Source of the DNA: Bacteroidales bacterium
GTDB lineage: Bacteria > Bacteroidota > Bacteroidia > Bacteroidales > UBA3824
Length of the DNA: 64,000 nt
Direction of reading: 5' to 3'
Assembly: GCA_016293845.1 (NCBI GenBank)
Contig: JAEDDH010000004.1
Span: forward strand, 142,084-206,083
Part shown: positions 1-64,000 of the stretch, one piece after another
Layout of the letters: the number at the start of each line of letters is the position of its first letter
How positions within the stretch are numbered: the stretch's first letter is position 1
The notes under the pieces: generated by a model
Databases searched by the model: none
Told to the model about the DNA's origin: nothing
The model's input: the letters and a program-made list of their open reading frames with translations, nothing else
Position numbers and translations under genes: made by a program

Positions 1-1
1 T

Positions 2-463
2 CCAACGCTCTCGACCAAAGATTTATCACTTTTGCACGATTTTGTAAAAATAATGAAAGGCAAACACCGCAGGCTAAATCTTGTTTTGGGCAATCACGAC
101 CGACCATTTATCCAAACAATTATGAATCTCGGTTTTGATTATATCTACGATTATCCTGTGCTGATAAACCAAAGATACATTCTAAGTCACGAACCCGTAT
201 TTTTATCAGATAATCAATTCATTAACATACACGGACACACGCATCAGAAATATGTTGGCAGCGACTATTTTTGCTGGGTTTTAGAAAACAAAGAAATGGT
301 GGTAAAGGCGTACAAAGATGCCCGCCGCAAATGTCCATTCAACCCCGAACTAAAAAAGGAAAATTGGCAGCAACTGATAGTTAATCCCACGCAATACAAA
401 AATATATGTTGGGATGCCAATAATTATAAAGTTTTAAATTTGTGGAAGGTAATGGATAATTAA
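2..463 (+). CDS. Calcineurin-like metallophosphoesterase, C-terminal part (5' end lies left of the window)
   Basis: The frame stays open to the left window edge; the listed ORF 32..463 begins at an internal TTG. The translation carries LGNHD and HGHTH metal-ligand motifs of the calcineurin-like phosphoesterase fold. Confidence 0.7.
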   Translation, partial: PTLSTKDLSLLHDFVKIMKGKHRRLNLVLGNHDRPFIQTIMNLGFDYIYDYPVLINQRYILSHEPVFLSDNQFINIHGHTHQKYVGSDYFCWVLENKEMVVKAYKDARRKCPFNPELKKENWQQLIVNPTQYKNICWDANNYKVLNLWKVMDN

Positions 464-493
464 GTCTGCATTTGTCGTAACGGAGAATTTTAT

Positions 494-742
494 ATGTGGA
501 AAACTTTGATTTATTACAAGCCTGAGCACTTTGATATAGCAAATAAACTACAAGGCAACTATTTAGCACATAAAAAAATAGCAGATATCATTTCAGAAGA
601 CAAACAGGATGATATTGAATATGCCATAGTCCAGCAATACGACGAGGCAATTTTTATCGAAGACTCTGAAACAGTGATTATACACAAAATAAAATCGGGT
701 TATACAAATAGATGTAATATCTCAGAGGTGTGGTATCAGTAA
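494..742 (+). CDS. Hypothetical small protein (82 aa)
   Basis: ATG-initiated ORF 30 nt after the phosphoesterase stop, on the same strand. I recognise no motif. Confidence 0.35.
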   Translation: MWKTLIYYKPEHFDIANKLQGNYLAHKKIADIISEDKQDDIEYAIVQQYDEAIFIEDSETVIIHKIKSGYTNRCNISEVWYQ

Positions 743-753
743 TTATTTTGAAC

Positions 754-2059
<1,306 letters not shown>

Positions 2060-2172
2060 TTATTATCAATAAGAAGTTCCAACGTAGCCCATAGTCTATA
2101 TTTACGTGCTTGATACATTCTGCCACGGTTCTCTTTTAGGTTCGCTCCAAGGTAATGTCTATTTTAACCCTC

Positions 2173-2209
2173 TCAAAAAAAATAGCGGCAACCAATTAAG
2201 ATTGCCGCC
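2173..2209 (-). terminator. Intrinsic terminator of glyA
   Basis: On the minus strand, GCGGCAA-10 nt loop-TTGCCGC (2208..2185) is followed by TATTTTTTTTG. It lies about 25 nt downstream of the glyA stop. Confidence 0.65.
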
Positions 2210-2234
2210 ACTTTAATCCATATAGTTTTCAAAA

Positions 2235-3512
2235 TTACTTATCCAAGGGGAAGCCAGCCATTAGTTCGTTTACTTGGGCTTTTACTTTGGCGATAACGTC
2301 ATCGTTGGTGATGTTTTTGATAACGGTGTCGATAAAGTCTACAACTTGCATAATTTCAGTCTCTTTGAGTCCGCGTGTGGTGATGGCTGCTGTGCCAAGA
2401 CGTACACCTGAGGTCTGGAATGCCGAACGTGTATCCCACGGAACCATATTCTTGTTGGCTGTGATGTCGGCTTTTTCGAGTGCCAACTGAACTTCCTTAC
2501 CAGTGATGTCGGGGAAGTTTTTGCGGAGGTCAACAAGCATAGAGTGGTTGTCGGTACCGTCGGAAAGAATCTTGTAACCACGGTTCATAAGTTCGTTTGC
2601 CATTACGCGAGCATTGGTCTGAACCTGTTTAGCGTACTCTTTGAATTCGGGTGTGAGAGCCTCGCCGAATGCAACAGCCTTGGCAGCGATAACGTGCTCT
2701 AAAGGTCCGCCCTGAACGCCGGGGAATACTGCAGAATCCAACAGCGACGATATTTTGCGGATAACGCCTTTGGTAGTGGTTTTGCCCCACGGATTGTCGA
2801 AATCTTTGCCGAGGAGGATGATGCCGCCACGAGGTCCGCGGAGGGTTTTATGTGTGGTAGATGTTACGATGTGAGCGTATTTCAACGGGTTTTTGAGGAT
2901 GCCGGCAGCGATAAGACCTGCGGGGTGAGCCATATCGATCATCATCAATGCTCCCACCTTGTCGGCAATAGCACGCATACGTTCGTAGTCCCAATCGCGA
3001 GAGTAAGCCGAAGCACCACCGATGATAAGTTTCGGTTTGGTTTCGAGGGCAACTTTCTCCATTTGGTCGTAGTCGATAAGACCGGTTTCTTTGTTGATAT
3101 TGTACGAAACGTGGTTGTAGAGCAAACCAGAAGAGTTAACGGGCGAACCGTGGCTGAGGTGACCGCCGTGATCGAGGTCTAAGCCCATAAATGTGTCGCC
3201 GGGTTTCAAAACGGTCAAGAGCACAGCCATATTAGCCTGCGCACCTGAGTGGGGTTGAACGTTTACCCATTCGGCGTCGTAAAGTTTTTTAAGACGTTCG
3301 ATAGCGAGAGTCTCCATTTCGTCAACGAAGTGACAGCCGCCGTAATAGCGGTGTCCAGGATATCCCTCGGCGTATTTGTTGGTTAGTACCGAACCCATTG
3401 CACGCATTACGTTGGCGCTTACAAAGTTTTCGGAAGCAATAAGCTCGATGCCGTTTTTCTGACGGCCGTATTCTTTCTCGATAATGTCGAATACTGCGTT
3501 GTCTTGTGCCAT
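2235..3512 (-). CDS. glyA: Serine hydroxymethyltransferase
   Basis: Full-length 425-aa ORF. It has the N-terminal ELIASENF motif and the PLP-lysine motif [14 protein letters not shown], with SHMT-typical sequence throughout. Confidence 0.97.
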
Positions 3513-3654
3513 AATATTGATATGAATGTTTTAAACAATGCGGCAAATTTAAACATTTAGGTTTGTATAATCAATTTTTGTAAAAATAATTTTTTGTTAA
3601 TATAATGTTGGCGCAATAAGTTTTAATTTGCAACCCACAAACATTAAGGTAATA

Positions 3655-5463
3655 ATGGGCATAGACAAGTGTACAAAGCGACGTTGGAAGATGAGACGGG
3701 CGTTCGGACGTTTTTACGAATGGCGTATCCGTCATATAGGCACTACACAGTACCTTACTATACTTAGCATAATAGTGGGCGCTATTGCTGGCATTACGGC
3801 AGCGGTGCTCAAAACCATCACCCACCATATCAGCGGATTCTTGTCGGGCACTATCAATCCATTGCTCGGTTTCGACGGAAATCTTATTTTTCCATTTGTG
3901 GGTATCGCCATTACCGTTGGTTTTATTAAGTTTATATTAAGACAAAACATCAGCGGCGGAATTCCCCGAGTGCTTTACTCCATATCAAAAGAGGAGGCGG
4001 TGATAAAGCCTCACAATATGTATTCGTCGGTGATAACTTCCGCAATAACAGTAGGTTTCGGAGGAAGCGCGGGATTGGAGGGACCTACAGTGGTAACAGG
4101 CGCGGCAATTGGCTCAAACATTGGTAAGTTTCTGCACCTCAATTTCAAACAGCGTCTTTTGATGCTGGGATGTGCCACTGCTGCGGCGTTGGCTGCCATA
4201 TTCAAAGCCCCGATTACGGGAGTGGTTTTTGTGATGGAGGTGTTTATGCTCGACCTTACAATGAGTTCGCTCGTACCTTTGCTAATATCCTCAGTAACAG
4301 GTGTTTTGATTTCGTATATGTTATCGGGCAGCAGTCCTGTCTATTTTTTCCGCATGACCGACGCTTTCACAAGCAACGATGTGCCATACTTTATACTCCT
4401 TGGATTGGTTTGCGCCTTTACATCTATCTATTTTACAAGAAGTTACATTTGGCTATCGCAACAATTCCGCAAAATCAACTCCACCGTTTGGAAACTTGTT
4501 TGGGGTGCGCTTCTGCTCACAGGAATGATTTATCTATTTCCGTCGCTCTTTGGCGAAGGTTACGACATAATCTCCAATAGTCTCAACGGCAACATCAAAC
4601 CCATCTACCGCAACAGCATTTTTTCATCGTGGCACAGCGGCTGGGGAACAGTTCTCTTGCTCACCGCCCTCACGCTTGCAAAACCCATTGCCACATCAGC
4701 CACATTTGCAGCCGGAGGCGTGGGAGGTATATTTGCACCCTCGTTGTTTGTGGGCGCAACCACGGGACTGCTACTCTCTACCGTGCTCACACGTCTGGGA
4801 TTTCAGGATATTCACGCAGCCAACTTTGCCCTTGTAGGAATGGCAGGAACAATTGCCGGAGTGCTTCACGCACCTCTCACAGCGGTTTTTCTAATTGCCG
4901 AACTCACAGGAGGTTACAAACTTTTTGTGCCGCTGATGATGGTGAGCGTGCTGTCGTATATTTTTACTAAGAAATTCATTACCAATTCGATATACACTTA
5001 TCAACTTGCCCGCCGCAACGAACTTCTCACTCATCACACCGACAAGAATGTGCTCAACCTTATGAAGTTAGACAAACTTATTGAGACCAATTTTGCCGTT
5101 GTTTTCCCCGAAGACACTTTGCGCGTGCTTGTGAAGGCAGTTGAAGACACCACCCGAAACATTTTTGCCGTTGTCAGCCGCACCGACAACACCTTTATTG
5201 GAATAATCAAGATGGACGACATCCGCAAACTGATGTTTCACCCCGAAAAATATGACCAAATATTTGTAAAAGACCTCTGTTTCCGACCCGAATACACCGT
5301 GCGCATCGACGAGAGTATGGATTCGGTAGCCACCAAATTCACCACCTCCGACAAGTTCAACATTGCCGTACTCGACGAAAACAACAAGTATATCGGCTTT
5401 GTATCCCGCGCCAAAGTATTCTCAACGTATAGGCGAATGAGCAAACAGTTGTCGGAAGATTAA
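3655..5463 (+). CDS. ClC-family chloride channel/antiporter with C-terminal CBS pair
   Basis: Multi-TM protein with ClC selectivity motifs (GGIPRV, GLEGP, GIFAPS) and a C-terminal ~140-aa CBS-like region. The ORF finder starts at TTG 3628; I place the start at the first ATG (3655), which is uncertain. Confidence 0.88.
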   Translation: MGIDKCTKRRWKMRRAFGRFYEWRIRHIGTTQYLTILSIIVGAIAGITAAVLKTITHHISGFLSGTINPLLGFDGNLIFPFVGIAITVGFIKFILRQNISGGIPRVLYSISKEEAVIKPHNMYSSVITSAITVGFGGSAGLEGPTVVTGAAIGSNIGKFLHLNFKQRLLMLGCATAAALAAIFKAPITGVVFVMEVFMLDLTMSSLVPLLISSVTGVLISYMLSGSSPVYFFRMTDAFTSNDVPYFILLGLVCAFTSIYFTRSYIWLSQQFRKINSTVWKLVWGALLLTGMIYLFPSLFGEGYDIISNSLNGNIKPIYRNSIFSSWHSGWGTVLLLTALTLAKPIATSATFAAGGVGGIFAPSLFVGATTGLLLSTVLTRLGFQDIHAANFALVGMAGTIAGVLHAPLTAVFLIAELTGGYKLFVPLMMVSVLSYIFTKKFITNSIYTYQLARRNELLTHHTDKNVLNLMKLDKLIETNFAVVFPEDTLRVLVKAVEDTTRNIFAVVSRTDNTFIGIIKMDDIRKLMFHPEKYDQIFVKDLCFRPEYTVRIDESMDSVATKFTTSDKFNIAVLDENNKYIGFVSRAKVFSTYRRMSKQLSED

Positions 5464-5586
5464 AAAATTTTCTCAAAAAAAATTTGCATATTCCAAAATG
5501 TTTCCATATATTTAGCACTTGGAAAAATGACCCTTTGTGCGTATATCAGTACGAGGGATAGAAGAGTTTTTAACAATACCTAAAAG

Positions 5587-7614
5587 ATGAATAAACAAAG
5601 CGTTATAATACTTACAACTACTATTTTGCTGCTTATGGTGGCGTTTACAGCTGTGATGTGCAATTCGGGTAATGATGAAAAAGTGTACCGAATTGGACTT
5701 TCGCAATGCGCCGACGACACACAATGGCGCAAGCAAATGACCCGCCGACTAAGAGCCAACGCCGTGCAAGAAGGCAACATCGAACTCATTGTTACCAACG
5801 CCGACAATAGTAGTTCAAAACAAGTGAGAGATATTGATTCACTTTCGTCGATTGGTATCGACCTTCTGCTTGTTTCGCCAAACGACGTAGATTCCATCAC
5901 CGACGCTATCCGCCGAATACACAACAAGGGCATTCCCGTAATCGAGATCGACCGTCAAACTTCCGACTCTACTTCGTTTTCGTGTTTTATTGGTGCCAAC
6001 AACATCCACATAGGTATTGAGGCAGCCAAATTAGCCGACAATATGTGTCCCAAAGTAGTTGATTTTGTGGAACTTTACGGACAAAAAACAGCTTCTGCTA
6101 CCATTGAGCGTAGCAGAGGATTCAACGAGGCAATACAATACCGCCAATTTACCAACAAAAAATTCAATAAAGTGCATGAACTTTATTGCAATTTCAGCGC
6201 TACAGAAGGTTACGTCAAAATGAAAAATCTGTTGGAAACCGACACCAATTTCAATCTTGTATACTCTCACAACGACGATATGGCTATTGGAGCCAGCCGT
6301 GCCATCCGCGAAAAAGGCATCAAACATAAGATTTTCATCATTGGTATCGACGCCGTGCCATCCGAAGAAGGCGGAATCCTTGCCGTATACAATCGCGAAA
6401 TGGACGCCACTATCCTCTACCCCAACGGCAGCGATGAGGCTATCGAAACCGCTATGAAAATTTTGAAAGGTCAACCTTACGAACGCAATATCCAACTTGC
6501 AACATTACCTATCGACACCAATAATGCATTCGGACTCTACAAACAGCTCAACAGTTCAAAAGAACTCGACGAAAAACTCTTGAAACAAGATGCCAACGTT
6601 AAAAGTATGGTGTCGCGAATTTCTACGCAGAACAATATCATACTCCTTATTATCATAATGCTTGCCGGTGCGTTTATCTTGATTTCGGTAATATTCAGGC
6701 TCTACGCCAACAACAAAAAGCAGAATACTATACTCTGCGAACAAACCGCCGAAATTCTCGCACAAAAAGAGGAACTTGAAAGTCAGTCGGTATACCTCAG
6801 CCAAATCAACGAGGCATTACGCCGCAGCAAGGAGAACACTCTCGGCAGTATCCGCTACGCACAAACCATTCAAACAGCAATGTTGCCCACCACATCCGAT
6901 TTAGACAAGGTGTTTAAATCGTTTGTAATATATCTGCCCAAAGACATTGTAAGTGGCGACTTCTACTATTTCCATTATATCAAATACGATGAGCGTGAGG
7001 TAGATTTTGTAAGCGTTATCGACTGCACAGGTCACGGCGTGCCGGGCGCGTTTATGAGCCTTATAGGTATCAACCTTTTAGACCAGATTATCAAACAGCA
7101 GTTTATCCACTCGCCTGCCGAAATTCTCGACGAACTCAACCGCAACGTGCGCAAGATGCTCCGTCAAGAAGAAACCGACAACGACGACGGTATGGAGGCA
7201 ATATTCTGCAAAGTAGAAAAATGGTCAGACGGACGTCGCCGCCTCACCTACGAGGGTGCTAAATTCCCTGTTCACCGCTACAACTCGCAATCTGGCGAAA
7301 TTGAAACCTACAAAACATCGCGAAAGGGTATCGGTGGCAAATTCCGCAATAGAGAATCGGCTGTAACTTTTACAGACAAAACCATAGACCTCAACATCGG
7401 CGACCGTCTTTATATGACCTCCGACGGCATTGGCGACCAAAACAACTACGAGCGCAAACGCTACACTATCAAACGTTTGCTCGATGCTATCAAGGATTCT
7501 GTAAAAATGGACATCGACCAACAGAAAAATCACATACTCAACGACCTCAACAATTTTAAAGGCGACTGCGACCAGCGCGACGACATCACCGTTTTAGGCG
7601 TTGAGATTGTTTAG
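5587..7614 (+). CDS. Membrane sensor: periplasmic sugar-binding-protein-like domain, one TM, PP2C/SpoIIE-type phosphatase domain
   Basis: The N-terminal signal/TM is followed by ~300 aa resembling the RbsB/LacI-type periplasmic binding fold (IGLSQC...VSPND...IGIDA). A TM segment follows (IILLIIIMLAGAFILISVIF). The C-terminal region carries PP2C/SpoIIE motifs (VSGDFYYF, DCTGHGVPGAF, SDGIGDQ, DDITVLGVE). Confidence 0.8.
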   Translation: MNKQSVIILTTTILLLMVAFTAVMCNSGNDEKVYRIGLSQCADDTQWRKQMTRRLRANAVQEGNIELIVTNADNSSSKQVRDIDSLSSIGIDLLLVSPNDVDSITDAIRRIHNKGIPVIEIDRQTSDSTSFSCFIGANNIHIGIEAAKLADNMCPKVVDFVELYGQKTASATIERSRGFNEAIQYRQFTNKKFNKVHELYCNFSATEGYVKMKNLLETDTNFNLVYSHNDDMAIGASRAIREKGIKHKIFIIGIDAVPSEEGGILAVYNREMDATILYPNGSDEAIETAMKILKGQPYERNIQLATLPIDTNNAFGLYKQLNSSKELDEKLLKQDANVKSMVSRISTQNNIILLIIIMLAGAFILISVIFRLYANNKKQNTILCEQTAEILAQKEELESQSVYLSQINEALRRSKENTLGSIRYAQTIQTAMLPTTSDLDKVFKSFVIYLPKDIVSGDFYYFHYIKYDEREVDFVSVIDCTGHGVPGAFMSLIGINLLDQIIKQQFIHSPAEILDELNRNVRKMLRQEETDNDDGMEAIFCKVEKWSDGRRRLTYEGAKFPVHRYNSQSGEIETYKTSRKGIGGKFRNRESAVTFTDKTIDLNIGDRLYMTSDGIGDQNNYERKRYTIKRLLDAIKDSVKMDIDQQKNHILNDLNNFKGDCDQRDDITVLGVEIV

Positions 7615-7629
7615 AAGTTAAGGAGATGA

Positions 7630-9135
7630 TTAACCATCGTACTCCTCGTCTTGAGTAATTGAGAACAGCACCCATGAGAAATTACCGTCGGTGATCTTAG
7701 AACCACAGTAGCCACACACACCAGCCTGTCCCATATTGTCGGCAGGTGCTCCACAGTTGGGGCAACGTGATGTAGCTTTGCTTTCGATGCTTACACCCTT
7801 GCGGCTAACAAAAGTCCAATACTCGCTAAATACACGTTCGCGGTGATTGTTGCCAGCTATTACATTACCATTGTTGTCAACATAATAGTCGTAACAATAG
7901 GCAAAAATTCTCACCGTTACCGAATCGTAGTATTTGTCGGTTTCGTATTTTACAGTGTTAACCTTTTGAATAGTAACATTGTCGAGAGCATTACGACAAC
8001 CGTATTCTTTGCAGAAAGTAATCCAATAGTTCATACTTTGCCATAGACGGTCGCTGAGCAGGTGTCGAGCTTGAGCCCACTGCAGAGATGAATACAATTT
8101 GTAAATATCCAAGAAATAAGGAGTTGCAATATTCTGTTCAAATTCTCTGTAACCCATATTGTTGTGAGTGGCGGCAAATGCACCAGCACGCTCTTGCAGA
8201 TGACTGTCGTAGATGGTGGCATTGTCAGTACCCATTTCAGCAGAGTAAGTAATCACGTCTGAAGTTTTTACCCTCTCGGTAGATACCACTGTTACAGCAT
8301 TTACAATCCACGCATTGTCGGTTTGCGAAATCATATTGCCACAGTGAGCACACGTACCTGCATCGGTAAACTCGGCAGAAGCTCCACAGCAAGGACATTT
8401 AAGCACGCCCATACCGTCGGGAACAGGCGACACAACACCCGCGTTGCGCACAAACTGCCAGTTCTCTACAGTAAAACAACGGAAAACTGCGCCATTGGCC
8501 TTTGCCTTGGCGGTATAGTTGGCATTAAACTCAACGGTTATCTTGGTGATTTTCTGGTGAGTTTCGTGATAAACATCGTTTGAAATCGACACAATAGAAG
8601 CCTTGCCAATCACAACTTCTGAAATATCATAGTTGCTCCATTTTTCGAGATTAGTGCTAAAAAACGGCTGAATCTCCTTAAGTCTGTCGCCACTGATATA
8701 AAGGTGCATCTTGGTAAAGAGCAGCGAAGCATAATCTAAGAACACAGGAGTAGAAAAGTTGGGATCGGAACTTTTTAAACGAGCCAGCATAGTGTCGCGT
8801 TGTGCTGTGCTACTCATGATATTACGCTGCGTAGGTGCCGAAGATATAGTTGAATTTTTTGAACTCTTTTCGGCAATCTTGTAAATAATAAACAGAATAG
8901 CCAGCACTATAAGCGTAGGTATAGGATAATTTAAAAAGCAGTAAACAATCAAACTTGCAAGACCGTCGCCGCCGCTGCCACTACCGCCGTTGCCACCGCC
9001 TCCGCCGTGATAGCCATGTCCGCCACCGGGTCGAGCTTCGGCAATTTCGGGTAAAAAGATTACAAAGATGGCTATAATTACTAAAGATACAAGTATCAGC
9101 CAATTATATCGATTATTCAAAAATTTTTTCATCAT
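7630..9135 (-). CDS. Membrane protein with Gly-rich segment and two Tim44-like modules, each ending in a C-x2-C...C-x2-C zinc ribbon
   Basis: N-terminal TM, then RPGGGHGYHGGGGGNGGSGSGG, then a second TM, as in bacterial Tim44-like proteins. Two zinc ribbons are present: CPCCGASAEFTDAGTCAHCG and CPNCGAPADNMGQAGVCGYCG. The family call is from general resemblance. Confidence 0.55.
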   Translation of the reverse strand: MMKKFLNNRYNWLILVSLVIIAIFVIFLPEIAEARPGGGHGYHGGGGGNGGSGSGGDGLASLIVYCFLNYPIPTLIVLAILFIIYKIAEKSSKNSTISSAPTQRNIMSSTAQRDTMLARLKSSDPNFSTPVFLDYASLLFTKMHLYISGDRLKEIQPFFSTNLEKWSNYDISEVVIGKASIVSISNDVYHETHQKITKITVEFNANYTAKAKANGAVFRCFTVENWQFVRNAGVVSPVPDGMGVLKCPCCGASAEFTDAGTCAHCGNMISQTDNAWIVNAVTVVSTERVKTSDVITYSAEMGTDNATIYDSHLQERAGAFAATHNNMGYREFEQNIATPYFLDIYKLYSSLQWAQARHLLSDRLWQSMNYWITFCKEYGCRNALDNVTIQKVNTVKYETDKYYDSVTVRIFAYCYDYYVDNNGNVIAGNNHRERVFSEYWTFVSRKGVSIESKATSRCPNCGAPADNMGQAGVCGYCGSKITDGNFSWVLFSITQDEEYDG

Positions 9136-9171
9136 TGCAATAGTTTATCATTACACCTTATATAATAGTAA

Positions 9172-9795
9172 CTACAAATCCACGTCAAGGTCGTCGGGAA
9201 GTTCGTTGATGTCGTCCTCGCGATGAGGCAAGTATTTTGCAAAAATAGGAACTGATTCGTGCATCACTCTTAGAATTTCGGCGGGAACATCATTTGCAGC
9301 AAAAATGTTGTTGACCATTGAGTTGAGTTTCTGCATATCCACATCATCAAAGAGGAGAGTGATCCCGTGGTCGGGCATAAAGATAGCCTCTTGTTCGGTA
9401 ACAGAGCAGTAAATCAGAAAACCTGTGTGCTCCATAGTATTGTAAATCATCCCCTTTTGAAAAATAGCACGGGCATAGATTTCGGCATTTTTGCGACGAA
9501 CTTTTTTGGGTATAATCAACCGCTGAAGCGCAGGCACAAATGTAAACAACGCCAATGCCGCTCCAAACACAATCACCGAAATACCATACATAAAATAGAT
9601 ATCAAAATCTATCGGAGCAAACATAAAAAAAGTAAACACCACAAAGCACAATATTGCAGCGGCGGCAAAAGAATATGGAGTATACCGTCCAGACGACTTT
9701 TTTATTATCACCACAGCCTCGGCTTGCGAGTTGTTTTCAATCTCTGCCACACCATCGTAAAGTTTAGTGCGGAAATTGTCATCGAATCTTTTCAT
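9172..9795 (-). CDS. Membrane protein with TPM-like domain interrupted by two TM helices
   Basis: 207-aa ORF. QAEAVVII near the N-terminus and IYARAIFQKGMIYNTMEHTGFLIYCSVTEQEAIFMPDHGI after two hydrophobic helices resemble the two halves of a TPM domain. The tail is acidic. Tentative. Confidence 0.45.
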   Translation of the reverse strand: MKRFDDNFRTKLYDGVAEIENNSQAEAVVIIKKSSGRYTPYSFAAAAILCFVVFTFFMFAPIDFDIYFMYGISVIVFGAALALFTFVPALQRLIIPKKVRRKNAEIYARAIFQKGMIYNTMEHTGFLIYCSVTEQEAIFMPDHGITLLFDDVDMQKLNSMVNNIFAANDVPAEILRVMHESVPIFAKYLPHREDDINELPDDLDVDL

Positions 9796-9900
9796 ATTTT
9801 TATATCCTATTCAACTATTAAGTACAAAATCACTCTGTTAAAATTTTTTATAAATATACGGATATTTTTTAAAATATCACCGTTTGGCAAAAATATTTTT

Positions 9901-9908
9901 TAATTTTG
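9901..9908 (+). promoter_or_regulatory. Bacteroidota -7 promoter box (TAATTTTG)
   Basis: Exact match to TAnnTTTG, 27 nt upstream of the ATG at 9936. Confidence 0.4.
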
Positions 9909-9935
9909 TAAACTGAAATTTATCCACAACTAAAA

Positions 9936-10982
9936 ATGAGCAACGAAGTAAAAGAATACAAACCCAAATCGTTTTGGAGCCGTCCCGAAGGCAAACTGGG
10001 TGCAGCAGTGCTTATTACAGGGTCTGCAGCATTAGGCATATTCCACAATCCTGCATTAGATTTGTTGCGCTCGATGTTTGAAACGCCATTCAGCACAATG
10101 GGATTGTTTGCCATATTAGGCACTGTGGCTCTGATATTTACCGATTCGCGTGCAAGGAAACTTGTAAGTTTTGCATTTAAAGGAATAATGCGCAAAATAA
10201 CAGGATGGTTTGTACAGTTAGACCCGATCAAAATATTGGAATCGCACATCGAGTACCTCAAAAAAAACCGCGAAGAGATGAACTCCAATATCACCAAACT
10301 GCGCGGACAACTATCCAAACTTCGCAGCATTGTTACTCAAAACAACAACGAAATGGATCAGAAAATACGCATAGCACGTCAAGCCAAGTTGCAAAACCGC
10401 AACGAACTCGTGGCTATCAACACCCGTCAATATGGTCGTTTAAAAGAACTCAACACAAGGTACGAAACTATGATCAACAAGATGAACGTACTTTACAATG
10501 TGTTGACCAAAATCTACAACAGCACCGCATACCTTATTCAAGATACCGAAAACGAAGTTAGGCTCAGAAAGCAAGAGGCAACTGCCATTATGACAGGTTA
10601 TTCCGCTATGAAACACGCCATGAACATTATCAACGGCGACCCCGACCGCAAGATGATGTTTGATATGGCAAACGAAGCTCTTGCCGACGACATTTATGCT
10701 AAAATCGGCGAAATGGATACCTTTATTGAACTTTCAGGCGACTTTATCGACAATGTTAATCTTCAAAATGCCGCATTTGAACAGCAAGGCAACGACCTTA
10801 TAGCCAAACTCGAAAAAATGGAGAAAGAAGGCTTATCTTACTTAGAATCTGCCGACAAAGGACTTCCGCAAGGCGACGTTACCCACATGACCGCCGCAGA
10901 AATAGACGCTGCTATCAGAAACCAAGGCGGAAAAATTCCTGCCGGTGCTCCTCGCGACTTCACAAATATTTATAACCACTAA
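9936..10982 (+). CDS. PspA/IM30-like coiled-coil protein with hydrophobic N-terminal extension
   Basis: After ~85 hydrophobic residues, FKGIMRKITGWFVQLDPIKILESHIEYLKKNREEM parallels the PspA start (FSRFKDIV...DPEKMLDQAIREM). About 200 aa of heptad-rich helix follow. TelA-like is an alternative. Confidence 0.5.
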   Translation: MSNEVKEYKPKSFWSRPEGKLGAAVLITGSAALGIFHNPALDLLRSMFETPFSTMGLFAILGTVALIFTDSRARKLVSFAFKGIMRKITGWFVQLDPIKILESHIEYLKKNREEMNSNITKLRGQLSKLRSIVTQNNNEMDQKIRIARQAKLQNRNELVAINTRQYGRLKELNTRYETMINKMNVLYNVLTKIYNSTAYLIQDTENEVRLRKQEATAIMTGYSAMKHAMNIINGDPDRKMMFDMANEALADDIYAKIGEMDTFIELSGDFIDNVNLQNAAFEQQGNDLIAKLEKMEKEGLSYLESADKGLPQGDVTHMTAAEIDAAIRNQGGKIPAGAPRDFTNIYNH

Positions 10983-10994
10983 AACCTTTTAGCC

Positions 10995-11183
10995 ATGAAA
11001 CAGAAAAGAATGAAACTCATCTCCAAATTACTTATATATATATTGGTGTTCGCTATTGGCGGATATTTTTTCTATAAGTATATGCCGCAAGGGTTTAAAG
11101 AATTGGTAACGCCTGCCACTACTTCACCCGCACCTGCAGAACCTACTTCACCCGCATCTCCAGAAGTTTCTCCTGTCCAATAA
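10995..11183 (+). CDS. Small single-TM protein with Pro/Ser/Thr-rich tail (62 aa)
   Basis: ATG 12 nt after the PspA-like stop. It has a clear TM helix (LLIYILVFAIGGYFFY) and the tail TPATTSPAPAEPTSPASPEVSPVQ. It overlaps the 3' end of the convergent FAH gene. Confidence 0.4.
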   Translation: MKQKRMKLISKLLIYILVFAIGGYFFYKYMPQGFKELVTPATTSPAPAEPTSPASPEVSPVQ

Positions 11184-11757
11184 AAGCCTCGCAAAAGTCG
11201 CCGATTTTGAGCGGTCCAACGCCAGCCGGTGTGCCTGTATATATCAAATCGCCAGTTTTGAACATCACAAACTGCGAAATATACGACACAATTTCGTCAA
11301 ACGAAAACATCATATCAGCGGTATTGCCTTGCTGAACGGTTTTATCATTGATTTTGAGCGAAAAATCTATATTGCGCATATCTGCAAACTGAGTTTTGGG
11401 CAAAAACACTGGCGAAATAGGTGCAGCACCATCAAAACCCTTACTCAAAAACCACGGCAAACCCTTTTGACGGCATTCATTTTGAATATCTCGGGCTGTG
11501 ATATCAAGTCCGATACCAATTTCGTCGTAATATCTGTGGGCAAATTTAGGACTTACACACTTGCCAACCTTACAAATTTTTAGCACTATCTCGGTTTCGT
11601 ACTCGATCTGAGAAGAAAACTCTGGATAATAAAAATCAGAATTGTTGCGCAGCAATGCGGTTTCGGGCTTGATAAAGAAAACCGGCTTTGATGGAGTTTC
11701 CATCTCAATTTCGGCATTGTGCTTACGATAATTGCCAGCGATACAAAATATTTTCAT
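11143..11757 (-). CDS. Fumarylacetoacetate hydrolase (FAH) family protein
   Basis: Starts MKIFCIAGNYRKH, then PVFFIKPETAL, and ends ...GDLIYTGTPAGVGPLKIGD, typical of the FAH/HpcE-like family. I moved the start to ATG 11757; the upstream extension to 11823 is hydrophobic nonsense. Confidence 0.85.
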   Translation of the reverse strand: MKIFCIAGNYRKHNAEIEMETPSKPVFFIKPETALLRNNSDFYYPEFSSQIEYETEIVLKICKVGKCVSPKFAHRYYDEIGIGLDITARDIQNECRQKGLPWFLSKGFDGAAPISPVFLPKTQFADMRNIDFSLKINDKTVQQGNTADMMFSFDEIVSYISQFVMFKTGDLIYTGTPAGVGPLKIGDFCEAFIGQEKLLEMRVK

Positions 11758-11968
11758 AGTTACAAATATTACAAAACGTGGCAAAATTATAAAAAATAGA
11801 AAAAAAAAACAGAAATTTAACAATAGTTAAAGTACCAAATTGCCAAAATAATTTGTAATTTTGGAACGCAAACTATACAAGTAATGTTCGCACTGTTTGA
11901 TACGCTCAAAAAATCGGTATACATATTGCATTTTGATACAAAGAAAACAAAAACAGCACGCTAATTAA

Positions 11969-14900
11969 ATGAAGAAACTTAGCCACTTTTTAATAAAGAA
12001 TTTCGAGTTGAAACCTCAAGAAATCAATATTTTCTTGATGTTGTTCCTACATTCGTTTTTTCTCGGGCTTGCGGGTGCGTTCTATTTTACACCTGCCAAC
12101 TCGGAGTTTATCAAGTTCTTCGGCAGCGAACAATTGCCCTACGCGTACATTGCAGCTGGCATTGGCGGATACATTTTCACTTCGATTTATTCGTGGTTTC
12201 AAAAACGTATTGGCAGCCGCTCGCTATTTATGGGCACGCTGCTAACTATGACTATATTAACACTTTGCTGCCGAATATTCTTGCACACCATACCAGACAA
12301 ATGGCTGAGTGTGTTTGTGTTTATTTGGGCATGGCCATTTTTGTCGATGATAGGCATCGAGTGCGGCGCTTTGTCGCTCAAATTCCTCAACTTAGTGCAA
12401 GTTAAGCGTATTTTTGCACTGTTTAGTATGGGTGGCGTGTTGGCGGCGATTATTGGTTATTTGGCGATCCCGCTGTTAAACAAAGTAATATCTCACCCTT
12501 ACGACTTATTATATATCAGCACATTAGGATTTATTCTTGGTATTGTGTTCCTGATAATGCTTTACAACAAGTATCCCGAAAAACTTGTCGACGAAAAGGG
12601 TAAAAAATTTCAACTCATCAAAAAAGAGACAAACGACGGCACGGGATTTCTCCAACTTATTAAAAAAGACTACTTTAAATACATATTTATATGTGCCACC
12701 CTCTCGATGACCATTATATATGTAACCGACTTCTCGTTTCTTTCAACAGTAAAAATACACATCGCACCCGAAAACATTTCGCAATATTTAGCACTTGTAT
12801 ATGCGGGATTAAAAATTGGCGAATTTGTAATTTCCTATTTTTCAAGTCGTCTGCTTAGCCGTTATGGAGTAAAATTAGGATTAATGATTTTGCCAATTGC
12901 CATGGGGGTGGTGGTAACTCTTGCCGCCATAATTGGTATCGCCCCGGGTGTGGAATGTCTTATGTTTTTGATACTTATTACAATAAATAAATCGCAAGAA
13001 AGAATTTTGCGCCGAGGTCTCGACGACCCAGCTTTCAACATTCTCTACCAACCCCTTCCCGACAACGAAAAATTTGCCGTTCAAACCAAAGTAGGTGTGG
13101 TTCAGCAATTTAGTACGGCCATTGCAGGATTGTTTATTCTTGGTGTCAACAAGATTATAACCATCGGCGGCGAATACGATTTCAAATGGTTTATGTGGTT
13201 CTTTGTGCCGGTTTTGGTGGCTTGGGTAATATCTTCGCGCAACCTTTACCTAAGTTACAAAGATAATATCCGTCAGATACTTGCCGACATCAGCAAAGAA
13301 AAACGCCGCGACACATCAAAATATCAGTACGGTGCGGAAGTTCTCAGAAAATATATCAAAAAGTCGAGCCAAAAATTCACCAACCTTGCCGTAACAATTC
13401 TATCCGAAACCAATCCACGTTCGCTTGAGGCTTACGCAGGAACACTTTTGGAAAGCGACGACGAAGTGGTAAACAAGGCTGTGCTCCGCAATATCGACCC
13501 CACCTGGCGACGCCGTATTGCTTCGCCGTGCCAAAAAATTTACGAAACATCCAATAGTCCCGAAATACGACTGCTTGCCGAACGAGCCAAAAACTATCTT
13601 GATTTTTCGGAAATCAAGACTCCTCAGCCTGACGAACTTAACGCTCTCGCCGCTTCGGAATACGTTTCAGACAAAATCAAGTTGGTGAAATATATGTTTC
13701 AAGACGACAACTTGTTAAACGAAGGTATTATTCTCGGACTTTTGGACAGTACCGACAAAAACGTTAAATCAGCCGCCATCACTCTTGCAGGCAAACTCCG
13801 CACACAAAAGATGATTGCCAAACTGATTTCGCTGCTCGAATCGGTAGAATATTACAACACAGCCGGCGCAGTGCTGTTAGACATAGGCGACAAGGTGTTG
13901 CCCGCGCTCAACGAATACTTTGAAAAATGTGTTCAACCTGTTATCCTTCTGCGCATTATTGAGCTGTACGGAAAATTTGGTTCGGCCCCGGCCCGCGCCT
14001 ACCTTGTGCATAATATCAACTATCCAAACCGCGAGGTGCAGCAGGCTATTATCTACGCTATGTATTTTTGCAAGTATCAGGCTGAGCCCGAAGATGTTGA
14101 CACTATTAAACAAAAAGTAAGCGAAACTGTTGAAAACATTGTTTGGATAATGTCGGCTCTTGAAGATATTGAGGACGAGAAAAACACCCTCAAACTGTTT
14201 CAAGCCCTTGATATTGAGAAACAAAACAATCTTGAACAATTGTTCTTGTTGCTCAGTTTTATCTACGAACCTCGTATTATCGCATTGATACAGAAGAATA
14301 TCATTGGAAAAAACACAATATTTGCATTAGAAATTATCGACAACTTCTTTTCGCAAGATGTTAAGCAGATAGTTTCGCCATTGTTCGACGATATGTCGGC
14401 AGTGCAGAAAATCAAGAAGTTAAGTCATTTCTTCCCGCAAAACAAATATTCGTTTAGCGACCGATTGAAAGAGATTATCAAGCGCGACTTCAACAAAATA
14501 GACAATTGGACAGTAAGCAAGGCAGTTGAATTGCTTGGACGTTTGCACAAATCAAAATCTTCCGCAAGTTCAAACTCAGGCGTGATGGACTATAAAGACC
14601 TCAGCCTTTGGGTACGCTCTAACTTAGACGAACTGCTCACCAAGATACGCAAGAGCGAAATGCCCGACGAGATTTTCCTCTGTCTCTACCACACCGACGA
14701 AATGGTATACTCTTCGGCAGCAAAAATTATTTACGAAGAGAACCCGATTAAATGCTCCGACTACCTTACCAATATGTCGCCCAAAAAGCAGCAGTTGCTT
14801 TCTGACCTTACCAACAACCAGCCCATCTTGTTAGACAAGGTTAAGATGCTCAAAAAGCACCCGATGTACTTCAATGTGCCTGAAAACCTGCTTGTTAAGA

Positions 14901-15238
14901 TGGCAGAACATATCCGCATCAAACAGTTGCAAAAAGGCGATGAAATAATGCCAACAGTTCCCGGAGCCGCCGAAGATATTGTGATTGTGCTAAAAGGAAC
15001 TCTGTGCGTTAACGAAACATTTGGCGACGACACCTATTTCTTTAAAAACGATATCATTATCAAAGGTCTCAACCTTGACCAAGGTGCCAATGTACTCACA
15101 GCTAAAAAAGACAGCACAGTATTGTTAATCAGCCGATTTGAGTATTTCAACATCCTCATCAACGAAACCGACATCATCCGCTACGTATTCAACGAAAATA
15201 CACAAGGCAGATTAGCCGACAAACCTGAGGATGAATAA
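11969..15238 (+). CDS. Polytopic transporter-like domain (MFS / ATP:ADP-antiporter-like) fused to HEAT-like repeats and a C-terminal cyclic-nucleotide-binding domain
   Basis: About 430 aa with ~11-12 hydrophobic helices. A ~500-aa helical repeat region follows (LLDSTDKNVKSAAITLAGKL...). The last ~130 aa resemble a cNMP-binding beta-roll (IKQLQKGDEI...IVIVLKGTLCV...LLISRFEYFNIL). A TAATTTTG box lies at 11856-11863. Confidence 0.7.
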   Translation: MKKLSHFLIKNFELKPQEINIFLMLFLHSFFLGLAGAFYFTPANSEFIKFFGSEQLPYAYIAAGIGGYIFTSIYSWFQKRIGSRSLFMGTLLTMTILTLCCRIFLHTIPDKWLSVFVFIWAWPFLSMIGIECGALSLKFLNLVQVKRIFALFSMGGVLAAIIGYLAIPLLNKVISHPYDLLYISTLGFILGIVFLIMLYNKYPEKLVDEKGKKFQLIKKETNDGTGFLQLIKKDYFKYIFICATLSMTIIYVTDFSFLSTVKIHIAPENISQYLALVYAGLKIGEFVISYFSSRLLSRYGVKLGLMILPIAMGVVVTLAAIIGIAPGVECLMFLILITINKSQERILRRGLDDPAFNILYQPLPDNEKFAVQTKVGVVQQFSTAIAGLFILGVNKIITIGGEYDFKWFMWFFVPVLVAWVISSRNLYLSYKDNIRQILADISKEKRRDTSKYQYGAEVLRKYIKKSSQKFTNLAVTILSETNPRSLEAYAGTLLESDDEVVNKAVLRNIDPTWRRRIASPCQKIYETSNSPEIRLLAERAKNYLDFSEIKTPQPDELNALAASEYVSDKIKLVKYMFQDDNLLNEGIILGLLDSTDKNVKSAAITLAGKLRTQKMIAKLISLLESVEYYNTAGAVLLDIGDKVLPALNEYFEKCVQPVILLRIIELYGKFGSAPARAYLVHNINYPNREVQQAIIYAMYFCKYQAEPEDVDTIKQKVSETVENIVWIMSALEDIEDEKNTLKLFQALDIEKQNNLEQLFLLLSFIYEPRIIALIQKNIIGKNTIFALEIIDNFFSQDVKQIVSPLFDDMSAVQKIKKLSHFFPQNKYSFSDRLKEIIKRDFNKIDNWTVSKAVELLGRLHKSKSSASSNSGVMDYKDLSLWVRSNLDELLTKIRKSEMPDEIFLCLYHTDEMVYSSAAKIIYEENPIKCSDYLTNMSPKKQQLLSDLTNNQPILLDKVKMLKKHPMYFNVPENLLVKMAEHIRIKQLQKGDEIMPTVPGAAEDIVIVLKGTLCVNETFGDDTYFFKNDIIIKGLNLDQGANVLTAKKDSTVLLISRFEYFNILINETDIIRYVFNENTQGRLADKPEDE

Positions 15239-15264
15239 ATTATCAAATCAAGAAACCACTACAA

Positions 15265-17388
15265 TTATTTATACTCTTCATAACTCTCATCAAGTTGAGA
15301 GTATTCGTCTTCGAGTTTAATATCAAATCCAGGATTATGATTTTGATTTTCGTCTGCTGTTTCTTCTGACTTGTTGTCTGCGGCTTTATTATCAGCCTTT
15401 GTGTCTAACTCTTTGAATGCAGAAATGTTGGCAGAGCTATTTAGATTTTCGCGTTCGAGTTCGGCATTGAGTTGAGTTTTAAGGCGGAGAATTTCGGTAG
15501 AATGTTCTTCGATAAGTTTCTGCAATTGCTGCTTTGAAGCCATATCTTCTCGGGTAAGTTTAAAGAAATCAACCGATTCGTTGAGATTACGCCAAAGCGA
15601 AATCATAGATTCCGACGAATGTAACATCGATTCCGACGAACGAGCATTAGATTGAGTAATATTTACAAGTTGCTGAATAGCGTGATTGATAGAAACCGTA
15701 CGGTCTAACTGTTCGTTGCACGAGTTGGCAATATCAGATACCATAGAGGCCTGTTTTCGGATTCGCGGAGTAATTTTGTCAATAAGATCAGACGAACGCT
15801 CAGTAATTTTAAGGCTTCGAGCACTTGATTCGTTGATTTGAATAGAAGCCTCTTGACAGTGCTCGGCAAGTTTTCGGATTTCGGCAGCCACCACAGCAAA
15901 ACCTTTACCATGTTCGCCAGCGCGGGCAGCCTCCACAGCAGCATTGATAGCAAGGAGGTCGGTACGCGAAGCAATCTCATTGATAATTTGAGCCTTAGTA
16001 ATAACGCTTTGAATACAAGCAAGAGTACTTGCCGACGATTTTGTAATAGTAAGCACATCTTCGGCAATGCTTTCAGAAGATTCGCAAGTTGCTTTTGCTT
16101 TGGCAGTGTTTTGTTCTATCGACATTGCCATATTCTCTAACGCAGCCGACATTTCTTCCACAGCGGCAGCCTGTTTTTGTGTATCGTCAGAAAGTTTTGT
16201 TACCACATCGGCAAGCCTTTTACCACTATGAGCTGTATCTAAAGAGTATTTGCGAATAGATTCAATAGCTGAGCGAAGGCGTTCTTTCATGTTTTTAACA
16301 TTGCGGACAAGTTCACCAATTTCGTCATCGCTCTTAATATGATCGGCAGCGGTAGAATAAAAGCGACCTTGCGCAAAATCTTGTGTCAGATTGTTGACAG
16401 CCTTGATGGGAATAACCACACTAAATCTGATTACCAACCACAACAGCAACGATAACAACAAAATTGTAACCACAGCTATGCCAATAAACACAAGAAACAT
16501 CTCTTTGTCGCCTTTGTACAGTTGTGCAGATTCAACAATAATACCGAGAGTCCAAGGGGTTTTATCTACATGATGATAAAAAATTTCAACATCTTGATTG
16601 TAGTTGTTGACACAATGCTCTATACCCGAAACACTCTTATTTTTAGTAAGTTGTGTAAAAAAATCGTCGAGACCCTTAAAGTCTACCGATTTTGCTGTAT
16701 TTAAACTTAAAGTGTTGATATATTGCTGTTTTGGATAGGCAATAAGAGTGGTATTTTCGTCAACCATGGCACCCATTCCGTGTTGAGAAATCTCCATATC
16801 AGCAACATACGAATTAATACGGTCGTTGTCGATAACAGCGGTTAACACACCAACACACTTATTGTTGCGATCGCGAATTGCCACCGACACGTTGAATACA
16901 GCACTATCGCCAATATATTGTTTGGGCATAGTTAGCATCACATTCAGGTTTTGATCGCTCCGCATCTTAGAAAGATAGTAGACACAATCGGGATCAGACT
17001 CGGGAACAGAATCAAGAGGAATCCCTGTTAAATATTGCCGTCCGTCGGGCAGTGAAAGCCTAATGGAACGATATTTTTCATAATTATCATCCACCAAAAA
17101 CTGCGAAACCTGCATAACTCGCTCAGGATTAAACCTTTTGGATGTTTGAGTTGCAATTAGTTTCAATTCATCAACATAACCATAAATATAGTTAGAAATG
17201 TTATTACTTTGAATTTCAAGCATTTGCAAACCCATACTATGAATAGTTTCTCTATTTTTATCATACAACGATTTAAAAATATAATAATCAGAGAAAATTA
17301 TAATCAACGCCACTATGGGAATTAAAATCATCGTTAGCTTTACCCAAAGACTGCGTCCGCGGTGGTGAAATATATTGGATTTTGCCAT
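15265..17388 (-). CDS. Methyl-accepting chemotaxis protein-type receptor (Cache-like sensor, HAMP, MCP signalling domain)
   Basis: Architecture is TM, ~260-aa periplasmic Cache-like region, TM, HAMP. The canonical MCP hairpin tip [35 protein letters not shown] is present. The protein ends in a coiled coil and an acidic tail. Confidence 0.85.
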
Positions 17389-17398
17389 AATAACTATA

Positions 17399-19354
17399 TT
17401 AAGTGGTTGTATTATTGTCTTTTAAATTATTTTCAGTATTGGTATTATCAATAAAATTTCTTGCATCTAATTCTTCTTGAAGCCGTTCAAGCTCTGCAAT
17501 ATGAGTTTCGAGTTTCCGCTGAATAGCTAATGTACGATCGGATTCTTCGCTCTTGAAAAAGTTGACAACCTCAACAAGACCGTCGGCATACTTAGAAAAT
17601 ATTTCAGCCTTTTTGAGCATAGCTTCTGCAGCATTAGCGTTATTGGCGGCAATTTCGGCAAGTTGCTGAATAGACAACAATATCTGTTGCGAACTTTCTT
17701 CCTCTTCTTTAATAGCAGCAGCAATAGACGAAATTTTTTCGCCTGCCGTATTAACCGCAGGAAGCAACAGTCCAAACTGCTTAAAAGCACGTTCAGAAAT
17801 TTGGATATTATCGGCACCGGCTTCGTCGATTTCTACGGCGGCAGCACGACAGCGTTCTGCAAGTTTTTTAATTTCACCTGCCACCACAGCAAAGCCTCTA
17901 CCCTCATCGCCCGCCTTGGCAGCTTCTACTGCAGCATTGATAGCAAGAAGTTCGGTTTTGGAGGCTATCTCGTTGATAACGTGGATTTTTTCGGTAATCT
18001 GTTTTGTACTTTCAAGTGATTTGGCAATAACCTGCGAAACCGAATTCATACTACCAACAATTTGTTCACTTGTACGCTGTGTATCAGCTGCATACAACGA
18101 ACTACGCGAAATAGATTCTTGCATTAATCTCATCACTGCATTAATCTCGTCGGCTGCCATCGACTGATTAGCAACGCTTTCGGAAATATGCTCTGCCGAG
18201 GTGTTGAGTTCGCGGCTATCACTCACAATCAAAGCTGCCTTGGTGCGTATATCTGTGGTTATCGACTGCAATTTGCGCGACATTTCAGCAATACCGTCAA
18301 GCATTTTACCAATCTCATCGTTGCGCATAGAATGTATTTCAGCCACCTTATATAATTTGCCCGCCGAAAAACACTCTGTTGCTTTCAAGAGATATTGCAC
18401 TGGTCGATTAACATACTTAGTAATAAGCCAATAAAGCACCACCGAAAACAAAATTATCGCCACTGGAACAAAAATATAAAACAACCTGATTAATACTATG
18501 TTGCGATTTTTCAACGTTTCCACAGGCATCACAAACACATAGTGCCAATCGGTGAAATCGATTTTTCGCCAAAGCAAAGCAAACCTTGCGCCAGAAGGAT
18601 GTTTAATAACAAGCGGATATTTTAAATCGTGACCTGCCATTATCTCTTTGCCAATAATATCCAGACCTTTGTAGATAGAAGAATCGGTAAGTTTAAATTT
18701 ATTAATCCACTCAGGATGCATATTAGAAGCTTGCACAAGTGCCGAATCGCTTGTAACTATCATTCCAACACCATCGCCAAGTACTTGTTTGTTGCAAACC
18801 AAATCGCTAACCCGCTGAGCGTCCAAAGCTACCGAAACAAGTCCGGTCATGGTATCTTTTTGCATAAACGGTGCATAAATAACAAAAACATCTCCCTTGC
18901 CATCGCGTGCAGGACGACGATTGGATACAAAAAAACGATTTCTGGTAAAAATTTTTATATTCTTTGGGGTAATTTTAAATGTATGATTGGTGTCGGTAAG
19001 AGTGGTAATGGTAGAACCTTCGTAATTAGAAAAGCCGCCGTAACGAAACCAACCTTCGCTTTTGTCTACAAGCAATTGCATCATACCAAGGCTAACAGTA
19101 TCGTTAATACGCTGAGCAGTGCGAAACACCGAAAGCATTTCTAACTGAGATACAACGTTTTCGAAATGTTTAGATATATAATCGGCATTATTAATAACCA
19201 TTTCGTACATTGCCTGACTCAGGGACTCTTTGTTGTTATGGCGAATTATCAAAAACAAAGTAAGGTTTACCCCCAATACCAAAAAGAATACCAGGGGTAC
19301 AAGAACCTTCATCATATTACCAGTAATGGTCTCTTTCTTTGGGCTTTTGTCCAT
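17399..19354 (-). CDS. Methyl-accepting chemotaxis protein-type receptor, paralog of 15265..17388
   Basis: Same architecture as its neighbour. The hairpin tip is [35 protein letters not shown]. The stop lies 10 nt before the start of the downstream paralog. Confidence 0.85.
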
Positions 19355-19443
19355 GACTTTACAAAAAATATCTGCCTATAAAGATACAATATATTTGCGT
19401 ATTGGCGAATAATATTTTTTGAATTTTTTAAAACAAATACACC

Positions 19444-20610
19444 TTATTTAAAAAGTTTCTGCGCAAAATCGCGGATAGATTTTCGCCACGGCTGCCATTC
19501 GTGATCGCCAGGGAAAGAGTTAAAAACTACGTTTACACCTGCATCTTGCATTGTTTTAACAACAGCTTTGTTGTATGTGATGCGGGGGTCTTGCTCGCCA
19601 CAACTGATGTATACCACCTTGCGTTGGCTGTTGAATTTTTTGGTATCGGTAAGTATTCCGGGACACTCTTTTTCAAGGTTGAAATTAGACGAACCCTGTA
19701 TGCCGCCAAACATTCCTGTTGAGAAAATACCCACATTTGCAAAAACTTCGGGAGTAAGCAATCCAACGTAAAACGACTGCCCCCCTCCCATCGACAATCC
19801 ACACATAGCACGATTATGAGCATCGGCTTTGGTACGGAAGTTTTTGTCTACAAAAGGGACGATGTTTTCAACCATCTCTTGCTTAAAGGTTTGCATTCCC
19901 TGTGCAGAGTAAGCGGGGTAACCCGGAACGCGTTTTTTAACATTTCCGTTGGCACAAACCACAATCATAGGCACAGCGCGCCCCGAGGCAATAAGGTTGT
20001 CCATAATATTAGCCAAACGTCCTTGCTGAACCCATCCTCGATGATCTTCGCCGCCACCGTGCTGAATATAAACTACAGGATAACTCTTTTTAAGGTCGTC
20101 GGAATATCCTGCAGGAGTGTAGACCCACAGCGGACGCCATTCGTTATCTACCTTAGAATAATAGTTGTGGATAGATACTTGACCGTGAGCAACATTCTGA
20201 ATTTCAAAATCTTCAGTATTGTCTTCGGGAATATCCACAGCGCTCATCATTTTGCCGCAGCCATAGAATGTTTCGGAGGCGGGGTCGTTTACCGAAACGC
20301 CGTCTACTACCAAGGCATAATAATGAAAACCAGGCACTTGCTCTGGAATTTCAACATACCATACGCCTTTGTCGTTTTTGGTCATATCATACTTTTTGCC
20401 GCAGATATCCACCTGAACATTATTGGCAGAGGGAGCATTGAGCGAGAATGCAACTTTTTTGTCCTTTAATATAAAAGGATATGAGTTTGGGCTGATATTG
20501 GTAGCCAAAGGTTTAGCACCATCGGGAATTTGAATTTGAGGTGCAAATTGAGCTGATGCGTTGATATTCAACAGCAAAACAAATGTAGGAATAAATAAAA
20601 ATCTTTTCAT
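19444..20610 (-). CDS. Secreted esterase (alpha/beta hydrolase, enterochelin-esterase/CE1-like) with N-terminal Ig-like domain
   Basis: Signal peptide MKRFLFIPTFVLLLNINASAQ. The nucleophile elbow is GLSMGG, and the HGGGEDH segment is typical of esterase D / CE1-type enzymes. Start moved to ATG 20610. Confidence 0.75.
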   Translation of the reverse strand: MKRFLFIPTFVLLLNINASAQFAPQIQIPDGAKPLATNISPNSYPFILKDKKVAFSLNAPSANNVQVDICGKKYDMTKNDKGVWYVEIPEQVPGFHYYALVVDGVSVNDPASETFYGCGKMMSAVDIPEDNTEDFEIQNVAHGQVSIHNYYSKVDNEWRPLWVYTPAGYSDDLKKSYPVVYIQHGGGEDHRGWVQQGRLANIMDNLIASGRAVPMIVVCANGNVKKRVPGYPAYSAQGMQTFKQEMVENIVPFVDKNFRTKADAHNRAMCGLSMGGGQSFYVGLLTPEVFANVGIFSTGMFGGIQGSSNFNLEKECPGILTDTKKFNSQRKVVYISCGEQDPRITYNKAVVKTMQDAGVNVVFNSFPGDHEWQPWRKSIRDFAQKLFK

Positions 20611-20687
20611 AGGTGGTTTATTTAAGATGTTATAAAAAAATGTAGAGACGCACCATGGCACGTCTCTACAAAAGAATAGATAAAATT

Positions 20688-21878
20688 TTATTTCAGCAAT
20701 GCCAAAGCCTTGTTGATACGTTTGAAAGCTTCGTCGATACGGGGGAAGTCAACAACGTAACTCATACGTATACAAGCATCTACGCCAAATGCGCTACCGG
20801 CAACTGTAGCCACGTGAGCCACATTGAGAAGGAAGTCGCAAAGTTCGTCAGATCCTTTGATAACCTTGCCTTCGTAAGATTTGCCATAGTAAGCCGAAAA
20901 ATCGGGGAAGGTGTAGAATGTGGCAGGAGGTACATTGAGTTTTACACCCGGAATTTCGTGGAGATATTTTACCATAAGGTCGCGGCGTTTTACAAGCACC
21001 TCGTTGTTTTTAGCGATAATAGATTGGTTGCCATTAAGAGCCTCAATAGCAGCACGTTGAGTAATAGAGCATGTACCCGAAGTGGTTTGACCTTGAAGTT
21101 TTTTGCAAGCTTTAGCCACCTCAACAGGACCAGCCATATAGCCAAGACGCCAACCTGTCATAGCGTAAGCCTTTGAAAGACCGTTAATTACAATTGTTTG
21201 ATTGTAAACATTAGCAAACTGAGCAATAGATTCGTGTTTGCCAACATAATTGAGATGTTCGTAAATTTCGTCAGAAATAATAGCGATTTCGGGATATTTA
21301 GCAAGCACATCGGCAAGAGCTTTGAGTTCGTCTTTGGTGTAAATGCTTCCCGAAGGATTTGACGGAGCGTTGAGAATAAAGCCGTGAGTTTTTGGTGTGA
21401 TAGCCTTTTCAAGTTGCTCAGGAGTAATTTTGTAGTAATTGTCGGGTTTGCCTTCGATAATCACAGGCTTAGCGTTGCACAAGTGTGCAAGTTCGATATA
21501 CGAAACCCAATAAGGTGTGGGAATTATCACCTCGTCGCCCTCTTGAAAAAGGCATTGCATAGCATTAGCAAGGCACTGTTTAGCGCCGGTAGATACTACA
21601 ATCTGATTTTCAGCATATTCGAGGTTGTTTTCACGTTTAAATTTACCTTGAATTGCCTTAATCAAATCTTTGTAACCCGGTACGGGCGAATAGAAAGAGT
21701 AATTGTCGTCGATGGCTTTTTTGGCAGCCTCTTTAACGTTGTCGGGTGTGAAAAAATCGGGCTGACCAACGGTCAGGTTCACAACGTCGATACCTTGCTC
21801 TTTTAGTTCGTTGCTCTTTTGGCTCATCGCAAGCGTCTGCGATTCGGCCACTCTGTTGATTCTTGATGATAATCTCAT
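20688..21878 (-). CDS. Pyridoxal-phosphate-dependent class I aminotransferase (aspartate aminotransferase-like)
   Basis: 396 aa with VNLTVGQPDF near the N-terminus and the PLP-lysine motif GLSKAYAMTGWRLGY. Confidence 0.9.
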   Translation of the reverse strand: MRLSSRINRVAESQTLAMSQKSNELKEQGIDVVNLTVGQPDFFTPDNVKEAAKKAIDDNYSFYSPVPGYKDLIKAIQGKFKRENNLEYAENQIVVSTGAKQCLANAMQCLFQEGDEVIIPTPYWVSYIELAHLCNAKPVIIEGKPDNYYKITPEQLEKAITPKTHGFILNAPSNPSGSIYTKDELKALADVLAKYPEIAIISDEIYEHLNYVGKHESIAQFANVYNQTIVINGLSKAYAMTGWRLGYMAGPVEVAKACKKLQGQTTSGTCSITQRAAIEALNGNQSIIAKNNEVLVKRRDLMVKYLHEIPGVKLNVPPATFYTFPDFSAYYGKSYEGKVIKGSDELCDFLLNVAHVATVAGSAFGVDACIRMSYVVDFPRIDEAFKRINKALALLK

Positions 21879-21914
21879 TTTTGATAACGTTTTATGATGT
21901 TTTAATAAATTTCG

Positions 21915-24395
21915 TTAAACAGGGTCAACATTTACAGCGGTTATTAATCCCGCGTGTGTTGCTGTTGACTTTACATATCCAATTGCATCGGTGATAATCT
22001 TTTTGGCAGCGTCGCCATAATGGGTTCGGCTTATTTTCAGCATTATCTCCTTTATATATAGTGTTTGAATACGGCTTATAAGCGGGTATTCGGGACCAAG
22101 TACGCCTGCGCCAAACGAATTTCGAAGAATTCCGGCAAGACGATCCGCCTCAGAATCAAGTAAATGCGGTTCTTTGTGTTTCAATTGTATTTTTATCAAC
22201 CTTGTAAACGGCGGATAAAGAAATTTGCTGCGCTCGGCTATCAAACGATTATACATTAGCATATAATTATTTGAAATAATATCTTGAAACACAGGATGTT
22301 CCGAGTTGTTTGTCTGAATAAGCACCTTGCCTTTGAGTTGAGAACGTCCTGCGCGACCTCCAACTTGCGTAATCAACTGATATGCACGTTCTTCGGCTCT
22401 AAAATCAGGATAATTCAACATACTATCGGCATTAAGTATTGCCACAAGTCTAAGCTTCTTAAAATCAAAGCCTTTTGAAATCATTTGCGTACCTGCAAGA
22501 ATATCTATATTGCCATCTTCAAAATCCGAAATAATTTTTTCGTAACGCGACCGCGATGTGGTAACATCCGAATCCAATCTTGAAATACGTGCTTCGGGGA
22601 AAAAGAGTTTAATTTCGTCCTCAATTTTTTCGGTTCCAAAACCCATAGTTTTCAACGATACATCGCCACACGCCATACAATGATGTGGCATTTCGATGCT
22701 GTATCCGCAATGATGACAAACAAGACGGTTGTCGCGCTTATGGTAAGTAAGGCTAACGTCGCAGTTTTCGCAAACGGGAATCCACCCGCAAGTTTGACAT
22801 TCAACGTAAGGCGAAAATCCTCGGCGGTTTCTAAATAATAATGTCTGTTCGTGGTTTTCGATGCAGGTTTTCACCTCGCCCAAAAGTTGTGGCGAAAACA
22901 GCGATTTCATCTGACGACGTTTGGCGGCGTCTAATGTATTGACAATCAGATATTGTGGTTGTCCATGCTCCGAAAAACGCTTGGTAAGCTCAACAAGACC
23001 GTATTTTCCGCTTTTGGCATTAAAAAACGATTCTAACGATGGCGTAGCCGACCCCAAAAGCACCTTTGCACCCATTATCTGCGCAAGCACAATGGCACAA
23101 TCGCGTGCATGATAGCGCGGTGCAGGGTCAAATTGCTTAAACGAAGTTTCGTGCTCCTCGTCAACAATCACAAGACCAAGGTTTTTGAAGGGTAAAAAAA
23201 TCGACGAACGCACACCGAGTATCAGTTTTGGTTCGTCGCCCGAAATAAGAGATTTCCAAATTTCGGAACGCTCGGCATCCGACATTTTGCTGTGATAAAT
23301 ACAAACCGAATTACCAAAAACCTTTTGCAATCGTCTAATAATCTGCGAAGTAAGCACAATCTCTGGCAAAAGGTAAAGAACATTCTTCCCTTGCGCTAAC
23401 AGTTTATCAATCAGCTTGATATATATTTCAGTTTTGCCGCTTCCCGTTATACCATACAGCAACACGGTGTTTTTTTCGGCAAAATGGTTTTCAATTTGGT
23501 CGAAAGCGGTTTGCTGCTGCGGCGTAAGGTCGTGATATAGTTCTATTTCGCCATCGTATTTTTCTATTCGGCTAACCTCGCGTTCGGTTTCTACCAAAAC
23601 AGATTTTTGAATCAAAGCCGAAAGTGAGGCCGGCGAAAGGTCGTAATTGCTCAACAGTTTTTGACGAGAAATTTCGCCACGGCATTTAATTTCACCGTTT
23701 TCGATTTTCACACCTGCGCCAGCAAGATATGCCATTAGCACATGCAACTGCTTGAGAGCACGGCGTTCAAGGTCGTCAAAAAGTCCTTTGAACTGAATTT
23801 CAAGAGTAAAGCTATCGTGAAGAGAAACAAACTTTTCGGTTTTTGGCTTAATTTTTTCCTCGATAATGCGGTCGGGCACCAAATAACCATTGGCTATAAG
23901 GTTGTTAACCACCGAAATATAGTTTTTAGCAGAAATAATCTTGCCCACTTTCGACATGGGTATTTCTGTAACCTTGTCGTTGAACGCGCCAAGAAGCATT
24001 AGTTCCTTAGGTTTCAACGAGTTATAATCAGCGATTTTTGTTGTGCGGAAAAGGATGGTTTCACTTTCTAATTTCATTCCTGAGGGCAATGCAGCACGGT
24101 ATACCTCTCCTATTGTGCACATATAATAATTGGCAATCCAATACCAAAACTTTATCTGATATGGAGTTACAACAGGAGTTTGGTCTAAAAGCTCAACAAT
24201 CTCCTTAACTTCGTACGAATCAGGTTTTTTGTCGGTGATATTGCAGAGAATACCCGAATACAATTTCGACTTGCCACACGGAACAACAACACGACATCCC
24301 GGTGTGCATTGCTCTATCATATTGTCGGGAATGACGTATGTTAGAAGGTTTGGCAGCGGAATCGGTAATATTACTTCTGCATATCGTGGCAACAT
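21915..24395 (-). CDS. priA: Primosomal protein N' (replication restart helicase PriA)
   Basis: 826 aa. Walker A is GITGSGKTEIY and the DEEH box is VIVDEEHETSFKQ. The cysteine-rich zinc insertion is CQTCGWIPVCENCDVSLTYHKRDNRLVCHHCGY. Confidence 0.95.
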   Translation of the reverse strand: MLPRYAEVILPIPLPNLLTYVIPDNMIEQCTPGCRVVVPCGKSKLYSGILCNITDKKPDSYEVKEIVELLDQTPVVTPYQIKFWYWIANYYMCTIGEVYRAALPSGMKLESETILFRTTKIADYNSLKPKELMLLGAFNDKVTEIPMSKVGKIISAKNYISVVNNLIANGYLVPDRIIEEKIKPKTEKFVSLHDSFTLEIQFKGLFDDLERRALKQLHVLMAYLAGAGVKIENGEIKCRGEISRQKLLSNYDLSPASLSALIQKSVLVETEREVSRIEKYDGEIELYHDLTPQQQTAFDQIENHFAEKNTVLLYGITGSGKTEIYIKLIDKLLAQGKNVLYLLPEIVLTSQIIRRLQKVFGNSVCIYHSKMSDAERSEIWKSLISGDEPKLILGVRSSIFLPFKNLGLVIVDEEHETSFKQFDPAPRYHARDCAIVLAQIMGAKVLLGSATPSLESFFNAKSGKYGLVELTKRFSEHGQPQYLIVNTLDAAKRRQMKSLFSPQLLGEVKTCIENHEQTLLFRNRRGFSPYVECQTCGWIPVCENCDVSLTYHKRDNRLVCHHCGYSIEMPHHCMACGDVSLKTMGFGTEKIEDEIKLFFPEARISRLDSDVTTSRSRYEKIISDFEDGNIDILAGTQMISKGFDFKKLRLVAILNADSMLNYPDFRAEERAYQLITQVGGRAGRSQLKGKVLIQTNNSEHPVFQDIISNNYMLMYNRLIAERSKFLYPPFTRLIKIQLKHKEPHLLDSEADRLAGILRNSFGAGVLGPEYPLISRIQTLYIKEIMLKISRTHYGDAAKKIITDAIGYVKSTATHAGLITAVNVDPV

Positions 24396-24403
24396 CGCTT
24401 ATT

Positions 24404-26533
24404 TTAAATTTCAGATTCCGGCGTACCTGGTGCTTTTTCGTAATCCCTTTGGTAAAGCGGGTTAAGATACTTGTCGGGAACAGTAGTAAGTGGTCGTATC
24501 AACAGAGTTTCTTTTGATCCCTGCTGTTTCATTCTAAACTCAACGCGGCGGTTGTAAGCCTTGGATTCATCATCGTATTCGCCATTAATAATATTAAACG
24601 AAATCGGGTTTTCTTCGCCCAAACCATTAACAACCATTTGTTTAGGTTGAACACCATGCTGAAGCAGATAGTTGTAGACCACTTGTCCGCGTTTTTTCGA
24701 CAATTTAAGGTTATATTCTGCACTACCTTTGGCATCGCAATAAGCTTTGATTTCTACAACGGCATCTCTATTGTTTTTCAAATACTTAGCAAGAGTATCA
24801 AGACTTGCATTCGGTTTCAGAGCCTTAGCATCGCCAAAGGGGAACGAAATATCTTCGATTTCGGCAAGACAATCGTACATCACACCATTTTCGTCGTAGA
24901 ATTTACCAGCAATGTGCTCAGATTCTTCGGATGGCACACGAGGTTCGGGACAATTGTGTTCGGGGTCGAGCTGAATTGTCTTGTAAGTCATTTGAGCGGC
25001 AGCGTTAGAAGCAATGTCGAATGTTTCGGCATAAACCTGTTTGCCATCTACCGAAGCAGTAATGGTATAGTTGTGAGCGCGGCGGCCAATAAAGATATAT
25101 TTGCCGGTAGATTTGTTGGGCAGAGCAGTATTTGTTATGCCAAGGCTATTATCACGAATGGTGATAAGGCTTTCGGGCACTTTGCCTTCGCACACACCAA
25201 CAAAACCTGTTACAACGGTAAGCTCGGTTTCCATAACAGAGGGAAGACCCATTACATAAATATCAGACCTACCGATGCCATCTTTACGCTCAGATGCAAA
25301 ATACGAACGTGCACTTGTAGGTGTAATAAAGAGGAATACATCGTCTTCGGCGGTATTAATGGGGAAACCTGCGTTTACTGCTCGCGACCAAGTGCCAAAC
25401 TCGGTAGCATCGCTATAAAATATATCGTATCCGCCTAAACCTCTGTGCCCCTTGCTACTAAAATAGAGTTTTGAGTTGTCTGGCAAGATAAAAGGACCTT
25501 CTTCGTCTTCGGCAGTGTTAACAGCATCGCCAAGGTTTGTTGCCACACCCCACGTTCCATCGGGCTGACGTTGCGATACATAAATATCATATCCGCCATA
25601 TCCTCCGGGACGGTCGCTTGCAAAATACAACCTTTGACCATCGGTAGATATACATGCACCAGTTTCGCGGTATTTGGTATTGATGTTTTCGTTGAGTGGA
25701 ATAGGCTCTGTCCAATCATCGCCATTAAATTTCGACAGCAACAGAGTTCCATTATCATCTTCGCGATAGATATAAAGTTCAGAACCATCGTACGATAGCG
25801 ACACAGTAGCCTCATGCTCAACTGTATTGATTTTATCGTTGAGCGGCTCGGGTGCCGACCATGTGCCAGTTTCTAATTTGCGCGACATGTAGATGTTTTC
25901 ATCGTATTGGTCGTCGGCTTCAATCTCGTGACCTTTGTAGGGACGGCGCGAAGTAAACAGCAACATCGATTCGTCGGCGGTAAGCACGGGGCTGTGGTCT
26001 GAGAACTCACTATTAACAATAGCTCCAAGATTCTGCACCTGTATTTCCACGGGATGACTTTTCATTTCGTTGGTAAGGTTGCAGAGGTCGATTTCTTTGT
26101 CGATAATTTCAAGAAATCTTTTGTTAGAAACGCTGCGTCTTAGTTTTTCGAGAGTGCTAAGTGCTTGGTCGATAGAATCATTAACGCGATAGGCACGTCC
26201 AAGATAAAATTCAGTTTCGATACCTTGAGTACCCTTGCGCTGTTTTGGTTTGTAGGTGCTGTATGCTTTTTTAAACTCGCTTATCGAAGAATCTTTTTTA
26301 GCAGAAGTGTTGAGGTAACAGAAACCGAGTTGAAAATGGTAAAGGCCATTGTCGGGCTCCATCTCAATCATTTTTTTATAGAGCGAAATTGCCGACGAAA
26401 AGTCTTCGTTAAACACCATTGATTCGGCCATTCCAATGTTAATATCGTCTTGGGCAGACGCTGTTTTGGTTAAACATAAAGAGCCTGCAAATACCGCAAT
26501 CACAACGATAAATGAAAAAAATGTTTTTTTCAT
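24404..26533 (-). CDS. OmpA-family envelope protein with TPR, TolB-like (PD40/WD40-like) repeats and C-terminal OmpA domain
   Basis: Signal peptide, then recurrent S..G..LYF.S.R.GG.GG.DIY repeats (PD40-type). The OmpA-like C-terminus has YNLKLSKKRGQVVYNYL...NRRVEFRM. The start is ATG 26533 (MKKTFF) or 26545. Confidence 0.8.
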   Translation of the reverse strand: MKKTFFSFIVVIAVFAGSLCLTKTASAQDDINIGMAESMVFNEDFSSAISLYKKMIEMEPDNGLYHFQLGFCYLNTSAKKDSSISEFKKAYSTYKPKQRKGTQGIETEFYLGRAYRVNDSIDQALSTLEKLRRSVSNKRFLEIIDKEIDLCNLTNEMKSHPVEIQVQNLGAIVNSEFSDHSPVLTADESMLLFTSRRPYKGHEIEADDQYDENIYMSRKLETGTWSAPEPLNDKINTVEHEATVSLSYDGSELYIYREDDNGTLLLSKFNGDDWTEPIPLNENINTKYRETGACISTDGQRLYFASDRPGGYGGYDIYVSQRQPDGTWGVATNLGDAVNTAEDEEGPFILPDNSKLYFSSKGHRGLGGYDIFYSDATEFGTWSRAVNAGFPINTAEDDVFLFITPTSARSYFASERKDGIGRSDIYVMGLPSVMETELTVVTGFVGVCEGKVPESLITIRDNSLGITNTALPNKSTGKYIFIGRRAHNYTITASVDGKQVYAETFDIASNAAAQMTYKTIQLDPEHNCPEPRVPSEESEHIAGKFYDENGVMYDCLAEIEDISFPFGDAKALKPNASLDTLAKYLKNNRDAVVEIKAYCDAKGSAEYNLKLSKKRGQVVYNYLLQHGVQPKQMVVNGLGEENPISFNIINGEYDDESKAYNRRVEFRMKQQGSKETLLIRPLTTVPDKYLNPLYQRDYEKAPGTPESEI

Positions 26534-26605
26534 ACTGTCAAACATTAGAATGTTATGTAATTTATTTTGCTACAAATTTATTAATTTTCTGTTACCTCAA
26601 AAAAT

Positions 26606-27757
26606 TTATTCAAAAAAATATGCCTTTGCCAAATCTCTCAGATTGTAGCGCGAAGCCATAATTTCGCCGTATGCTCCCGCCGAACGGAAAGCAATTAAGT
26701 CGCCACGTTGAGTAACGGGCAGCTTGTAGCCCTGAGCAAATACGTCGGTAGATTCGCAAATAGGGCCTACCACATCGTAAGTTTCGGTTTCGTTTGAAGG
26801 CGAAGTTATATTTTCGATTTTGTGATACGAACCGTAAAGAGCAGGACGAATCAAGTCGTTGAATCCAGCGTCTACAATTGCAAACGTGGTTTTGCTTGCC
26901 GGCTTGGTATACAAAGTACGGGCAATCATTGTGCCACATTGCGCAACCACAGCTCTACCAAACTCAAAATGAACTTTTTGACCTTCGCGAACGTCAAGAT
27001 TTTGATGAATTGTATCTAACAAGTTTTCAAAATCGGGAATCGGATTTTGGTCGGGATTGTAATAATCAACGCCAAGACCGCCTCCGAGATTGATTTCGGG
27101 CAAATTGAGACCCAACAATTGCAATTTTTGCTGCATTTCGTTGCTGCGTTGGCACAAAAGGCGATAAGGTTCTAAATCGAGAATTTGCGAACCAATATGG
27201 AAATGAATACCCACAAGGTTGATATTTTTTAGCACCATAACCTCTTTAACCACATCTTCTAAATAGTTGAAGTTGATACCAAATTTGCTGTCTTCCAAGC
27301 CAGTGTTGATACATTTATTGGTGTGGGCATCGATACCGGGATTGAGTCGCAATGCAATACGAGCGATTTTGCCACTTTGCGAAGCCAACTGATTGATTAC
27401 CTGAATTTCTTGTATAGATTCGCAGTTGAAACAAAAAATATCGTGTGCAAGAGCATCGTTGATCTCCTTGTCGGATTTTCCGACACCGGCAAACACTACT
27501 TTTGACGGGCTAAAACCACATTCAATAGCCTTGAGAACCTCGTTGCCGCTAACGCAGTCGGCTCCAAAGCCATATTCGCAAATGGTTTTTAAAATTTCAG
27601 GATTAGCATTGGCTTTTACAGCATAATGAATTTTGTAGCCATATTTGCTTGCCGCCTTCAACAGTGTGTCGAGCGTGCGGCGCAATAGCGACAAATCATA
27701 ATAATAAAAAGGTGTGGGAGTAGTTTCAAACTTTGAAATTAATTCTTTGGTAAACAT
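26606..27757 (-). CDS. lysA: Diaminopimelate decarboxylase
   Basis: 383 aa with TPFYYYD, the PLP-lysine motif HYAVKANANP, and GGGLGVDYY and CESTD motifs of the group IV decarboxylase fold. Confidence 0.92.
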   Translation of the reverse strand: MFTKELISKFETTPTPFYYYDLSLLRRTLDTLLKAASKYGYKIHYAVKANANPEILKTICEYGFGADCVSGNEVLKAIECGFSPSKVVFAGVGKSDKEINDALAHDIFCFNCESIQEIQVINQLASQSGKIARIALRLNPGIDAHTNKCINTGLEDSKFGINFNYLEDVVKEVMVLKNINLVGIHFHIGSQILDLEPYRLLCQRSNEMQQKLQLLGLNLPEINLGGGLGVDYYNPDQNPIPDFENLLDTIHQNLDVREGQKVHFEFGRAVVAQCGTMIARTLYTKPASKTTFAIVDAGFNDLIRPALYGSYHKIENITSPSNETETYDVVGPICESTDVFAQGYKLPVTQRGDLIAFRSAGAYGEIMASRYNLRDLAKAYFFE

Positions 27758-27937
27758 AATCAGTGTGTTAATAAAAAAAATGCTACATAATTTTTCGGGT
27801 TCAAAAATACGTTTTCAATTTTTTTCTGCAAAATTTTTTGTAAAATAATATATATATTAAACAATTTGTTAATTTTGTAACAAAACAAAGCAAGATAAAA
27901 CTCTGCTCAAAACGGCAAGATGTTTGTTTTTATCTAA

Positions 27938-27954
27938 TATATTTGCTACCTTTG
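27938..27954 (+). promoter_or_regulatory. Two adjacent -7 boxes (TATATTTG, TACCTTTG)
   Basis: Both match TAnnTTTG and lie 42-58 nt upstream of ATG 27996. They sit at the end of a 240-nt AT-rich intergenic region. Confidence 0.4.
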
Positions 27955-27995
27955 TAATTGCAAATGATTAATATTAAGAAATAAAAAACGGCAAA

Positions 27996-29900
27996 ATGAA
28001 CACACCCGAACAGCTATCGGTAAAATTTAAATTCAGAATAATGCTCATCTGTTTTGCGGCATACGCCGTACTTACAGGACTGTCGTTTATATATCTGACT
28101 ATCCACTACAACCAAATAGACGCAAGCTATCAAACCGAAACCACGATAAAAAACGAACTTGGCGAAATCCGTAACCTTCAATACGAACTCTTTGGTCTTT
28201 ACTCATCCACCCGAAACAAAGAGAAAGAAGATACGCTTATGTCGGAAATCAACAAGTTGTGCGCTCGTATCGACAAAGGAATCAACACATTATCAGAAGT
28301 AGAGCCCGAGCTCAACCGCAAAACCGTTCAATCAATATCCATACTGCGCGAAGAGTTCGACAACTACCAAAGCAAAATTAAAGAAATAGCCAAAACCAAA
28401 GAAGACATCAACGCCCTCATTGAAGACGCAGGCCGCCTCAATACCGACCGCAACACTGTGCGCAAAACCCTATTCCAGTTTACTCTCGCAGGCATGAGCA
28501 AAATGTTTGACGAAGCTTGCAAAAACGAAAAAGCATTCTTAGACAACAGCAGCATAGAGTATTACGAAAAATTCAACAAGCAAATCGATGGCATCAACAA
28601 TATTCTAAAATCTACCAACACAAGCAATATTTTGATAAAGTATCAGATGTCGAAACTGATGGATCAATTGTCGGAATATCGAATGACATTTAACCTTGTG
28701 TTTTCTAAACAGTTGCTACTCGGTCTTAACAACAACGACGGATTCAAAGGTGAAGCTGTGGCTCAAGTAAAAACCATGCAAAACGATATCGACGAGCTGA
28801 TTTTAGAATCCGACATTCTGCGTGCCGAAAAAAAGAAAAAAACCAACACTATAGTAGCTGTGGTGCAGATTTCGGTTATCATAATTGGCTTAACATTCTT
28901 CTTGATACTATTCTCGTCGGTAAACCACCCGATAGAAAAGATGAACGGCTATCTCGAAAAAATGCTAAAAGGCGACCTCACTCCGCCCAACATCAACGAA
29001 AACAGCAACAGCGAAATGAACGTGATGGCTAAAAAATTAGCCCTGTTTATCAACAATTTGAAACAAAAGCAGCTCTTTACCCAAGATATTGGCAGCGGCG
29101 ACACCCAAAAAGAGTTACCACTGCTAAGCGAAAACGACGAACTTGGAATTTCGCTCATCAACATGAAGAAAAATCTTGAAGAGCTATACGAATCGTATAA
29201 AAAACGCCGCGAAGCCGACGAAATTCAAGACAAAATCAACATCGGACTTGCCGAGTTTGGCGACATTCTGCGCAAAAACAACAACAATATCGACACTCTC
29301 TGCGACGAAACCACTCGCAACCTTATACACTATATGGCAGCCAATTACGCAGCCATGTATATCTATGTGGACGACAATCCTACCGACATTCACCTCGAAA
29401 TGAAAGCCACATACGCCGCCGACCACAAAAAATTTGTTCAGAAAAAAATCAGCCTCTACGAAGGCATTGTGGGAACATGCGCAGTGGAAAAAAATATTCA
29501 AATAATCGACGATATTCCTGCCGATTACATAAAAATTGGCTCGGGGTTTGGATTTACAAAACCAGGACACCTTATTGTAGTGCCCCTTATGCTCAAAGAC
29601 GAAATTTATGGTATTATCGAACTCTGCCGCACCGACAAGTTTGAAGATTACCGCATTAAATTTATCGAGCACCTTGCCGAAGATATTGCAAGCACTATCT
29701 CGTATGTAAAAGAAAACGCCAAAAACCTCTTTAAACTACACGAGGAAGGCAAACGTCTCGACGATTATTCGCAACGGATTCAAAAACTTGAAAAAGAAAA
29801 CGCTGCTCAAAACGCCGAAATCAAAAAATACAAAAAAGAGATTGAAAAGTTGAAAAGAGAAAACGAAAAACTCACCGACCAACAAATTTTAAACCAGTAG
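27996..29900 (+). CDS. Membrane sensor: helical extracytoplasmic domain, TM, HAMP-like segments, GAF domain, C-terminal coiled coil (no enzymatic output domain)
   Basis: Two TM segments flank ~250 helical residues. HAMP-like linkers are present (HPIEKMNGYLEKML..., ...SENDELGISLINMKKNL). A GAF-like region follows (LYEGIVGTCAVEKNIQIIDDIPADY...VVPLMLKDEIYGIIEL). The protein ends in KLEKENAAQNAEIKKYKKEIEKLKRENEKL. Confidence 0.7.
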   Translation: MNTPEQLSVKFKFRIMLICFAAYAVLTGLSFIYLTIHYNQIDASYQTETTIKNELGEIRNLQYELFGLYSSTRNKEKEDTLMSEINKLCARIDKGINTLSEVEPELNRKTVQSISILREEFDNYQSKIKEIAKTKEDINALIEDAGRLNTDRNTVRKTLFQFTLAGMSKMFDEACKNEKAFLDNSSIEYYEKFNKQIDGINNILKSTNTSNILIKYQMSKLMDQLSEYRMTFNLVFSKQLLLGLNNNDGFKGEAVAQVKTMQNDIDELILESDILRAEKKKKTNTIVAVVQISVIIIGLTFFLILFSSVNHPIEKMNGYLEKMLKGDLTPPNINENSNSEMNVMAKKLALFINNLKQKQLFTQDIGSGDTQKELPLLSENDELGISLINMKKNLEELYESYKKRREADEIQDKINIGLAEFGDILRKNNNNIDTLCDETTRNLIHYMAANYAAMYIYVDDNPTDIHLEMKATYAADHKKFVQKKISLYEGIVGTCAVEKNIQIIDDIPADYIKIGSGFGFTKPGHLIVVPLMLKDEIYGIIELCRTDKFEDYRIKFIEHLAEDIASTISYVKENAKNLFKLHEEGKRLDDYSQRIQKLEKENAAQNAEIKKYKKEIEKLKRENEKLTDQQILNQ

Positions 29901-29915
29901 CAAACCACACCAACA

Positions 29916-32600
29916 ATGGAAAACGACAAAACAAGGAGTCACAAACTAAACACTATTAGATGGAAAGTCGTAATGTCGGCATCGATTGCCGCTATACTGC
30001 TGTGCGCCGCTGTGTTGTTTGTATTTCACAAAGTTGTAGACCAAAAGCTGTCGGATTACAGTCGACAAAAAAGCAATATCACCACCGATAAATATACTGT
30101 GTTTTTTGAAAAACAACTTAACACCACAATATTCAACCTCAACGCTCAAGCCAATGCTCTTTCGGCTCTTATTCAGCAGACTGGAAATGCAGCAAGAGAC
30201 ATTTCGGTGAGCACTCTGTCGTTGTATCTACAAAAAGATCAGACCATAAAATCTATTTTTATAATTTCCGAGCCATATATTCTCACCAATAGCGACAGCC
30301 TGTTGGTAAACACAAATCCCGGATTTCCTATTGGATGGTATGGCAAAATTACACGTCACGAAAACACCGACACTCCCGAAATCACCAACGATTTACTCGC
30401 CACATCCACAGAGGTTTACGACCTTTATCGCGATACCAAGCACGACCTTGCGTCAAAAATTCTCGCTCTCGACATCGACGGTGAAATCACAAACACGTTA
30501 GTATGCCTTATTCCGTTTTTTCACAAAGATAAATTTGCCGGTGTAATTGGTGCCGACATCGACCTAAAATATTATCGAAACATACTCGACGAGCTGATTC
30601 CATCAGACCAATACGTAATTATCGCCGACAAAAACGGCAAAATATTCTACTCGCGCAAAAAAGAATTTCAAAACCACTATATAACAGAAACTCTGCGTTT
30701 TACCGAGGAACAATACAATATTATGGAAAAAACCAGCGAAAATCTTTCTGCCGATATTGAAACCAACCTTGCCGAAAACGACAACCAAAGCGTTTATATT
30801 CACAACAAACGCATCTCGATACCGTCCACCAACGATTTTTTTGCGCAAATTACTATCACCCCATCCATATCGCTCAAAACCGACCAATTAAAAGCAGAAG
30901 GTTCGGCGGTAATAATTTCGTTGTTGCTGCTCACTATCTTTATTATAGCAGTAATAATTATTTCGGGATACATAACCAAACCCCTCACCGCTCTCCGCGA
31001 TATTGTTAAACAAATAGCCGGAGGAAATTTTGAAATAGAGACATGGTCAAACTCTCAAGCATTGCACACAACCGAATTTGATTCGATATTGCGGTCGCTC
31101 CACTGGCTCACCAACTCACTAAAACAAACTGCCGAATTTGCATCCGACATTCGTGATGGCAACTTAGACGCAGAATATAAGGTATCTATAAAAAATAATG
31201 CTATAGGCACAGCCCTTGTTTCGATGCGCGACAGTATGATAGAGACTCGCGAAAAAGAACAAAAACGTATTGCCGAAGAAAAACGCACCCAGTGGGCTAC
31301 CGAAGGTCACTCTATATTTAGTGATATTCTGCGAAACAGCGTTTCAGACATTCACAAGCTTAGCAACGCCGTTATCGACAACCTTGTACCTTATATTAAT
31401 GTAAACCAAGGCGGTATCTTTATCCGCACCAAAGACCCCAACGATCAAGAAAAAGAAATACTTGAACTATATGGAGTGTTTGCATTTGGACACGAGAGGT
31501 TTCACAAGCGCACCTTGCAGTTAGACGAAGGTCTTATAGGTGCCTGTGCAATGGAAAAACACACTATTGTGCTCAACAATGTGCCCGACAACTATGCTGA
31601 CATCAGTTCGGGACTTGGCAAGGCTAAGCCCAAAGCCATAATGTTTGTACCCCTTGTCTACAACGATACTCTTTATGGTGTAATGGAATTTGCATCGTTT
31701 AAAGAATTTGAACAATATCAAATATCATTTGTGGAGCGTATTTCTGAAAACGTGGCTTCGACCATTGCCAACGCAAAAATCAACGAACAGACAGCCGAGC
31801 TGCTTCAACAGTCGCGTCTGCAATCAAAACAGATGGAAGAAAAAGAAGCCAACCTCCGCAGCGAAATCGAAACCCTTACAAGTCTTGTAGAAACATCTCA
31901 ATACGAACTATCGCAAATAGAAAAAACTCAATATGCCCTCAACCGCACCATTATGAGCGCAGTATTTAGTATCAAAGGCGAAACTCTCGATGCCAACCGA
32001 AAATTCTGTTTACGTTACACATTGGATGTCAACGATATAAAGCGCAAAAACATCTACGAAATTTTGCAATTGACCCTTGCTAAATACGATGACTTTAAGC
32101 GTGTTTGGGACAGCGTTAAGCAGGGCAGCACCGAAACCTACGTTTCTGAATTTAAAATCAACAATTCGATTCGTAAGATCAAAAACATACTTGTGCCCAT
32201 CTACAATTCTGACAACTCAGTAGAAAAAATACTCTGCCTTGCATTCGACGTTACCACACAGCTCAACACCGAAGAAGAACTCGCCAAAATACAAAAGCAA
32301 TACACATCGGTAAGCGAAGAATCTAAAAACATGAAAAAAAAGATCAAGCAGTTTACCGAAGATATCGAACAGCTTAACCGCGAACTTACTGATTCTAAGC
32401 GTCAGAATGTAGAAAACCGTCAAAAATTTGACAAGGCATCTGCGTCAGAAGCATTCTTCAAGCGCGAACTCGAAAAACGCATCACCAAGTTCCGCAAAAT
32501 TGAAGCTAACCTCAAAACCAAAGTTAAAAACCTTGAAACTCAATTAGAAAGCTACACCAAAAACAACAACGACGAAAACAATAAGAATATCACTCAATAA
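29916..32600 (+). CDS. Membrane sensor: Cache-like domain, TM, HAMP, GAF, PAS-like domain, coiled coil (no enzymatic output domain)
   Basis: The periplasmic part resembles a Cache domain ([14 protein letters not shown]...[12 protein letters not shown]). It is followed by HAMP ([20 protein letters not shown]) and GAF ([25 protein letters not shown]...[16 protein letters not shown]). Next comes a ~110-aa PAS-like segment and then a long coiled coil. The stop overlaps the next ATG (TAATG). Confidence 0.7.
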
Positions 32601-33286
32601 TGAAAAAAATATTTTTCTATATTATCATTGTAACGCTCAGTATACTACCAAATATTACAAAGGCGCAAACATTCGACTATCAGAACATTCTGAAGTTTGC
32701 CCACTATGTATATTGGCCGGAGCTCCAACAAGGCACAGGTCTTAGACTTGCCATATCTAAAAAACTTGTAGAACTACTCAGCGGCAAAATGTGGGTAGAA
32801 AGCGAAGAAGGCAAAGGCAGCACATTCTTCTTTACCCTTCCTTACGACCCCGAGCTCAACACAGCCGACAAATACGGAGCATCAGGCTCGTCGGACGATG
32901 CCGAAGTTACCCTCAATGGTAAAAAAATAATGGTGGCCGAAGACGAAGAAATAAACCGTATGCTAATGAACGAAATTCTTGCCGAAACAGGCGCAGAGAT
33001 AATTTGGGCAGAAGACGGCGGACAAGCTGTGGAAATAGCAAACAGCAGAACAGACATCGACCTGATACTCATGGATATAAAGAAGCCTGTGATGGACGGT
33101 TACGAAGCCACACGTGCCATTCGTGAGTTCAACAAAGATATTATTATTATAGCGCAAACCGCCTACGCCCTTAGCGACGAAAAAGAAAAAACCATTAAGG
33201 CAGGTTGCAACTACTATCTTACCAAACCGCTCAACATCAGCCTTTTGATGAAAGTGCTTGGCGGATTCTTAAAAAAGAAGAGTTGA
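32600..33286 (+). CDS. Chimeric ORF: signal peptide/YfiR(DUF4154)-like N-terminus joined to the last ~40 aa of an HATPase_c domain plus an intact receiver (REC) domain
   Basis: [23 protein letters not shown]...[15 protein letters not shown] looks like the start of a YfiR/DUF4154 protein. From about nt 32730 it continues as [38 protein letters not shown], the G2 box to the end of a histidine-kinase ATPase. REC follows (MVAEDEE...[13 protein letters not shown]...YLTKP). No HisKA, N-box or G1-box is present. Confidence 0.6.
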
Positions 33287-36200
33287 GCAAGACAGATATA
33301 TTTGTAGGACGCGAAAAAGAACTCCACCGTATGCACAACCTCTACGAGCAGGTGTGCAACGGTAAGGGGCAAATTGTGCTCATAGGTGGCAAATCGGGAT
33401 GCGGCAAATCGGCTTTGGCAAAAATGTTTGCACAGAAAACCGCCGCGGTTTCTATGTGCACCACTATATCGTTCAAATGCCGTTGTGCAAGCGAGGCATT
33501 ATCGTATGGTATGCTTTACCACACACTTACGCAGCATAAGCCATCCAAAGAGCAGCGCGACAGCTTTGCTAAGTATTCGCCCGACGAAGCTGCAGACTTT
33601 TTTTTCAAATATCTGCAAGATAGTTCGTCAGAGAATCCAACAATAATCATCGCCGACGATTTTCAACACTGCAATCCCGACATTTACAATATGATATACG
33701 CTCTTGCACAGCATATTGTAAGCAATAATTGCAAAATAATGGCTGTGGTGGCGTACAATATGGCAGATCAGGTTATCAAGGCAGACCCACTCATCAACCG
33801 CATCTCGCGCGACCTGTTTCCAATAAAAATAGGCAGCATCACCCAAGCATGGAAAACAGGAGGATTTTGCGAACTCGTTCCCGAGCCGTTGAAACTATCT
33901 GACACAGCCGACATGATATCCACAATGTTTACTGGCAACGAGTTTCCGTCAGACACTGCCAACATAATTCATTCTGTTACACAGGGCAATCCCGCATTTC
34001 TTACAGGTTTGCTCAAATATATGCAGCAAAACGGCGACATCAAGCAAATAGACGGCAGATGGATAATTGATAATCTGAACTTCTATTCAAACGCTAATCA
34101 TTTGCAAGACGTTTTGCCTAAGCCTATTGCACATTCAAAATACCGTTACACCGCCATCAAGGAAAACGGAATTGGCAATCCAAAAGAATTGTTAGACAAG
34201 ACGATAGCAGCAGTACAAAAGCCATCAATGCCCGAGGCTGTGAAACTCGCCGACAAAACTTGGAATGCTTTAGCTCATTACCGCTCGTCGGAAGCCGTTT
34301 GGGAATACCGCGCCACCTCATTACAAGCCAAATACCTTGCCCTATCATGGCTCGGATATCACAAAGAGGCTCTCGAATGTGGAACGGCATTGCTCGGCTG
34401 TTCAAAAAAATTAGACAACAAATACTACTTAGTGGCAGGCTATTACTTTGTAGGTCAAGAATATCTGTACCTTTCAGATCACGACAAGGCTATAAAATAC
34501 ATACAAAAAGCAATCGACTATCTTAAAGAAAACCCAAAACATCCCGCATTAGCCGACTGCTACTATGCTTTGGGCAAGGTGTACCTCACCCGAAACAACC
34601 ATACTTCTACAGACTATTTTTTGAATCTCGCGCTCAAAGGTTTCACCGAAAAAAAAGACGAAGACAAGCTTGCTCTGGTGAAAATAGACCTTGCCACGCA
34701 CAAACGTTCTGGCAAAGACAATGCAAGTGCATATTTGCTGCTCAAGGAGGTGATAGACTATTGCACCAAAGCCGTTAAGCCGCACATTCTTGCCAAGGCG
34801 TATATCAACCTCGGACTATCTTACGACAACGACAACCGTTTTGCCGAAGCAAAAAAATACTACACAGAGGCTCTCAGGCTATGTTTCCACACTGGCGACC
34901 GCATCAACCTTGCCAACTGCTACAACAATATGGGTCTGTCGAAAAACTCTCAGAGCAAATTTACAGAAGCGTTGGCATACTTTCACAAAGCATTGGAAAT
35001 CGACCGTATGCTTGGCAATACTGCCAAGATATCAATAAGTTACAACAACATAGGTCTTGCGCTGCTCAACAACGGCGACATCAACGGTGCCGAAAAATAT
35101 TTCAACGCCGCATTAGAAAATGATTCAAATGCGCCCAATAAGTATGGCATTGCATTAACATACAGCAATTTAGGTGCACTATATTCGCAAAAATCCGACA
35201 CCGAGAATGCTCTTCGTTACTACAAATTAGCCCTCAAAGAAGACCACGCCAACAACTATATTGAAGGAATGATAGCCGACTACAACGCTATTGGCAACAT
35301 TCATTACGGCAACGAAAATATAGAAGAAGCAATACAGTGCTTCAACAAATCGCTTGAACTGTCGCAGCAAAGCAACGACGAAGCTGCTCTTGCTGCTGTA
35401 TGCAACAATATTGGAAACATATATTTTGCTCAAAAAGACAACGAAAACGCCACACAGTATTACACCGAGGCACTCAACATAAACACTCGCATCGGCTACA
35501 ACGCCGCCGCTGCGCTCAACTACTCTAACCTCGCCAACATCTACGAAGAGCAAAACAATGCCGCACGTGCCGAAACCTATTACGACCAAGCCATTGAATT
35601 ATATCACAAAGCGAAACTCAAGGATCAAGAAGCCTACAATCTGAGTTCGCTTGCTATGCTCTATTATCGCAACAACAAATACAACAAAGCCAAAGTTACA
35701 TACCTTCACGCCGCCAAACTATACAAAAACATCAACAACACAAAGGAATACATCCGCATGATTACCTTTGCCGGCGACTCTATGCGTATGCTATCCGAAT
35801 ACAAAGAAGCTCAAAAACTTGTAGAAGAAGCAATAGAGTTGAGCCGAAATTTAGGCGACACCCACTCCGAGGCTCTTGCCGATGGCACTATGGCTTGTTT
35901 GTATACCGAAATGTACGAATATGAATGTGCCGTAGATTATTACAAAAAGGCAATAGAACTATACCGAAACGACAACGACCTTGAAATGTACGCTGATATG
36001 CTGTCGGCACTTGCCTACCTACACAACGACAACGGAAACACTGACGAGGCTCTGTTATGTCAGCATCAGGTAATCGACACCTACCGACAAATTGGCAACA
36101 CCGAACTGTTAGCGGCTTCGTATGCCGAAATGGGCTTGTTTTACGAAGAAAACAACTACGAACAGTCGGCGGAAAACTACATATTGTCGGCACAACATTA

Positions 36201-37692
36201 CAACATAGCCGACAAACCCGGACGACAAGCCGACGCACTTATACACGCTGCCAACGCGCTTATGCACACACAAAACCGTGGCAAAGGGTACGAATGTCTC
36301 ACCACGGCTGTGGATATTCTGCAAAAGATGAAGCAAGAGCACGGCGAAGAAGTGTCAGAATCCGACATCAACGACAAACTTGTTCAGGCATTCACCGCCA
36401 TTGCCGACTACTTTTTTGAAATCAAAGATTATTTTGCGGCGGTGGCAAATTACACCACAGCATTAGATATCAGCTCAAAGACAGAATCGCACACACGCAC
36501 CGCCTACATCTGCAACAATATCGGATATACTTACGATACAATAGGCTACTTTAATCGCGCTCTCGAATACTACAACAAGGCGTGTCAAGAATACGACCAA
36601 GAAGAATTTAAAAGCGAAGGTCTTTTCAACAACCTTAAAAACGTGGCTCTTATGTACGAGCGTTTAGGCAACGACCAAAAAACTACAGAGTATTACCGCA
36701 AGGCTTTCGACACTTTTGAAAACAAATTTCACATAGATATTTCCGCACTTGCTGGCTGCGCTCTTTCGGCTGCCAACGCTATTTTTAATTCAAATGGCGA
36801 CATCGAAACTGCCACACAATACTATCAAAAGGCACTTCACCTTTACAAAAAAGACGACAACAACAAAGGAATCATCAATACATTGCTTAGCAGAGCGATT
36901 TCCAACGCTATTGGAAATCGCAACAGTGAAGCCTTATCGCTTGCAAGTCAGATTATGCGCATATTTGACATTGCTTCTGACATCGAAACCAAATGCAATG
37001 CACTCCGCGCTGTGGCTCAGATACATATCAAACTCGGAAACTTAAACGATGCGGTAAAATATTATCAACAGGCATTAGACATACTGTTTGCCCGTGACCT
37101 TTGGGATGCAGCCGCACACCAATATTATAACATGGCAACGCTTTTTGCCGAACACTGTGGCAAGATGGCGGCTACTATCGATTTCAACGGTAGCACGCTA
37201 ACTATCTACAATTTCATTTCTAAATTGATGTCAAATGCTGTGGAACTCGCCAAAACCGAAAAAGACATCGAACTTGAAATACAGGTGCTTTCGTCGCAAG
37301 CAAGGTATAATGTGCAGTGCAACGAAAAAAATCTCGGACTTGAATATATGACCAAGGCAGTGGAAGTGGCAGGTGGTACTGGCGACCCCGAAACCGAAGC
37401 CGCTACCCTATTAGAAATGGCCGACTTTCTTATGCACTACTATAGACACTTTGACGGAGCCGAGCAATGCATCAACCGTGCTATTTATAATTTAGAACCT
37501 TTAGGAAATTATCATATTAACTTAGCGTTGGCCCGTGTACTTAAATTCGTAGCGCTTGTTTTTCAACAAAAATACGACGAGGCTGGCAGTATATTCAAAT
37601 TATATTCACAACTATTTGCAGGTTACATAAAAAACATACCCATGCTACTACCTGCACTACAAGAGTTTCACAACAATTACAGCCCTAAATAG
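33283..37692 (+). CDS. STAND-like P-loop NTPase (AAA_16-type) followed by ~1200 aa of TPR repeats
   Basis: FVGREKEL...[18 protein letters not shown] (Walker A) and IIIADDFQH (Walker B) are present. TPR-type repeats then run to the C-terminus. There is no ATG upstream of the FVGRE motif. Candidate starts are TTG 33283 (TTGA overlap with the REC stop) and TTG 33205, so the start is uncertain. Confidence 0.8.
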
Positions 37693-38308
37693 TTTGCAAT
37701 ATCATCGCACCAAGTTGATCTGCTGAGTCTGCCACATTGTTGTTTGATGCTAACAATGCTTCGCGTGAATTAAATCCCCACGACACCGAAATAATATCCA
37801 AACCCACTTTGCGGCAGGCCTCAATATCACGTATTTCGTCGCCGACATATAATATAAAGGTGTAGTTTCTATGTAAAAATCTTACTGCACGCCTTAGAGC
37901 ACGGCTTTTGCCAAACAATGGAACGTTGGTCTTAATATAGCAAAAATAGCTATCTAACGCATTATTAGTTAAAAACTTACCAACAGTTTCGGCAGAATTT
38001 GTGGATAATATACCCACATCGCAATGCTGCGAAAGTTGCCGCACCATTTCTACCACTCCATTAAAAGGTTTAATTTCATCGGCACGTTTGGAAGACTCTC
38101 TGCGAAAGAATCGCACAAGGCGTGGTATCTGCCACCATTTTACACCCGAAAGTTTTACCAACTGACGTGCCGAATGGTCTTTGTGCTTGGCAAAATCTAT
38201 CTTACTATAGCCAAATTGTTCGGCAAACTGGTTGATAAGTCTTGCCCCCGACTCAAAAGTATCGGCAAGAGTGCCATCAAAATCAAACAAAACAATAGAA
38301 GACTGCAT
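37685..38308 (-). CDS. HAD-superfamily hydrolase (phosphoglycolate-phosphatase-like)
   Basis: Motif I is VLFDFDGTLADT, with ILSTNS and a late VGDEIRD motif. Start set to ATG 38308 (MQSSIVLFDFDG), 1 nt after the stop of the upstream gene. Confidence 0.8.
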   Translation of the reverse strand: MQSSIVLFDFDGTLADTFESGARLINQFAEQFGYSKIDFAKHKDHSARQLVKLSGVKWWQIPRLVRFFRRESSKRADEIKPFNGVVEMVRQLSQHCDVGILSTNSAETVGKFLTNNALDSYFCYIKTNVPLFGKSRALRRAVRFLHRNYTFILYVGDEIRDIEACRKVGLDIISVSWGFNSREALLASNNNVADSADQLGAMILQTI

Positions 38309-38309
38309 A

Positions 38310-40952
38310 TTAAATAGCACTTCGCGACACAGTTTCGGTGGCGGTTCCGTTTGCAAAAATAATGTCTACATCCTCGTTGAAATTGCCAATGGCTATCATA
38401 TTGCCCACGTTGCTCATAGTTATAAGTTTTGGGAAATACATCATAAAAATCTCGCGACCTTTTTCGGATGTAGAAGAATTGTAAAATCTAAGTTTGCGGT
38501 CGGCACCGAGCACCGAAAAGAATTGCGAATCGCTGCTAATCTTGATGTCGATAACTTCGCAGTCGATATTAAATTCGGCAACAGGTATCGGTATCTGAGG
38601 ATTATACACACACACACGACCATCTTTGAATCCATAAATAAGCCTTGTGGCATCAGAGTTTACCGACATCGACTTGATTTCTGACGAGCTTTCGATGCCG
38701 AGTTTAAAAATCTCCGATAGAGCGTTGATACGGTAAATCTTCAAGTTGTGAAAATAGTCGTAGCCAGCCACATACTGCATATCACGCGAAACCGACATCA
38801 GCCTAAAGTCGGCAATAGCCTTGTTGATCACCTTGGTTCTGATGTCAACCTTATAGAGCGAAAAGTTGTCGCTTACAAAGAGGGTCTCGTTGTTAAACGG
38901 GTGGAAAAACATCTTTTTGATAGTGCCGGTGTAGTTTATAATATCGGAGAAAAGGCTGAAACCACCTGTAGATACGTTCATTACACGCAAGAAACTCTGT
39001 CCGCCCACAGCCATAAATTTATTGTTGCGGCTAAATGCCATAGCAGTGGCGTTAACATCTTGTTTATGAATAGTTTCCCACGATGAAGTATCAAATACAC
39101 GAAGTTTTCGGCTCTGATCGGCAATAGCGATATACTCATCGTTGAAACTGAAGCATATATCTGTAACACCCTCATGCGCTATCTTGATATTTCGTGTATT
39201 GAATCCTTTAAACTGATTGTCAGCGTTTTTGCCCTCGTCTTGTTTTTGTTTTATAATCATAACACGGGCAGTTTGATTGCCAAGCGAAGCCGACTGTTGC
39301 AAATATTCGTTGTAGCCCGATTTGTCGCCAATTTTTTCGTACACTCCGGCAAGGGTAAGCAATACGTCTTCGGGATGGGCAATCTTGTGCGAAATTGCAT
39401 ATTTGAAATACTCAATTGCCTTGGGATAACGGCTAAGCATAAGGCTTGCCACAGCCGCATTGTAATAAGCGTCTGGATTATCGGGATTCAATTTGATAAC
39501 GGTTTCGCAGTCTTCGATGGCGAGTTCCAACTTGCCGAGATTGCCGTATGCAGTGCTTCGACGGAGATAAGCAAGTTGGAAAGTTGGGTCGATGGCAATC
39601 ACCTTGTTGCAACAGTCGAGCAAAAAATCCCATTTTTCAAGATTGTGGCATTCGTTCATCTTAGCCACAAGTTCCACAATATTTTTTTTCTCCACAGAAC
39701 GGGGATCAGAAAACACAGGTTCGGGAGCAGGTTGCGGCTCAGGCTCAGAAGCGGGTTCTGGAGTAGGCTCAGGAGCGGGTTGAGGCTCAAGTTCGGGTTC
39801 AGGATCGGGCAACGGCTCGTCGATAGTGTTCATAAAGTGGGGATTTGGATTCTCTCCGGAGTCGGTAATTTCGGGGGTTTCTTGCTGGATTTCCATTTCT
39901 GATGATGTTTCTTCTATTGTATCGATTTCTTCTTCGGTTTTTGAATCTTCATCTTGATTTGTGATTTCTTCGGGCTCTGGTTCCTCCATGGGTTCAGGAA
40001 TTCCGAGATAGTTTTCGCGGTAACGCTCTTGGCGGAGTTGTAAGCAGCGGTCGTAGGTCCACATATCCAAAGGCTGAATATTGTCCACTGTATTGAACTT
40101 TTGCAGCACGGTGTCGTCGCCAATAATTTCGTAAATAGTCTGAGCAATATATTTGCAGCAACTAATAGGCTGTTTTACAATTTGTTCCTCGGCAAAACGG
40201 ACAATAAACCATCCAGCCTTTTCAAAAAAAGTATCGTGTTCTTGCTTAGAAAACTCGCAGCTATCCTTCTTCACAAATGTAGTGGGTTCGCCCGACTCCA
40301 TATCATAAGGAGAATCAATTTCTACATCAATATAAAGTTTTTTGTCGGAAACCGAAACAATATAAGTAGGCACAAAACCTTTACTATCAAGACTTTGCAA
40401 AATAGTGTAATTAATAAGCACCTTGTCGGGAAAATATTCGTTGAGTATTTTGTAAAAATCATCGTTGCACCCAACGCCACATTCGTCGGCAGGTTTCAGT
40501 TGACAATTGGTAAACTGCAAAGCGTCAGCAACTTTAACACTACGAAAACGGGCAAGAGAAGCACGGTCGTTGTTTTGACGGTTGGCCTCATCAATGGCGG
40601 CAAGTTCGTCGTTGTAACCACGCATCAGGTATTCGTAGTTGGCAAGCGCCTTTTGATTCGAAAGTTTTTTCAACCGGTTGAGAATGCAGTCGTATACAGC
40701 CAAACCAACAGAAGCCACCAAAAAAACAGTGAGCAAAGCTGTTAGCCAAGTGAAAGCAGGCAGAGGGCAAAACTTGTATCCTGCCACTAATCCTACAGCC
40801 ACTGCGGATAATACAAATCCTGTGTAACGCATTTTGGCAAGCGTTGGACGTTGGGGCATTATGGGTGAAACGGGCACGGGGATACGACTGTCCTGCGCCT
40901 CTAAAATATTACGCGGAATTATACTTGCTGGATATTGAGTGTAATTGTACAT
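38310..40952 (-). CDS. Large membrane-anchored protein: 2 TM, restriction-endonuclease-fold-like domain, Pro/Glu-rich linker, TPR repeats, WD40-like beta-propeller
   Basis: Two TM helices lie near residues 45-95. LYIDVEIDSPY...DTFFEKAGWFIVRFAEEQI fits the DUF559/DUF2726-type pattern (hhhEhDG...D..L...GW.hhRF). The PEPEPELEPQPAPEPTPEPASEPEPQPAPEP linker is encoded at about 39700-39830. TPR-like repeats follow (AYLRRSTAYGNLGKLELAIEDCETVIKLNPDNPDAYYN). About 290 C-terminal residues have WD40-like periodicity. Domain calls are by eye. Confidence 0.6.
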   Translation of the reverse strand: MYNYTQYPASIIPRNILEAQDSRIPVPVSPIMPQRPTLAKMRYTGFVLSAVAVGLVAGYKFCPLPAFTWLTALLTVFLVASVGLAVYDCILNRLKKLSNQKALANYEYLMRGYNDELAAIDEANRQNNDRASLARFRSVKVADALQFTNCQLKPADECGVGCNDDFYKILNEYFPDKVLINYTILQSLDSKGFVPTYIVSVSDKKLYIDVEIDSPYDMESGEPTTFVKKDSCEFSKQEHDTFFEKAGWFIVRFAEEQIVKQPISCCKYIAQTIYEIIGDDTVLQKFNTVDNIQPLDMWTYDRCLQLRQERYRENYLGIPEPMEEPEPEEITNQDEDSKTEEEIDTIEETSSEMEIQQETPEITDSGENPNPHFMNTIDEPLPDPEPELEPQPAPEPTPEPASEPEPQPAPEPVFSDPRSVEKKNIVELVAKMNECHNLEKWDFLLDCCNKVIAIDPTFQLAYLRRSTAYGNLGKLELAIEDCETVIKLNPDNPDAYYNAAVASLMLSRYPKAIEYFKYAISHKIAHPEDVLLTLAGVYEKIGDKSGYNEYLQQSASLGNQTARVMIIKQKQDEGKNADNQFKGFNTRNIKIAHEGVTDICFSFNDEYIAIADQSRKLRVFDTSSWETIHKQDVNATAMAFSRNNKFMAVGGQSFLRVMNVSTGGFSLFSDIINYTGTIKKMFFHPFNNETLFVSDNFSLYKVDIRTKVINKAIADFRLMSVSRDMQYVAGYDYFHNLKIYRINALSEIFKLGIESSSEIKSMSVNSDATRLIYGFKDGRVCVYNPQIPIPVAEFNIDCEVIDIKISSDSQFFSVLGADRKLRFYNSSTSEKGREIFMMYFPKLITMSNVGNMIAIGNFNEDVDIIFANGTATETVSRSAI

Positions 40953-41030
40953 AACATAAAAATAATTTCTTTAGTAAAATTGTAAACATAATTTGTGCCA
41001 CGAGTTATTGGTAAAATCATTTTTTTAGTT

Positions 41031-41038
41031 TATCTTTG
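41031..41038 (+). promoter_or_regulatory. Bacteroidota -7 promoter box (TATCTTTG)
   Basis: Matches TAnnTTTG, 36 nt upstream of ATG 41075. Confidence 0.4.
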
Positions 41039-41074
41039 TTTTCGAAAATTGCATAACCTTTTAAACACCATTAT

Positions 41075-43294
41075 ATGAAAAAAGTACTTTTGGGAATGTT
41101 TATAACCCTCGGAGTGGTGGCACTCCTTGTAGGGGGTTTTATCGGATACCACAAACTATTCAGAAAGACTGTCAACATCAACGCTTTTTCAGCCGTGCCG
41201 AGCGATGCCGCATTCGTTATCGAAACCGAAAACCTATCCAAGGCGTGGTCTACTCTCAGCGGAAGCGCTCTGTGGCAATACCTTAAATCAACAGAATATT
41301 TTGCCGACATCAACGCAGATATCCAAACTGTGGACTGGTTTCTCAACAACAACAAAGCCGTTGACAAGATTCTCTCAGACCGAAAACTATTGGTTGTTGG
41401 CTGTATGCCCAACGACCGCAACTGGGATCTGGTATACCTCATCGACCTTCAAGAGTTTGCAGAATATTTCCCCGAAATCAAAGCGTCGCTAAAACTTGTA
41501 AAAGGTTTCAAATTTCTTGAATCACAGATTGAAACCAACGAAGGCAAATACAACATCTACACCCTCCGCGACATTGAAGACCCTACTTTCGACATCAATA
41601 TCTCATTAATAAACAACATCTTAGCCATAAGTCTCGACAAAAGTCTTGTAGAGCGTGTTATCCGTCACCACAATACTCAATTCTGGGACAACAACCTCAA
41701 TTTCAAGGTGGTAACCTCAGGACTCTCCAATAGAAAAATGTTCAAGGCGTATGTCAACTACAAACTTATCCCCAGACTTTACTCAATATACTCCACCGAC
41801 CCGAGTGATGTGATGGATATGCTCGGAGCATCGTTGGCATATACAGCCGCCGAAATCAACTTAGACAACGACCAAATACACTTAGACGGTTTCACAAGTC
41901 TCGACAGTGTATATTCATATATCAGGGCATTTTCAAATGTAACACCCGGCAAATCGCGTTCTTTTGAAATAATGTCTGACCAAACAGCATTGTATTTATC
42001 GTTGAATTTCAGCGACTTCATGCGTTTTTACTCCGCACTTATGGACGAATACGCCAAGGGCAACCCCGCCGAAGTAAAAACTATGGAAACTGATATCAAA
42101 ATAGTAGAAAAATTGCTTGGATTTAGTCTCAAAGATGATTTCTTAGGCTGGATAGGCTCCGAAATTGCTATTTGCAAACTCCGTCCGCTAAGCGAAAAAT
42201 CACGCGACATCGACGGTGTTGTGTTCGTAAACGCTTCCGACATCAAACGCGCCAAAGAATCTCTTGGTAAGATAGTTACGCATCTCAACCGACGCACACC
42301 TGTAAAATTCAAAATTGAGCCTTACCGCAATTTCGACATCCAATACCTCGGCATTAAGGGCATTTTCAAAATGTTCCTCGGTAAACTGTTCAAGGATATC
42401 GAAAAGCCATTCTTCACCTACATCGAAGACTACGTGGTGTTTGCCAATTCGCAAGAATCTATCCATCAGATAATCGACGACTATCTGCAAGGCCGCACTC
42501 TCAACAAAAACCCCAAGTTTGCCGACTTCAAAGACCAATTTGACATCAAGACAAACATTTCGCTCTTTGTGCAAACTCCCAAAATGTACGAAACCCTCCA
42601 CAAATACTCTCCCGCCGAAGACCGCAAGAGTTTGGAGGAGAATAAGAACCTTATTTGCTCATTTGCCCGCGTGGGTTTCCAATTGGTCAACGATGCAGGA
42701 CTTTTCCGCTCGTCGTTCGCCATCCAATACGACAGCACCGCAGCCGCAGCCGACTCGCTTCAAATGTTTGAATCATTAGCCGAAAACTCATTGGAAATGA
42801 AAGACTTAAATTCACTCGACTTTAAAGCCGCATTAACCGAAGATATGGATTTCGACGACGGAGCAGCCAAAATCAATTACGACAGCACCGAAAACATCCA
42901 CTACGAAGGCAATATCGAAGACGGTAGAATTGAAGGCATTTGGCGCACCTATTATCCATCGGGAAATCTCTATGCCACAGCCAATTATCACAAAGGAAAA
43001 CTCGACGGCATAGCATATTTCTATCACGACAACGCCCGTCAGGTAAAAATGGCCGAGGCAGAATACGATAGCGATGTTCTCGACGGCACTTACACCGAAT
43101 TTTATACCAACGGCAAGGTGAAAGCCCGCATAATGTACGAAGACGGCGTTCGTCACGGCGAAACCGTTTTCTTCTACGACAACGGCAACATAAAAATGCA
43201 AAGCAAATACAAAAAAGGCAAACGCAGCGGAAAATCAACCGTTTACGACCAAAATGGCAAAAAACTCGGTCGCCTTGATATTGACACCTATTAA
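41075..43294 (+). CDS. Membrane-anchored protein, DUF3352-like body with C-terminal MORN/YwqK-type repeats
   Basis: N-terminal TM anchor and a large region without motifs I can name (it resembles Bacteroidota DUF3352 proteins). The C-terminal ~130 aa hold repeated Y..G.....A.Y..GK.DG units (YYPSGNLYATANYHKGKLDG, FYTNGKVKARIMYEDGVRHG, FYDNGNIKMQSKYKKGKRSG). Confidence 0.55.
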   Translation: MKKVLLGMFITLGVVALLVGGFIGYHKLFRKTVNINAFSAVPSDAAFVIETENLSKAWSTLSGSALWQYLKSTEYFADINADIQTVDWFLNNNKAVDKILSDRKLLVVGCMPNDRNWDLVYLIDLQEFAEYFPEIKASLKLVKGFKFLESQIETNEGKYNIYTLRDIEDPTFDINISLINNILAISLDKSLVERVIRHHNTQFWDNNLNFKVVTSGLSNRKMFKAYVNYKLIPRLYSIYSTDPSDVMDMLGASLAYTAAEINLDNDQIHLDGFTSLDSVYSYIRAFSNVTPGKSRSFEIMSDQTALYLSLNFSDFMRFYSALMDEYAKGNPAEVKTMETDIKIVEKLLGFSLKDDFLGWIGSEIAICKLRPLSEKSRDIDGVVFVNASDIKRAKESLGKIVTHLNRRTPVKFKIEPYRNFDIQYLGIKGIFKMFLGKLFKDIEKPFFTYIEDYVVFANSQESIHQIIDDYLQGRTLNKNPKFADFKDQFDIKTNISLFVQTPKMYETLHKYSPAEDRKSLEENKNLICSFARVGFQLVNDAGLFRSSFAIQYDSTAAAADSLQMFESLAENSLEMKDLNSLDFKAALTEDMDFDDGAAKINYDSTENIHYEGNIEDGRIEGIWRTYYPSGNLYATANYHKGKLDGIAYFYHDNARQVKMAEAEYDSDVLDGTYTEFYTNGKVKARIMYEDGVRHGETVFFYDNGNIKMQSKYKKGKRSGKSTVYDQNGKKLGRLDIDTY

Positions 43295-43306
43295 TATATA
43301 GCAAAA

Positions 43307-43561
43307 ATGTTTTTAAAAGTTTTTTTAGTAGTATTAGTAATATTGGCGCTGTGCTTTCTTGGTCTCGGCGTGCAGACGTTTTTCTCTAAGAAGAAAAAAT
43401 TCCCCGACTACGAGGTAGGGCACAACAAAGAAATGCGCAAACGCGGCATCTACTGTATGCGCACCCAACAGAAGATTATCGACAAAGAATTGATAAAAAA
43501 ACGCTTAGAAGGCGGCTGCGACGGCTGCGAATTGATAAAGGAGCATAATAAGGAGGAATAA
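43307..43561 (+). CDS. Small membrane protein (84 aa)
   Basis: ATG 12 nt after the preceding stop. It has one N-terminal TM helix followed by a basic, Cys-containing tail. Confidence 0.5.
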   Translation: MFLKVFLVVLVILALCFLGLGVQTFFSKKKKFPDYEVGHNKEMRKRGIYCMRTQQKIIDKELIKKRLEGGCDGCELIKEHNKEE

Positions 43562-43662
43562 TTCGGTTTAAAATAATTTTGCCGTGCGGCGAAAAACTAT
43601 TATATTTACCGCAAAATATGCGGTGAATAGTTTAATTATTTGCCGCAATAAAGAGAAAAGGT

Positions 43663-44253
43663 ATGTACATTTGGCAAGAAAAAGCATTTCCAAACTTTGA
43701 ATGGAACAAAGAGAACGTATTACAGAGGCTTTCTGATGCTAAATTCGAAATTGGAAAACTTGCGGGAATGATGGGTGCGTTGGGTTCTGAAATAAAAAAA
43801 TCAGCCGCACTTGATTCGATCACAGCAGATATTCTGATGTCGTCGGCAATAGAGGGCATTATGCTCAATCGCGACGACGTTCGCTCGTCGGTGGCTTGGC
43901 AATTGGGTATCGACAAAGCGGGAGTGCCAGTGTCAAACAGATATATCGAAGGTGTAGTAGAAGTAATGTTTGATGCAGTGAGCAATTACAACGTTCCGTT
44001 AACAAGCAACCGATTGTTCAAATGGCATACATTACTTTTCCCTTCGGTAAAAAGTTACGAAAAAATCACCGTTGGCGCTTACCGCAATAGCAGTCAAACG
44101 ATGCAAGTGGTTTCGGGACGTTACGGCAGCGAAAAAATCCACTACGAAGCGCCATCGTCGGCACAAGTGCCTGAAATGATGGATGTTTTATTAAAATATA
44201 TAGAAACTGCCAAAGTAGACGGCATATTAAAAGCCGCGATAGCGCACCTCTGA
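43663..44253 (+). pseudogene. Truncated Fic/DOC-family gene (DUF4172 N-terminal region only; catalytic Fic motif missing)
   Basis: MYIWQEKAFPNFEWNKE...SSAIEGI...AAIAHL* matches the N-terminal half of DUF4172-Fic proteins. It stops exactly where HPFxDGNGR normally follows (AIAHLWF..HPF). Downstream sequence is antisense to the rluA-like gene, so the 3' half has been deleted. Confidence 0.7.
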
Positions 44254-44269
44254 AAAAGAGCGATAACCG

Positions 44270-44950
44270 CTATTTTACACACTCCTCAAAATACCCCCAC
44301 AACTTGTCGCCCTCGGGCACGGGAGCGGTAACGTTGATTTCATTTTTACTCACGGGGTGGATAAATTCTACCTTGCGGGCGTGGAGCGAAAGTCCGCCGT
44401 CGGGATTTGAACGCGGATAGCCATATTTCAAATCGCCCTTTATGGGACAGTTGATGGCTGCTAACTGACAGCGTATCTGATGGTGGCGACCTGTGAGGAG
44501 GTTTATCTCCCAAAGATAATACCGGTCTGATTTTGAGATGATACGGTATTTAAGGATAGCTTTTTTAGCCTCTTTTGTCTCTTTGGGCGCGATAAAACTT
44601 TTGTTGAGTTTCTCGTTTTTTTGGATAAAGTTTTCGAGCGTGCCCTCGGTCTCTTTTGGACAGTTGGCAGTGATAGCCCAATAGGTTTTGTGGATTTCAC
44701 CGTCGCGAAACATAGCGTTGAGACGGCTCAGAGCCTTGCTTGTGCGCGCAAAAACCACAATACCCGATGTGGGACGGTCTAAGCGGTGGGCAAGACCAAG
44801 AAACACATCGCCAGGCTTGTTGTATTTTACTTTAATGTATTGTTTTACAGAGTCGATGAGGGTCGTATCGCCAGTTTTGTCGCCTTGCACAATTTCGTTT
44901 ACCGTTTTCGACACTATTATTATATGATTATCTTCGTAGAGTACTTGCAT
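44270..44950 (-). CDS. RluA-family pseudouridine synthase
   Basis: 226 aa with the catalytic motif HRLDRPTSGIVVFART and RluA-type HQIRCQL. Confidence 0.9.
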   Translation of the reverse strand: MQVLYEDNHIIIVSKTVNEIVQGDKTGDTTLIDSVKQYIKVKYNKPGDVFLGLAHRLDRPTSGIVVFARTSKALSRLNAMFRDGEIHKTYWAITANCPKETEGTLENFIQKNEKLNKSFIAPKETKEAKKAILKYRIISKSDRYYLWEINLLTGRHHQIRCQLAAINCPIKGDLKYGYPRSNPDGGLSLHARKVEFIHPVSKNEINVTAPVPEGDKLWGYFEECVK

Positions 44951-44951
44951 A

Positions 44952-45188
44952 TTAAGCCACTTTTTCGCCGTGTTCTAATAAATATTCAGGAGCAATGTCC
45001 GCACCATTAGACCAAAAAATAGTATCCAAAAGTCCGAATTGCACAAACATTTTTTCATCTTTCAATTCCTCAAAGGCGGGATATTTTAACAGAGGGGCAA
45101 AATCCATCTTGCGTTTTTCGCCATTGTTGAATCCGCAGAGCAAAGTATGTCCGCCCAAGTATTCCACATTAGTAACTTTCAGTATCAT
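44952..45188 (-). CDS. DUF2442 domain protein
   Basis: 78 aa. MILKVTNVEYLGGHTLLCGFNNGEKRKMDF...FWSNGADIAPEYL has the DUF2442 pattern. It starts 2 nt after the DUF4160 gene stop. Confidence 0.7.
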   Translation of the reverse strand: MILKVTNVEYLGGHTLLCGFNNGEKRKMDFAPLLKYPAFEELKDEKMFVQFGLLDTIFWSNGADIAPEYLLEHGEKVA

Positions 45189-45190
45189 AA

Positions 45191-45442
45191 TTATTTAATT
45201 TTATTTATTTTACCTCCCTTTTGAGCAATCTCCCAAAGTTCAAGGAGTTCTTGTTGGTGTTCGTCTATAAACTGATTTACAATAGCAATAGTTTTAGAAT
45301 GAGCCTTACCTTCAACAATACGGTCTTGAATAGTAATAGTAAACTCATCATCGGCACCGCTACGTATATGAATATGCGGTGGATTATGGTCAAAACCATA
45401 GATATAAATCAAAATACCGTTGATAATAAAAATCGAGCCCAT
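45191..45442 (-). CDS. DUF4160 domain protein
   Basis: 83 aa containing the characteristic IYGFDHNPPHIHI motif. Confidence 0.75.
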   Translation of the reverse strand: MGSIFIINGILIYIYGFDHNPPHIHIRSGADDEFTITIQDRIVEGKAHSKTIAIVNQFIDEHQQELLELWEIAQKGGKINKIK

Positions 45443-45570
45443 ATTTTAACTTTAAAACTATTGGCAAAGGTACAAATATTATTTTACAGACGACAAATAA
45501 ACGATGAGAATATTGCAACAATAAGAGAAAGCTTCAACAAAAAATGGACACATAGAGAGGTTGAATTGCG

Positions 45571-45612
45571 AAAAAAAGTCCTTCGCATAGTATTTGTTGC
45601 GTTGCGAAGGAC
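45571..45612 (-). terminator. Intrinsic terminator after the 45653..48242 operon
   Basis: On the minus strand, GTCCTTCGCA-15 nt loop-TGCGAAGGAC is followed by TTTTTTT. It lies about 40 nt downstream of the stop at 45653. Confidence 0.6.
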
Positions 45613-45652
45613 GGTATTTAAAAATAAAACATTCAAATAGGAATATTTAAGA

Positions 45653-46192
45653 TTAATTAATAATCACAAAAGACACATCATCTACTCCAATAGGATCAGA
45701 TGAAACATTCAATTTTCCACCGATTGTTTTTCTATAAACATCTGTTTCTACGTCCCAAGTAAAAGAATCTCCATTTTGGCATTTTAAATATACATACATT
45801 TTCCAATACCTCTTAGATGGATTAACAATATCACATTTAAAATAATAATCATACGTTCTATTGCTTTCGAAAAGAGCAACATTAGTGTTTTCTTTTATTA
45901 TTTCAGCATTTTCAATTGTTACTCCTTTTTTATCAAATTCCCGTTGTTCATCTAATAATTCCATTTGTGCATTAAAACGTACCTTATCTATAATTGCTTT
46001 AATTCCAAAACCCACCACAATGAGAACAACTACTGCTATTATTACCTTAATAGGTTTTGTCATTCCTTTTCTCTTAGGATTGTTGCTATTAGAGGATTCA
46101 ACATCGTGATTAATTTGCGAAAGGTTACATCCACACGCAGAACAGAATTATGCGCCGGCTTCGTTAGCGGCATTACATTTTGGACAATTCAT
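45653..46192 (-). pseudogene. Zinc-ribbon + single-TM protein gene interrupted by an in-frame TAA
   Basis: ATG at 46192 gives MNCPKCNAANEAGA, then TAA (46148-46150). The same frame continues FCSACGCNLSQINHDVESSNSNNPKRKGMTKPIKVIIAVVVLIVV... into ORF 45653..46063. The stop sits where CPxC...GAKFCxxCG zinc ribbons have Lys (AAA/AAG). Confidence 0.6.
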
Positions 46193-46219
46193 TATTCTTA
46201 TATTTTAATAGTTAATATA

Positions 46220-46555
46220 TTAATCTTCAAAACCTACATACACAGTCTTAGAATCACCATTTGCGACATTCACATCACGGTTATTTACCGTCGGTGAGAA
46301 CATATAACCTGAAACTTGAACTGCTTTGATATGATAATATCCTGGCTCAACCTCTTTCTCGTATGTGCGTCCACCACCTAAATTACCGATAACATCTCCA
46401 TTAATAGATATCTGATATGGATTAGAGGATTTGTTGACAATTTTGATTGTCGCAACCTCCCTGTCATATTCTTTGAAGAAATTATAAATGATGTCTAATG
46501 CACCTTTTCGCATATCATTTAAATGTAAGTCGGCATCAGAATAACAAATTGACAA
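46220..46555 (-). CDS. Hypothetical protein (111 aa)
   Basis: ORF in the minus-strand operon, 16 nt after the upstream stop. The start is uncertain (TTG 46555 or ATG 46513). I recognise no motif. Confidence 0.45.
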   Translation of the reverse strand: MSICYSDADLHLNDMRKGALDIIYNFFKEYDREVATIKIVNKSSNPYQISINGDVIGNLGGGRTYEKEVEPGYYHIKAVQVSGYMFSPTVNNRDVNVANGDSKTVYVGFED

Positions 46556-46570
46556 AATATCTTTTACAGG

Positions 46571-47131
46571 TTAGATGAATCCCTCTTGTGTTCCCATCGG
46601 AGTTACATCACCAACAAATCCCATAGAATACTCAATGGCTATCATACTATTTATGATATCTGTTGCTTTTGACAAACCAGTGGTATTCATATTTTCGATA
46701 TTCTGCTCGTTGGCTTTCTTTGCTAACGATACGGCGTGTTCATTTAATGGGTCACAGTATATACGATATAGTTGCAAACTCATTGTTGCGGAGATACCGC
46801 TAATATCTATAACATTAGCCCAATAACCATTTTCATAGTTTGCTTTGAGATAATCAGAACAAAATTTCTCATTTGCTTCTCCATTGTTTGCAGCCTTACC
46901 ATCAAAACCTAGGGCATTTACGATTGCATATTTTACATCAGCCGGATTAGACTTTTTCATAATAAAGTCCATCATTTCTTCTGACATTTTGCCATTGGCG
47001 AGACTTGCCTTTTTAACAATTGGCACATCCAAATATTTCTGATAAAAGTTTACTCTTGTAATGAGAGTGTATTGTGCAAATGACATCATAGTCACAAACA
47101 CTGCACAAAGTGTTAAAATCAATTTTTTCAT
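46571..47131 (-). CDS. Secreted hypothetical protein (186 aa)
   Basis: Clear signal peptide MKKLILTLCAVFVTMMSFAQ. I recognise no domain. Confidence 0.55.
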   Translation of the reverse strand: MKKLILTLCAVFVTMMSFAQYTLITRVNFYQKYLDVPIVKKASLANGKMSEEMMDFIMKKSNPADVKYAIVNALGFDGKAANNGEANEKFCSDYLKANYENGYWANVIDISGISATMSLQLYRIYCDPLNEHAVSLAKKANEQNIENMNTTGLSKATDIINSMIAIEYSMGFVGDVTPMGTQEGFI

Positions 47132-47186
47132 CTTTTTAAAATTTTAATGGTCATTTATAACTTTTTTTCTGTTAATCCACATATTA

Positions 47187-48242
47187 TTATTCTTCCACTT
47201 GAATTGCGAGGTCATAATTTACGTACACTTTCGACCAGTTAGGGTTGTGAAATACAAGGTAGTATTTACCCGGTGCAACATCGGTATAATTTTGGTAAAT
47301 ACCCGACTTATAACCCTTGTGTACAGATAAGGATGACGCACTTTCACCATTCTGCCATCTATGGAAGTTTTCTTCGTTGAAAACATAAAAGTCACAAGCC
47401 TCAGTGCCGTCGGGTGTGGCTATTTTGTCAACTGCACTCATTACAAGACCAACCCTTTTGTCAAGTATATTGGCAAGGTCGGCAGCAATTGCCAGTCCAG
47501 AACGTTCTGTGGCAGCGTTGCACGTCATCTGAACATACCAACTTACTGTATTCTCAGGAATTGTGATTGAAAAATACGAACTTGCATTGTCGCGAAGCCA
47601 CGGCAAAGTAAGTTGACCCTCAGACTCCACTTTCTGCACTGCGTATGTTTTGAAAAGTTTGGAATATTTTGCACCAGTGGCTTTCTCTCCTGTGGTATAG
47701 ACATTTGCGTCGGCCACTTTTCCAAGATTTAGCGTGATAGTTGCAGGCAGAGCGGCTTTTTTGTTATCGTCATAGGCGACAAACACGTAATCAGTAAGTA
47801 AACCGTCGAACCATTCTTCATCAAACTCGAAACGTGCAATACCCTGTTCATCGGTAATAACACGCTCCACACACGAATCTTTGCTTATTGATGCTCCGTA
47901 CTTGTCCCAATCATCGAAATTGTACATATACACCATTGTGCCTTGAACACCTTCTGAATAAGTGTATGTTTCCTCAATAGTAGGGGCATTACCTGATTGT
48001 ATCAAGTCAATAATCTCATCATCGGTAAAGCCTTCTAATGCACTTTCGTCAAGAATTTCATATGTGTCAGTTTTTGTTTCAATAACGTGGATATTGACTC
48101 CTGACACATTACCTTTGAGGTTGCGATACTCGGAATATTGATCTTCCGATGGTGTTGGTTCCTCTTCTTCTTCACCGCACGAGTTTGCCGTAAGCGCAAA
48201 CGCTATCATTGCCGCCGGCATCCAATAAAACAACCGTTTCAT
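47187..48242 (-). CDS. Lipoprotein, unknown function (351 aa)
   Basis: Signal peptide with a lipobox (FALTANSCGEEEEE) followed by an acidic linker typical of Bacteroidota surface lipoproteins. Confidence 0.6.
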   Translation of the reverse strand: MKRLFYWMPAAMIAFALTANSCGEEEEEPTPSEDQYSEYRNLKGNVSGVNIHVIETKTDTYEILDESALEGFTDDEIIDLIQSGNAPTIEETYTYSEGVQGTMVYMYNFDDWDKYGASISKDSCVERVITDEQGIARFEFDEEWFDGLLTDYVFVAYDDNKKAALPATITLNLGKVADANVYTTGEKATGAKYSKLFKTYAVQKVESEGQLTLPWLRDNASSYFSITIPENTVSWYVQMTCNAATERSGLAIAADLANILDKRVGLVMSAVDKIATPDGTEACDFYVFNEENFHRWQNGESASSLSVHKGYKSGIYQNYTDVAPGKYYLVFHNPNWSKVYVNYDLAIQVEE

Positions 48243-48351
48243 AATAATAAATTATATTCGCTCCGTCTGCGGCTTGGGCGGAATTTGTTATTTTGTTTAC
48301 TACAAAACGAAAGCGCAGACCGCATATACTATTTATATCCGAAAATGAAGG

Positions 48352-48455
48352 TCGTGAGAATTACCTAAGTACAAGGATATAATGATAGCAGTCTACGCCT
48401 ATGCCATAGGCGACACCGCTATGCTATCTCTTGTACTTGTTGAAAATTTCTCACG
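48352..48455. other. Long (~100 nt) imperfect hairpin in the intergenic region
   Basis: Nested complementary blocks: CGTGAGAA/TTCTCACG, TAAGTACAAG/CTTGTACTT, GATAGCA/TGCTATC and CGCCTATG/CATAGGCG. On the plus strand it is followed by TTTTCATTTTC. Confidence 0.45.
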
Positions 48456-48594
48456 TTTTCATTTTCAAGAAAAGCATAACGCTTCCGTAAAATCTTATGT
48501 CGGACGGCGGGTATGTAGAGCCACCAATCCGAAAACAAATATACGAAAAGATTTAATTGATGTTATCAAAAAAGGAATTATTTTTTAGAATAAC

Positions 48595-48629
48595 AAAAAA
48601 AAACACCTTATTAAATTAAGGTGTTTTTT
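48595..48629. terminator. Bidirectional intrinsic terminator (ends higBA on the minus strand)
   Basis: ACACCTTA-6 nt loop-TAAGGTGT is flanked by A9 on the left and T6 on the right. Read on the minus strand, the hairpin is followed by T9, about 100 nt after the higA stop. Confidence 0.65.
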
Positions 48630-48725
48630 GTAAATATTATACATAATAGATTTTCAGTGTATTATCGCTTTATCAATTTCATCTTGTTCCTAATATATTT
48701 CAACAGGAAAGTTGTTAATATTCTT

Positions 48726-49094
48726 TTACCCCAATCCCAAAACAACTTCGGGAGAAATGTCAAGTTTCTGACTTATTACTTTTCCAAAAGCAAGAGTTGG
48801 CTCGGTTTTGCCGGTAATATATTCCTCGGTTTTTGATGTAGAAATACCGAGAAACGATGCAAGTTTTTCCGTTGTTATACCAGTTTCATACATACGCAGT
48901 TTTATGAGGTCGAAAAGCGATGGTTCGCCCAAAGAATAATGGACATCCTCGTAATCGGCGACAAGATTGCCCAACATCTCAAACTCAATATAGTTAGGGT
49001 CGGTTTTAGGTGTTGAGTCATTAACCAACGGAAGTAAAGATTCGATGCGCTGCATTAATGCATTATATTGTTCTTCGTTTTCTATTTTTGTCAT
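48726..49094 (-). CDS. higA: HigA-type antitoxin (XRE-family HTH)
   Basis: MTKIENEEQYNALMQRIESLL... is an HigA-type N-terminal helix, and the C-terminal HTH is ITTEKLASFLGISTSKTEEYITGK. Start set at ATG 49094. Confidence 0.75.
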   Translation of the reverse strand: MTKIENEEQYNALMQRIESLLPLVNDSTPKTDPNYIEFEMLGNLVADYEDVHYSLGEPSLFDLIKLRMYETGITTEKLASFLGISTSKTEEYITGKTEPTLAFGKVISQKLDISPEVVLGLG

Positions 49095-49104
49095 AACTAT
49101 TATG

Positions 49105-49401
49105 TTAAATTGTTGAACAATCAGTAATTTTATCATATTCGGCGTGTGTACCTACAAATCTAATCAATACAAATTGAGGAGTAAATTGTATCACAACTAT
49201 CAATCTAAAATCATTACCTTTAATGTTAAAAACATAATGCTGGTTACCAACATTGTCTGCGGTGGAAAAATCTTTTTTTACATCAGCAAAATTTTTCCAT
49301 TGGGCTTTTTGAACTTTTTTCGCCCATCGTTGAAATGCAGTTTTTGACTCAGGATGCTGTTCAACGTAGATTTTGATTGTTTTTAAAGATATAATCCTCA
49401 T
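49105..49401 (-). CDS. higB: HigB-type toxin (RelE/ParE superfamily mRNA interferase)
   Basis: MRIISLKTIKIYVEQHPESKTAFQRWAKKV...GNDFRLIVVIQFTPQFVLIRFVGTHAEYDKI is the typical HigB pattern. The toxin lies upstream of the antitoxin, as in higBA. Confidence 0.8.
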   Translation of the reverse strand: MRIISLKTIKIYVEQHPESKTAFQRWAKKVQKAQWKNFADVKKDFSTADNVGNQHYVFNIKGNDFRLIVVIQFTPQFVLIRFVGTHAEYDKITDCSTI

Positions 49402-49432
49402 TATCAATATTTTGTTTATTAAATATCACATT

Positions 49433-51577
49433 TCACTCCTTCACCAATCCCAATCCTATCCTATTTCGATCCACATCTACTGTAAGCACTTTTACTCTTA
49501 CGGGTTGGTTGATTTTGAGGACGTCGGAGGGGTTGACGGGGTTGCGACGTGTGCCGCCAAGTTGAGATACGTGGATGAGTCCGCTGACGTGAACACCAAG
49601 GTCTACAAACGCTCCAAAATTAGTAACGTTGGTAACTATTCCGTTGAGTTCCATTCCCTCTTTTAGGTCGGTGATTTTTTCTACACTTTGTTCAAACTCA
49701 GGCACTTTAAACTCGCCACGAGGGTCGCGACCGGGCTTTTCCAACTCGGTGAGGATGTCGGTGAGAGTGGGCAGACCGGTTTTGTCGTCGACATATTTTT
49801 TGATGTCGATTTGTTGGCGCATATCCTTGTTGGTGATGAGGTCTTTGACACCGCAGCCAAGGTCTTTTGCCATTTTGTTAACAATGTAATATTTTTCGGG
49901 ATGGACGGCGGAGTTGTCTAACGGATTGTCAGCACCTTCGATACGAAGAAATCCTGCGCATTGTTCAAAAGCCTTGTCGCCCATTCGGGGAACCTTTTTT
50001 AGTTCGGTGCGCGAGCCAAATGGTCCATTTTCTTTGCGGTAGTTGACAATGTTTTGCGCCAAAGCAGGCCCCAGACCCGAAACGTAGGTCAAAAGGTGCT
50101 TGGAGGCAGTGTTGACATTTACGCCCACTTGGTTTACGCAACTGATTACCACATCGTCGAGACTCTCTTTAAGTTTGGTTTGATTTACATCGTGCTGATA
50201 CTGACCCACTCCGATGGATTTTGGGTCTATTTTTACGAGTTCGGCAAGCGGGTCTAACAAGCGGCGGCCAATCGAAACTGCACCACGCACAGTAACATCG
50301 TACTCAGGAAACTCCTCGCGGGCAACCTCCGAGGCAGAATAAATCGACGCTCCCGATTCCGAAACAATATACACCTGAATATCACGATCGAAACGCACCT
50401 TTTTGATAAAGCGTTCGGTTTCGCGACTTGCTGTGCCATTGCCGATGGCAATGCAGTCGATTTTGTATTGTTCCACAAGCGTTGTTACCTTGCTCATTGC
50501 GGCAAAAGCCTCTTTCATACCCGAATGTGGATAAATGGCCTCGTTGTGCAAAAGATTACCTTGCTCGTCGAGACAAACAAGTTTGCAGCCGGTGCGGAAA
50601 CCAGGGTCGAGAGCGAGAATACGTTTTTTACCCAACGGACTTGCTAACAATAGGTTGCGAAGATTTTCGGTAAACACTTTGATAGCCTCCTCGTCTGCCT
50701 TTTCTTTGGCAATGTTGGCAAATTCGGTTTCCATAGAGGGTTGAAGAAGACGGTTGTAACAGTCTTCGGCGGCAATCTTAATTTGCTCTGCGCCATTACC
50801 GCGACCTTTAACATATTGACGTTCAAGCATATTAATAGCCTTATCGTCGTCGGGTTTGATAGTAATCTTTAAAAAGCCTTCGTTTTCGCCACGCATCAAT
50901 GCAAGCAAACGGTGCGAGGGAATGCGAGAAAGCGGTTCTGAATAGTCGAAATAATCTTTGAATTTTTGCGCCTCCTCATCCTTACCTTTCACTAACTTAC
51001 TGAAAATTATTGCCTCGCGGTTGTAAAGATTTCGCATACGATTGCGAGTGTCAACATTTTCGTTGATATGTTCGGCAATAATGTCGCGAGCGCCTTGGAG
51101 AGCATCGTCGATAGATTCCACCTTGTCGTTGAGAAATTGTGCGGCAATTTTTTCGGGGTCGGCGTTCTGTTGAAGAAGAATTGTGTCGGCAAGCGGTTCG
51201 AGACCTTTTTCATTAGCCATCGAAGCGCGGGTCTTTTTCTTCTGTTTATACGGCAGATATAGGTCTTCAAGGTCGGTCATAGTAATCACCTCATCGATTT
51301 TTGCTTTAAGTTCGTCGGTGAGTTTGCCCTGACTTTCAATGGATTCGAAGATCGAAGCCTTACGTTTTTCGAGTTCCTCGTATTTTTTAATTTCGTCCTT
51401 GATTTGCGCCACCTGCACCTCGTTGAGCGTACCGGTTTGTTCTTTGCGGTAACGGCTTATAAATGGCACAGTTGCGCCCTGCGAAAATAAGAAAGCGGTG
51501 TTTTTTACCTGAATTTCGCGGATGCCGAGTTTTTCTGCTATGAGTTTTATGTATTTGTCTTGCATAATATTAATCAA
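49433..51577 (-). CDS. tex: Tex-like transcription accessory protein (YqgF/HhH/S1 domains)
   Basis: 714 aa. N-terminal ATVPFISRYRKEQTG, a central YqgF-like region, and the C-terminal S1 domain GMELNGIVTNVTNFGAFVDLGVHVSGLIHVSQL. Confidence 0.95.
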   Translation of the reverse strand: MINIMQDKYIKLIAEKLGIREIQVKNTAFLFSQGATVPFISRYRKEQTGTLNEVQVAQIKDEIKKYEELEKRKASIFESIESQGKLTDELKAKIDEVITMTDLEDLYLPYKQKKKTRASMANEKGLEPLADTILLQQNADPEKIAAQFLNDKVESIDDALQGARDIIAEHINENVDTRNRMRNLYNREAIIFSKLVKGKDEEAQKFKDYFDYSEPLSRIPSHRLLALMRGENEGFLKITIKPDDDKAINMLERQYVKGRGNGAEQIKIAAEDCYNRLLQPSMETEFANIAKEKADEEAIKVFTENLRNLLLASPLGKKRILALDPGFRTGCKLVCLDEQGNLLHNEAIYPHSGMKEAFAAMSKVTTLVEQYKIDCIAIGNGTASRETERFIKKVRFDRDIQVYIVSESGASIYSASEVAREEFPEYDVTVRGAVSIGRRLLDPLAELVKIDPKSIGVGQYQHDVNQTKLKESLDDVVISCVNQVGVNVNTASKHLLTYVSGLGPALAQNIVNYRKENGPFGSRTELKKVPRMGDKAFEQCAGFLRIEGADNPLDNSAVHPEKYYIVNKMAKDLGCGVKDLITNKDMRQQIDIKKYVDDKTGLPTLTDILTELEKPGRDPRGEFKVPEFEQSVEKITDLKEGMELNGIVTNVTNFGAFVDLGVHVSGLIHVSQLGGTRRNPVNPSDVLKINQPVRVKVLTVDVDRNRIGLGLVKE

Positions 51578-51656
51578 AATATTTAGGTCAGTACAAAGCG
51601 ACTGAATTTTTTTACAAATCTATAAAAAAATAAAATTAAATGAAGTTTTTTTTAAT

Positions 51657-51664
51657 TACATTTG
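51657..51664 (+). promoter_or_regulatory. Bacteroidota -7 promoter box (TACATTTG)
   Basis: Matches TAnnTTTG, 20 nt upstream of ATG 51685. Confidence 0.4.
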
Positions 51665-51684
51665 CAAAAAGAATTTGATTAACT

Positions 51685-53274
51685 ATGGGAATTTACGTAA
51701 ATCCGGGCAACGAACTTATGCAAGACGCTCTCAATTCAATGATTTATGTTGATAAATCATTAATAGTAAGAGAGTTGAATAAGATGATTGGTACACGTCA
51801 AAAGTATGTCTGCGTGTCGCGTCCGAGGCGTTTCGGCAAATCGATGGCTAAGGCATTACTTATGGCTTACTATTCCCGAGGCTGTAAGTCGCACCGTCAA
51901 TTCAAGAACTTGAAAATAGCCCAGGAACCGAGTTATAGAAAATATCTCAACAAATTGAATGTCATTGCGATAGATTGCGTTGACTTTTCATCGAACCTGT
52001 TTAAAACAAGCAAGGATAGTTTTGTAAACAGGATGACTGAAAAGATTAAGAGGGAATTTGTTGAAGAATTTTCTGATGTTGATTTCTCTGATTGTCAAAG
52101 TATTGCTGATTGCATCAAAATCGTTTATAAAAAAACAGGTGTAAAGTTTGTAATACTCATTGATGAATACGATTTGCCGATACGCATCGAACAGCCTGAA
52201 TCTCTTTTTAAAGAGTATCTTAATTTGTTGCTTTCATTGTTCAAAAGCGAGGCTACAAGTCAGGCGACGGCTCTTGCCTACATTACTGGTATATTGCCGA
52301 TTGTTCGCGATAGGGTAGAGAGCAAACTTAACAATTTTAGGGAATATACATTTCTCGAACCGGCTAATTTTGCCGAGTTTACAGGGTTTACAGAACAAGA
52401 GGTGCAGGGACTTTGCGACAAATACAATGTCAATTATCAGGAATGTCTCAATTGGTACGACGGTTACGATGTAGAAGGCATTAACATTTGCAATCCTCAC
52501 GCAATAGTCGAGAGTATTACATATAAAAAGTTAAAGCCATTTTGGTCTAATACAGGTACTTACGAAACCATTGCGCCATACATAAAAGGCAACTATCAAG
52601 GCATCAAAGACGACCTGATTAAAATGCTTTCAGGCGGCAGTGTTCCGGTTAACATAACTTCATTTGCCAACACGCTTTCCGACATAACTTCTAAGGACAA
52701 ATTGTTTACGTACCTGATGCACACGGGTTTTCTCGCCTACAATCTCGATGAAAAAACCTGTCGTATGCCAAACCTCGAAACTCAGGACATTTGGGGCAAC
52801 GCTTTGGAAAATACCGAGTCGTTCAAAGTTTTGGGCGAGTTCATCAAAAACTCGGAACGTCTTCTCAAAGCCACACTTGCAAAAGATGGCGAAACTGTTG
52901 CAAATGCCTTGGAAGTGCTTCACGGCGAGGTAACGTCGCATTTGAGTTACAACCACGAACAATCGTTGCAGTCGGCGATTGACATTGCGTATATGCACGC
53001 AAAGACATATTATCGGATTTTCAACGAAGTTCCGACGGGCAACGGCGTTGCAGACGTGGTTTTGGTGCCGCTGTATCCCAATTGGCCCGCAATAATCATC
53101 GAACTAAAACGCAACTCGTCCACCGAGTCCGCCCTCAACCAAATCAGCGAAAAGAAATATTCTGCGCGGCTCAACGATTATAACGGACGCCTACTTTTCG
53201 TCGGAATTAACTACGATGAAAAGAAAAAGCACACTTGCGAGATAGTGGAGGTGGAAAAGAATGGTGGCTGTTAG
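51685..53274 (+). CDS. AAA-ATPase_like + PD-(D/E)XK (DUF1703-type) protein
   Basis: IYVDKSLIVRELNK...VCVSRPRRFGKSMA is the hallmark N-terminus of the predicted AAA-ATPase family common in Bacteroides. The C-terminal ADVVLVP...IIIELKRN has a D...ExK nuclease-like motif. Confidence 0.8.
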   Translation: MGIYVNPGNELMQDALNSMIYVDKSLIVRELNKMIGTRQKYVCVSRPRRFGKSMAKALLMAYYSRGCKSHRQFKNLKIAQEPSYRKYLNKLNVIAIDCVDFSSNLFKTSKDSFVNRMTEKIKREFVEEFSDVDFSDCQSIADCIKIVYKKTGVKFVILIDEYDLPIRIEQPESLFKEYLNLLLSLFKSEATSQATALAYITGILPIVRDRVESKLNNFREYTFLEPANFAEFTGFTEQEVQGLCDKYNVNYQECLNWYDGYDVEGINICNPHAIVESITYKKLKPFWSNTGTYETIAPYIKGNYQGIKDDLIKMLSGGSVPVNITSFANTLSDITSKDKLFTYLMHTGFLAYNLDEKTCRMPNLETQDIWGNALENTESFKVLGEFIKNSERLLKATLAKDGETVANALEVLHGEVTSHLSYNHEQSLQSAIDIAYMHAKTYYRIFNEVPTGNGVADVVLVPLYPNWPAIIIELKRNSSTESALNQISEKKYSARLNDYNGRLLFVGINYDEKKKHTCEIVEVEKNGGC

Positions 53275-53347
53275 TAATAAGTAGATTGATGTTTGAGTCA
53301 AAATGTTGACGAAACAATACTTTTGGCAACCTTTTGGTTTGTTACAA

Positions 53348-54679
53348 TCATATTTTTAATAAATTAGAATTGCTTTGTTTGAATATGTCGTTTATTTGTG
53401 CATTACTAAATCCAGTCAATGATAAAACACAGCAAATTAGTAAAATTCTTAATTTGTTAGTAAGGTGGTATAGTTCATAACCCACTAAAACAATTTCACT
53501 ACTCTTTGGTGCATAAAAATGGGAGTAATAGTCCCTTGAATTAACGCAGGCTCGAATACATATATTAGCATTTTGGATTATTTCAATATTTGAAAATTCA
53601 AACAGTAGTTCGCCTATTTTATCTTTTAACGCTACTCTATTCTTGGCGTTCAAATTATTATTACGCTTATATGTATCTTCTCTAAATCGGCTCCAAAAGC
53701 CATCAAGTGCTTGAATAACAATTAAAAAATCAACGCTACTAAATGAACGTTTTCGTTCCAAACTATCAATTAAGTGTGTTCTAATTGGAGTAATTTCTTT
53801 TGGAGCGTTGTACCATTCTTTTAGAATCTGGGAATAGTAATTTTGTATAGTAGAGTAACTGTACAAAAAGTCAATAGAATTTATTTCTTTTGCCTTTATC
53901 TCTTTGAAATTTCTGCGAGATTGGACTATGTAAATTGGTTTATAGCGTTTTACATTATCTACATCTTGATATAGATTACTGTCGAACACTTTAATACAAG
54001 AACTTTTTACAATATTTGATGTTGCAACAGAAAGAAATTGTTCAAACATTAAAATATCTGATAACAATTCGCTAATTGAACAAGGCGAATTTTTCGAAAT
54101 ATCAATGGATACAAATTGCTTTATGTTGATTTCTTTTTGGCTTTTAGAGTACGAAATTTCTTGTAAAAGAGAAATGCTTGTTGTATCATTTATTGCAGTC
54201 TTGTTCAAAAGACATTTTTCTTTGCCGTTGGTTTGAAATGAAATATTAGTATTTTCATTTCCTGTTGAAAAAGATATTGCATTGTTAGGGCACCAATCGG
54301 ACAATTCAGGTATGATAGCATTAGCCCAATAGTTACACTTTTCGTCTAATCCCTTAATATGCTTACCAATAATCATATATTTGCAGATGTATTCTACAAT
54401 AGCAAAACCCGCTGTCCAATTGAAATTTGCTTTTTTAAAGACCTGTAATAATGTTATATCTTTTGAGTCAGAAGTGCGACCATATATAACAATGTCGTTT
54501 GTCTTTTTATCAAAAAACTGTTCCAATGGATGTCCAAAACTTCCGATGAGTTTTAACACAATTTTATCTTCTGGATAATATGTAAGTATTCCAGCAACAA
54601 GATTATCAGGCTGTTCTGGCAAGTACCAATAACCTTCGAATACTAATTGAGAACTCAAATTCAAAGCATCCATAATCAA
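53348..54679 (-). CDS. ApeA-like protein: ApeA_NTD1-like N-terminus and C-terminal HEPN (R-x4-H) motif
   Basis: The N-terminus FEGYWYLPEQPDNLVAGILTYYPEDKIVLKLIGSFG fits the ApeA N-terminal pattern (G.WWLP.....V.G.L......I.LEL.G.F). The C-terminal part has NSRDYYSH (R-x4-H). The gene is conspicuously AT-rich compared with its flanks. Family assignment is from memory. Confidence 0.5.
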   Translation of the reverse strand: MIMDALNLSSQLVFEGYWYLPEQPDNLVAGILTYYPEDKIVLKLIGSFGHPLEQFFDKKTNDIVIYGRTSDSKDITLLQVFKKANFNWTAGFAIVEYICKYMIIGKHIKGLDEKCNYWANAIIPELSDWCPNNAISFSTGNENTNISFQTNGKEKCLLNKTAINDTTSISLLQEISYSKSQKEINIKQFVSIDISKNSPCSISELLSDILMFEQFLSVATSNIVKSSCIKVFDSNLYQDVDNVKRYKPIYIVQSRRNFKEIKAKEINSIDFLYSYSTIQNYYSQILKEWYNAPKEITPIRTHLIDSLERKRSFSSVDFLIVIQALDGFWSRFREDTYKRNNNLNAKNRVALKDKIGELLFEFSNIEIIQNANICIRACVNSRDYYSHFYAPKSSEIVLVGYELYHLTNKLRILLICCVLSLTGFSNAQINDIFKQSNSNLLKI

Positions 54680-54923
54680 ATATTAAATTTTAATAAAAAA
54701 CACAAAGGTACAAATAATACGAGAGACATGCAAGTATTAATGATAATAATCCTGCATGGTCTCATATATAAAGATTACAAATTGTCATCAAATTTCATCC
54801 AATGTTCCGTTTATCTCGATACCTTGAATTTGGAATGCACTTATCCTTCTTGTGAAAATGCTGAAAACGGAATCAGAATAAACAAGCATAGGATTCATAT
54901 TAATTTCATTATATTTGTAAGTT

Positions 54924-55511
54924 TTAGAAGTTATCTCTAATATTATTTTCTTGATTAGATGCTGTTTTGACATTTTCATAAAGGTCTTTCAGACCCTCAG
55001 AGAATCGACTTTTTGCTGATTTCTTTTTGATACCCTTCAACTCTCTATCCAAATATCCGACCTCATGTTCTATTCGCAGTTTAATAACATTACCGTTGAT
55101 TATCTGTTGGATTTGGTCTTCGGTTATGTTGTAACTTGGATAAACATAGTAATTTGTTCCATATTTTGTTACCTTATACTCATAGTCGGCAGGTCCTATT
55201 TCTTTTGCGTTTTCAAGTTCGATTATTGTACCATCATCAAATTTAAGCAATAACTTACGACCGATGCCAAATTGAAGTTTCGTTTCATTTAGACACAATT
55301 CTAACTGCCAAAGATATAGATTGTTCTTGGTGATTGCGTATCCAACTGAAAAAGATGCGGCAGAAGACCATTCTGTGTAAAGATTTTTCCAATACGAGAG
55401 CACAATTCGTGTGCTGTCTTCAACAGAATACTTATCAATCCTAACATTTTGGGAGTAACCAAAAATTGGAAAGAGTAGTACACAAAAAACAATTGTCAGT
55501 ATTTTTTTCAT
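54924..55511 (-). CDS. Exported hypothetical protein (~195 aa)
   Basis: Signal peptide MKKILTIVFCVLLFPIFGYSQ from ATG 55511. The ORF finder extends it to TTG 55541. I recognise no domain. Confidence 0.55.
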   Translation of the reverse strand: MKKILTIVFCVLLFPIFGYSQNVRIDKYSVEDSTRIVLSYWKNLYTEWSSAASFSVGYAITKNNLYLWQLELCLNETKLQFGIGRKLLLKFDDGTIIELENAKEIGPADYEYKVTKYGTNYYVYPSYNITEDQIQQIINGNVIKLRIEHEVGYLDRELKGIKKKSAKSRFSEGLKDLYENVKTASNQENNIRDNF

Positions 55512-55585
55512 TTTATTTCTATTTTTCCGCGAACTTCCCAAACACGGTGTTTATTTTTCTAATTAACTACAAGACCTATATAAAC

Positions 55586-55870
55586 AAAAAACGTGGGATT
55601 TTTACAGTCGCTCGTTCCACTTGTTGAGGCTCTTGCATTGCCCATCCTGTCAGAAACGAGCAACACTCAAAGCCCACGCATTATGTATATACAACAAACC
55701 CCAAGAGTTTGAGATGATACATATTCGAGGGCATTACCGTGTTGCTTTGTACTTGACAGGATTTGGAATTTGCAAGATTTCAACAAGTCAAAAACAAAGC
55801 GTAAGTAACGCCTTTATTTTATAAGTCTGTTCTCATCCTACTTCTGCCCGAAGGCTTTTTGGATTTTAAA
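55586..55870 (-). ncRNA. Unclassified ~285-nt structured RNA or leader, copy A
   Basis: On the minus strand the order is a -7 box, ~285 nt with no conserved ORF, then a T6 run. It aligns end to end with 62251..62534, with compensatory substitutions in several helices (see findings). Confidence 0.55.
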
Positions 55871-55875
55871 CACAG

Positions 55876-55883
55876 CAAATATA
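55876..55883 (-). promoter_or_regulatory. -7 box TATATTTG driving RNA copy A
   Basis: The reverse complement of CAAATATA at 55876-55883 is an exact TAnnTTTG match. It sits at the same distance from the conserved RNA blocks as the box of copy B. Confidence 0.5.
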
Positions 55884-55927
55884 CATCATTTTTCAACACA
55901 ACGTATTTCATTTTCTCTTTTTTTATC

Positions 55928-55935
55928 TATATTTG
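55928..55935 (+). promoter_or_regulatory. Bacteroidota -7 promoter box (TATATTTG)
   Basis: Lies 20 nt upstream of ATG 55956. Confidence 0.4.
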
Positions 55936-55955
55936 CAAAAAATCTTTTAGAAAGT

Positions 55956-57524
55956 ATGAAAGAATTCAACACCACAGGCATTTGCTACCCCGATGAGCAT
56001 TATATGGTGGACATCAGCACCCGACTCGCCGACATAGAACGGAGAGTTGCCAAAGGAGAGTACATCACCATCAACCGCGGTCGTCAGTATGGAAAAACTA
56101 CTACTTTGTTTCATCTGGCCAAAAAGTTGATGGAGAAATACGTGGTGTTTTCTATTAGTTTTGAAGATTACAACCAAAAGGATTTCAATTCAATAGAATC
56201 TATTGCGTTTACTTTGTTGGAAACATTGCAGACGGCTATTGACGACTTGCCTGAACTTAATGTTGATCAATCTGTCAAAGACTTGATTGTAGACACATTA
56301 ACCGCCAATCAAGAGAAAAGGGAAATTATAAAAAGCGTTTTTGCAAAACTTTTAACCGATATCTGCCGAAATTCTTCAAAACCTATCGTCCTGATAATCG
56401 ACGAAGTGGACAATGCAAGCAACTACGAATCGTTTATCGAATTGCTAAGGATGTTGCGAAGCAAGTATCTTAAACGTGCCACAGTTCCAACATTCCAATC
56501 GGTAATTCTCGCTGGTGTGTACGACATTAAGAATCTCAAACTCAAAGTTCGCCCCGACAGCGACCACCAATACAATTCGCCGTGGAATATCGCCGTGGCG
56601 TTCACTTCCGATATGTCGCTACTATCTGAGGGTATCAACCAAATGCTGCAAGAATACGAAAACGACCACCACACAGGGATGGACATTTCGGAAATAACTC
56701 AATTAATCACCGACTACACTTCGGGCTATCCATTTTTCGTATCAAGGGTATGCCAACTTATTGACGAACAGAATCTTTCGTGGAGCAAAGAGGGTGTTAT
56801 CAATGCAGTAAAACTATTGCTAAGAGAAAAAAACACATTCTTCGATGATTTGCTGAAAAAATTAGACGACTATGTAGAAATCAACAAATTACTGAAAGAT
56901 ATTTTGCTTTATGGCAATTCGGTTTCGTTCAATATCGACAACAAGTTTCTCAACCTTGCGGCTATGTTCAATTATATAAAGGAAGAAAACGGTAAAGTTA
57001 AGATTTTTAACCGAATAATTGAAACGCGCCTTTACAACAAGTTTATGAGCGATGAGGAAATTACAAATACCTTATACAAACAGGGAGATATCGACCGCAG
57101 CCAATTTATTGAAGGCAAATCTCTCAAAATGGACAAAATTCTCGAAAAATTCGCAGTTCATTTCAACGATATTTACGGAAACAACGAACTGACTTTCAAG
57201 GAGGAAGAAGGACGGCGTTTCTTTATGCTCTACATCCGTCCGATAATCAACGGCGTGGGCAACTATTACATCGAGGCACAAACCCGCGACCGCTCTCGCA
57301 CCGATATGATTATCGACTATTACGGTCAACAATTCATCATTGAGATGAAGATATGGCGCGGCGACTCTTACAACGAACGCGGCGAAAAGCAACTATTTGA
57401 ATACCTCGACTTTTACCACACCAACAAGGGCTATCTTCTGAGTTTCTGTTTCAACAAAAAATCCAAACCCAAGGCTAAGGCTATTACGCTGGGAGATAAG
57501 GAGATTGTTGAAGTGGTGGTGTAA
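55956..57524 (+). CDS. P-loop ATPase + C-terminal PD-(D/E)XK-like nuclease domain protein
   Basis: Walker A is INRGRQYGKTTTL and Walker B is LIIDEVDN. The C-terminal TDMIIDYYGQQFIIEMKIWRG has a D...ExK motif. The architecture is analogous to 51685..53274, but the sequence is clearly different. Confidence 0.7.
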   Translation: MKEFNTTGICYPDEHYMVDISTRLADIERRVAKGEYITINRGRQYGKTTTLFHLAKKLMEKYVVFSISFEDYNQKDFNSIESIAFTLLETLQTAIDDLPELNVDQSVKDLIVDTLTANQEKREIIKSVFAKLLTDICRNSSKPIVLIIDEVDNASNYESFIELLRMLRSKYLKRATVPTFQSVILAGVYDIKNLKLKVRPDSDHQYNSPWNIAVAFTSDMSLLSEGINQMLQEYENDHHTGMDISEITQLITDYTSGYPFFVSRVCQLIDEQNLSWSKEGVINAVKLLLREKNTFFDDLLKKLDDYVEINKLLKDILLYGNSVSFNIDNKFLNLAAMFNYIKEENGKVKIFNRIIETRLYNKFMSDEEITNTLYKQGDIDRSQFIEGKSLKMDKILEKFAVHFNDIYGNNELTFKEEEGRRFFMLYIRPIINGVGNYYIEAQTRDRSRTDMIIDYYGQQFIIEMKIWRGDSYNERGEKQLFEYLDFYHTNKGYLLSFCFNKKSKPKAKAITLGDKEIVEVVV

Positions 57525-57531
57525 CCCTTCA

Positions 57532-58287
57532 CTAATACTCAAAATTACCTCCTGCGTCGTATCCGTCGGTACCGTCGGGGTTGATATTCAATGGTTTGGT
57601 GGTAACGGTGTGGTTGTAACGGTCGGTGATGCGGAATGTGAGCGGATGGTCGTATTTACCAAACGGACATTGCAGTTCCCAAAAGGCGTTGTATTTATAA
57701 GGTGTCATCTCGTAAAACTTCTTGCCGTCGTCGGATACCTCCAACTTCTTTATGCCGTAGCGTCCGTTGAACACAAAAACGCCAAGAAACCAAGCATTTG
57801 AACCAGCTTTTACACGGATTTCGATATTCTTGTCGGTGTAATATGGAGTTTCGCGCCATTTTACGTTAACCTTGCCGAGTTTTTTGTCGCCGGTGAGATA
57901 CTCAAAGCCTTCGGGAGTGTTGTCAAACCACGAATTGTCGCCGTCGGGACAAATATCCTTGCCCACCACGCGGATAGTCTTGTCGCCATATTTGATTTCG
58001 TAAGCCGAACCGAGAATATAGTCGGGAAAGAAATATACGCCCACAGCCACGTTGTAATAGCCTTTTTCCATTTTTGGGAGGGGATATGGATAACTGTCGT
58101 TGTTGGCCGGTTGGTCGTAATATGTAATGTAGCCGACTTTCCAGTCGGTAACCTTGCCGCCAGTTTCAGGGTCGGTTACGGTTTCTTCTTGATTATCTTC
58201 GGGAGTGCTGTCGTCTTTGCTGCACGATGAGAATGTTGCCAAAAGCGCGCACAAAACAAGGTTGATAAATAAATGTTTTTTCTTCAT
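57532..58287 (-). CDS. Expansin-like lipoprotein (EXLX1/YoaJ-type DPBB + CBM63-like domains)
   Basis: Lipobox LLATFSSCSKDD. GKVNVKWRETPYYTDKNIEIRVKAGSNAWFLGVFVFNGRYGIKKLEVSDDGKKFYEMTPYKYNAFWE aligns well with my memory of B. subtilis EXLX1 (GKINIKWRVV...YRIKEGSSRWWAAIQVRNHKYPVMKMEYEKDGKWINMEKMDYNHF). Start set to ATG 58287. Confidence 0.72.
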   Translation of the reverse strand: MKKKHLFINLVLCALLATFSSCSKDDSTPEDNQEETVTDPETGGKVTDWKVGYITYYDQPANNDSYPYPLPKMEKGYYNVAVGVYFFPDYILGSAYEIKYGDKTIRVVGKDICPDGDNSWFDNTPEGFEYLTGDKKLGKVNVKWRETPYYTDKNIEIRVKAGSNAWFLGVFVFNGRYGIKKLEVSDDGKKFYEMTPYKYNAFWELQCPFGKYDHPLTFRITDRYNHTVTTKPLNINPDGTDGYDAGGNFEY

Positions 58288-58307
58288 AACGTTAGTCAAA
58301 TTTTTAT

Positions 58308-58315
58308 CAAAAGTA
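58308..58315 (-). promoter_or_regulatory. Bacteroidota -7 promoter box (TACTTTTG on the minus strand)
   Basis: The reverse complement of CAAAAGTA, 20 nt upstream of the expansin-like ATG at 58287. Confidence 0.4.
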
Positions 58316-58401
58316 AGGATAATATTTGAAAGAATCAAATAATTTAGTATATTCGCAAAAGAAATATAGGTTTTGATGACAATTGATATCAAATATTTTA
58401 T

Positions 58402-58409
58402 TATATTTG
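58402..58409 (+). promoter_or_regulatory. Bacteroidota -7 promoter box (TATATTTG)
   Basis: Lies 38 nt upstream of the GTG start at 58448. Confidence 0.4.
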
Positions 58410-58447
58410 AAAACAGACAAGATGTCGGTTAGAACTTTTATAAAATA

Positions 58448-60007
58448 GTGATATACAAGGTATTAATAGCAGACGATGACACGCTCAGCCGCACTATTAT
58501 GAAATCGGTGCTGTCTAACGACGACACCACGGTTTACTCTGTGGACGAGTGTTCAAACGGCTTGGAGGCTTGGGCTAAGATACAGTCCGAACCGCCCGAT
58601 CTTGTTTTGCTCGATTGGCAGATGCCCGGAATGTCTGGTCTGGAAGTCACCAAGTTAATCAAAAAACGCTTTAAAACCACTTCTGTAATCATTGTTACTG
58701 GCAAAATCGACAGCAGCGACCTAAGCCTTGCCTTAAACTCTGGCGCAAACGACTATATCAAAAAGCCGATCGACAAGGTGGAGTTTCTTGCCCGAACCAA
58801 GTCGGCGGTAATGCTGCACGATAGTCTCGAAGAACTCGAAATCAAAAACCGTAAAATCCTCAACCAAAACGAGGACCTCAACAAATTGTCGCTAATTGTA
58901 AGACAGACAGCCAATTCGGTAATACTTTTCTCGCCCCACGGCGAAATAGAATGGGTAAACGAAGGATTCCAACACATGTACGGATACACCTTAGACGAGT
59001 TTATCAACAAACGCCGCGGCACCAACATTCTGAAACTCAGCTACAACGAGGACATCAACAAAAAATTCAAAGAACTATTTAGCAAGCAGCAGTCGGTAAA
59101 CTATATCACTCAATGCCGTGTAAAGTACGGCGCAACAAAATGGATTCAAACCACCCTCACACCCATCTTCGACGGTCGCAGAATAGAAAAATTCATTGCC
59201 ATCGAAACCGACATTTCGCAGCAAAAACACGTGGAGTTGGAACTTGAACGGTCGCGAACCGAAATTCTCAAAAAAAACGAAATCATCGAGAAAGAACGCT
59301 CCAAAACCGACAACCTCTTGCTCAACATTCTGCCCGTGTATGTGGTGTCGCAGTTAAAAGACGACGGATTCTCCTCGCCGCGAAACTACAAGATGGCAAC
59401 CATTATGTTCACCGATTTTAAGGGATTTACCAAATCGTGCGAAAACCTCACGTCAGACCAAATTGTGGCGGCACTGCATTTTTTCTTCTCCAAGTTCGAC
59501 GACATCATCTCGTGCCATTACATCGAAAAAATCAAGACCATTGGCGACTCGTATATGTGCGTAGGCGGCATTCCCCTTAGAAACAAAAGTAACCCTATCG
59601 ACGTGATACTCGCGGGGTTAGAAATCAACAACTTTATGGCAAACTACAAGCAGCGTTTTCCCGATATGAACCTTCCCGATTGGCAGTTGCGCATTGGCAT
59701 ACACACCGGAGCACTTATGGCGGGGGTTGTGGGCAAAATCAAATTTGCCTACGACACTTGGGGCGATGCCGTAAACGTGGCTAAACGTATGGAAAGTGCC
59801 GACGAGGTAGGCTGCGTAAACATCTCTGCCGAAACTTACAAATACGTAAAAGATTATTTTGTGTGCCGCTATCGTGGCTCGGTCGACATCAAAAACCACA
59901 AAAACATCGATATGTACTTTGTTGACCGCCTTTTGCCAAAATATTCGCTCGACGAAGAAGGAATTTTTCCTAACGACACCTTTATTGATATACTAAATTC
60001 GATTTAG
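58448..60007 (+). CDS. Response regulator with PAS domain and class III adenylate/guanylate cyclase output
   Basis: REC is VLIADDD...LVLLDWQMPGMSG...DYIKKP. A coiled coil and a PAS-like region follow (SVILFSPHGEIEWVNEGFQHMYGY). The cyclase catalytic motifs are ATIMFTDFKGFT, IKTIGDSYM and YDTWGDAVNVAKRMES. The start codon is GTG. Confidence 0.85.
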   Translation: MIYKVLIADDDTLSRTIMKSVLSNDDTTVYSVDECSNGLEAWAKIQSEPPDLVLLDWQMPGMSGLEVTKLIKKRFKTTSVIIVTGKIDSSDLSLALNSGANDYIKKPIDKVEFLARTKSAVMLHDSLEELEIKNRKILNQNEDLNKLSLIVRQTANSVILFSPHGEIEWVNEGFQHMYGYTLDEFINKRRGTNILKLSYNEDINKKFKELFSKQQSVNYITQCRVKYGATKWIQTTLTPIFDGRRIEKFIAIETDISQQKHVELELERSRTEILKKNEIIEKERSKTDNLLLNILPVYVVSQLKDDGFSSPRNYKMATIMFTDFKGFTKSCENLTSDQIVAALHFFFSKFDDIISCHYIEKIKTIGDSYMCVGGIPLRNKSNPIDVILAGLEINNFMANYKQRFPDMNLPDWQLRIGIHTGALMAGVVGKIKFAYDTWGDAVNVAKRMESADEVGCVNISAETYKYVKDYFVCRYRGSVDIKNHKNIDMYFVDRLLPKYSLDEEGIFPNDTFIDILNSI

Positions 60008-60012
60008 ATTGC

Positions 60013-60020
60013 TAACTTTG
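60013..60020 (+). promoter_or_regulatory. Bacteroidota -7 promoter box (TAACTTTG)
   Basis: Lies 24 nt upstream of ATG 60045. Confidence 0.4.
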
Positions 60021-60044
60021 CAGCCAAATTTAAAACATTAATAG

Positions 60045-61367
60045 ATGAAATACCATTTGGTTACGCTTGGCTGTCAGATGAATATATCCGACAGCGGCAG
60101 AGTTAAGACATATATCGAAAAACTTGGTTACGAATCTACCGACAATCCGCACGAGGCTGATTTGTTGGGAGTTATCGCTTGCTCGGTGCGTCAAAAAGCC
60201 ATCGACAAGGTGTACAACCTGATTGCAATTTGGAACCGTCAAAAGGCGTCGCGCCCCCTCACCACATTCCTCACAGGCTGTATTTTGCCCGACGACCGCG
60301 AAAAGTTTCTCAAAACTTTTGATATGGTTTTTGATATGCGCGACCTCACCAAGTTTGCCGAAATGCTTGCCGAGCACACCCACGAAGGCACCTATTATCC
60401 GAAACTTAGCCGCGAAGAACAAGCATATCAAATGGACTATTTTTGGCGTTTGGAAGGGCGTCAGCCCGACAAATTTGAAGCCTTTGTGCCAATTCAAAAC
60501 GGTTGCGACAAATTCTGTACATATTGTGCAGTGCCCTATACACGTGGAAGGGAAGTTTCGCGCTCGTCGGCAGAAATTGTTGAGGAGGTAAAATGCCTTG
60601 TCAATGCTGGTTTTAAATCAATTACGCTTTTAGGTCAAAACGTAAATTCATACGGCTTGGATAAAAAAGGCAACGAAATCAACTTTGCGCAACTGCTCGA
60701 ACTCATAGGACGTTACGGCGACGAAAGCGGCAAAGAGTTCTATGTATACTTTACATCGCCACATCCCCGCGATATGACCGACGACGTGCTTTACACCATA
60801 GCCAAATATAAATGTCTCGGCAAATGGATTCACATTCCCATCCAAAGCGGTGATACAGAGATGCTTAAACGAATGAACCGCAAATACGACATTGAGCGTT
60901 ACCGCAGCGTAATACATTCAATACGCACCATTTTGCCCACAGCCACCATTTTTACCGACATCATCGTTGGCTTTACCGGCGAAACCTTAGAAGAATTTGA
61001 AAACACACGCCGCGCCGTCAAGGAGTTTAAATACAATATGGCGTTTATAGCAATGTACTCGCCGCGTCCGGGAGCAAAATCGTCGGAATGGGTAGACGAC
61101 ATTCCAAAAGACGAAAAATCAAGACGTTACAGCGTTCTCTCCGACGATCTCAAATCGGTATCGTCGCTCTACACGGCAAGTATGGTGGGCAAAGAGTTCC
61201 GCATATTGGTAAATGGACACGACCGCTTAGAAGGCTACCTCTCTGGAATCACCGAAGGCAAAATTACCGTCCGCTTCCGTTCTGACAACGAGGCACTTAT
61301 AGGCAGTTTTATCAATGTAAAAATCACCAAGAGCAGCGATTTTTCAGCAGAAGGGGAGATGATTTAA
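60045..61367 (+). CDS. miaB: MiaB-type radical-SAM tRNA methylthiotransferase
   Basis: TLGCQMN in the N-terminal UPF0004 domain, the radical-SAM cluster CDKFCTYCAVPYTRG, the FTSPHPRD motif and a C-terminal TRAM-like segment. A MiaB versus MtaB assignment by eye is not certain. Confidence 0.8.
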   Translation: MKYHLVTLGCQMNISDSGRVKTYIEKLGYESTDNPHEADLLGVIACSVRQKAIDKVYNLIAIWNRQKASRPLTTFLTGCILPDDREKFLKTFDMVFDMRDLTKFAEMLAEHTHEGTYYPKLSREEQAYQMDYFWRLEGRQPDKFEAFVPIQNGCDKFCTYCAVPYTRGREVSRSSAEIVEEVKCLVNAGFKSITLLGQNVNSYGLDKKGNEINFAQLLELIGRYGDESGKEFYVYFTSPHPRDMTDDVLYTIAKYKCLGKWIHIPIQSGDTEMLKRMNRKYDIERYRSVIHSIRTILPTATIFTDIIVGFTGETLEEFENTRRAVKEFKYNMAFIAMYSPRPGAKSSEWVDDIPKDEKSRRYSVLSDDLKSVSSLYTASMVGKEFRILVNGHDRLEGYLSGITEGKITVRFRSDNEALIGSFINVKITKSSDFSAEGEMI

Positions 61368-61403
61368 TGCATAATTCATAATCGGCATCTGCATTTTAGG
61401 GAA

Positions 61404-61530
61404 ACATTTCGCGGAAAACGGGAAAAACACACTAAAACATTTCGCGGATTTCCGCAAAAATATTAAAATAAAAGTGCGGATTTCCGCAAAAATGCTAAAA
61501 TAAATTTGCGTATTTCTGTAAAATGTTTAT
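61404..61530. repeat. Four tandem degenerate ~32-33-bp repeats, each with a GCGGAnnTCCGC-type palindrome
   Basis: Cores lie at 61411 (GCGGAAAACGGG), 61444 (GCGGATTTCCGC), 61476 (GCGGATTTCCGC) and 61508 (GCGTATTTCTGT). Each is followed by AAAAAT..TAAAATAAA-like sequence. The spacing is 33, 32 and 32 bp. Confidence 0.55.
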
Positions 61531-61600
61531 TTTTACGCAGTTATAAAACCCTAAAAACTCTAAGAAAAATGACGGTTTTTAAACGCAAAATATACCAAAA

Positions 61601-62168
61601 ATGCTTGATTGGAAAAAGCGTAAGGGTGAAACGGCATTGTTGATTAAAGGTGCAAGGCGCAGCGGCAAATCGACAATAGTCAGGCAATTTGTTGAAAATG
61701 AATACGAAACATACATCTTTATAGACTTTTCAAATGCAAAGAAAGAGGTATTTGATTTGTTTGAAGATGTGTCGGACCTTGATTACATCTTTATGCGCTT
61801 GCAGGTCATTTATAAAATTCAATTGATTGAGCGCAAGTCGGCGATTGTTTTCGACGAGGTACAGAAACAACCCTATGCACGTCAGGCGATTAAGCATTTA
61901 TCTACAACAAACTTTTGAGCGACAAACTTGACACTAACCTTGGCTATATTTATGAGAATATGGTGTCGCAAATTTTCAGCACCTCAGGCTACGAACTTTT
62001 TTATCACACAATTAAAAAAATGAGGGCAAAAGTTACTACGAAGTTGATTTCCTTTTATCCAAAGGCAACAAATTGATACCTGTTGAAGTAAAGTCATCGG
62101 GCAACAAATCGCACACATCGCCCGACAGGTTTTGCGAAAAAGCAGGTGTTCTCATCCTTTCAATATAA
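61601..62168 (+). pseudogene. Decayed AAA_14/DUF4143-type ATPase gene
   Basis: The N-terminal 105 aa (LLIKGARRSGKSTIVRQF, IVFDEVQ) end in a stop. The C-terminal DUF4143-like part (NLGYIYENMVSQIF...YYEVDFLLSKGNKLIPVEVKSSGNK) follows in two other frames, with a shift at an A7 run near 62020. About 200 aa of the middle are missing. Confidence 0.65.
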
Positions 62169-62237
62169 TTGTCCTAAAAAAAATCGGTCGCGGTCATTTT
62201 TTTTTCATTTTTTTTAATCACATATCAAAATAAGGCT

Positions 62238-62245
62238 TATATTTG
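62238..62245 (+). promoter_or_regulatory. -7 box TATATTTG driving RNA copy B
   Basis: Exact TAnnTTTG match, at the same relative position as the box of copy A. Confidence 0.5.
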
Positions 62246-62250
62246 TGATG

Positions 62251-62534
62251 TCCTTTGTTACCGAAGTCCGCCAACGGAGTAACGGGCAGGGGGCAGACAT
62301 ATATTTAAAGGCGTTACTTACGCTTTGTACTTGACATACTGAAATTTGGTCGTTTCTTATCCTGTCAAGAGCAAGGCAGCACAGTAATGCCTGCGGGTTA
62401 TGGTATATACAGACCTGTAAGGGTCTGCGTGTACATATAAAACGTGGGCTTCGGTGTTGCTCGTCTCTGACAGGAGGGCAGACCAAAGCCTCAGTATGTG
62501 GGACGGGCGCAGCAAAATCCCACGTCTTTTTTTT
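62251..62534 (+). ncRNA. Unclassified ~285-nt structured RNA or leader, copy B
   Basis: It runs from just after the -7 box to a T8 run (62527-62534). Conserved blocks and covarying helices are shared with the minus-strand copy at 55586..55870. The overlapping 157-aa minus-strand ORF has no coding support. Confidence 0.55.
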
Positions 62535-62581
62535 GTAATTCCGAGTTTGGGAAGTTCTCCGGAGCAAAACTTGTTTGAAAA

Positions 62582-63859
62582 ATGAACATATTAAAAAAAG
62601 TGTTCTGCATTTTGCTGTTAGCCACTTTGACATTGAGTCTGAGGGCGCAGGATTCGGCTTTGGAGTCTTCAACGACCGACTGGACATTCGGCTTAGGCTT
62701 TGGCAAACGTTGCAACTTTATGAAAATCACAGAACTCGCATCAGGCATCGACGGCGACAAGGAGATGCGGGGCGGCGGACTGTTCTCGCTGTTCGCCTAC
62801 AAGGAAACGGCTGACGGCGGTAAAGCCATCAGGCCGCAGATAACATTCATAAGCCGTGGCGCAAAATACGCAAACTTAACATCCAAATCCTGGACAGAAG
62901 CATCATACTGCGTGGATGCCAAGTACATAGATTTCAGGCTGCCCCTGATAATGAACCTTGGCACATACCGCAGCGGAGGAATACAGCCATACTTCTACCT
63001 CGCGCCGATAATGGGAATGGCAAGCGGCGGAGAAATCTCTTTGACCGAAGCCAAGGAGGGCGGAAAGTCTGTTTCCGCAGACGTGTCAAAGTCTAACCTT
63101 GCCTCGTGGTATGTGGGCGCGGGCGCGGCTCTCGGTGTCAAATACAATCTCGAACTCAACGACGCCCGCTTGTATCTCGGTTTCGAGTGTATGTACGACT
63201 ACGGCATCACCAACACCTACGGCAAGAAGGAGAAAGACGGCGACATCAACGACATCGCCAACATCGTGAACTACACCGACTATTCGCTTGACGGCAAGCG
63301 CAAGTTTTCGGGACTTGAATTTCAAGTTGTGGTAGGCGTTCCGCTCACTGTGTTCAAGCGCAAAACAAAGCAGCCCACTCCGCCGCCGACAGTAGAAGAA
63401 CAGCCTGTTGTTGAGGCAGATACGGTAGCTGTGGAAGAAAAGCCTTGTTTCGACCTCGACGAGATTAATGAGATGATTGCCAACGGCGAGGATGTGCGAG
63501 GAAAGACCATCTGCGCCGTAAACAACACCATTAACTTCGATTTCGGCAGCGCGAAAATCAAGCCCGAAAGTTACCCATATCTCGACAAACTTGCCCTCAC
63601 GCTCAAAAGCACCGGCGCAAACATCAAAGTCAACGGACACACCGACAACAAAGGCACAGAGGCGTACAACCTGAAACTTTCGCGCGACCGTGCCAAATCT
63701 GTGGTAGAATATCTTGAAAAACAGGGCATTGAGCGGGATAAATTATCATCGGAAGGTTTCGGCCCTAACCGCCCCATATCCGACAACGCCACCGAGGAAG
63801 GACGCGCTATGAACCGCCGTGTAGAGTTCGAGATTCTCCGCGAAACAGATAACAATTAA
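62582..63859 (+). CDS. OmpA-family outer-membrane protein (N-terminal beta-barrel, Pro-rich linker, OmpA C-terminal domain)
   Basis: A signal peptide and an alternating-hydrophobic barrel region, then the KQPTPPPTVEEQPVVE linker. The OmpA-like domain has NFDFGSAKIKP...GHTDNKGTEAYNLKLSRDRAKSV...NRRVEFEI. Confidence 0.85.
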   Translation: MNILKKVFCILLLATLTLSLRAQDSALESSTTDWTFGLGFGKRCNFMKITELASGIDGDKEMRGGGLFSLFAYKETADGGKAIRPQITFISRGAKYANLTSKSWTEASYCVDAKYIDFRLPLIMNLGTYRSGGIQPYFYLAPIMGMASGGEISLTEAKEGGKSVSADVSKSNLASWYVGAGAALGVKYNLELNDARLYLGFECMYDYGITNTYGKKEKDGDINDIANIVNYTDYSLDGKRKFSGLEFQVVVGVPLTVFKRKTKQPTPPPTVEEQPVVEADTVAVEEKPCFDLDEINEMIANGEDVRGKTICAVNNTINFDFGSAKIKPESYPYLDKLALTLKSTGANIKVNGHTDNKGTEAYNLKLSRDRAKSVVEYLEKQGIERDKLSSEGFGPNRPISDNATEEGRAMNRRVEFEILRETDNN

Positions 63860-63885
63860 CATTCAACCATTTAATACTAAGCATT

Positions 63886-64000
63886 ATGGACAGAAAAATA
63901 AGAATACTTTTGGCGGCAGTGCTATTGTCAGCGCCGCTTCTCCCGTCGTGCCTGAGCGATGGCGACGACACAATCGTTCTCGAAGGCAAAAATCCCACAG
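63886..64000 (+). CDS. Lipoprotein, N-terminal fragment (runs off the right window edge)
   Basis: ATG at 63886 gives MDRKIRILLAAVLLSAPLLPSCLSDGDD, a signal peptide with a lipobox Cys. The frame is open to the end of the window. Confidence 0.5.
   Translation, partial: MDRKIRILLAAVLLSAPLLPSCLSDGDDTIVLEGKNPT

Follow-up and report, generated by a model that had tools for sequence, protein, structure and literature searches.

The 64-kb window (the whole stretch of DNA analysed here, 64,000 nucleotides in length) contains a small island of defence-type genes between the genes for Tex (49433-51577) and a MiaB-like protein. The defence-type genes themselves occupy positions 51685-57524, between Tex and a response-regulator adenylate cyclase (58448-60007), and encode an AAA-ATPase with a PDDEXK_9 domain (51685-53274), a protein with ApeA NTD1 and HEPN domains (53348-54679), and a second AAA-like ATPase (55956-57524). 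In the midst of this island lies a noncoding unit on the minus strand (55586-55883), which we call copy A, and a second unit, copy B, lies on the plus strand at 62238-62534. Each is followed on its own strand by a protein-coding gene, which we refer to as the cargo. The cargo of copy A is an ORF for a 195-aa secreted protein without a Pfam match (54924-55511, minus strand), and the cargo of copy B is an ORF that a domain match assigns to the OmpA family, encoding a 425-aa protein with a signal peptide (62582-63859, plus strand). Another ORF in the window, at 2235-3512 on the minus strand, also encodes 425 aa and thereby equals the OmpA-family cargo in length. We also note a 32-nt unit (GCGGATTTCCGCAAAAATACTAAAATAAAAGT) repeated 2.5 times in tandem at 61444-61523, flanked by the MiaB-like gene and a truncated AAA_14 ORF; each repeat contains a GCGGA-TT-TCCGC hairpin resembling a minus-strand terminator.

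What do the two noncoding units consist of? Both begin with the same Bacteroidetes -7 box, TATATTTG, read from the sequence at 62239-62246 (plus strand) in copy B and at 55876-55883 (minus strand) in copy A. In copy B, transcription would start near 62252 and yield a predicted RNA of about 283 nt (62252-62534), in which the fold, the family alignment and covariation delineate a 5' hairpin (P0), a second hairpin (P1), a long rod, a terminator hairpin and a U8 tract (T8 in the DNA, 62527-62534). In copy A, the sequence, the fold and row 2 of alignment A3 (described below) place P1 at 55815-55794, the rod and the terminator within a predicted RNA of about 289 nt (55582-55870, minus strand); its terminator strands are GUGGA (55620-55616) and UCCCAC (55598-55593), followed by U6 (55591-55586). 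A preliminary description of the locus had reported the box and T8 run of copy B, the same box and a T6 run in an inverted paralog, and a series of identical blocks. All of these were found: the copies can be aligned over their full length with about 75% identity, and the 22-nt blocks AAAGGCGTTACTTACGCTTTGT and GTGTTGCTCGTYTCTGACAGGA occur exactly twice each in the window, against none expected from shuffles. The same description had ended the unit at the T run. Conservation goes on past the terminator, however, in the form of a 13-nt block, GTTTGGGAAGTTC, which precedes the next ATG in both copies (62545-62557 and 55543-55531).

The folding z scores relative to dinucleotide shuffles are -7.7 for copy B and -5.6 for copy A, and the predicted fold of both is a long rod, unlike the local hairpins that had been proposed. 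For comparative analysis, homologs of the two copies were collected in an HMM-based alignment of 106 distinct sequences and in a MAFFT alignment, A3, of 45 sequences including both window copies. The rod of copy B (62335-62498, plus strand) was delimited by MFE folding, mutual information, pair tables and a count of covariations. Its helices, each located by fold and covariation, are 62335-62342:62491-62498, 62345-62351:62481-62487, 62360-62367:62468-62475, 62376-62382:62454-62460 and 62389-62395:62443-62449, and it is capped by an apical hairpin at 62410-62427. In the rod helices picked by mutual information the pairs are 93-100% canonical, with three to six pair types each, and the top-ranking pairs show four or more. 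When A3 was scored with a model comprising P1, the rod and the local terminator, 93.7% of the cells were paired (82.7% in shuffles), 24 pairs showed changes on both sides, and double-change cells numbered 283 as compared with 85 after shuffling. The covariation score of this model is 0.368, as compared with 0.159 for shuffled alignments (0 of 500 reaching the observed value) and at most 0.081 for slid controls. Two helices are paired in 100% of the A3 sequences, with compensation in five of six and seven of seven pairs, respectively. Since many of the pairs are G:U, the structure holds on the given strand only.

Thus the claim of a structured RNA stands, with strong covariation among homologs, while several of the helices first drawn are not those that the comparison favours. 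The 14-15-bp hairpin and the closing helix ACGTGGG/CCCACGT together show 5 double-change pairs where shuffles give 4.1 (152 of 500 shuffles), which is nothing beyond conservation. At the single variable column of the hairpin its partner does not follow, and the rod partner does; the segment CGTGGGC pairs with GCCTGCG within the rod. The pairing of TCCTGTCA with TGACAGGA, which had been listed as an alternative, is the helix 62360-62367:62468-62475. It is among the best-covarying helices and, as its covariation lies within the rod, it is the native pairing. A coding role was considered and rejected: in spite of ORFs of 45-100 codons, the conserved core is translated in all three frames among homologs, and length variation shows no 3-nt periodicity. 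The most conserved block is read in three frames across the homologs, in agreement with the original statement that no conserved ORF is present. We also rejected a tRNA or tmRNA, and a reading of the unit as a tandem-repeat RNA of the ToxI kind, the RNA having no tandem repeats.

Both copies are members of an abundant and apparently undescribed family of rod-shaped RNAs of about 300 nt from gut and rumen Bacteroidales. Scans of genomes, metagenomes and IMG/VR add at least about 145 homologs to the two window copies, from Bacteroidales of the rumen and the human gut. Used against genomes, the first block hit 27 loci, 13 of them with full-length homologs; all 13 come from metagenome-assembled genomes of rumen or gut Bacteroidales, several copies often being present in one genome. 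Copy number is at least two in this 64 kb and at least three in several metagenome-assembled genomes. A metagenome scan with a pattern from another block gave at least 120 loci, each listed one of which nhmmer confirmed as a homolog, and human-gut assemblies are the source of many among the listed loci. A family-wide pattern found 15 loci in IMG/VR; blocks specific to the window copies gave no match there, nor did blastn searches of plasmid and phage collections. The exact window proteins were found on only a few short Logan contigs. The sole long Logan contig with the exact OmpA-family protein, SRR12268563_15347, ends 60 nt before its ATG, inside the spacer that follows the RNA, as would be expected if assembly broke off at a multi-copy repeat. 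With respect to novelty, the preliminary description had been unable to match the unit to RNase P, tmRNA, SRP, 6S or a riboswitch consensus, and Rfam 15 (4227 covariance models, including 6S, abiF and the Bacteroidales and Bacteroides motifs) gives no match at gathering score anywhere in the window. At E<10, the two copy regions return only noise from unrelated families (13-18 bits, E of about 2-9). Likewise, topic and sequence-string searches of the literature, which were not exhaustive and included the first 200 of the 408 supplementary files of Fremin & Bhatt 2021, returned no description of this RNA.

Which parts of the RNA are constant? A -7 box of the form TAnnTTTG is found upstream of the RNA in 84 of 98 homologs, its end lying mostly 60-65 nt (mode 63-64) before P1. 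P1 itself (AAGGCGU-UACUU-ACGCUUU, 62308-62326 on the plus strand of copy B, defined by conservation and pair tables) has a stem that is essentially invariant across the family, being 99% paired with almost no variation, and it directly precedes the strand that we identify below as antiterminator. P1 is also found apart from the rod. The sequence AAAGGCGTTACTTACGCTTTG followed by a T-rich run occurs in rodless form at four places on the minus strands of related contigs (L005:6307-6400, L012:2669-2760, L012:1133-1200 and L021:7236-7330). Two of these cases have the same promoter and 5'-hairpin layout and lie about 25-35 nt before genes for a C5 DNA methyltransferase and a BRO/DinD-like protein; the rodless P1 of Paludibacteraceae belongs to a different repeated unit. 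The P1-bearing 5' module seems to be autonomous. Because P1 is invariant, adjoins the antiterminator strand and is present in short leaders that have no rod, it is a candidate factor-binding site, and we suggest from its sequence that it may serve as one. In addition, the P1 loop (62315-62319) is complementary to 62383-62388, an internal loop following GCAAC(AC)G (UUACU/AGUAA in copy B), and to a second region at 62505-62515, in the tail after ACGAG. Family-wide, these partners form 4.15 and 4.26 contiguous pairs, as compared with 3.83 and 3.85 in permutations, which weakly suggests that the loop docks or forms a pseudoknot there.

The 3' end of the RNA can form either of two helices. In copy B, alignment columns and U-tract counts define a terminator at 62498-62534 (plus strand), in which GUGGGA (62498-62503) pairs with UCCCAC (62518-62523) ahead of the U8 tract. 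Alternatively, the 5' strand of the terminator can pair with 62330-62334 and so extend the rod, forming an antiterminator. The segment GUGGRAC (62498-62504 in copy B) has, in other words, two mutually exclusive partners, and compensatory change with respect to both is seen at one shared column of A3, column 322. The terminator helix is 93% paired and its columns 322:344 are AU in 30 sequences and GC in 14; the antiterminator helix at the base of the rod is 92.5% paired and its columns 45:322 are UA in 31, CG in 8 and UG in 4. At column 322, the compensatory change traces to one or a few clades and hence may represent few independent events. Across the family the 3' strand of the terminator is UCCCAC or UCCAC, and 121 of 129 loci have six or more T among the 9 nt that follow the hairpin. 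The hairpin is atypical for a terminator, with 6 bp and a loop of 14-20 nt. Two exclusive covarying 3' helices together with a U-tract amount to the architecture of an attenuator.

What, then, would be attenuated? The next ORF lies on the same strand as the RNA in 122 of 130 loci, with 57-73 nt separating most ATGs from the end of the match. The Bacteroidetes -7 box, so frequent upstream of the RNA, is seen in just 3 of 129 loci over the 90 nt that follow the terminator, and neither a sigma-70-like nor a Bacteroidetes promoter was found when the cargo spacer was searched for one. Given the near absence of the box after the terminator, the cargo gene probably depends on read-through. The spacer may hold a promoter of a non-canonical or ECF type, a possibility that we count against a leader function. 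The cargos themselves are diverse: 107 complete cargo ORFs fall into 60 unrelated families, most of them without a Pfam match. Those with a match include OmpA (this window), Sel1, TerB, vWA, dockerin, UvrD-like, a protein kinase (PD-T4-6), AbiGi and a lipoprotein, as well as BrxA, mad6, TerY and HKD-Snf2/DrmD-like proteins. Among them, BrxA, AbiGi, the PD-T4-6 kinase and HKD-Snf2 are encoded by first genes of anti-phage systems. The preliminary description had credited the unit with its own promoter and terminator. A canonical -7 box and a hairpin with a U-tract are indeed present; that the unit is a free-standing gene is not obvious, in view of its fixed link to the gene downstream.

The conserved block beyond the T run belongs to a further hairpin. 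In copy B, co-variation and stem statistics define this downstream hairpin at 62540-62566 (plus strand), with the loop GUUUGGGAAGUUC (62545-62557) complementary to the terminator 3' strand AAUCCCA; in copy A, the same loop GUUUGGGAAGUUC is read from the sequence at 55531-55543 (minus strand), on a stem CCGUG/CGCGG. The downstream hairpin lies about 45 nt past the terminator and 20 to 35 nt before the cargo ATG. Its stem exists in 59 different versions, and complementarity links its loop (UGGAGYC, UGGUAGCC, UGGGAWU and others) with the 3' strand of the terminator and the adjoining nucleotides of the terminator loop. The two partners co-vary by subfamily: GGCUCCA is found with UGGAGCC, GAUUCCCA with UGGGAAUC, GGGCUUCA with UGAAGCCC, and AAUCCCA with UGGGAUU. 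The duplex between terminator and loop has a mean energy of -11.7 kcal/mol when both come from the same locus, as compared with -9.65 +/- 0.19 kcal/mol when loci are swapped (0 of 300 swaps as favourable) and -8.0 kcal/mol when the strand is shuffled. In a class-by-class matrix of duplex energies, the own-class value is the best or near-best in every row, and G:U pairs make up 104 of the 990 terminator-loop pairs (about 10%). In the window copies this contact comprises only 5-6 bp (UCCCA/UGGGA, -7.5 kcal/mol). Because the loop lies downstream of the U-tract, it can have no influence on the termination decision of its own transcript and must act either in the read-through mRNA or between a terminated RNA and an mRNA. 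In nearly all homologs the unit keeps a fixed distance from a same-strand gene and is tied to it by co-varying complementarity, which points to a leader.

The main rival of a leader is a stand-alone, abundant sRNA that is always terminated at the U-tract and acts in trans or by sequestering a protein. After its release such an RNA would refold into the full rod, free its 3' tail, and pair with the 5' UTR loop of the neighbouring gene and of paralogous units that share this loop, repressing or activating them. The promoter and U-tract terminator of the unit would serve an sRNA well, as would the co-varying complementarity between the downstream loop and the 3' region of the RNA; the rod is expected to be very stable, and the same 13-nt loop and nearly identical 3' strands in both window copies would make cross-talk possible. 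A target mRNA, however, would need a promoter of its own in a spacer of 45-75 nt, where 3 of 129 loci have the -7 box. Furthermore, action in trans does not call for a constant spacing and orientation relative to an ORF, and under constitutive termination the covariation of the antiterminator would be superfluous. We consider the sRNA a possibility to be kept in mind, though an improbable one.

The genomic neighbourhoods also bear marks of recombination. Near-identical noncoding blocks of about 600 bp (roughly positions -555 to +55, counted from the terminator) sit before different cargos, and the homology between them breaks off precisely where the downstream hairpin ends on its 3' side. Among loci with an Abi_2 gene, the noncoding block of about 600 bp takes in an abiF motif, the two promoters, the RNA itself and the hairpin downstream of it; it is about 90% identical between loci in which the Abi_2 proteins share only about 35% identity. 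One contig (L077) carries, 1.8 kb downstream of a full copy and after two cargo genes, a truncated second copy with promoter, 5' hairpin, P1 and first rod helix (1869-1990, minus strand), which is evidence of recombination within leaders. In three further loci (L047, L080 and L135) a shared foreign sequence (GAACCAGTATGTATTTTGTAAGTGTCTGTAAATCAAAAG...) starts inside the U-tract, just after ..CCACGCTT, and is followed by convergent genes, including one for an XRE-type HTH protein; it may mark the boundary of an integrative element whose target is the RNA's 3' end. The swapped cargos, the truncated copies and the foreign sequence in the U-tract indicate that the unit is also a recombination boundary in variable islands.

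Could the unit then be an element that works at the level of DNA, a portable promoter-leader cassette or a hotspot of recombination or integration, with the rod as a by-product or a recombination structure? The blocks with exchanged cargos and a sharp 3' limit, the truncated copy in L077, the insertions in the three U-tracts, the contig break before the OmpA gene, and the presence of copies on viral or provirus-like contigs would all suit such an element. The pairing, on the other hand, is strand-specific, many G:U pairs becoming A-C mismatches on the other strand; the promoter box and the U-tract keep fixed positions; the orientation to the next ORF is almost constant; and no transposase, integrase, terminal inverted repeats or, in an unsystematic look, target duplications were seen beside the unit. 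A primarily DNA-level explanation is accordingly unlikely in our judgement. Shuffling of the DNA is compatible with a role of the RNA, and mobility would not exclude RNA function. Inverton and MITE-like palindromic repeats were rejected because 122 of 130 units lie on the strand of the next ORF and because the G:U-dependent pairing holds on one strand only.

The frequent company of defence genes raises the question of whether the RNA acts like an antitoxin or binds an effector, in the manner of type III toxin-antitoxin or abiF RNAs, and so neutralises an Abi_2 neighbour or the cargo. In ToxI-ToxN, an RNA is followed by a terminator and then by the gene, a layout that our units recall. A divergent Abi_2 (AbiD/F) gene lies about 140-255 nt from the RNA promoter in 23 of 98 loci, which have at least nine different cargos, and AbiGi, the PD-T4-6 kinase and BrxA are among the cargos. 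In C. difficile, an ncRNA has been found to neutralise an AbiF protein (PMC12373285). Yet the RNA has none of the tandem repeats of ToxI, and ten Abi_2-neighbour loci scanned with Rfam have a separate abiF motif (RF03085), on the opposite strand and belonging to the Abi_2 gene (for example, L045:2287-2323, L051:1669-1705 and L160:5430-5466). In these related loci, the only nearby Rfam matches are abiF and one tRNA, neither of which overlaps the RNA; identity with the abiF motif RNA was therefore rejected. Moreover, three quarters of the loci, both window copies included, have no Abi_2 neighbour, and OmpA-family, lipoprotein, Sel1 and dockerin cargos are unlikely toxins. We regard neutralisation of a toxin as very improbable.

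How does the family compare with known regulatory RNAs? Like attenuation leaders and riboswitch platforms, it lies 5' of a same-strand gene whose spacer rarely has a -7 box, and it ends in an intrinsic terminator with a U-tract, the 5' strand of which has an exclusive alternative partner. In contrast to riboswitches and attenuators, this leader is found before some 60 unrelated gene families, not before the genes of one pathway, and no ligand pocket, aptamer, leader peptide or known binding protein was recognised in the family. Attenuators differ further in that here the antiterminator is the base of a rod of about 200 nt, with an additional co-varying contact between the terminator and the downstream hairpin. 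A second comparison is provided by phage lambda, in which the pR'-tR' region gives a 194-nt '6S' transcript that is read through under the action of Q, and by the leaders of processive antitermination systems, such as HK022 put, EAR RNA and the UpxY-dependent capsule leaders of Bacteroides. Our family has in common with these, as generally known, a constitutive promoter and a short terminated transcript before genes that need read-through, and an association with horizontally acquired or variable gene sets. It differs in that no antiterminator protein or loading site was recognised and no sequence or Rfam similarity was found, and in that its units are scattered, with many copies per genome, before single accessory genes. 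ToxI and abiF RNA (RF03085) share with it the order of ncRNA, terminator and defence-type gene and a place in defence islands, often beside Abi_2/abiF units; unlike them, our RNA has no tandem repeats and no RF03085 match, and its cargos form sixty unrelated families instead of one toxin family. Finally, 6S RNA is likewise a long imperfect rod with its own promoter and terminator. Our family, however, matches no Rfam 6S model, is multi-copy and tied to a downstream gene, and has small conserved internal loops in which the large central bubble of 6S RNA is not evident. A leader with terminator and antiterminator is thus of an already known kind. What is new is that a single leader serves many unrelated accessory and defence genes, that its antiterminator is formed by the base of a rod, and that its terminator is in co-varying contact with a hairpin downstream.

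We propose that both copies belong to a new family of attenuator-type leaders that act in cis in Bacteroidales, an assignment that we hold to be about evenly balanced against all others taken together, and that the leader probably gates expression of the accessory or anti-phage gene downstream. The proposed mechanism is as follows. First, a housekeeping-type promoter, suggested by the -7 box TAnnTTTG, would start the transcript, which, on the evidence of covariation, folds into the variable 5' hairpin, the invariant P1 and a rod of about 170-230 nt. Second, as the compensatory changes show, GUGGRAC can pair either with the U-rich strand after P1, extending the rod and leaving the downstream strand free as an antiterminator does, or with UCCCAC/UCCAC, forming before the U-tract the hairpin of an intrinsic terminator. 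Third, most transcripts would stop at the U-tract and give an RNA of about 285 nt, and the cargo gene, having no recognisable promoter, would be expressed from read-through transcripts only; both transcript ends and the read-through are deduced here from sequence. Fourth, the terminator and the downstream loop would kiss, within the read-through mRNA or between the terminated RNA and the mRNA, and so tune translation or stability of the cargo. Finally, and speculatively, a factor bound to P1 and the adjacent U-rich strand might choose between the two 3' structures.

A broader idea can be put forward only tentatively, and we think it rather doubtful as it stands: the family may constitute a modular, horizontally shuffled "universal leader", in which one RNA switch and a kissing hairpin subject newly acquired genes for defence and the cell surface to a single shared cellular signal. 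This signal could be a phage-induced perturbation of transcription or an RNA-binding factor that recognises P1. Few regulatory RNAs of Bacteroidales are understood, and to our knowledge gut and rumen Bacteroidales do not have the classical RNA-binding regulators Hfq, ProQ and CsrA. Against this background, a large covarying RNA family that is missing from Rfam 15 lies directly before about 60 unrelated families of accessory genes. The compensatory triplets and the complementarity between terminator and loop make its mechanism open to mutagenesis tests. If the terminator is conditional, it would be a portable expression switch for the engineering of Bacteroidales and, in these dominant gut bacteria, a point at which genes for defence and for surface variation are controlled in common. 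A universal leader, if it exists, would amount to a new logic by which accessory and defence islands are regulated.
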